A stretch of DNA of 50,476 nt from Amoeboaphelidium protococcarum X5 (taxonomy: Eukaryota > Fungi > Aphelidiomycota), in NCBI GenBank assembly GCA_023515725.1, contig JALDTO010000017.1:1-50476 (forward strand), read 5' to 3'. Position numbers and translations under genes: made by a program. Every line of letters starts with the position of its first letter. Positions within the stretch are counted from its first letter, which is position 1. Shown piece by piece: positions 1 through 50,476 of this stretch. The notes under the pieces are model-generated. The model was given only the letters and a program-made list of their open reading frames with translations, had not been told where the DNA came from and ran no database searches.

Positions 1-146
1 AAAATATCGCAACCGACCTGCGGTCGGCAGCGATATAATTTTTTCCCGACTAGGCGTATAACCATATAATTTGCCAGGGATTTGATGAAGCGATTTAAAG
101 TGGAGCAGGGGCACCACACACGCACCTTGATTGTTCAAATTTGAAG

Positions 147-1730
147 TACAGGTGACCCCCCTCCGACTTGTGTCCACTAAAATCTCTACAAATTTTAATA
201 TCATGTATATCTTTTTGCGCTGATTCCAAATATGTATAATACTAAAGCTGTTTTAGAAACTATTTTTACATTTGCTATTCAGACTTAAAAGTTGTGTCCA
301 GTTGTTTCTTTTTGGTTCTTTGTACAAACTTGCCTCGAGACAATGCCTTGAAAACACCGAATTGAACTCAATTGAAGGGATAGACATTGACTAATGTCCA
401 ATTAAGTGAACACTTAAAGCATTTTATGAGATGGATATCTGGATAGCCGGCCGTCTGCAAAAATTGAGAGAGTAAGGTTAAGCTGTATCAGGAACAATGC
501 TGCAAGCATTTGCGTTATAATAGAGAAATTGTTGGCTAAAAGAGGATTTCGGTGTGGCAGAAGAAGGAAGTCAAAGAGAATTTCAGGCAGGTTGCATTTG
601 CTGATAGTTGGCTGGATGCTTTTAAGAAGTGCCACGACATCAGACAACTGCGAGTAATTGAAGAGCGGGCTTTATTGCCAGAAGATTGGGAGAAGTAATT
701 GCAGCCGTTGATAAACTATATTGCATAATCTCGTTTGACACCTAAGAATGTTCATAACTGGGATGAGACAGGCTTATTCGTTCGTCAATGATAGAAGTAC
801 ATTTTGACTAAAAGAAGTGATGATGGTGTAGGAGCTAAGCAAGATAAGACGCGTGTCATAGTACTGTTTTGCTGGGTACTAACGCTGACAGTTCTTATAG
901 AAAGGTGGTGCTCATTGGCAAATCTAAAAGACCATAAAGGGCAAGTAGTAAGTTTTTTTAAAAACAATGGTATTAAGTATTACAGTGATGAAACAGCTTG
1001 GATGAGGCAAGATATTTTTAACGAGCTTGTGATAGATTTTGATAAGGAAATGACAGAGCTGACGCTGCTGATATTGGACAACTTCTCTGGTCATATGTTG
1101 TTTGAAGATAATGAGTCGAAAGTCAAGTACGTAAAGATTTGGTCTCTGCCTCCTAATACGACATCATTGCTTCATTTATGTATCAGTACATGGATTTTGC
1201 TTACCATCTTCTTATCTCCGTTAGTCGCAGATGGGCAATATAACAAATTAAATCAAATTAACATTAAACTAGCAGTTATCTGGATAATTGAGGCGTTTAA
1301 TAAGGTAAAGTATTTCACAATTTAAAAGAGTTTTCGTAAATGCTAAGAAGTTTACTTCGGACCTGAGTGGATGCCATTAATAGATAATTAGAGCGATGTC
1401 AGCTGCGCGTAAGTCAATGATAAAGTTGAAGCGGCGGCATAATAAAGTGTCGAGCTTCTGGCCAACATGGGCTTAACTCCAATGGGTACTCTGGATTTAC
1501 ACCTTCTGGTAACTATCTGCTATCCGTCTTTCTGAAAGATTATCAAAGAATGAAGTATTACTACGATCTGGAGGTACAATGTAGAGGTGGAAAGGTGCAT
1601 TCGGTTGACCACAGCTTTAAGTGGACGAAGCACTTAATGCAAGTTAATGTGGATCTGATATTTTCAAAATTGAATGGGCATGACGTCGAAGAAGATTATT
1701 GTGAGGTGTTGGAAGATGAAGATTAAGTCA
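147..1730 (+). mobile_element. Decayed pogo/Tigger-type (Tc1/mariner superfamily, DDE_1 + CENP-B HTH) DNA transposon remnant
   Basis: Transposase motifs WLDAFKKCHDI (from 609), NWDETGLF (756-779), LILDNFSGH and LPPNTTSLL (ORF 804-1325). They are broken by frameshifts and in-frame TGA, e.g. shortly after DETGLF. A putative left end TA|CAGGTGACCCCCC sits at 147-161, with TTGTGTCCA repeated at 168-176 and 292-300. No right TIR was found, so the right boundary is approximate. Confidence 0.75.
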
Positions 1731-2099
1731 AGGTAGCAGATGTTTTAGATATTAAGCTCAATCAAGCGGGCTATCATGTAATAAAAAAGCGCATCTTAAC
1801 CACTACAGAGGAATTCACGTCCAAGTAGCATCCGGTTAAGAATGTCCTCCATCCTTAACTTGGCAGTGAAAGATTCTGCGTGCTTGACGATTTCTCTGAT
1901 CTGCGTGACAATGTCGGCGCATACAATGTTATGTCACGAAGTTTTACTAAAGGTGAAGTCATTATAGAATCTGGTGGTGGTATATTGCATGTCTAGTAAT
2001 TAAACTCTATACAAGTAGCATGTACAATCCCTTAAAGTAGGTTGAAATGATACGCTGAAATTTGCACTCTGGTTTAGTTGTCCTAGTCTTCCAAGTCCG

Positions 2100-2700
2100 A
2101 GGATTTTTTGTTAGCCGCTGAAAAGATCTTATACGTCATTTTACTGAAGGTGCGTTTATGGTCGCTATCCCCTTCCGGCGTGGCAAAGAAGTCTGAATTC
2201 TGTTTGAACTGCATAAATCAGCCCGTGGAGCGCATTGTGCAAGATCAATAGCCAAATGCCTCGACCTTATTATATCGGAAGCATGGGAAGAGTTGGAGCC
2301 CAGTCTAAAGGAAATGGGAAAGTTACATTTACATATGTTCATGGACATCTAAAAAGTTAGAGACTGTATATGATCAATTGTCGTACCACCAAGTAAACTT
2401 TGCAATTTGGCCGAGGAGTGGATTCAGCCCTTTTTAGACAGAAAATGGAAGATGGGAAAGAGCGATCGTCTTTGCGACTGTGGTTAGAACGACAAATGGG
2501 CCCACTTCTTCACAGAATGTGACCGTTTTGAATTCTCATAACGTGCTAATTTGGAATAATATTTGGAGAGACCTGAAGCTCTAAGTGACTTAAGAGCAAT
2601 CCATGAAAAAACTGGTATGCTTTGTAGTTTCAAGCGAAAAGTTTTGTTGAATGAATATCGAAGGTGTCACCATATCGCCAATAAATGAATTGTTCTTCTT
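2100..2700 (+). mobile_element. 5'-truncated non-LTR retrotransposon (LINE) ORF2 3' end, copy 1
   Basis: WPRSGFSP / (frameshift) KMGKSDRLCDCGQNDKWAHFFTECDRF is a C-x-C-x7-H-x4-C zinc knuckle (2473-2520), typical of LINE ORF2 C-termini. The frame ends at TGA inside ATAAATGAATTGTTCTTCTT (2681-2700). The left boundary is uncertain. Confidence 0.6.
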
Positions 2701-3358
2701 ACTAAGCTCTATATAATGCTGGGACGTGGTCAGAAAGTAGAAAACTGAAATGAAGCCGATGAGGTTCGCTCTGAAAGTGAAAGAGAAGTGAATAATCCCA
2801 ACGCGTCTCAAATGGTCGCACTGCCAGAAGAAAATCATTTGAAGGAATGGACGTAGTCTATCTGTAATACTTCGTGCGTTTAAATGAGCTCTGCTCACAG
2901 TTGGACTCGCCTTGGAGTACTATGTAGGAGGAGAAAGTAAGCGTTTCTATGCCTATAACAAATGTAAGCAAAGGTAAAGATTAGAAGTCAGAAAGAGAAG
3001 GTGAAAGATCTTCACGCAAATCTATCTATGAGACAATCCCAACTGCTCACTTGGGCAAGAACTGGTAAAGGTCCGGTAAATGCAGTATTATTCAGAATTG
3101 GCGGTAAATCCCCGGTATGCGAGTGTGGACATGAAAAGTAAACCACGGTACACTTCTTGTTGAACTGCCCCTTATATGGCGACAGACTGACCGCTTTACA
3201 ATGGTGCAAAGAGGCGGAACTTTCTGTTATCCTGTAAAAGTAAGACAACTGCAAAAGATTTTGGAGTTCATGGAGAGATCCAATAGATTCGATCATTGAG
3301 AGGAAGAGCATCTGAAAATGACAATTGACTCTATAAATGAATTCTTCTTCTTCTTCTT
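2701..3358 (+). mobile_element. 5'-truncated non-LTR retrotransposon (LINE) ORF2 3' end, copy 2
   Basis: SQLLTWARTGKGPVNAVLFRIGGKSPVCECGHEKQTTVHFLLNCPLY (about 3037-3177) matches the RTG..LN..L.RIG...SP.C.CG....T..HFL..CP motif of Tad1/I/R1-type LINEs. It ends in ATAAATGAA followed by a (TTC)5 tail at 3333-3358. Confidence 0.75.
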
Positions 3359-3674
3359 ATGGTCGCTGAGCCACCACTATAAAAACGCAAAGTTAAACAA
3401 ACATGTGGTTGGTTGCCAGGCATTACGTCAACAACCGGCCCATAACTCGCCTCGATCTAATTTGATCCTCCTTCCGCTTCGAAAGCTGAAAGTCAAATCA
3501 TTTCAAATCTCAAATTTAGTTTTGTCGGCTTCTTTGTCTTCAAGATCAAATCTAATCTTATCTTATCTATAACTATTGTATCATCAATAAATTAGTAGTT
3601 GACCTGAAATTCTACTCTTTCATTTGGCAAATAATATCAAGCTTAGTAAATATTCGAAGACATCTTTAGTTAGA

Positions 3675-5465
3675 ATGACTAGTAAAGACTCGATTAATTC
3701 TAGGATGGATGATGTCGATGTCAGTCCGACAATCACTCATATCAGTAATGTATCATCTTAGCTGATGAACACCTAGTTGGATAGCACATCGGATTCTCAG
3801 ATTGATGCACCTCCTGTTTAGGGAGTAGCTTCCTTTGATAAAAATGGAGCTACTGGGGACGATGTTGTTGATACTCAGCCGGAACATGTGGCTGTTGAAG
3901 ATGCCTCATCGTACGGTAAGATGAAGGCCATATTCTCCATCATGACTAAATTTATCGGTGTTAAGGATATGGTTGGCTTGAGAATTTCCCTTCCCTCGCA
4001 GCTGTTGGATCCCATTTCTAATCTAGAGTTCTGGAACTATATGGACTGTCCGGATCTGTTTACCTGCATTAAAGAAGGAGATTAATAGCCGATATATGGT
4101 GCAGATATTGCTCTAACTGGTGACTCGGAGTTGGATCGTATGTTGCGTGTCGTCAGATGGTGGTTCAGCAAAGATGTGAAATTTATAGTCAATGATAAGC
4201 TCATGAAGCCATACAATTCTATTCTGGGGGAGCAGTTTATCTGCTGGTATGATATCCAGTCTCGTTAGCATCTTTAATAGAATGGATCACCTAAACCATA
4301 AGGGAAGATTAATAGTAATAAAGATGATGACGATGATGATAAGCCGCTTTCTTAGGTGAAATAATCCATGACTGTCTCTACTGATGATGGAGATGCCAAG
4401 TGCCGCGTGTGGTCTGTCACTGAGTAGATTAGTCACCATCCACCAGTGTCTGCTTATTATCATTATTGCCCGGAGAAGAAGATTGTTGCTAGAGGTGTGG
4501 ATCATATCAGCGCCAAGTTCAGTGGCACTTCTGTAAAGATTTTCCCCGGACATTTGAACAAGGGAATATTTGTTGATCTTCTGCCAGATGAGAAGTTTAA
4601 GTAGTGTGAAGAGTACGTCCTTAGTCATCCATCGGCCTTTGTTAATGGGTGGCTCAAATTTAGTTTGTGGATTGCTGTCAATGGATACTGTGTGATAAGA
4701 TGTCCCTAATCTGGGCTGTGTTGTCTGATTGAGTACAAAGACGAGCCTTTCTTTGGTAAAGCTAAATTTGCTATTGAGGCCAGGATTTTCAAGTATGATG
4801 CCCAGAAATATTAGTCTAATGACGATGTGATCAATGCGTATTCCGGCAAAGGTAAAGTCCCAGATGATAAGGTGTTGTGTGTAATCACAGGCTCATGGAA
4901 AGAAGAGTTGTTTTACTAAATGAAATCAGCATCTGGTCAGAAAGATCTTGATAAACACTGCTTGATTAATCTGAGTAAATTGAAGCCCGCAGTTGAGACT
5001 GAGGACTCGAATGCAGATGCTCCAACTTAAACGGCCGTGCCTGCCGTAAAGAAGGTGAGACAATTGGAGCAGCAGGATGCTCATGAGAGCAGAAAGTTGT
5101 GGGAGAAGGTGTCTAGCAACATTATTGGCGGTTAATTCTCGGAAGCTACCAAGTTGAAAAGAGAACTTGAAGATAAGTAAAGAGCGGAAGGTAAGGAGAG
5201 AAAGCAGAAGAATCAGGTTTATGAGAGCTTTTGGTTTGGATTCCTCAATTCTGATGGTGGTAATGTGATCAGTGGTGCTGATGATGAACACGGAAGCAAG
5301 AAATCTGATGGTAATTAGAATAAACAGCAGGCTGTAGGTGGCAGTAGTATGAAATTACACGTTGAAGACAAATCATTGGCAAGTGTCGAACTCGAAGGTA
5401 AGCCATTTTTGGTGTAAAAGCGTCTTGATGATGCTACCGTACCTTGGATGCAATACTTGTCATGA
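3675..5465 (+). CDS. Oxysterol-binding protein (OSBP/ORP/Osh family), ~596 aa
   Basis: Single frame with TAR=Gln. Motifs ISLPSQLLDPISNLE, KPYNSILGEQF and the signature EQISHHPPVSA, whose Q is TAG (4425-4427). Ends at TGA. Confidence 0.93.
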
Positions 5466-5646
5466 TAGAGATTGATAAATTTAATTGACTTTGCGCGTAA
5501 TAGAAAAGTTTATTTTATTGAGAAAGTTGTTAAAAATTCTTTTAAGATATTAATTTAAAACTACATTATATATTCAACATCACATATCAACACAACTACT
5601 GTATATTATCATAACATCAATCTACTTTGAAACAGAGCGGCGCAGA

Positions 5647-6147
5647 TCAGATGAAAAGCATCGCGACTGAAACGGCAGACAATGACGCGAGAGATGCAAT
5701 CTGCTGGCTGATACCTTCAGCACCGTTGGTAGCCTAGAATGATGGATCAGTCTCATAAGCAGGAGCATTCGGAGTGCCCGCATCTTCATCTTCAGCATCC
5801 TTTTTATCATCGCCGCCACCAATTGGAGCAGGGGCAGAAGCATTGTCTTTACCACCAGCATCCGTGCTGTTGTTACCGCCGCTCGGTGATGGAGTCGCGG
5901 TGGTGCCGTTGCCATAGCCATAGGCGATTGGAGAGAAGCCTGGGATGATTTCGTCACAAAATGGAGCATTCACATCGTCAGTGATCTCAATATTTGGGTG
6001 AGCAGGTGCGCCACCAGCAGTGCCATTCTAACTAGGCTGACCATACGCGCCAGCATTAACAGGAGCAGGAGTAGGAGCAGGCTCAGATTGGACAGCAAAT
6101 GTACTTGAAACAACTGCCAGAATCAACGCAACAGATTAAAATTTCAT
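5647..6147 (-). CDS. Small secreted, probably GPI-anchored low-complexity (P/A/G/D-rich) protein, 166 aa
   Basis: Signal peptide MKFQSVALILAVVSSTFA and hydrophobic C-terminus IASLASLSAVSVAMLFI*. Contains ORF 5734-5973 in frame. Confidence 0.8.
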
Positions 6148-6460
6148 TTTCAATTAGTTATACTTATTTCAATTAGTTATACTTGCTTTATAGATTACAC
6201 AAATTTAATTTTTTTTTCTGAAAAGAGGAAATGTAGTAATGATCCTCAGATGTAGTAGTACCACCATTAATACTTGATCAGCCAATCATAGACTTAATCT
6301 ATTCGCCAAGCCAATCTCTGTGACTGAAAATTGTCGCCCAAATTAGCTACGATAGATTAATTAGACTGACACTTAATTGATAATACAACAGGTAGAGAAT
6401 AAAACATTTAATATTTTCGCGTATTATTGAAATTAAATGTATATTCTTCAGTTGATAAAG

Positions 6461-7437
6461 TCATATTTCATCCTCTGAAGATGCGAAGAGGTCTTCATCT
6501 TCATCGACATCTAATCCATTTACATGTACTTTATCGGGAGCCACAAAGCTACCATGACCATGCTTACATTAAAAGTATGTTACGCCTTTAAAACTACACA
6601 CTTTCCAGACAATTATGTAAATTCATACGCGTTCATAAAAATTACGTTACCTGCCGTCATGTCTGCCAACGGGCTCATCGTATTCCACGCCTATCCACAA
6701 TCCTTACCTCCCATCCACATTGCCTACAGTTATAAATCATTCATTCTTCCTTATTTAAATAAATATTTATCCTACCAACGTATCGAATATATCCTTTGCG
6801 CTTTAAACCGTCTTCAGTCAGTTGCACTTGACATCGATCATCAACATTACCATTAAACGTCTCGCTGCTGTGATCGTCGGATGCGGTGAAGTTCTTCTGA
6901 TCTGAATGTTTACCAAGCTTATTAACACGCAAAAAATTTCTCACAGAATCTACACAAGTATTGAAAAGTATTACATTATTAGGAGCTTAATCAGATATCT
7001 AGTCCAAATTACCTTTTCGCTTATCGTATTCAGCATCATCCAACTCAAACTTCTCCACTTGACTAACATCAGTAAAGTTGTCGCGCTAACTAAGAGGTGT
7101 TGTAATCTACAACATAGATTAAACATATTTTATAATTTGTAGCGGAATATCATCAGAAGTTACCTCTATGATGGACCCATCAATAACGCCTAGTGCATGC
7201 AAAGTCTCAGCATCGTGATCACAGCCATTAAGCAAAGGCCCGTCGTCAATCTTCAACTCTATGCTTTGGGAGTCACATCCAACAATCAATTGCAATCGAT
7301 TCTACTTAATAGTTGTATTATCACGATTCCATTCAAATATAATATCCTACTTTTAAATATAGTAAAGTCCACGCAGGATCGACGCGATATTCTCTTCGAA
7401 CATCATTACTATTACTCAAAACTGTGACATTTAACAT
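6461..7437 (-). CDS. TBCB: Tubulin-folding cofactor B (Ubl + CAP-Gly), 6 exons
   Basis: GT-AG introns at 7302-7350, 7107-7163, 6950-7012, 6724-6775 and 6594-6650. The spliced protein has FTDVSQVEKFELDDAEYDKRKDSVRNFLRVNKLG and the CAP-Gly [27 protein letters not shown], with an acidic tail EDEI*. Confidence 0.88.
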
Positions 7438-7565
7438 CTTTACTTGAATCTTTTCAGAGAATTCGTAAAGGGGGAGTCTGCGCGACTTTGTATTTCCTTT
7501 TGCTCTCTGTTTTATAAAGTCAAGTAGATCCACTAAATACAACCGTATAATAATTACTCTTCATT

Positions 7566-8228
7566 ATGAACATATTTGGTAGTCGAAAGACTCCGTAAGA
7601 ACTCTTGAGGTAGAATTAAAGAGCCTTAACTAGAGCGATCAGAGACTTGGACAGGGAGAGGACAAAGTTGGAGTAGCAGGAGAAGAAGATCATTGCTGAC
7701 ATTAAAAAGTCCGCCGCGAAAGGTCAAATGGGCGCATGTAAGGTCATGGCGAAAGATTTGGTGCGGACCAGGAATTATGTTTAAAAGTTTTATGGCATGA
7801 GAGCATAGTTGTAAGGTGTTAGTCTTAAAATCTAGACTCTGTCGTCAAACCAGTCAATGTCCGACGCCATGAAAGGTGTGACCAAGGCACTCAAGATGAT
7901 GAACAAGAGAATGAACTTGCCTCAGATGCAAAAGATCATGATGGATTTTGAGAGAGAGTCCGAGATGATGGATATGAAGTAGGAGATGATGGGCGATACT
8001 ATCGATGACGCTCTGGATGACGACGTGGGCGAGGATGAAGAGGAAAGTGAAGCTATTGTACAGTAGGTGTTGGATGAGATTGGCATTGGTGTGAATCAAA
8101 TGCTGCCAGGCGCGGTGATTGGCAGCGGCGAGTCGTCGGCCGTTGGGCAATCTGGAAGACAGGCCGCTGCCGTTGGTGAAGGCGGAGATGATCTCGAGGC
8201 TCGTCTTAATAACCTCAGAAAAGATTGA
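7566..8228 (+). CDS. VPS2: ESCRT-III subunit Vps2/Did4/CHMP2A, 220 aa
   Basis: MNIFGSRKTPQELLRQNQRALTRAIRDLDRERTKLEQQEKKII...AKDLVRTR...MNLPQMQKIMMDFERESE...DDLEARLNNLRKD*. Conserved Q positions are TAG/TAA (7611, 7617). Confidence 0.95.
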
Positions 8229-9067
8229 ATTTTACATTTATATGTGCAGTACGTTGATCTTTGTATTTTTAGTTTTTTACTTTGATAAATTCGCCAAGTG
8301 ATATACACAGTGTTTCAAGGTATAATCAACGAGACATGCCACGTCCGAGGCCATGTAATGCGAAGGCTTTAGATTCATCCACCTTACAGGTATAAAACTC
8401 AACAGGCGTAACATTCAAAAGAGGAAAAAGACGATAATAGCGTTGCTGCGATCGATTATTAGACGTGATGTACTGTCAATTTAACGATAACGATGAAATG
8501 TCCAGTTGATGTTTCAGTCAGGTAAAGTAGCAATCGATTGATTATCCGGCAACATTGACTTGTAAGACTACTCATTGCATAACGAATTAAAATCGAATAA
8601 ATCAACAAATAAGTTCAGCGCGATAAGACAGTTAAAGTTGACTTAAAAGCGAAAAGCGGCGCCTCTACAGAATAACCATAATATAGCAATTTAGGTATAA
8701 AAGGCAGAACTCTTTACTTGCACAAAACTGAGAGTTAAAACGTGACACAATGATAATACTGCTGTGCAAATAATTGCCGGTCGAACTGAAACACGTGTGT
8801 CACGTTGAACCCGTGAAATACATTAAAGATGTACAGTACAGACAGACAGCCAATAACGGCCAAGTATTTAGGATAGAATTCTTGATATTGAAAAGACCAG
8901 GGGTAAGACTTATTCGTCAGAGTGAAGGCGCATGCTAATTGGTGAATTTTCGTACTTTGCATCTCCGCAACTAATTTTGCGTTCTTTTTCATCTACAGAA
9001 TATTGGTACAATTGATTTTTTAAATTCTAAATTAATATCCTTTTAAGAATCATCCTTTTGCTTGATT

Positions 9068-9673
9068 ATGAAATTGATATTTGCTTTAGCGTTCGCGTGT
9101 GCTAGTGCTGTTATTGCCACTGATTGCCCATCGTTTGAATCGTCGTGTTCCAAGGCTTGCTCATCTGCCACGGGATAAATGAACAATGCTACTTGCGGCC
9201 CTTTCCGTGGCATGTGCTCATGTAAGCCTTCTAAAGACGCGTCTCAGTCCGCGCCTGATAGTAAAAAGGTCCAGGATTTCTGTGGCAGTATGAATTCTAC
9301 CTGTTCTAGCTCTGTGTGTGGTGAGGCAAGACTTGTGGACTCATTCTCGTGTGATGGCTTCTCATTTAGCTCGCAGTGTCTGTGCTTCTCCAATACCAAC
9401 TTGAATGGAGGTGCGATGTTGGGCAAGAATGAGACTCAGTGTTAGAGCAAGATCTCTGAGTGCAATTCTAAATGCGAATCTAAAGGTGGTGTCAAGTCTA
9501 ACTCTTGTGTCGATCCAGCAAAAGCCGTTTGCGAGTGTAATGATGGAAGTGAAGAGTCTGAGGCTCCATCTTCCTCTGCATAAGATAGTTAGAGCGGAAA
9601 TGGGGGTACGTCTCTTCAGTTGGGATCTGCAATGGTTGTTGCTGTTTCAGGCCTTGCTTTCGCGTTGCTGTGA
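9068..9673 (+). CDS. Secreted Cys-rich, probably GPI-anchored protein with three 6-Cys repeats, 201 aa
   Basis: Signal peptide MKLIFALAFACASAVIA, three C-x6-C-x3/4-C-x10/11-C-x6-8-C-x-C units, a Ser-rich linker and hydrophobic end AMVVAVSGLAFALL*. Confidence 0.82.
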
Positions 9674-9953
9674 GCTCAGCTTCTTAGAGATTTTAATCTA
9701 AAAGTTATGGTTTTTGATTGAATTTGATTCTGATAGACTATTATAGAATACATCATTTTCTTGGTTTGTAAATTAATATACGCAATTTTAAAAGGGGCGA
9801 TATGAAGAGGGCGTGACTAACGAACATTATCTCATCTTAGAAATGCTGAACTTCGAAGGATCATTCCGTTTAAAAGTGTAGTGAAAAGAAGCAAAAGTAA
9901 TGTAATGACTTTTAATGCTTATATTATTTACCAATGATATACCTTTCAAAACG

Positions 9954-12119
9954 TCAAAAGTCTCCGTCAAAGCCGACAAAGCCAGTGAGGAGGAAAATCG
10001 GATAGTACGACTTCTTCTCAATCGTATTCGTCCAGTTCCATGCGCTGGTCAGACGTCCATCAATACAACTGCCAGCATTAAATGAATTATCACCACCAGA
10101 ACCATCGAATGCATGCTTGAAAAAATCTTGCAAAATCTCCACTTTTAGATCATACGTTGATTTATGAGCTTTTGCGATATATGACATGACATTTTTACTC
10201 TTACTCAACTCCAGATCAATTTTCTCCAAACAACTCAACACAGGATTCAAAATACGTGGTACCTAGGTATATTTATCAATGAATACCAGCGCATTAGGAA
10301 CATTTGTATCACCTAAATGAACAACGGATGATCCGACCCAGTTGGACGCGCCAACCTGATTCATGACCGAATTCAAGATACGGTGAATCTCTTTAGATAC
10401 TCGAGGTGATCTTTAAAGTCTATTCAAGCCTTGTCCAGTATCAGCCAGTCTGTACCTGTTATCTAATTCTAATAGATCCTACTCTGCCAAGTACCATAAC
10501 TTGAACATATTATGAGTGATCCCCTTCCACAAAGTAAGGGACTAAAGAACATAATAATACTACTTCTAATGACTATGCCCCAGTCTTGCTCCATTAACAC
10601 CACTTTAAATAGACAGAGATGGCTTTGCTTCAGTTGGTTTAAAGTACATTTTAAGCATTTAAATCATTCTCTCTATAGGTGCTTCATTACTGCCTAGATA
10701 GCTCGAGTTGTCACTAATAGAATAGAGGCACTGCTTGATTGCTTCTTGATTAATCTGATCATTAGAATACCGCCTGGACAAAACTTCAATCGCATTCTCC
10801 TTCTACTTGATTTCATTTTAAATTTCACGTCTAGTCTTTCGCCTGACTATAAATTACTACGACTAATTACTTGATTACTACTACTGCTGCTGTCCTGCCT
10901 ATTGAGGTTCGTCTTCACTGCTTGTACTCGCTGCACTACTTCTAGACTTTCTGCTGCCACCAAACAGCTTAATTCCACCAGTGGAGTTCCTCAATGAATA
11001 AGATGATGACTATTATTAAGATGAAGTGACAGAGCCTATTTCATACAAGTCGGGCGATATCTCCTTAGTAGCAATGGCCACCAGAGGATCCTGCAACAGC
11101 TTTAACGCATTCGCCTATTCCAGAGTTGAATGTACAGTGACTATATCAATGACGCAATCAAACTCAAGAAGTTCCCGCACCTATTCATTAGATCTGCTGT
11201 CCATGAGTAAATGTACCAACTTGCCGTATGTATCACGCATTCGATCAGGATTCATAATCTTGTGTCTCCGGCCAACTTCAAAAACCTTCTGAAAGAACTT
11301 GGCATTATACTTATAATCTTTATCAGCTATAAGAGTCTAACCAGTAGAATAATCAGACGCGACAACCAGGCCACATAGGATAGCACATAGATCCTTAATC
11401 ATATGAACAATCCTATCCGCTTTATTAAACGATCGTCCGACAACATCAATCTTATCAGTGTACTCTGATACATTCAGCGCAGCCTCTAGAAGCCTCAAAA
11501 CCTTTCTCTCCTTCAAGCTCAGCCTGAGTGGGATAAACTTGGCGCGCTCAATCATCTACTCATTCACAGCAGCATCGTTCTATATCAGCTACTAAGCCTG
11601 GGACATCACATCCGATACAGTCAGTACAGGACCATCGCTGCTATCACGGACACCATCAGCCATTACCACATCATCATCTCCTCCATTTAACTATTATTGC
11701 ACTCCTGCATCAACTTTTACTGGCTGATGGTTTTATTATGCTAACTACTATGACTAATGCAGATTGGAATCGTCATTCAACCTCTTCGCAGTGTGACGAT
11801 ATCGATTTCCTTTACGATGAACCGACTGAAAGCAAACATTGCAAAATCTATCATCGCACTGCACACAAAGTAGATTAGACGGCTAATCCTCACATTCAAC
11901 ACACAGTTGAGATCCATCGCTACCATCCATAGCAGCGGTATTATTAGATAGCTTTCCGAATGCAATATTATTATCAGTCAATTTATTGTCTAGGCCCAGC
12001 ACTTCAGTTCCGTCCCGATCTCCAAGATGTAATTGATCCGGCATAGAGGTGAACTTTTGGATGATATCATCCTTATTACCATCTAGAACTTGCTATAACG
12101 TTACTTTATCATTATTCAT
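9954..12119 (-). CDS. UPF0652/DUF2009 family protein with N-terminal B-box-type zinc finger, ~721 aa
   Basis: CVECEDQPSNLLCVQCDDRFCNVCFQSVHRKGNRYRH, ERAKFIPLRLSLKERKVLRLLEAALNVSEYTDKID and FDGSGGDNSFNAGSCIDGRLTSAWNW lie in one frame with TAR=Gln. The start is the most upstream in-frame ATG seen. Confidence 0.85.
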
Positions 12120-12335
12120 ATCAAATATATACTATCCCAAATATCTGGCTAATTACACCGAGCAAATACAACAGTGCGAAGTGGTAAAAAGTGCTCAGTC
12201 TGTCACTAACGCAGCGACCGTTCCAAAGAGAGAGAGAAAAACAGGACAAAGGCGGCGAGGGATTGGACTTTTCAGATTTTTGAAATTTGGCATAAAAATT
12301 AGCTAATCTAAAACAAATTTAAGACGATCGATATT

Positions 12336-12953
12336 ATGCTCAGACTGTTTGTAAAGCTGGATGATCCTGTGGGTGATGGTAAGCGACCTTTTGATGCTAT
12401 AGAGAGAATCCTGCTCACCACATCTGGCAATCTTCAACGTACCGTAAGTGCAATGTATTAGAGGCCAGTCAAAGTTGAGCTGATTGAAAACAAGCGACTG
12501 ATCGCTGATCGTGACGTGTATATGCGACAAGTTTAATTACATCTGGAGCAGGGACTCAACGACTAGGATATACCCTTTGGTGTTGCAATGTCCAAGCTGG
12601 AACTATTTAATCATGATTACGCGTAATTCTTCAGTGATAATCAACCTGGACTTGGTTAATTCTTTGCGCATTTCAACATTCTGCCTGCATTTGAACTGAT
12701 TACTGCTGATAGAAATTTTAATCAAGAGACACTAGTAAAGAGTGACGATATGGATTCTCAATTATAGAAACTATTTGGTAGTGTTGATATAGATGATAGA
12801 GTACTACGGTTCATAAAAGATAATCCAGAAAACATCTACCGCATATATAAACTATCCTACAGAGACTTTGACTGCACCTTGTTGGAAGTTTTGTCGTCGT
12901 CTCTGTTGTCGCAACGCGCGATATTAAATACGAATGTTATTCAATCCCAATGA
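12336..12953 (+). CDS. Chorismate-lyase (UbiC/UTRA/DUF98)-like protein, 205 aa
   Basis: ERILLTTSGNLQRTVSAMYQRPVKVEL...RQVQL...FGVAMS...GLGQFFAHFNILPAFEL...RIYKL...CTLLEVL follows the chorismate-lyase-fold pattern. Assigned by motif recall only. Confidence 0.6.
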
Positions 12954-13039
12954 ATCTGATTATAACACTAAATCTACGGATTTGTCGATATTAGAGTTAA
13001 AGTATGTGTAAGATGAGTATTTTAATTTATCATGATTTT

Positions 13040-14632
13040 TCAAAAATGAAAGCCTTCAACTTGGCCCACAGCGTTCACGATATCACCACTCTTGACGAGT
13101 TGCCAGCACTTGTTCAGATCTGGCGCCATATACCTGTCTTGTATCCATTTCTTAACTCCGGCTGATCTGACACATTCATACACGCGCTCCAAATGACTTG
13201 TAGTCTTCAGTGGACGCAGCATATCCAGAGCCTGACACGAGCACGCCAACTCAATGGCAAGGACACGTTCCACATGCTCCACAACTTTTAGTGCTTTCCT
13301 AGCACTGAATCCACCCATAGACACGTGGTCCTCTTTGGATGCTGAAGTACTGATAGAGTCCACTGATGCTGGATGACACAAGACTTTATTCTCACTGACC
13401 AGACTAGCTGCTGTACAGTGAGCAATCATAAAGCCGCTATTCAGACCACCTTGTTCAGTGAGGAAAGGTGGTAGTCCAGATAGACTGGAATTCACCAACC
13501 GCTCGATTCTGCGTTCAGAAATACTCGCCAGTTCATGTATTCCAATAGCCAAAAAATCACAAGCCTTTGCAACATATTCACCATGAAAGTTTCCGCCAGA
13601 GATGGATTGCTTGGAATCTGCAAATATCATTGGGTTATCAGTTGCGCTATTGCATTCTGTATTGAAAATTCCGTAGGTGAACTTGACGGTATCATTGGCT
13701 ATGCCATGGACTTGAGGCATACATCGCAGAGTATACGAATCTTGCACCTGGCTGCAATACAAATGTGACTGTTATAGCGTGGAATCTGGGTCTCCATACT
13801 TGAGAAGAGTTCGTAATCTTTGAGCACAAAGTACCTGACCAGTATGTGGACGCACCTAATGAATCTTCTCATCAAACGCCTTAGGAGTTCCCTTCAATAC
13901 CTCCAAAGATAAAGCACCAACAATATCAGCGACAAGACAGCAGTTCTAGGCTCTCATCACAGCCTCACATCCAAGTGCACAGATAAATTATGTACCGTTG
14001 ATCATGGCTAGTCCCTCTTTCGCTTTCAACTCAATAGGTTGCAACTAATGCTTAGTCAATACTTCCATTGCATCCAAGTATGATTAAGTCTAATCATCAT
14101 ACATGAGACCTTACCCAATAAGTCCAAGAGCCAGATGTGACAGAGGAGCTAAATCTCCACTGGCACCAACAGTTCCCTGCTCCGGTACAAAAGAGAGACA
14201 ATTCTTGTTAAATGCATCAACCATCTACTTTAACACTTTGACGGATATACCACTGCAACCTTTAGCGAGAACATTGATTCTCAGAGCAAGCAGCATCCTG
14301 GTACGTTCAACCGACAGAGCATCTCCGACACCAGCAGCATGACTAGTGATCAAGTTCACCTGCAGTTCATCCAGCTTATTGTCCGGAATTGACACGGTAG
14401 CAAAATTTCCAAATCCAGTATTTATACCATACACGGGCGTAGGCTTCGATGCTAGTTCCTCCACAAACTGTCTCGACTTTTGTACACATTCCCAAGCATT
14501 CTGACTCAAATCAATCTTCAGATCTCCTTTCGCTAGAGAATATAACATTTCCGGAGTCAAATTACCACCGTCTAAGATTACCAAATTTTTTGAACTCATC
14601 TCTATATGTCGAAGCGAACTATTTACAGGCAT
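13040..14632 (-). CDS. HAL: Histidine ammonia-lyase (histidase)
   Basis: [22 protein letters not shown], the MIO-forming [12 protein letters not shown] (about 14143-14178), [32 protein letters not shown] and KEDHVSMGG. Intronless with TAR=Gln. The start may be the ATG at 14599, at 14632, or further upstream. Confidence 0.93.
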
Positions 14633-15170
14633 AAGAACAGACAGATTTTGAGTGGCGCCCGTCGTGGGAAGAAGAAGAGCTGAGGGGAAGATTAACTATT
14701 CGGGAAGAGCAAGCTAGAAAAGCGTGAGCTTCGAAAGAGACAAGCTGAAACGGAAGATGATCATCGTCGCTTCCCCTTTCCCGATTTTCGGAATTATGAA
14801 AGTTAGATCAGCATTGACGCTACCTAGTAGCATTGGTTGTCGTCATTATTGAGTGATAGCCCATAAATATCACGACAAGTTTCGACCCAGAATACCGTAG
14901 TTCCACATGTCTGTCTCACTTATAAAAGTGTGAATGAAGGAATGTGGTCTCCGAGTGTGAATTAGGCCTGCGATCACACGGCAACGGAATGTCTATAAAT
15001 AGCCTCAATCAACTTCAGTAAATTACTTCCGGCATATTTTGGTTACATCACTTACAGCCTTACATCATAAGTTCTTTTTTCTTGTCTTATATACACTACT
15101 AGTACTATTGATTGAATTACGAATCGAGAGCAACTTTGACTTAAAGTTACAGAGTTTAGTGAAATTTAAT

Positions 15171-17153
15171 ATGATGATCAATCAATTAGTGATAATATTA
15201 ATGGCCAATTTGTGTCTTCTAGTTACAGCGCCATTTCCTGTTAGCACTGGCGGTAGCAACTCTTTATTAGTATCTGATGAAAGAGGTACTTTATATAGTG
15301 TCGTTATTACATCTAGTTAGCTATTAATTGGGTCAATTAATGCATAAACTGGATCATCCTAAATTATGCTGACATATGATATTGGAAGTGCAAGCAATGT
15401 TGTAATTCCCAATATCGCACTAAATAAGAATGGTACCAAAATATACGTGTTTGGCCACACTGTCAACAAGGTTAATTCATTGTGTCCTTCACCATCATCG
15501 TGTAACAAGAACATTGTATTTATGATAATCGTAGATATTGCGACGTCTACGGGGACTTTTGCATATGGGCCCTCGAGCGGTGGGTCAACATACACGACAT
15601 ATGGCGGTGCAGTCAACTCCGTTAATGATAACGCGTATCTACTCTATGGCTCATAATAGTTCACCTTAGGCTGCTCTTTTGATTCGGGAATTGTGGTTTA
15701 TAATGCAATTTCCAATGCGTATTTTGATGTTGCTGGAATTTCCATTACATGCGGTATTGATAGATAAGCTCTAATTAGTTAAACGTCGTCTAATTAGATG
15801 GTGTATTTCTTATCCGCGTCCGGTAATTAATTCAACTATGCTTTTATCTCATCTACTGGTACTCAACTTTCCACTGCTCAGGTGTCATCCACTCTCTTTA
15901 CATCATATGGATACTCGAAGTATTTTAATCAGTCAATTGGATTAATCGGTACTACTGGTGCTAATAAGCTGCAATACTATGCTCCAAATCAGTTTACTTA
16001 ATAGTCTACTGTAAATCTGCCTAGCTATTTAACTGCTGCTGTAGGATCATCATTGTCTTTTAGTGAAAAATATGTCATACTTGCCACCAGTACCGAGTAA
16101 CTAGTTTTGGTAAATTAACAAGGCGCTATTGCGTACAATGTATCGACTGGCGCTTCCAGTATTGTGTCGACTGCGTATGATCCTTCTACAGGATTTCTGT
16201 ACTACTCCACTGGTACACAGATCGTTTAGCTGGCACTGCCTGCATCGCTAAAAGTGACGAGCACGACTAGCACTACTACGATAACTACAACCACGACTAC
16301 CACGACGACGACAACTACAACCACAACGACGACTACTACTACTACTACTACCAGTACTACTACTACTACCACGACTACTAGCACCAGCACCACGACGACT
16401 AGTACCACCGCCAGTACTGCATCATCGTCCACTGTGCGCCCAACTTCTACTGCTGGTCCGACTGCCACTGCTCTATCGACTTCAAGTAAAGTATCAACAT
16501 CTATGACAGTCTTGGCCTCTGTTCTACCATCCTCGTCTACTGTAGTCACCATTTCTACTACGTCAATAACCACGGTTCCTGTGTAAACGAGTACCACGCT
16601 TCAAGGAGTAGTTAGTTACAATTCGTAAGTAAGCTCTTCGTAAGGCTAGTCATCTCAAGTAGTATTGTCCACAGTTTCTACTACTCCGGGCGCTGTAGAT
16701 CCTGTGTCGTCTACTGTCACAAATGTGATTTAGACTACCAGTACGTCTTTGATTTTGGATAAAAGCAGTACTAGTTCAGAGTCTACATCTGATATGACTC
16801 TGTCTGCTACGAATACCGTCGCAAAGTCCTCAGTATCCGCGCAGTAAGTATCGCTGATTGTGCACAGTTCGTCATCGTCTAAGTTTGTTTCCACCTAGTC
16901 ATCAACGCTCTAGTTTACCTTTGTTCAAGATCAACATAGCAGTTCAACTTAGCATCAATCTTCAACAGTTGCGGTTACTACCTCTTCATAGGAAGATAAT
17001 AATAATGGAACCTTTGATAGTCAATTCGTGTATGGTCCAATCACGCCAGGATCGTTTTTGGCCATTGCAGTGTGTGGAATTTTGGTTCTGTCCGTTTCAG
17101 CTGGTGCTAGTGCTTACTTTTGGCGCGTAAGAAGGTATAATAAGAATTTGTGA
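15171..17153 (+). CDS. Type I membrane mucin-like surface protein (beta-rich ectodomain, poly-Thr/Ser stalk, C-terminal TM), ~660 aa
   Basis: Signal peptide MMINQLVIILMANLCLLVTA. ORFs 15366 and 16254 share the frame. TM FLAIAVCGILVLSVSAGASAYFW followed by RVRRYNKNL*. Confidence 0.82.
16254..16410 (+). repeat. Coding (ACN)n poly-threonine tract
   Basis: Runs of ACT/ACC/ACG/ACA codons encoding TTTTT... in the mucin stalk. The poly-Val ORF on the minus strand is its shadow. Confidence 0.9.
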
Positions 17154-17357
17154 TGGGAATATAAATGAATGCAACTAATTTAATTAATTTTATATTTTCT
17201 ATTACCCATATATACTACCTGCATCAGGTGCAGTTGACAGAAACTAAAGTATGATGAATCGCGACAATTCTTGACGACGACAGATCAAGCGGACGTTCTT
17301 TTGCATTGTTTCAACTCCTTTAGTTATCACTCTTCACTTCAACAATTGGTGAGTGGA

Positions 17358-18764
17358 ATGAGCACAATCTAGCTTATTTCTATAGCACTTAGTTGCTGGA
17401 TATTCTTGATATATGCTGGATTCCCGCTGTCTCTGTAGACTTCATCCTAATTGGTGTTGTTGAATGTTGATTCAGATGGCAATCTATATGCGGCCACAGT
17501 TAACGAGACTCATCTTTATTTGAATAAATACTCTGGCAGTGGAAATTTACAATACTCAAGTTCTCTTAATGTCAGTCAGACATCGATGCTTTCGTTGAAA
17601 AAATTGTCGCTATCTGAGGACACTGGTTCTGTTTATCTGGCTGGTACCACATATGCGAGTTTCGGTAACAATTCTATCATTGGGGTAAGTAATATGTTCC
17701 TTAATCAGTACAATATTTCATCTGGGCAATTAATCAATTGTTCATTCTATGGAAGAGATAATACTATCTGGTCTAATTCGTACGTTGGGGCAAATGGAAC
17801 TTATTATTTCATGTACAATGTTAATATGGGCCCAAATTTTGAATAGACCATGACTAGCTACGAAATTAATATTATGGCAGTAACGGCGAACAGTACTTTA
17901 ACATCTGTTTTGACTTATATACTATAAATTCCAACCAGTCTTTTTCTCGCATAGCCACTGCTGGGATACAGTAAACCGTAGGATAAGCTCAGTGTGATTT
18001 GGCCATTGTCCGGTGAGTAGAGTACTTCATAAGGCTCGTTGGCAACTTCATAAATATCATATCTGCAACTCTTGACTAATGGAACGATTGTGCGAGAGGG
18101 TACTGTGGGTTAACCATTACCTTATCCTATTTAATTAGTTAGCGGTCCTAATGGACACATGGTTTACCTAGCGGATAATTCTGGCGTGCTGATTGTAAAT
18201 GACAATTTGGGTCTAGTTTCGATTAAAAGTATACCACTGCTGGATTTTGCCTCCTCAAGTCTGATTTATTATTCTAACGATTATCCATTCATTTTTATAG
18301 TGGCCTAAAATGGACAATTTGCTGCAATTGATCAAAATGGACAGATATAATTTTACTTGAATCCCTTACTCAACCTGTCACCGGGGAGTGTGGCATACGA
18401 CAAAATCTCCAACAGACTGTTTGCCTCTTATAATGGAATAATATCATTTGCTAGTGTGAATGAAACAATTTCTCCTCAATCTATGGCATCAAGGAAGTCG
18501 TCAACGACTACAACGACCATGAGAGCCACAACTTCTGCACCCGCTCAAGAAACAATCCGTCCACCTCCACCGCCTGTCAGTAGAACATCCTCTAGAACGC
18601 TGAGTACATCGGTTCAGGGTACACTGACGAATCAAAATCGTCCTTCTGAGCGAGCAAATGCTAATGGTATATTTTATGGAGTGTGCGCTATAATTTTAGT
18701 CACTCCACTGATAGCTGGTCTCGCCTCCTATTTCGTTACAAGGCACCGCTTGAAGTACAGTTGA
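17358..18764 (+). CDS. Tandem paralog of the preceding surface protein (signal peptide, beta-propeller-like repeats, shorter S/T/P stalk, TM), ~468 aa
   Basis: Signal MSTIQLISIALSCWIFLIYA, then GFPLS...VDSDGNLY (cf. PFPVS...SDERGTLY in the neighbour) and GSVYLAGTT. TM IFYGVCAIILVTPLIAGLASYFV followed by TRHRLKYS*. Confidence 0.8.
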
Positions 18765-20103
18765 ATAACTACAGAGCTGATATAATTTTGGCTCCTTTAC
18801 TTTTTCTTTTTTACAAGCTTGATGTTATTTCCAATGAATTGGTTTTCATTGAGCATTGCAATGTATAGCGCATTTTACAAGTGATAATTTTCTATTTTAT
18901 AGAATTAAATTGTCACCATTTGTTTATGGATTAGCAATCACTATCAACAGTCTTTTAACTCTGATGGAGATTGTTGTAAACATTGCTGATATAAAGTGAC
19001 TTTTACAGAGCCTCCTCTCTCCACCCATAGTGAGGTTGTTTTGAAAAGCTCATACATTCTCTTTACACCCAGTTAGTAATTAGATCATCTAATTTGAATG
19101 ATGGTCGCCGTTCACTAAGTCTTTACAATAAATATTATCAAAGTACTGTCGTTTTGACGCGTCATTTACGAGGGGATACGCGTTCTTGAGGAAGTGATAT
19201 GAACTGTGGCAGTGATGTTTGACGCGTATTGTACAAATGCTTAAATAATTTAAAAAATTTTAATATTAATTAGCAGCATATAATATTCTATAATGTATTC
19301 TTTGAATGATTAAATTAAATTTCAGCGTTGAATGAGTTTAAATGCAGGGGGCTCGATAGGATCAATCAATCAACTTACATCTAATGTTTCGCAGATAAAG
19401 TCACAACAGAATCGTCTCCCATTAATGGACACGCCTTATTTTTCGGTCCAGCTATGAAGTGTACCATGTTCATGCCCATGAATTGTTCAGCTAATTCCTC
19501 TTCTATCTATACCTGATAGCCTCCATTTACATTGCTAACCTCTACATATGTTTGATTATAAATTTACTGGCGAATTCAATCTAGAACTTACAGCCCCCCA
19601 TACTAACGATAATGATATAATATATCTACGTTGCAAATAAAACGTTGAATTTAAGGACGTTTATACAAAAAGAAGTGTATTGAATATTAGGAGCTTATAT
19701 ATCAATGTCGTGAATACCGTATTGACCATATTGAAGGCACCAGGCATATAAGTGAGTACAATTAATAATTAGAGATTTCTCACTGCTCCAAGTCCTACGT
19801 GATATATTAGACCATTCTGTATACATCTATATTTTCGAAACTACAATAACTCTTCAGCAACACTTCATTCTAGTTACATGACACTGTTGAAACGCAACAA
19901 TACGACATCAATATGGGCCGTCGGGCTTTCAAAGGCTTTGCATAAGTGCCTCCTAGCTGCGATGAGCGTGTGAAAATTCTAACGAATACGAGATCAAAAA
20001 CAAGATGCAGAGACATACTCAGACAAAGTTACTGAACACATGATGTAGTGAATATAATACGCGTTTAATCATGTCGATAATTATATACAACAACGTTTCA
20101 TTT

Positions 20104-20721
20104 TCATAAAAAGAAATTCTCATTTGAAATATTATTCAGCGTCTACACCAAAGCATCATGGTAAGATCCCGGATGTCGTGATCAATAAGATATTTACCTT
20201 TTCTAATGCGTTCAAATACTTGTTCACATCATCGTAGTTCTATCTTGGGTCCAAAATCAGTTCAACCACTCGTTAATAAGTCCACGGATAGCTAAAGAAT
20301 GACATTATGATTCATAGATTATCAACCACCATGACTAGGTACTTACTTTTCTAAGTCTCGAATCATGTCAGAAATTCCAAGTACTTTCAGCATAAGGCTC
20401 TGAGTTTTCAAAACAGGTTCAATCTTTTCCATTGTCTACAACACAGTTCTTACCATTATATGATAAGGCTATAAATTTAATTAATGAAGTCAGTCTTACA
20501 TCGAAAAACTTGGAGAGAAGCATCTATTGGGCGTCTTTCCATTCAGTCACTCTGCATACATTAGAACGGAATGGATGGGCATAAAACTATGGGACACAAT
20601 CTTACTTTTGAACGTCTTTTTCTGTAGAAAGTATCAACTCTTGCTCCCACTCATCCTTCCAATCGGCAACATCTTAATTCTCAAGATTCCACACTTCTTC
20701 CTCTTCATTCATCATCATCAT
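20104..20721 (-). CDS. PPP4R2/Psy4-like protein phosphatase 4 regulatory subunit (short form), 4 exons
   Basis: Introns 20436-20499, 20292-20346 and 20143-20197. The spliced product contains YPWTYQRVVELILDPRQNYDDVNKYLNALEKTL, resembling the PPP4R2 PFTIQRLCELL.DP..NY...KYL.ALEK motif. Confidence 0.7.
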
Positions 20722-20871
20722 AATCTTTCTGTACTCCTTTAGTTGAAACGCGCGTGTTGTCTCTGTGTCTTAAAACAAGAAAAAGTTTTGAGTAATAAAG
20801 CTGTGACCAAGAAACTAGGATAGATATAAAAATCACGTCGCATAAAATCAAATTCATATCAGTGTAATTAC

Positions 20872-22548
20872 TCACTACTTTAAGATACGTTCAATGTCAT
20901 GCAATGCCTTGGGAGCGTCATTGGAAAACACTTCATGGCCATCAACCGTGATCAGCACGACGTCTTCGATTCTGACTCCACCAAGTTTACGGTTGACAAA
21001 CTAATCAACCACCGCCCAATTGATGTATTCCTTAGCTTGCGGTTCAACCTTCTCAAAATTGCCAGATTTAACTCTATTTAATACTTCAGCATTAAAATAA
21101 AGGCCAGGTTCAATCGTCACGACATCATTTTCCAACAGGACAAGATCGTTAGGCGAAGGTTGAACATCATGTACATCCAAGCCCACAGTATGTCCAAGAC
21201 CATGCGGCATAAAAGCACGGGCAACTTTGTACTATATCAATTATTAGAACGAAGAATTCTGCTTGGAAGGAAACTTAATGAGATTCATGCGCAACAATCC
21301 TCTCAATAAAACATTGTCAGCATGTGCAGCAACATCCGACCACTTGACTCCAGCTTTTAACATTGTAATACACTCAGTATTAGCCTGGTAGACAATTTCA
21401 TAAATTTACTTCTCAACCTCTGAAAACTCCAGCCCCAGCGGTATTGTACGAGTAACATCGGACGCGTAATTACGATAAGAACCACTAGCATCAACCAACA
21501 AGAATCCTGCAGACGTAGGTCGGCGATTATTTTAATCCAAAATATAACGATATGATCTACGAAATAAACTAGCAGTTGAACGAAGTAAAGCATTGCCGGC
21601 AGTCTCATCAAATCCTTAATAATGCAAAACAGCAGCATGATCATTCGCAGCCACAATAGGATCATACGCTTGCACTCTGCAACCACAAATGAACGTATCA
21701 TGCTTAAATTAAGAGAGTAGAGAGTACTCACTCTTAACCGCGGAACGCTGAGCCATGAGCTGCATCAGATGCAAGTGCGAGTAAGATGCAACTTGGGTGG
21801 CATACCTGATTAGATCCAACTCAACTGGATCCTTCTGTCTTCTCAGCTAAAACATGGTATCTTTCAATTTACCCTCATCCAGAGTCACACTAGCTGGAAT
21901 ATCACGTATGATGGCACCGTTATTAGTGTACAATACAGAACTATTACCTATGATAATGCCATCATAGTTCACAGATTCTGTAGAGTTTAGTATCTAAACA
22001 GCATCGATACCACTCTCAACCATAATCTATTCTACCGGGTAAGCACCTTCAAAAGCAATATCGCGATACTGCAGATACAATCTACTGAAATGCAAGCGAC
22101 TACCATTATACACACCAAAATCTTGAATAACAAGCACAGATGAAGGATAATTTACACCAGTCAGATAATAGAAATTTGGATCCTATTTAAAATCGACCCC
22201 ATCATTGTTTATTGATGATCTCCTGCCAAACACCACCACATTGAATGGAAGACTTTGATTGACGCTACTGATGCTGTGGTTGCCATCAATGCTACCGGCA
22301 AGAGAATCAATCAATTTCTATCTATGCGCAATGAATAAAGATCTGTCATACGTGGGCTATCTAATATCAAAAGGACATGTAGTATTTGGACGTGTTGTCT
22401 ACAATGCATATTGCTAATAATCAATCAAGATCAATAACCTCCACAATGACAATGCTGCAAATAACGCAGTGCTCAAATATGCCCACTATCTACGTGTAAT
22501 TTTGTACACCACCAGGTAATTAGCCTCTCTCTACGGTTTAACACTCAT
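20872..22548 (-). CDS. Xaa-Pro dipeptidase/aminopeptidase P (peptidase M24B) with N-terminal hydrophobic anchor, ~558 aa
   Basis: [53 protein letters not shown] and [10 protein letters not shown]-terminal segment [21 protein letters not shown]. Confidence 0.9.
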
Positions 22549-22906
22549 TTTTATTCAATTCAATTAATTTTAATATAGAGTATTTAAATAACTAGACGCC
22601 GCCTTTAAATCACGGCTGAGCCTAACTAGAAAATTGAATAAAAATAACCAAAATAGATGATTACAAAAAGTGTCGAGATCAACGCGACAAACTTTCAAAT
22701 GTTTCTTTTTTTAACGAGCGCGCGTTGTCGTTTAACTTTCTCTTATCTCGCCCCTTTGTCAAAGAAGCGTTTGGCGCACCGTCTTTTTACTTTACTTGTT
22801 CCATCAATACTCTTAGAGTCGATCCTGTAGTGTTAGATAATACCATTTTGCAACTTGTAATAATACTACTAGTCTGTGAGATTTAAACATTTAATCAATA
22901 ACAACT

Positions 22907-25600
22907 ATGAGTAATGATGTTGGTGCAGTGTAATAGTTACTCAGTGATGTCCAAGTGTTCGATGTGGACGGTTTTACTTTGCTTGTAAAGTAATAGCTAA
23001 AGTCTTCGGGGTCTGTATCAACTCTGTCTGATTAGTTGAACTCTGTTATTAGTAAAGCTGATTCTCAAGTTGATGAATGCGTTAGAAATAATTATGAATC
23101 TTTTAGCAAGAGTGTGGTTGAGTATTAAATGTTGTCTACACAGGTGGTGGATCTTAAGTCTCAGGTTGAGTCCATCAAGTAGACCATGTCTGATAGTTGT
23201 GTGAATGTTATTGAACTTTAGGATTCTTTGATATAACATGCCATAGTGTATGATAATATTGATGGCTGCATTCAGAAAATCAAATAGATTCAGTAGATTT
23301 TGTAACAAGTACAGAACATATACCAGCTGTCAACTGCCGATAAGCGGTATTTCTACTCGGCTTTGAAGTAGTTGAATGACCTTTAAGATGATTTGCTGGA
23401 TGAAGATTACTCTTTTATTCTATAGATTCGCGATTAATTCATCCCGTAAACTTAGAATAGTATCCAGAAGTAGGTGCTTAAAGAGTTTGAAAACTGGTCC
23501 TAATTGGTCATTGAGCTATAGCCAACAGTTGGTCAGGTGGCTATGAACAATACTCGCCGACGAGGTTTTGACATTGGAATACTTTCCGTGGGTAATGCTG
23601 ACTTTATACCGCCTTAAAGTAGTTTAGATTCTTAGTAGTAGGATACTATTAGTAATAAGAGAAGCAATCTAAGTCTGGCTAGTGCTCAGCGTGACGGTGG
23701 TGGTATTGGACCGAGTCGTTCCATGAAGAGTATGCAGTCTATTGAGTAGATTCTAAATGCTGAACCTGCTGTTGATCCACTTAATAATCAGAATGTTCAA
23801 GTCAACTGCAAGCCTTTATATTAATGTCTTCATATTCATGATGTTATGGATGATAGATAATCTTTTAAGCTCAAATATTCAAATTTGAGATCAGAGTAGT
23901 TGCAGGCGCTTATACAAAGTTTCTCTGATAAGTCTATACGTTCAGAATCAGATATTCCTAGTTTTGAACAGTTTATTAACAGAGTGGCTGGCTTTTTTAT
24001 AATTGAAAATCATGTCGTGAAGAGTACTAATTAGTTCAGGACCAAGGATAGTATTATGCAGTTGTGGCAAACGACTATTGTCAATCTAAAGAGTATTGTA
24101 ACTGATGCTTTAAAGTCGTGTTAGAATACTCAGCATTTCATGTCTGTGAAAGAGATCATCATCTGCTTTATTACGATTCTTTAAGGATTCAAGTTTGATA
24201 TCGGGCAAATGTACTCTCTCATCATGACATTCTTCAGTGTATATCGTGACTTGAAATGCACAGAGTGTGGTAAGGCTTGCTAAGAACTGATCATGTCTGA
24301 TGCTGGTGATGCTCTTATGGTTGAGTCTTTATCTGCATTGGAACGATTATAATAAGTTTATCAGTTCGAATTTCAGCCTGAAAAGTATCCGTGCTCTGTC
24401 TAATTCTCATCGCCATTTATGGGCTGCTGTACTCAGATTCGGTCATTTATATAGGATGTGTATCAATTTGGAGAAGGATTTTATCAGGACTATGAAGAGA
24501 TTAATAAAGTTTTGGTGGAAGGTGTCATTCGTCTCATTGGTTACCAGATTGTATCTGCGAATCAGACAAAGTTGAAGTAGAATAATATTCAATTGACTGA
24601 AATTGTGCGCATTTTGATCAATATGGACCACCTTACGCTGTTTGTGCCACAAGTTTGGGATATTCTACTGTAGAAGAGTAACGAAAGCAGGAAATTGGCT
24701 GGCAAGACAACAACTTTGAATGCGGATCAATAGTCTAGCCAGTTCATCAGTCAATGCAATAGCAAACTATCACAAGTCAAGCAAGTTGCAGAGGAACGGT
24801 TGTTTGAAGTATTACACTCTAAAATTGATTCCTTTGTAGAGTTGAATGATTATGATTTTGCCGGTGAAAGGTCCAAGGTCAATTCGCCCGTTAGGAGCAA
24901 GAATGTATCTCCAGTTGGTCAGCATTAAAGCCATATGGAGCCTAGTTAGTTCCTCACTGATCTCGTGTCCTTCCTTGAGACTATGTGGTCTGCAACGCTG
25001 ATAGAACTTCCGGACACTATCAAGTCATTCATGTACTATGATGCCATTAATCGCATAGGCGAAAAGATGCTCGAGCTCCTGCTCAATCCTAACATCAAGA
25101 AGCTATCGATGCAATTTGTTGATGGCCAGATGAGTGTAGATATTCAGTTCTTGTACAAGTTTCTACTGAACCTGAAAGATGAAAAGTTGCTGGACCCATT
25201 TTAAGAACTGCTACAAAGTGTATCTCTTCTGCAGATTAGTTCCAATTTGGAGCACTTTATTGATTCTAAATCACGAAGAAAGTATTATGGGCGTGTAAGT
25301 GCGCGAAATGCTCTATCGTTGTTAGTCAAGTATCGAGATGGTTCTCAGTGGCAAGTCGAAACTTCCAGTGGAAATGGTGCCTCTTCCTTCTTCAAGTTCA
25401 CCACCTCACCCACTTCACCGCCGTCTGCAAAGTCCGGCTCTACCTAGTCATCCACGATCACTTCTCCATCGGACAGCGGCGTTGCATCTCCAACTGCTGC
25501 AAGTAAGGAATCGGAAGGTGACCGCATATTATCGCGTAAGAAGGCGCTTGACGCGGTCATCAAGCATCTCAAAGAAGAAGTGAAGAAGAATATATCATGA
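22907..25600 (+). CDS. SEC15: Exocyst subunit Sec15/EXOC6, ~897 aa
   Basis: YFYSALKQL, VNCKPLYQCLHIHDVM, VAGFFIIENHVVKST, IHSKIDSFVELNDYD and FQELLQSVSLL in one continuous frame with TAR=Gln. Confidence 0.85.
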
Positions 25601-25964
25601 TTCAATCAATTAATTGCTTTGCAGTGAAATAATTTCTTGATTGAGTATTATTTCAACCTGCTATACTTTTAAATATGATTAGACTACCAGTGAGTTTAGT
25701 ATAGAACAGCCACGGCCACTCAGACATAGAGCTCGACCACACGGTACGAAGCGCGTTTCAATTCATCAATTCTCCACTGAAAAAAGACCCATTCTGTTTC
25801 AGTCGGTTCAAGATCGTTCCACTCGGCCGACATGATGGCGGGAGAGAGAGAGAGATGAAACAAGATAGAGAGAAAGAGTTAGGCGCCCTGTCGCGTCTCT
25901 CCTCTTCTCCATTTACTCATCTTGCTACCATAGCTGTGTGTAAGACTATATATATCTAGTCGTC

Positions 25965-28694
<2,730 letters not shown>

Positions 28695-28780
28695 TGATAT
28701 TTAATGAAAACGATACATTCTGAGTATCATTTCTATGCATGAGATTAATCAATTCTATTTCCATTTTCATCAAGATTATA

Positions 28781-30394
28781 ATGTCTCATTTGCGATAACT
28801 GAAAGCAAAGTGTAACAGCTTGTAAACTTTCCGTATCAGGAATGAAACGAGATCTATTTTCTCTCCTTGTAGTTCTCACTTTGTTATCACATTTAGATTT
28901 TTTAATTTCAATATCCTAGTATATTTAATTAAAATAAAAAGAATTTGTATGCATAGTAAACGAGTCCATTTGATATTTGTGAGGATATTGTATGTTGTGC
29001 TAAATGTAATCGGTATTCTAAACATAGTGCTGTGTCCTGTGGAGGCGACTGGAATGGGTTCCATAGGATCTATAATTGCAATCTTAATATTGTTCATAAT
29101 TTCCTGGACATTCTACCTGATGGCCGCCATTATATAACCTGGTTATATTGGATACCCAGAGCCTGATGCTAGCAATAAAGCTCTTTGTCGCCTACTTGTT
29201 TTACACAGATTACTCTTATAATCATTATCATCATCTTTTCAGCGAGATGGATAATATTAACCTGGAGATTAATAAAACATGGATATTGGTAGTGAGGATC
29301 GTCTTGATAGTCTTAGTAATAGCAGTAATATTGAGCTCGCTCCTGTTGTACGTGATAATTTGCAATAATTAGAGGTCCACAATCCGTCTACTATCGTTCA
29401 CTTGGGTGACAATTAGAAATAATAGGCCGAGATTTAAGATTTGAATTCATAGCAGAATAATTGTTTAGAGTTGCGTTATTGGAAAGATGTACCTAGAAGA
29501 TGGTGTGGTTTATGTCAGGTGCATTAACCTATTAGGACCAAGCATTGTTATACGTGTGGACAATGTGTTCTACGATTCGATCATCATTGCCAATTCACTG
29601 GTATGTGTATTGGGCAGAATAATCACCTTTGGTTCTACCTATGGGTATGCATATAGAATGTGGTTATGGTGACTGTAATGACTATGATTATACTTTCTTT
29701 ATAATATATAGCTAATCAATATCCATAGAAGATAGATTAATAACAGCGGCAGTATCAATTCAGCAATGTAAATCTTACCGAGGTGATGGTGTTTAATTGT
29801 GTTTCTCTATTGATTCTATTCTTATTCTGGCTGGTGGTGGTGGGTGTATTTTGTTATCATTCGTATTTGATATCCAGTAATCTATTGACTCATGAATAGA
29901 TGATGTTTAGGTCGGATCCTTCATCGTGGCCCTGGTACTTTCGCATGGCTATTATGGGGCGGTTTACGTATGACCGCATGATGATGCTTGAAGATGATCT
30001 GGAGTATGATTAAGTTCATCTATCTCCACTATGTAAGTAGGATTAGATAGAGCGGCGAAGATGTCGTTTTGCATTTGATCAAGGTGTATTGAAGAATTTC
30101 TCATCATTTGTGTCTCTGGGTGTCCGTGCATTGAAGTTGCGCAATCGTCCTCTGGTGGATCGTTATAACATTTACGGTCAGGTGGTAGAGTTCACATTAC
30201 ATGAGATGAATACTGAGCGTAATTAGGAACCACCAGCCTATCCGATGCAATTTACCGATTCTGTGTCTGTTAATAATTAAAATAATACATTCGAAGGGGA
30301 TGGGAAAGTGTCAGAGTTGTTATTAGACTAATCTGGAGAGATTGAAGTGCCTCGGAATTTCTACAATAGCCTAAAGACTTTTGCTGAAGTTTGA
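28781..30394 (+). CDS. DHHC palmitoyl acyltransferase
   Basis: Two N-terminal TMs (ORF 28949), QPGYI, then [42 protein letters not shown] (DHHC at 29579-29590) and two further TMs. Start is 28781 or 28949. Confidence 0.9.
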
Positions 30395-30474
30395 ATGGAA
30401 TTTCAAATTTGATTTTGGTATTATAAAAATAGATTGAATAGATGTAACAATGTAGATTTAATCATCATACGGTA

Positions 30475-33165
30475 TCAAAGGATATAATCCATTTCTGGAC
30501 ATGAGTAAGTGCTGATAGCAGACGCGCTTTCAATAGTATTATTGACATTATAATCCAAGCGGGGATAAAATGGTACCAGAAACTGAGAGCCTTGCATGTA
30601 AATCATGTTATAGATTCGCCAATACACTGTTCGGACTTTCCGTGCAGGATGGAATAATCCTTACAAGAGATAGTATAGAATTACTCCAGATCCGAGTGCA
30701 ACAGACAAAGCCTCTATGGCTTCCATACACGCACTCACCATATGTATTGCGGCAGTGTCAAATATATTCGGCCACACATGATTAAGCAGATGCATCAGAG
30801 CATCTTCCCGATCTAAGCCGACACAGTTAATGGCCAAGTGACGAACGGCAGTACACGCAGTCTATCTATGCACAAGATCTCGGTCGGTAAGAGCATCTTC
30901 AAGCAGCGGGGTGACTGCGTAAACATAATCTTTACTAACCTCACCAATGTATTCAAACATGAACGCCAGCGATTTCAGAACTCCATTCTGGACATTCATC
31001 TCCGGTATGCGATACTCATTCATCAACGCTGGTAGTACCGTGAATGGCGCACAAGTCTCGGCAACAATCGCTATGGCTATGGTGGTACACACTCGATACT
31101 GACGCTCCTGAACTTTTAGATTACTAAGCAGAGTAGCAAGAACATCCTGAGGACCGATAGCCTTGGCAATATACCCAAATGTAACGATAGCGGCGCGTCT
31201 GATTACTTTCTTCTATGCCTTTAGTAATTCAATCAACTCAAAACATATTCGCATCCATTCTCTGGCACTAACTTGGTCAGGTGCACTATTTGCAATATCA
31301 CCAACTAGTCGTATACACTACTCAGCCACCTTCTCATGTCTATTCTTACCCAGGATCGGAGTCAACTTTGGTAGAAAGTCTTTAACAGAGGGGTCAATTT
31401 TGGAGTATCCGAGAGATGAGGCAATTTCTCGCAGCGCACACAGCACAGATCCCAAAACATCCGGATAATCTTCACTGAGACTTTCGTTCAAAGTCTAGAA
31501 TAGCTTTAAAAGAAGCTCATCATCCTCACACACGGCCAATACAGGCGCAAGGCGCGATATCATATCACATGCCTACATGCGTACGTCAGCACTCTTGTTT
31601 GTGATTCTCCATAGAATAGCTGAACATAATTGTGGCAGATACGGTTTACTCTGCCTACCCACAGACTTAAGTATCATACCAATGTCATTCAAAAGTTGCT
31701 AATCCCCTCCCTTAGCCATCTCTTGATAGACATAAAGTGCACCATCTACCAGTAGTTAAACTTGACGCTCATTCAAATCGGCACCATTAACTTTATTCTT
31801 AAGCAGAACCAGGGCAATAGTCTCCGTCGTCATCTTTCTAAACTATTCAGATTCATCTTTCATCAAAGGCGTCAGTTCCTTTACAATTACAGATGGACCA
31901 ACACAAAGCGAAAGTTCAGTTGTAGTCTCAACCACAGCACGATAAATTCGCTTATCCAGCGCAGTCTTCCGAATCCAAAAATTCCTGAAATACTCGGGCA
32001 ACACCTCATAGCGTATAAACTCCACCTCCAAGCCTTAGACAGCACAGCACTGCCGCAATACACGCAGCACAACTCTCTTCATCTCATCATCAGGTGACTG
32101 GAACTCACGAATGACCACAGGCATAATACTCTTACTATACTTGACAGCGTACTCTGCATCCATAAGCGGTATCACACTACCCACTGCTTTAATGAATGCA
32201 GCCAATGCTTTACCTCTGTTCTACCTGATACCATCCCACAGCGCTTTCAATATAGGATCAAACGCCTCAATGCCATATGGTGCACATGATTCTGCCAGTG
32301 ATGAGATGGCATTAGCAGTCATTACTCTAATCTTCAACTGCTCATCCTCGAATCCCAATCTGATACAGTCCACAAGTTAATATAGATGAGGCAGAACGCC
32401 CATTCTGATCAATAATGCAATCTGCTACACCACGCGTATTCCTGTGTGACGAGCGTGCCATGACTATCTCTAATTGCATACTGCTCTGAGGAAGGGCAAA
32501 ATCTACTGTAAACCCACCGCATTAGCCACTACACTAAGTGCTCTTGCCGTGGTATTTCTCACAAAATCGTCCTCATGTTCAATATCGCTCCTCATAGCGG
32601 ATAGCATTGCAGACAATCCGACAGCTTTACTCAAATTGCTAATCAGTTCTCGTCCCTCTACTCGCACTATATACTCCTCATCCATAAGCATCGGCTCAGC
32701 GACAACAAGCAGCTTGGGCACGTAAGGAGTCACCAGATCTTTTAGTTTGAGCAGAAGTTTATCAATTAATTTGACCAAGATGTGACGTTCCTAATCCTCT
32801 ATAGTGGGCGACATGAGCAGGGGAAGCACAGACTCGAATATGCATTCAGCTCCCAATTCACTAGATCTTTCAACCAACAATTTCTGCGAATATCTTCTCA
32901 CTTGCGAATCTCCATTCTTTATACGCAGCAATAGGCGAAGGACTTTACGCCGTCTGGCTTCTTCAATACTCATTTCATCTGGATTCTTCTCTTCCAGCAG
33001 AATGCCAAAGAACTGGACATCTTCAGGCTTGAATGCAGGTAGACTTTCATCATGAATAATCTATTTCACGTCTTGATACTCTAATTACTACTACAACAAC
33101 TCTTACTGCTACTGCTCAGAATCATCAACGTACTCTTCACTACTCTCATTATACGAGTCTTACAT
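30475..33165 (-). CDS. SF3B1: U2 snRNP splicing factor SF3B1/Hsh155 (HEAT repeats; very short N-terminus), ~896 aa
   Basis: [70 protein letters not shown] and [29 protein letters not shown]. An in-frame TGA lies upstream of the ATG at 33165. Confidence 0.95.
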
Positions 33166-33616
33166 TATTATTCTCTTAATAGGTAAAACGTGATGATAAT
33201 ATGAAGCCTCTATAAGTCAAAGAGTAGAAAATGCAAGATGGCTTAAAAGCGCGTTAAATCAACAAACTAAAAATAGAAGATAAGACTGAGAGAGCTAAAA
33301 CAACTGAAAAGGAGCCCACTGGAGCTTAGGCTTTCCTTTCTTGGAACGCGGTACATCTTTCTCTCTCTCTCGCTTTCGTGTCAACGAGGTCGGAACTTAC
33401 GCGTGTTTTCATTCAGTCAGTCACATCCAGCTATCATCGGTCACAGCGTTTCTTCTTCTTTCATCGCTCGCCAGATCGCCAACCGACCTTAGCTGCTGCA
33501 AAAATCATTCTTTCGCGCATTTCTCTAAATTTGTGAATAGTGCCTGTTCCTATTGCCTAGAGTTGGTAGTAGTATATAAAGATTCTAAGAATAATCAAAC
33601 AGTAATAATAATAAAT

Positions 33617-33880
33617 ATGGACAAACCAAAATTAGCAAGAGTTACCAAAGTGCTTGGACGTACTGGATCGCGTGGTGGTAAGACTACCCTATTAGATTTG
33701 ATGACTTAATGTACGCGATGTTTTCTCTGAATTAAATTTTGTGTAGGTGTCACTTAGGTTCGCGTTGAATTCTTGGACGATAACACTCGCTCCATCATCA
33801 GAAATGTTATCGGACCTGTGCGTGAGAACGATATTCTGACTCTCTTGGAATCAGAGCGTGAAGCTAGACGTCTTCGCTGA
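33617..33880 (+). CDS. RPS28: 40S ribosomal protein S28 (eS28), one intron 33678-33746
   Basis: [20 protein letters not shown]|[44 protein letters not shown]. The invariant Q is TAG (33755-33757). Confidence 0.97.
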
Positions 33881-34485
33881 GTGTCTTATCCTACCTGGTA
33901 GATTGATGACGACGTGATTAGTATCATTTGCCACATATTCTACTGCCATTTACTATAAATAAAGTGAAATTTACCAATATGCTTTTTACTTGTTTTGTTC
34001 TGTCGCGATTGGAATTATCGTGTGATGTGTCGCTGTTGCATTTAAATGCTAGCTAGGCGGTAGGAGATTTTCAAGTGTTACCGTCATGGACCGTTTCTAT
34101 GTGCCTCAGCGCTCATTGTGATGTGAGGATTATGCGTGTTGCGGCCATCTCTTGACTCTTGTACGCATTCTATCCACATGATCGCTTATGATCTTTAGTC
34201 AGATCTTCACCATGCAACAACTTAATTGATGCCACTTCGAAAAGTCGGAGCGATTTTGATGTTTTATCTTAATTGGTTCTCCTCTCTCATTAACAATACA
34301 AACCATCGGAAGGCGAGTTGTTTATCTGAGCTGATCTGAGCGAGCGAGCAAAGCTTTGTTTCATCTCGGGGCTTGTTACTTCTCTTTCTTCTCACTATAC
34401 AGTTTGCTGGTTACCATCCTTTACAGATATAAATTTCTCCATTCACCGTACCTTACTATCATTGAAGTTTGAAATCTATTTCTGT

Positions 34486-36516
34486 ATGAGAATGGTTCGT
34501 AAATCTTAAATGTCAATGATTATTGTGGGCCTGGTGTCTGCCTTCCTGGTGTTTAATTTGATGTATTTTGGTTATTAGAAGCGATAGTAGTAGTAGTAGT
34601 AGTATCAGTATTCAGATGAGGAAGTACAATAAGATGGTAAATAGAGTGTGAAAAATTCGACTCAAACAGATAATAATGGTGGGAAGATTAAAGACTTGAC
34701 ATTGAAACTGAAGGATAGTCAGTAATAAATTGTTGACTGCAAGTAGAATTTGGAACGGGCTCTGGCAAAGTTGGAATAGTTTGAAGGTCACGATCAATAG
34801 CAGTCAGATGATCCTCAGCATGATACTGATCATTAACATGGTGATGGTGTTGGCGGCGGCGGTAATTTGGTAATGTTCACCATAGTCAAGGGTGCTGATG
34901 AAATGGTAAAGTTGAGAGAACTGGTGGGCTCTTTGCATGAATTGAGGAGTTCGAATCTGGACACTCATCTGATTAATGTATATGCTTTTAATCTACCACA
35001 GAAGAACATTAATGAAATCAGTCTGTGGCGTAATGTTTAGTATTTTGATGGTGAAAATACTTTATTGAATGGACATCGAGGTATGATAAGGAGTGGTTCA
35101 TAGTAGTAGTAATAAAAATTGAAAGATTCCGATATAAACTCTCGACTGCCAGAGTTGGTGATAAGTGCACTCGATTTGCAATCCAGAATTCATGGAAATG
35201 TATTATATATTGGAGTTGATGTGCAGTTGACTCGAGACATTGTACATTCAGTGGCGGAGACTATATAAACAAGTGGTTATTACATCAAGTAGTACGACGA
35301 CTTACCGATTGAGGATGTTATTAAATAGAAAGCTGCCTTATTTGGAGCTAAATTTGGTCATAAAAGTTCAAGTATTCTAGTCCAGATGGAGTTGTAATGT
35401 ATTCGTGGATATCATTGTTATGAACAATTTTATACATAGTTGAAATCCGCGCAGATTAAATTGATCGATGCCTAGGCAACTTAGAAATTATCAGATTTGG
35501 GTCTAACTGTATTCCAAGGTGAAAAGAAGCATTTCTGCTATTTGCTGCTGCGAGATGATATTCTATATTCATCTTCATTCAGGATATAGGGAGCATCGCC
35601 GGGTGAGTAATAATCCGGTACCGTAAAGGACTACCAATTGAAGGCGTTCCCACTAACAGATAGTGGTAAAGTACCCATCGCCATTGGAATGCCTACTCTT
35701 AGTGTATCCAATCTGGTTGACTTCAAGGAAGTGGCGCCCATTAGAGTATTTATGCCATCTTTTCTGGAATCTGTTACGGTGGAGGAATGGAAGCTGTTTG
35801 AGTATTGGATCTACATTGGGTATGATGAAGGTGATAAATATTTTGATGATGAAGGCATCCGCGGTTAAATTGATGATCATCTCTAATCTATGGTGGCGGA
35901 TTACGCAAAAGACAAGTTTCTTAGCGTTGGTGAAGATGTGAGCATAAAGTTCAACTTTATTAGATTTCCTTATTCTAAAGGTTGGGTTACTTACATTTGG
36001 AATGGCCTGTTTGTCTCTGCAATTAATGATGGCGCTCACTATTACTATCAAGTGAATGATGATCTCGAATTGGTGTCTGCTGAATGGTCTACCAAGTTCA
36101 CTAATGCGTTGAAGAAGATGGATGGCTTCGGTGTTGCCGGTCCATGGGATACTCTGCATAATGGAAATTTATTGACTCAGGCGTTCGTGTCCAGAGTTCA
36201 TTATTACATTTTTGGCAAGTTCTATCCACTTGATATCAAAGATTGGCATAGTGACAATTGGATCACTGATGTTTATGATACCAAATAAAAGTTTGTGATC
36301 AAGGATGTGAAGGCGAATAACAAGAATGATAAAGGCACGCGGTATGATGTATGTGCCAGTGTCCCAAAGTACAAGCAGTTGTTGCAGAATGGCAAGAACA
36401 TTATCAAAGATTGGTTGGATGATCAAGCCTTGCTGAAGAAAACTGATCCTCAATCTAATGATGAATCTGAGGATCGTTTACAGAGAGAGCTCTCACATGG
36501 AACTTTGATCTAGTGA
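34486..36516 (+). CDS. Type II membrane putative glycosyltransferase (signal anchor, Gln-rich stem, GT-A-like C-terminal domain), ~676 aa
   Basis: TM IIVGLVSAFLVFNLMYFGY, with (TAG)6 poly-Gln at 34585-34602. C-domain IAIGMPT...YIGYDEGD...WNGLF...YYYQVNDD...GVAGP...LLTQAFVSRVH...DWHSDNWITDVY. Confidence 0.72.
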
Positions 36517-36600
36517 TTTATATATATTAAATACTAATTAACTCCAATACACACTATGAAATGCTTGATAGTTATTACTAATAATACACGAAATTTATAA

Positions 36601-39267
36601 TCATTCGATGTCAGAGATCACAATTTCCTCATCATTGGCGACAATCCGCTTCTTGTTATCTTCATCTTGAGGTGATGGCGATAGATCTGCTTCATCAGCG
36701 TCTCGCTTATGCCCACTTGTAACATTACTACTTGAACTTGGCACGAATTGTACTTCTTCAGTCAATTTTTATTACAATATCCGCTTACTCAGAGCAACAG
36801 CATCATTAGACAACTATTTGACGATATTACGCTTAATTCTGAGCATATCTTTGTACGAGTCTTCATCGCCGTGCTCAACCTCAAACTACTCCCACTCCTT
36901 CCAGAATTAGGAGTGAACTTGAGGATCACACATCTGACTTGTGTACTCATACAGACTCCGAACACGGTCATACTCTCCCAGTTTCACCTCCATAGCAATG
37001 TAATCCATGGCCAGTGGTCGGGCGTACTCATCAGGCAAATCTTGCAAAGCCTGATCATAAATAGGACGAACATAAGTATAGCCAAAGAACTCTACAGCTT
37101 TGATAATGTAAAATTTGTAAACCTGTTACTTACTACCAAAATCCTGTATCAAAGCAACTGCCCTTTCATATACTTTAAGAGCACGTCTTGGCTACCCGTA
37201 CTGTTCCTCGACCTGTGCATAGAAGAGCAAAATCTTCCTCAAGAACTTTTGTGGACAGTTAACAAGCGCCCGTTCAAACAGATCTCTGGCACGCTCCAAC
37301 TTGCCAAAATCTCTCATCTCCTTCTGTTGGGATAGATATCTTTACACAAATTTATCCAAATAAAGATTCCAGAATTCAAAAGCGTACGGATACCCAAAAA
37401 GATCAATCCCCTTCTCATAAACGCGAAAACTATCTTCATGGTAGCCGTTAGATTCCAAGTAAATGGCGTAATTGACAATATTCTGGGGCACTACAACCTT
37501 CAACTCAATCATCTGGTCATAAGCAGCTCTGACAACATCAACCGTGGAATACACTTCCACCAAGTCCATGTAATGATTCCATAGCTTGAGTGATTTGAAT
37601 ATACGATGTTAGACAGGAATAGAATCATTGGTGTAACGAACCTTGTTCACAGGCATATTAAGAATCTTCTCTGGTGGTGTAGTACCTTTTGCTAAAATTT
37701 ATATAGCCTTATTATGGTTACCATGCTTCAGTTCCATGTTGGCATAGTGAATATACACCTCTGCCAACTGATCTGGGAATCTATAAGGTACATTCAACGC
37801 TTACTCAAAAACTTGACGACAATTATATAAATCTATACTGACTCCATCATTACCAGTACTCTACGTCGCCAGAGTTTCCACAAAGTTCCCATACTAAATC
37901 CATAGATCATGAAGCTTTCCAGATGCTTTATACGGATCGATGGTGTTGAGACACTCTTTGAATGTATTCTCGATCACCACACCAAGATCTGCGCCATCAC
38001 CATCCTGCTACTCATGATAATCTTAGTCTTACGCATTATCAAACTACTCCAATAATATTCTAATTCTCCTCTACCACTCGATAACATTGTTGGGATTCTA
38101 TCGCAATCTGACATTATTCAACAGCAGTTCTCTATCTTCCAACAGCTGTTCAAGAGCATTTACATTATCCTCCAAGTTGAAATCAACACCAAGATCGACG
38201 CCATGCTCCACCACAGCGCTAATGATACCTTCCTCAAACTCTACAAATGCTTCATACACAATGCTGAAATCTGTAGCAGAATTCACTTTATCCAAAGCAT
38301 CTCTGTACACTTAGCGCGCAACATTAAGCCAATCAAGTTGAGTTTTACAACTATCATCGTCATGATCATCACGGGTAACTTTCATAGCATTACTAGATTA
38401 GCGGACATAGTAAGATGCAAGGGATGCATATAACTATCCTATATATCCGTCCAACTTTACTCGCTCCAAACAATCCTGAATAATGCTAGGAATGTCTAGA
38501 TCAGACTTGAAATGTTCAACGTATTTTAAGATCAGATTACTGAGCTAAATCCATAACTCCTAAGCAGCATTCTTATTTTTTTTATTGATAGTTTATACAA
38601 ATTATGGACTATTGAGAGCAGTTCTAATCCATTTTACACAAGAATTGACAGCCAGAGATAGTTTAGAGTTATGAGAATCCTCATTATCATCATCTTCTGA
38701 ATTGTCCGGCTGTCTATTAATTATCTGCATAAGATCTCTAATTAAATCCCGCATAAACATCTAATTAATGGATATCAGTCGACGGTAGACATACTCAATA
38801 AGAGGTATGCACTCAGACTCTACCACAAACTATCTATAGGCAATCCAGACGCGTGTATGCTATGTGACTGGCAAATTTAAGAGAGCGCGGTCATAGATGG
38901 AACGCGTCAGGGAAATCTATCTCAGCTCAGCCCACGTCAATTGCGCATACTAAAGCCACACCTCTGGATAAGTGTTCATCCCAGAAACCAGGGCCACTTC
39001 GTATAGGCCCACAAGTATATCATAGCTTATATGCTGCAATTAGCACTCATTAGTGATAAAGTCAATGTACTGCATCCATAACTTGTAGCTGTATGGATGA
39101 GCAATGATGGCTCTCTGGTACAACAGCTCTTTATACTATAGATCACTAACACCATCAATAAGCCTGAACCATGGCTTCAGACTAGTCTTACCATTTGAAA
39201 GCAGATCCTTCTCGAACTCATAAAACTGATCCAAATTATTTAATAAAATACTCTACCACCAGGTCAT
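36601..39267 (-). CDS. SYF1: Pre-mRNA splicing factor Syf1/XAB2 (HAT/TPR repeats), ~888 aa
   Basis: YQRAIIAHPYSYKLW, DRALLNLPVTQHTRVW, ELLLNNVRLRQNPNNVIEW, PVQHRIFKSLKLWNHYMDL and KLERARDLFE. Confidence 0.92.
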
Positions 39268-39531
39268 TCTTACTAAAGATTAATTTCAGACTTTATTGTT
39301 ATGTACAAACCGTGGTATTTGCTACAGAAAAAGTATTAATTATCAGTTTTAACGCGCTTTGAGAGTCAAAGAGAAAGAGTCAGAGCAGTGAATGAGAGAG
39401 GGAGTTTGGCTTTGACTCGATTAATCTTTTTCGCCGTTCTCTCTTGTCGATTTTCTCTTTTCTTTTCTTCAGTATATATATTGTCGCTATAGAAGTACTA
39501 GGTGGATTTTTTAGAAAAATAATTGTAGGAT

Positions 39532-40050
39532 ATGCCAAAGAACAAAGGAAAGGGTGGTAAGACTAGGAGAAGAGGTAAGAACGAGGCGACAGTGTTTAAG
39601 CGGGAACTCATCTACAAGGATGAGGATCAAGTGTACGCATCAGTGTCCCGCATGCTCGGCAATGGTCGCCTGGAGGCAATGTGCTTCGATGGACAGAAGA
39701 GACTGGCGCATATCAGAGGAAAGATGTAGAAGAAAGTGTGGATTAATGCCGGTGATATTGTGTTGCTATCGCTGAGAGAGTGGCAGGATGGCAAGGCTGA
39801 TGTGATTCACAAGTACAATCCGGATGAGGCTAAATAGTTGAAGGCGGAGGGTGAATTACCAGAGAGCGCGATTATTAATGAAGATGCTGAAGAGGGCGGT
39901 CCTGGTGGAATGGAAGGTGAAGATGTTGTGTTTTAGCAGTCGGTCGATCAGGGCGTTGGCGGCAGCACCATGCAATCCAACGGTAATCGTATGTTGCCAT
40001 CCAGTGACGAGGAGTCTGATGACGGCCATCTTAACATTGACGATATATGA
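39532..40050 (+). CDS. EIF1A: Translation initiation factor eIF1A, 172 aa
   Basis: [17 protein letters not shown]...[22 protein letters not shown](Q)[20 protein letters not shown]...acidic tail NIDDI*. Confidence 0.96.
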
Positions 40051-40260
40051 TCTAGACATTTTTACACTTTCAACGTAAATAATAAAGTATACTTAGTGCT
40101 AAATGCAGTTGAATTGCGCGTAATTTTCTAGGAAGCGAATGATCCTATGTTAGTCTGTTAAAACTTAACATCTTACATAGCAGTTCTTCAATATACGATA
40201 TTAGAATTTGATGTACAATTAGTTAAAAAGGTTAAGTGTTAAAGAGAGAAGGGGGAAAAG

Positions 40261-40649
40261 GAGCAGTGACTTGAAATAAGCCTCCCTCTGTAGGCAGTGG
40301 AGAGCACCGAGGTGATCTTCCACAGCTGACTACAATACTCGGTGTTATAGCCGCGTCATTCGATCTCAACCTATTAAACGGCTATGCGCGATGGCAATCT
40401 TGGCCTATGGTCGCGCATCGAATGATACCTGTCTACCAGATTCTATTTCTAGAGACTGTCTCAAAGACATGACCGGAGGACTTTCCTTAGAGCGTAGATG
40501 CGGCTGTAGCTAAAAAAAATAATATTCTAACCGCAACCTGGGTAATCATTAAATTCTAACGCGTACTGCCAACGCACGACATGACGAATCAATCACCCAT
40601 GTGCGACGTGTAATGTAAGCTCTATAAATAGTCTTTCAAGTCACTGCTC
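40261..40649 (-). ncRNA. RNase MRP RNA (RNase P/MRP family; MRP favoured), ~389 nt
   Basis: Perfect 16-bp terminal P1 helix: GAGCAGTGACTTGAAA (40261-40276) / TTTCAAGTCACTGCTC (40634-40649). On the minus strand, CR-I GGAAAGUCCUCC (40475-40486) pairs with CR-V ACAGAGGGAGGCUUA (40277-40291) to form P4 with a bulged U. Also P2 GACUAU/GUAGUC, P3 GAGC-UUACA...GCUC and P19 GUGGA/UCCAC. Confidence 0.8.
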
Positions 40650-41046
40650 ATTATGAAGAAGAAAGAGTTGCCGAGACAGCAAAGTGCCGATTCGTTTTAG
40701 TTTTGAAAGATTTTCATTCGCGTTTCGGTTGGCACAAAAGCACACATGGTCCGACTGATTTTTAAATTCTACGGTATTGGCGTTCACTAAAGTCAGTAGA
40801 AAGTGTTTACTCTTTCAAAGAAATAAATATCCCTTGTCAATATTTTATGATCTCATTCCTAAATTTTCATAAATGAAACGCAGTTCATGTTTAAAAATTT
40901 TACGCGTTCAGGTTCCATCAAAGAAGCGTGTGTAACCAGCTGAACATTTGCTCCGTGAAACGACCTCCTGATCATCCTGGTGCTCATCTCTTTATTTATT
41001 TTCCGACGCGTCGTATTAGAAGAATTTATCATTTTATAAAATAAAA

Positions 41047-42024
41047 ATGCAATTTATAATGCTGAAATTCGAGTTGCTGATGGTGTTGGTAGTCATTCTT
41101 AATCGCGTATGCTGCTCACCGTCACTTTCCCGATATATGAGCGTTCTTTTAGATAGCGAAAGAGAATTACCTCTGGTCAAGATCAAACATGCTGCTGACA
41201 CCTTCATTTTAGACGAAGATTTTGCTCAGGATCCTTGTTTAAAATGGCCTGTTGGTGAGAGATTGAAATTCGATTTTGTATTGCGTCTATATCTGTTGGG
41301 TAATGTGGATCCTTCTCTGATTTTGGATGAGGTGGTCCTCATAGATTAACATGATTTCAACTTTATGAAGGCCAAGGAAATGTATTTATAATGGTCGAAC
41401 AAAGGAATGACTGAGAGTAAAGTAATTGAGCGACTTCCTTAATTTCAAGAATTGGTCAAAAAGGTTAATTTATTACATTCTGAAGCTAATTACATTGAAA
41501 ACAGGCTCGAGATTTAGTTCACCTCAAGTTTATAACTCCCCCCGGACACTAACAAACAAACATCGTATCACTTGGTATTATTCTTTAAACCCGCTTCAAC
41601 TGGCTCCAGTGAGACGTAGACTCAGTCCAATGATGACCTGACTGGGAGCGACGCGCGATTATCTGTGCTTGTTGGAGATCCTGGATTTGCCGTGTGTCCT
41701 TGTGGCTAATGGGCGCGCAGATTATCACACCATTCCAAGTTTAAACATTATCGCTCAAAACAGGAGAACGTTGCAAGACAGTAGAAAATAGATTCTCAGC
41801 CGTATCATGTCAGACACGATGATATTATGAATCTTCCCAGCGGTATCGATCCTGATTAGGACTGTATAATCTGTCATGATGCTCTATTAAATGGCAAAGG
41901 CGTTATGATACCGCGATGTCACAACCGTCACGCCACTCACCCCGAGTGCCTGAAATAATGGTACACGATCGAGTAGAAGTGCCCCACCTGTCGAAGCTCA
42001 ATTTGGATTAAAGAAAATGAATGA
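41047..42024 (+). CDS. Signal peptide + C-terminal RING-H2 protein (copy 1), 325 aa
   Basis: Signal MQFIMLKFELLMVLVVILNRVCC and C-terminal CIICHDALLNGKGVMIPRCHNRHATHPECLKQWYTIEQKCPTCRSSIWIKENE*. No internal TM seen. Confidence 0.83.
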
Positions 42025-42234
42025 TTAGAATAAATTATTAATTTAATAGAGAGTTTTCCAAGTTTAATTTGGCTTTTATTTAAAGTCGTATACTTTTCTC
42101 CTGCTTCTGGCATTGGTCAACCTTGACACACTTTGCATTCATCGCAGGGGTATCATTGGGGTCGCTTTTGATTAAAATATTCTACCCGCGTATGATTTTT
42201 TCATCAAGAAAGCGGTAATCTTAATGCTGCCATT

Positions 42235-43191
42235 ATGGTTAGATAGTTCAAAATGTTGATGCTCATGTTTTTGGTGACCACCCTGAATGAGATAACTAAT
42301 GTCCATGCTGTCAATCCTTTGATGAAGTGCTTCGGAAAGTCTTAATGCGTTTAAAGTGTTCTGCCTGCTGTAGATGTGATTGCTGCAACTCGTGCCAAGA
42401 GTGTTACCTTATTTTATTTTGAAAAATGTATGCGCTGGCCTGTTGAGTAAGAAATAACATTTAATTTTGCATTGCGGCTCTATCAGCTGACTGTGTACAC
42501 TGAACGCGTATAACTTGATAACGTCATGGTTGCACCTCAAGTGGATATCGATACCTAGTACAGTGAAAGATAGTTGCAAGAATGGGCAGTAAGAGGATAC
42601 CCGGCAAATTAATTGGGTGACATGCAATAGACACCAGGTACAATAGACTATAGCCCGCTAGAGATTAAATCTGTATCGGCGAAATTAATTCAGTCAGAAC
42701 GTAAGATTGTCTTCAACACACGTTTGTCTATTAGCAAAGACATCAAAGCATTGGATCCTGAATATTTGGTATTGAATTTTAAAGTCTTTTATAAGGAGCA
42801 AGATGCCTACAAAGAGTCTATATTGTCGGTAATAGTGTTATCGAGCAAGTTTAGCGTGTGCATACCTGGTAAATGGAATACTTTAAGTAGTAAAGTGGTG
42901 TTCAATCCGAGCTCTTAAGAAATTAGAGATTAAGAACGTAGTTTGATTGAATATAAGGAGAGGATTGCTGTGGACATTGTACAGCATTGCCAGCTCGATT
43001 AAGAAACGCTTTAAGCTTTCTAGGACTCCAAGTGTGTTATATGTTAAGAGGCTATGCTTGATGGGAGTGATTTAGCTATACCGAAGTGTGGCATTGTACA
43101 CTCCGCTCATGCCTCTTGCATACGAGAATGGTGTTTTGTTAAAAGCATATGCCCATATTGTAAAAAGACAATGTGGTACAAGGAGACGTGA
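42235..43191 (+). CDS. Signal peptide + C-terminal RING-H2 protein (copy 2), 318 aa
   Basis: Signal-like MVRQFKMLMLMFLVTTLNEITNVHA and C-terminal CVICQEAMLDGSDLAIPKCGIVHSAHASCIREWCFVKSICPYCKKTMWYKET*. Confidence 0.8.
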
Positions 43192-43275
43192 TCTAGCGGG
43201 GGAAATGATTAGTGAATGCATCTGTAATAAGTTTATATTTAAAGATCTCTCTCTCTCTTCACTCCATTAGTTGCA

Positions 43276-44316
43276 TCATAATTTTGTAAGGATTATAATT
43301 ACTGCAGCCACTATAACGGCTATTCCACCCAACGCGACCAATGAAATTACTTTGTAAGAACCCCTCCGGCTCCTTTGTAGTATTGCGGTTGTTGTTCGAA
43401 TCTTGTTAGACTGCGAATGATTTACTGTAGGTGGCTTTTCAGGAAGAGCATCAAACTTCATCTAAGATTTATCTCCGAGAGCTGCATGCGATTTGATATG
43501 CATGTTACTGCTCTCAGCCGATCCTATTAACGTAGGAGGTTTCACACTCTAATCTTGATCCGGATCACTTTCCTGTTCATTCACCTCCGCCACAGAAGAG
43601 TCAATAATCGATTTCATGTTTCCATGGTGGAAGTGGTATGGCTCATATTCTTGCGCATAAATCTCATCACAGGATGTATTGAACATTGATGTTAAGGCGG
43701 ACGCATTCACAGAAGCGCTAGTGTTGTTTGACCTGTCTCCCGGAACTTTGAGTTGATGCGATCTTAACTGATTACCGCCAGAGACCTTTTCAAATGCAGG
43801 CATTGAAACTCCACCTTTCAGCATATGACTCTGCTATATATTCGCTCGCTGCTCTTACGGAGTTAAACTGACAACCGGTCTGTTTTGGTCATCAACTTTA
43901 GCCATTAACTTTGCCGGAGTTGTCTTGGATTCGATCTGTTCATCATCCAAAGGCTAAATTCTAGGCTTTTGGCGCACAGTTACTTCTTCCAGGAAAGAGT
44001 TTGAATTCTCATCTTGTTCCGGCAGAGTCTAGCTGTCTTTATGATACAGAGTAATAGAGATCGAAGGTGCCGGCTGTCTAGACAAGGTGGCTTTAGAATC
44101 AACCTCGGTGATTTTAGTCAGATCAGCCTATGAAACATCTGGATCAATCTCCCCACGGATGACACTACAAGGACTGCTATGCTCACTCTCAACATCAATC
44201 TCATCATGCATCTCCAATCTAACTGGCGGCGGACATACAAAGTGTGACTTTTGCTCTTCCTCTTCAGCAACATCAGATTCTCCAGAGCTCACCTCCAGGT
44301 TTTTACTGCTTTCCAT
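43276..44316 (-). CDS. Uncharacterised, largely disordered tail-anchored membrane protein, ~346 aa
   Basis: ORFs 44128-44316, 43549-43824 and 43276-43461 join in one frame with TAR=Gln. Single C-terminal TM VISLVALGGIAVIVAAVIIIL followed by TKL*. Confidence 0.75.
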
Positions 44317-44720
44317 TTGTAACTATAATGATGACGCCGATAACAGACTATATATCGCAGTTTATTGCAACAAACTTTTAAGATAAATGGAGCAGAGATA
44401 AAAATATAAAAAGAGCTGGATGAATAGGCAGGAGGCTCAATGTTCTATTTATTGAGTGATCTAGGCCTCTAAATTCCGATTTAATTCCAGGCACTTTTCT
44501 TCCAATTATTAATCTGACGAAATTGGAAACAATGACGGACCTGGCAACGGATTGAGATTTCCACAGATCGGCTCCTGATCGTCTCTTTCGTATGATGAAA
44601 CGCGCAATAGCTCCGAAACTGATTATTTAAGAACAAGGATTGAAATACTGTAGTGTGAAAAGTACAAAGGTGAAAAGATTTAGATGGAATATGAATATTT
44701 AAACAAGGAGCGAATAATCA

Positions 44721-46577
44721 TCATACGATATTATGCAATGGACTTAAGATCTACGGTTTGTGGCGGTGGCGAGAACTTTTCACTGATTTACAAGCACGCA
44801 CCAAAAACACGCAATGACCAGAATTTAATACTCTCATCAGGCTCAGATTTATACTATTGCGTATATCACCGAGATTGTACATTCTGCGCTATTGTCGGCA
44901 GACGAGAGATTTCCTATGTACTTTATTGGCCAGTTTCCTTCTGATCAACCGCAGCTGAAACAATGATCTACGCCGGATAAAAGCGATCTCCGGAGAAGTA
45001 AACTTTGGAGACTGCTTTCGAACCTTGTCTAATCTTTCGGGCAGACTCTACAATGCTTGCCACTAGTCATCGAGTTTGAACTTGGTAGTCTTTTTAATCT
45101 TTTTTCTTCCACCAGTAGACGACGCATGATCGTCCTTTGAAGAACTCTGCTGCTTTTCAAATCCTTGTTTCACCTCATTAGCTTTCCCCATCCAGCCGCG
45201 ACAATTTTAAGCACCGCAAAGGCAGCTTTGGCGATTAGCACCAAATGTATGAAAATTGTAATCATAAGTCAACTCGGTGCCAGCAGGGATATATTTCGCG
45301 GCAAATAAACCAACGGCAATCTCACCATCTACAAGCCATTTCTCTATGTGACAATTTGGATCGCACGAGTGATTCTACAAAAAATAACAATTATGGGTGA
45401 CTGAATAAAGCAATAAATATGCCTACCACAAATCGAACTTCGGATCCCTTTCTAGTACCATCAATGACTTCACCATTTTGATAATCTAAAAAGTAAAAGC
45501 ACTTTGCGCTCTTGTAATCTTCATGCATTCTTCGTTCACATTCTTAATTAGAAATGATCTCGCCCATGTACTCTTGGATCAATGAGCCTTTGGGGATATC
45601 CGTCAGCGTTCTAAGTCCGAATCCTCTTTTATCACAAGACTACATGTATTAGACAGTGAAATTCTTTAGAATTAGACAACACGACTTACACTGAAGACTT
45701 GTAATTCTTTCACAAATTGTTTCTTCTTGAATCTCTGATTAGAGCATTGATCACCAAGAGTACAATTCTTTCCACATTCAATGAAAGTGGCACGATTTAT
45801 ACAATCATCAAGGCATCCTTGTTAGCCATCTACAGGCAAAGGACATTCGCACGCTTGAGGCTGTATCGATCGTTTCTGCCGCTCAACGTATAGATTTCGT
45901 CTAATCTTCTACCAAGGAGGAGGCTAAAGGTCTAATGTCACCAACTTGTTTTACACTTCATAAGATATATCAAACGGCAATTTAAAGTCTCTTTCATTAT
46001 TTAACATCCATTAACCATAGTTGATCGGAAGTTGGATTGATTTTTACCTGCCAACTTCGACTAAAAATTGCGACTCTAAATGATATAGACCAGACTAGAT
46101 AAATTCTTTAGATACAGGTAATCTTCCTTGTGTACCAGACTAGAATTAGATGAGACGTTCACGAGCCGCAGATGCCAACCGACTTACAGTTTCTAATTCA
46201 GGCAGTCGCAGTTAAATTATACGACGTTTGCGCTTGCGAGATCGCTATGTTGTGTGGGCGACACGTTTCAACTTGGCCGGCGGAGAGTCCAGACAGAAAT
46301 CGGATTCCAAAGAGCTCAGAGAAGACAGAGAGGCTAGAGAATCCACATCGCTTAGCTGGTCTCCTTCATCATCATCACCATTACCAAATACTAAACATAC
46401 AATCTGGTTGACATCCTAAAGAACAGGTGGCGGGGCATTCTAGTCATGCTCTTGCAGAGAGATCATATTTGCGACTAAAGGCGGTTGCGCTTCATGTGTT
46501 ATATCGCTCAGCTTTTCAAACTTGCATTCATGTGGCAATACAAAATTTCCAGTTATACTCACATTTTCTTTATCCAT
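44721..46577 (-). CDS. ASH1/ASH1L-like histone H3K36 methyltransferase (AWS-SET-postSET), 3 exons
   Basis: DFKLPFDI and [10 protein letters not shown] (ASH1-type pre-AWS), [28 protein letters not shown]|[16 protein letters not shown] and CLCGAQNCRG. Introns 45640-45689 and 45375-45426. Confidence 0.85.
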
Positions 46578-46815
46578 TATGGAAGTATTGTTAATAGCAA
46601 ATGCAGCAACGTATTATGCTCTTGTAAATGTAACTTTGAGGAGTGTCCGACTGACTGACTGGCGAACAGCGTGGACTTGAAACGGAGCAAAACGCGCGAA
46701 ACGTCGTCCCTTTTAAGCTTTTTCAGAATTTTGTCATCAGTTGCGCTGAATTCATATAAATCGTATTTGCTACACCTTTGTATCTGTTAAATCCTATTCT
46801 GTATTCTCCTTTAAA

Positions 46816-47974
46816 ATGACTACTGGTAGAGTATAGACTTTTACGTCGCCTGTTTAGTGCCCTTTTGATCATGATGACATTGAGCGTGATATGATTCTCT
46901 ATCGTTAAATGGATACTTTACTCGATCACCTGTAGTCGTGTCATTGCATTAGAGTGGAGAAACCACACGAGTTGATTTATGTGATGCAGCAATACTTAGA
47001 GCATTATGCTCAGCGATTGGAGTCCTCTAGTTTGACTAGCTCGACTATTTTCAATCTCGGCGGTGGTGATGATCGATAGTCTGATAGTAATTTGCGATTT
47101 GATTTTTAAAATGATAAATTGGTAAGATTAATCAGAACAACGATCTTGATTATTCATCTTATAATGCCCTGAAGTGTAGAAGTAAATGTTGGCTATTTAA
47201 TAATAGGAAAGGCTGGATAAGAGCAAGTTATATCACTGCACCTTCTGTCGAACAGTGGAGTTGCCTCGAGTATAATTATTTGAGCATTTTCACGCTGAAC
47301 ATTCGTTCAGTATTGGCCTTCCTGATAATATTGTCAATCTTGAGGAGTTTTTACGTTAAATTAGATTGCAGTTGGAGCAATTACAATGCATATACTGCGA
47401 AGTTACGTTCAGAGATTCGGTTACACTGAGGAAGCATATGCGCAAGAAGAAGCACTTTATTATCAATCCTCTCAATACGGACTACGATTAGTTCTATATT
47501 ATCAACTATCTTGATCCTTCGCGTAGATGGTATGACATTAAAGGTGCGGATGACGATAGAGACTCGTTATGTCAAGCGGTTAATGGAGAGTCTGATTCTG
47601 AGTGGTCTGATTTTAATGAAGACTTGGAGAATAGTGCTTTGCAGACTGCATGCTTGTTCTGCAACTATGTGGCAGCAGATCCTTAAGCATTATTGTCGCA
47701 TCACTTACAAAGTGAGCATAGCTTTTATCTTAGTAATCTCTCTGTACGATTTCATCTCAGTCTGTATGACAAGATTAAGCTGATAAATTATCTGCGGAGA
47801 TAATAATTGGTTAATGGAGATTGTTCCTCTTAGACTTAATCTAATGCTGATATTGAAAGATTGATAATGGATAATTAAGAGTGGAGAGACGCGCAATATC
47901 TATTGCCAACTTATGAAGACGATCCAATCTTTATGGCTCTTGAAGATGGTGAAGATGATGCTCGGAGTCATTGA
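46816..47974 (+). CDS. ZNF277: ZNF277-like C2H2 zinc-finger protein, one intron 47122-47179
   Basis: CTFC...LFEHFHAEHSFSIGLPDNIVNLEEFL...QCIYCEVTFRDSVTLRKHMRKKKH..INPLNTDYDQFYIINYL, plus YDKIKLINYLR and YLLPTYEDDPILMAL. Confidence 0.85.
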
Positions 47975-48319
47975 AAACGCGTTTACGATAGACGATATAC
48001 CACAGCTCTGTGTATGTACAGATTTAGAATATGTTGATCAACTATATCTCAGTCTCACATCAACTGACTTCTGGAATGATTTGTAAACGTCACAGAGGGC
48101 ATGCAGTCTGTAGCTCTATATCAGCCCTATTACTGGTCTATTTTAAAAGTCGACGCTGTGCTAAACGATATAATCCACAAATCGTGAAAATTCAAAGTGT
48201 AAAACTAATATTAATAATCTCTAAATTCTACGTCCTTCAATCGTCAAAAATCAAATTCTCTCCCAAGTAAAGTAAAGCAGTAACGCCATCACTGCTGCGG
48301 CAGATGGAAGTTATTACTA

Positions 48320-48979
48320 TCACCAATCTTACTGCCCACCTACTTCATAGTACTCAGCGCCATACTGCTGACCATCGGTCATGCTTTACTCATTTTGCTG
48401 TGTACGTTCTCTGCCATCAGCATCGTTAACGAAACCAGAGGAGATCGGTCTACCATTGAGCGGACCAATATTCATTCTGGACACAGCAGCATTACCGCGT
48501 TGTGAGCCTAACATGGTGAAAGCGGGCTGCGTCGGAGTAACGCGCCCACCTCTGCCGATAGGTGGTGCATCATCAGGCGTATAATCAGAAGGCAAATTCA
48601 AACCAGTAGGAATAACGCTACGATGATTAGAGCCAACGACACGGTTCAATCTGCTCTTACCATGGCCAAGTTCTGGAATTAGACGACGTCTGCGAGAAGT
48701 GTGGATTTTACGATCAGGATTCATTTAATAAGGATTCTCCATCGGATCATACTCAGGTGCTTGATCTCCGCGTTAGGTGGTGCCCATATTATTAAGACGG
48801 AGTATAGCGGCCGCAGCATTGTGTCTGTTGCGCAGTTAGTGAGGGCCGCTATTACGGCGAGTGGCTCTCCAATCATCGAAACCATCATTTGATTCCAGTT
48901 CAGAAGAAAGGTCCCCAAAATCCATAGGCATAGCACTTAGTGTAGCAGCCAGTAGCAGTATCAGCGCGAATTTGGTCAT
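48320..48979 (-). CDS. Secreted disordered R/P/G-rich protein of unknown function (copy 1), 219 aa
   Basis: Signal MTKFALILLLAATLSAMP. Contains ORF 48386-48724 in frame and is paralogous to 49594-50370. Confidence 0.78.
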
Positions 48980-49593
48980 GAAAAATTGTTTTACTAAATT
49001 TTTTTAAATTTATTCAGTCTTTTATCGCTAGTTTAATAGAAAGCTGATAAAATAAAATTGTACATTTTTCAGTTCTTGATTGTAACTCCGACTGAATTCA
49101 AGTTCTACCCCGTCACAACGCGTGATTTGAAGCCGAGATACGACACGTGCGATATTAGTCCACGCTCGAAATTTGAATCCTTCTCATAATTGAAAGCCCT
49201 GGTGGAAAATGTTTTAACTAAAATTGATTGATCCAATACATCCTCATATTTCGTCTTGTTTGCATAGCCGTGTACAGTTGAGATGTGGTGAAATATGTGA
49301 TTGCGATTGAAAGCATTGTCTCATCTGCGGATAAACCGTAAATTTGAAGGGCCGGAAGTGCAGCGATGTAATTGTAAGTTCTCTCAAGTTTGCTACTAAT
49401 TAGCCTCACGATATATGCACTGGCCGCACAGCTGAAGTCTTTGAATAAACTGACAGACATCCGGGCTTCAATTGCCTAAAGCTTTTTCATAAAGTAAAAC
49501 GGTTTCATGCGGCAAAAAGATATAACATTGTCAACACCAATCTATATTTTTTACGTCATTCATCGCCAAATTTTTTTTCTATCTCCAAACTCA

Positions 49594-50370
49594 TCAAGCA
49601 ATTACACCAGTTCCACCTTGAGGCGGATCGAAATCATAGTTACCTCCTTGATAGGGGGATCCATCATATCCATCAACTTGCCAGTCTTCGATATCTTCTT
49701 CTTCATCCTCATCCTCATTGTATTCCTGATCTTGTCTGAGATCATTTTCCTCGTCTTGCTACTATTAACGGCGTGCTCTACGATTAGCCTCAACAATTGA
49801 GACAGAAGGGATCTGTCTACCTGTGCGCGGGTAAGTAACCATTCTATACCCATTAGCATTAGCTTATTGTAAGTCAAACATAGTCAGAGCGGGCTAAACA
49901 GGGTGGATACGTGCTTAATTCTACGCCGAAATGCTGTTTCCTCGAGGAACAGGCGGCGCTTCATCGGGATAACGCTCAGTTGGTAACTCGAGGTGGAAGT
50001 TTGGTCTGCGTCCTGCAGAAGAACCGCGACTTAACGTGCTTTGACCTCTACCGCCTCTAACTGCATTTTGGAATGAACGTCTACTAGAAGTGCCAGTACT
50101 GGTACCGCGATCAGGATCCATATCACCTTCATTCTACATTGGATTGTAGTCAAGCGCATCAGCCACATCTTGATTAGCAGCTCTGTTACCCACGAGTCTT
50201 GCGGCAGCAGCAGCGTGCCTGGGCTATTAGTTAGTACCTCTGTTAGGAGGATTTGCTCTCCCCTCATCTTCATCTTGATTTCCTTGTTGATTTGGCGAAG
50301 GATCTTCAAAATTCTTGGGCATAGCATTTAGAGAAGCAGCAAGCAAAAGTATCAGCGCTAATTTGATCAT
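49594..50370 (-). CDS. Secreted disordered protein of unknown function (copy 2), 258 aa
   Basis: Signal MIKLALILLLAASLNAMP. Shared blocks with copy 1: YNPMQN/YDPMEN, MDPDR/MNPDR, LELPTERYPDEAPPVPRG/LNLPSDYTPDDAPPIGRG and QPALTM/QPAFTM. Acidic C-terminus. Confidence 0.78.
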
Positions 50371-50476
50371 AGTTGCAGATGAGGAGATATCTATTCTATA
50401 TATTTATTTATCGATTAAGAGCCTACTCTAGAAAGATGACAATGCATTGGGGGGGGGGGGGGGGGGGAAAAAAAAA

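Follow-up and report, generated by a model that had tools for sequence, protein, structure and literature searches.

A tandem pair of RING-H2 proteins with signal-peptide-like N-termini in the aphelid Amoeboaphelidium protococcarum: candidate host-directed E3 ubiquitin ligases

Two adjacent genes of Amoeboaphelidium protococcarum, an aphelid that parasitizes green algae, encode proteins with a signal-peptide-like N-terminus, an orphan middle domain and a C-terminal RING-H2 finger. On balance, we favor the interpretation that these genes, A and B, are old paralogues, lying in tandem, of a secreted and lineage-specific E3 ubiquitin ligase of the RING-H2 type that has the algal host as its target. 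The combination of predicted export with a RING, together with the likeness to secreted E3 effectors of other parasites, makes "candidate host-directed E3 effector" the best reading of the pair. Aphelids are the phagotrophic sister group of fungi. The stretch of DNA analyzed, referred to as the window, comprises 50,476 nucleotides of contig JALDTO010000017.1.

Gene A (41047..42024, forward strand; deposited protein P0005) and gene B (42235..43191, forward strand; P0009) encode 325 and 318 amino acids in single exons, run from ATG to TGA and are spaced by 210 nt. The initial annotation had described two adjacent intronless genes here, and its coordinates and lengths proved exact. In a second assembly, the NCBI models of A and B (KAI3643536.1 and KAI3643537.1) are likewise single-exon, with an unchanged neighborhood, and no joint falls over A or B in the RNA-like contigs of the four runs considered below. 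The reading frames depend on the genetic code of the organism. Under the standard code the region yields a 100-aa frame only, and the frames of A and B are open only with TAA and TAG (TAR) as sense codons, of which A has 11 and B has 15, and TGA as the sole stop. When 16 neighboring genes were compared with their second copies, Gln stood opposite the TAR codon at 81 of the 127 informative homeolog positions. The deposited proteins correspond to the A and B frames at every non-TAR codon and have Q at all TAR codons; our in-house translations carry X at TAR, and full-length work was done from the deposited records. Because TAA and TAG are sense in A. protococcarum, A and B are intact, and the possibility that they are broken or frameshifted genes was ruled out, TAR being a sense codon genome-wide. 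Frame length is weak evidence in this code, as a shuffled window holds about three ATG-to-TGA frames of at least 318 codons; the case for the genes therefore rests on conservation, dN/dS and read coverage. The window is colinear over 45 kb (88%) with contig C192, on which both frames are open and the copy of gene A is KAI3635669.1. KAI3644653.1 is a further deposited protein of this set.

Contigs from four runs of one study were mostly restricted to gene bodies and differed about 100-fold in depth between neighbors, which is an RNA-like pattern. In three runs a single contig of about 910-950 nt extends over gene A (RNA-like contigs span 41037-41973), and gene B has one or a few contigs covering it. 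Because the four runs carry no record of their kind or of the stage sampled, we infer from the contig pattern that A and B are apparently transcribed. Upstream of gene A, the segment 40284-40649 is covered separately, by a short contig, in three of the four RNA-like runs, and it gave no match in Rfam at the gathering score. The convergent neighbor of B (43276-44316, reverse strand) encodes a protein of low complexity that ends in a hydrophobic tail; it has high contig depth and no recorded Pfam family.

The two proteins are colinear from end to end at 25% identity (full-length BLASTP E 5e-29). This kinship includes the middle regions, and the earlier description of these as having little mutual similarity was not borne out. 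With the RING removed, the A and B middles align with a score of 116 against 29 ± 4 for shuffles (maximum 66 in 2000), and either middle alone retrieves the other in the genome (E 1e-6 to 1e-7). The same three results rule out unrelated, variable middle modules. The orphan domain covers 41161..41715 in A (forward strand; about residues 39-223) and 42355..42876 in B (forward strand; about residues 41-214). Invariant in it are a pair of cysteines (Cys64 and Cys217 in A, Cys65 and Cys209 in B), the motifs C-x2-W-P, F-x-F-x-L-R-L-Y and L-V-L-x-F-K, and a second Cys-Trp motif. The domain matched no Pfam family, the PA domain included, and no relative beyond A. protococcarum was found among 1.8 billion representatives, 5.8 billion clusters and viral contigs. 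Among the matches listed, metagenome contigs gave a generic RING only and no relative of the middle domain. A weak Pfam score for RXLR (E 0.04-0.08), seen at residues 105-134 of A and absent in B, was below the cut-off and was rejected.

An AlphaFold2 model of B residues 38-220, built from six sequences, is a beta-sandwich with a helical insertion at low confidence (pLDDT 54, with strands at 60-75; pTM 0.60); a full-length model was poor (pLDDT 38). The top structural matches to the middle model are all Ig-like sandwiches, with Z no higher than 6.5 and within background. NPC2, of the ML (NPC2/MD-2 lipid-binding) type, ranked 36th; its Z of 5.2 is on a par with that of unrelated Ig-like folds, the model being weak, and the middle domain itself had no Pfam match. 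Since the matches lie within background and the model is of low confidence, they suggest an Ig-like beta-sandwich as the fold class and assign neither a family nor a function.

Comparison of the two genome copies places A and B among the more rapidly diverging genes of the window. Gene A is 79% identical to its homeolog on C192 (dN/dS 0.29) and gene B 78% identical to its own (dN/dS 0.27), against 91-100% homeolog identity for most neighbors and a dN/dS of 0.01-0.12 for housekeeping genes. A and B are under purifying selection (dN/dS about 0.28) and have diverged faster than their housekeeping neighbors, which are mostly 93-100% identical between copies. Elsewhere in the window, genes for secreted or surface products have values in a similar dN/dS range (0.17-0.38). 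With a dN/dS below 1 and like that of these genes, the rate marks A and B as secreted and not as effectors. The duplication that gave rise to A and B long predates the split of the genome copies, considering their 25% mutual identity against 78-79% between homeologs. Within gene B the RING is clearly more conserved than the middle (dN 0.047 and 0.124, respectively; dN/dS 0.06 for residues 267-318), and within gene A the middle does not clearly outpace the RING (dN 0.124 versus 0.100).

The genome-wide search returned four loci only, corresponding to two paralogues in two genome copies, and the expansion of the family for which the initial annotation had allowed was not found. P0002 (E 6e-4) was ruled out as a family member, as it is a repetitive 909-aa protein whose match reflects periodicity. 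Atlas feature matches to A and B were under 0.9 and confined to the RING. A recent horizontal or viral origin was also rejected: viral contigs held no relative of the middle domain, the metagenome RING is generic, and GC, GC3 and TAR use are native. The proposal of a constant ligase joined to variable substrate-binding modules fails as well, since the middles are homologous, only two paralogues exist and the middle of A is not clearly faster than its RING. What stands of the earlier effector interpretation is the architecture of a signal-peptide-like N-terminus, a RING and no transmembrane segment (TM), which resembles that of secreted E3 effectors elsewhere. The lineage-restricted middle and the faster evolution relative to non-secreted genes, as seen in protein databases and homeologs, support the reading as E3 effectors.

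Several other genes of related kind were observed in the genome. On C192, 451024-452061 (L050; second copy L047 on C292) and 446554-447339 (L051; second copy L043 on C76) encode proteins of 345 and 261 aa, each with a signal peptide, no TM, a low-complexity middle and a C-terminal RING-HC. They lie within 15 kb of the A and B copies, just past the end of the region syntenic with the window; their RINGs are 49% identical to one another and their kinship to A and B is through the RING only. Within the window, 48320-48979 and 49594-50370 (reverse strand) encode tandem signal-peptide, low-complexity proteins, of which the second and its other copy share 82% identity (dN/dS 0.38); together with the RING genes, this pair makes up a local cluster of secreted genes that evolve fast. 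The products of a further tandem pair, at 15171-17153 and 17358-18764 (forward strand), have signal peptides as well as hydrophobic segments at the C-terminus (dN/dS 0.30 and 0.17). On C158, 101167-102929 holds two RING matches on one strand, 1.6 kb apart, with no obvious second copy among the listed matches.

The RING-H2 finger lies at 41863..41991 in gene A (forward strand; C273-C315) and at 43033..43161 in gene B (forward strand; C267-C309). The matches to PF13639 scored 31.9 bits for A and 32.3 bits for B (cut-off 27.3; E about 1e-7), and the nearest solved RINGs are those of RNF165/ARK2C and HRD1 (E 1e-7 to 1e-8). All eight metal ligands, in C3H2C3 order, are invariant, and the spacing reported initially, C-x2-C-x14-C-x3-H-x2-H-x2-C-x3-W-x6-C-P-x-C, is exact in both proteins. 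Of the terminal W-x-KE reported with it, W-x-K (42004..42012 in A and 43174..43182 in B, both forward strand) is invariant in six sequences and the Glu is not. In canonical RINGs an Ile, a Trp and a Pro face the E2, and the residue that follows the last Cys, a basic one, joins the E2-binding surface. The E2-facing residues are invariant here (Ile269, Trp299 and Pro307 in B; the equivalent Ile, Trp305 and Pro313 in A), and the last Cys is directly followed by Arg316 in A and by Lys310 in B. The common RING-H2 form has an aromatic residue before the second His and a Cys3-His4 spacing different from three residues; A and B have a small residue at the former position and three residues in the latter interval. 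The RING is thus atypical relative to the common form, and ligase activity is not guaranteed.

That the E2-facing residues were kept in both paralogues despite 75% overall divergence, and that dN/dS is so low in the RING of B, speaks against A and B being secreted but not ligases at the place where they act, a reading that we consider rather unlikely. Under it, the proteins would reside at the host-parasite interface or the spore surface, the Ig-like domain would bind a ligand, and the RING would serve as a structural zinc finger, as a module for interactions or as a decoy for E2. The atypical RING spacing would be accommodated in this manner, as would the location of the interface, which is extracellular to the host (PMC3577820). 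An Ig-like fold is typical of binding proteins that act outside cells, and the invariant Cys pair of the middle domain could form a disulfide, both Cys being in low-confidence parts of the model.

The N-terminal segments bear on where the RING would act. The signal-peptide-like segment of A occupies 41047..41115 (forward strand; about residues 1-23, with the cleavage site placed by eye), and that of B occupies 42235..42309 (forward strand; residues 1-25). Both have a hydrophobic core of about 9-12 residues preceded by a basic residue, which fits the N-terminal signal claimed at the outset. In A, the short core follows Lys7, with a Kyte-Doolittle 9-residue mean of 3.8 at residue 10, and the segment is retained in the homeolog and in a second strain. 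In B, a basic n-region precedes the short core, and V-H-A at residues 23-25 comes before the likely cleavage site. The pattern of hydropathy and charge is signal-like in all six sequences (deposited alleles and paralogues). Beyond residue 30, the best 19-residue Kyte-Doolittle means of the six sequences are 1.0-1.46, and hydropathy thus indicates no TM segment, including none hidden before the RING, in agreement with the original observation. Of the 98 RING matches in the genome, the architecture was read for about a third, and among these were ordinary signal-TM-RING genes (L013, L025 and L029); such genes have a 19-residue mean of 2.9 before the RING. Endogenous ligases of the RNF13/RNF167/GRAIL type consist of a signal peptide, a luminal domain, a TM and a C-terminal RING-H2. 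Unlike these PA-TM-RING ligases, A and B have neither a match to the PA domain nor a TM ahead of the RING.

We regard it as unlikely that A and B are parasite-internal E3s, in which an uncleaved anchor, an organelle-targeting segment or a downstream Met start would leave the RING in the parasite cytosol. Signal cleavage is a prediction from hydropathy, yet the core of about 9-12 residues is short for a membrane span and the best N-terminal 19-residue mean of B is 1.3-1.6. The charges around the hydrophobic core of A are ambiguous; those of B, basic before the core and acidic after it, favor a C-terminus in the lumen. A Met at about residue 30 is shared by B and its homeolog, whereas the downstream Met of A is absent from its homeolog. 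Furthermore, endogenous E3s are nearly identical between the genome copies in the RING contexts seen, unlike A and B.

RING ligases require E1, E2, ubiquitin and ATP, and the secretory lumen is devoid of these. For a soluble, signal-bearing RING protein that has kept its E2 surface, the simplest account is therefore action in the cytosol of another cell. In the host-directed mechanism that we favor, a cleavable signal peptide would bring the protein, as a soluble one, to the host-parasite interface by way of the secretory pathway. The protein would then gain the host cytosol, putatively through the host plasma membrane by uptake, or after the membrane has broken up. There the orphan beta-sandwich would bind a host protein, as the architecture suggests, and the RING would engage host E2~ubiquitin by its conserved surface of Ile, Trp and Pro and by the basic residue that follows the last Cys, in keeping with established RING biochemistry, such that the target would be ubiquitinated. 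Delivery is the weak step of this mechanism. Electron microscopy places the parasite between the host wall and the host plasma membrane, which fragments late (PMC3577820); export into the host cell thus needs a translocation step, and no translocation motif was recognized in the A and B sequences. Delivery to the phagocytic food vacuole or the dying host protoplast, where captured host E1, E2, ubiquitin and ATP would serve to mark or neutralize engulfed host proteins, would dispense with membrane crossing and with such a motif and would suit the phagotrophic uptake of host cytoplasm and the later membrane fragmentation in A. protococcarum (PMC3577820), but it is improbable, as an acidifying proteolytic vacuole would presumably not long sustain a ubiquitin cascade.

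Judged by their sequences, A and B are functionally like PbE3-2, RHA1B, the SPRINGs and NemLGF2, and are not homologous to them outside the RING. PbE3-2 and PbRING1 of Plasmodiophora brassicae, likewise an intracellular protist parasite of a photosynthetic host, combine a signal peptide with a C3H2C3 RING; both ligase activity and secretion were demonstrated for PbE3-2, and three of the five signal-bearing E3s of P. brassicae are without a TM (10.1101/2022.10.26.513834). In contrast, the aphelid lineage is unrelated, no search gave its middle domain a relative outside A. protococcarum, and its ligase activity is predicted. NemLGF2 of Nematocida displodere, a parasite living inside host cells and placed at the base of the fungal tree, is also lineage-specific and has a signal peptide or an N-terminal TM, with a C-terminal RING in about half of the members and a putative function; it comprises 235 members averaging 467 aa in a parasite of an animal host, as opposed to the two A and B paralogues of about 320 aa (PMC4928854). 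[quoted passage not shown] The secretory RING proteins of Daktulosphaira vitifoliae known as SPRINGs resemble A and B in their small size (median 252 aa), in being orphan and fast-evolving and in having arisen by duplication; they differ in being 138 genes of insect saliva with a median dN/dS of 0.57, compared with about 0.28 for the A and B pair (PMC6892190). The dN/dS difference of A and B from housekeeping genes has the same direction as that in the SPRINGs (median 0.57 versus 0.05; PMC6892190). Descent from NemLGF2 or the SPRINGs finds no footing, in that searches with the middle domain gave A. protococcarum proteins only and a large species-specific expansion is also absent.

The strategy of a secreted RING ligase is known in other parasites and is itself unlikely to surprise a specialist; what A and B add is an orphan domain and a new lineage. 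In the literature outside subscription journals, we found no description of aphelid effectors or of secreted ubiquitin ligases in this group. A broader proposition, which we put forward as a tentative one with the odds against it, is that aphelids evolved a toolkit of their own for host-directed ubiquitination and that one part of it is an undescribed ligase with an Ig-like domain and a RING, which crosses the algal plasma membrane or acts on engulfed cytoplasm with captured E1 and E2. In that case A and B would be the first aphelid effectors to which an enzyme activity can be assigned. Should they be active, A and B would mean that signal-peptide RING effectors arose independently once more near the fungal base, beside the microsporidian NemLGF2, and would contribute a new substrate-binding domain. 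They would also provide a testable way into the question of how an algal parasitoid overcomes its host, a question relevant to the protection of algal ponds.
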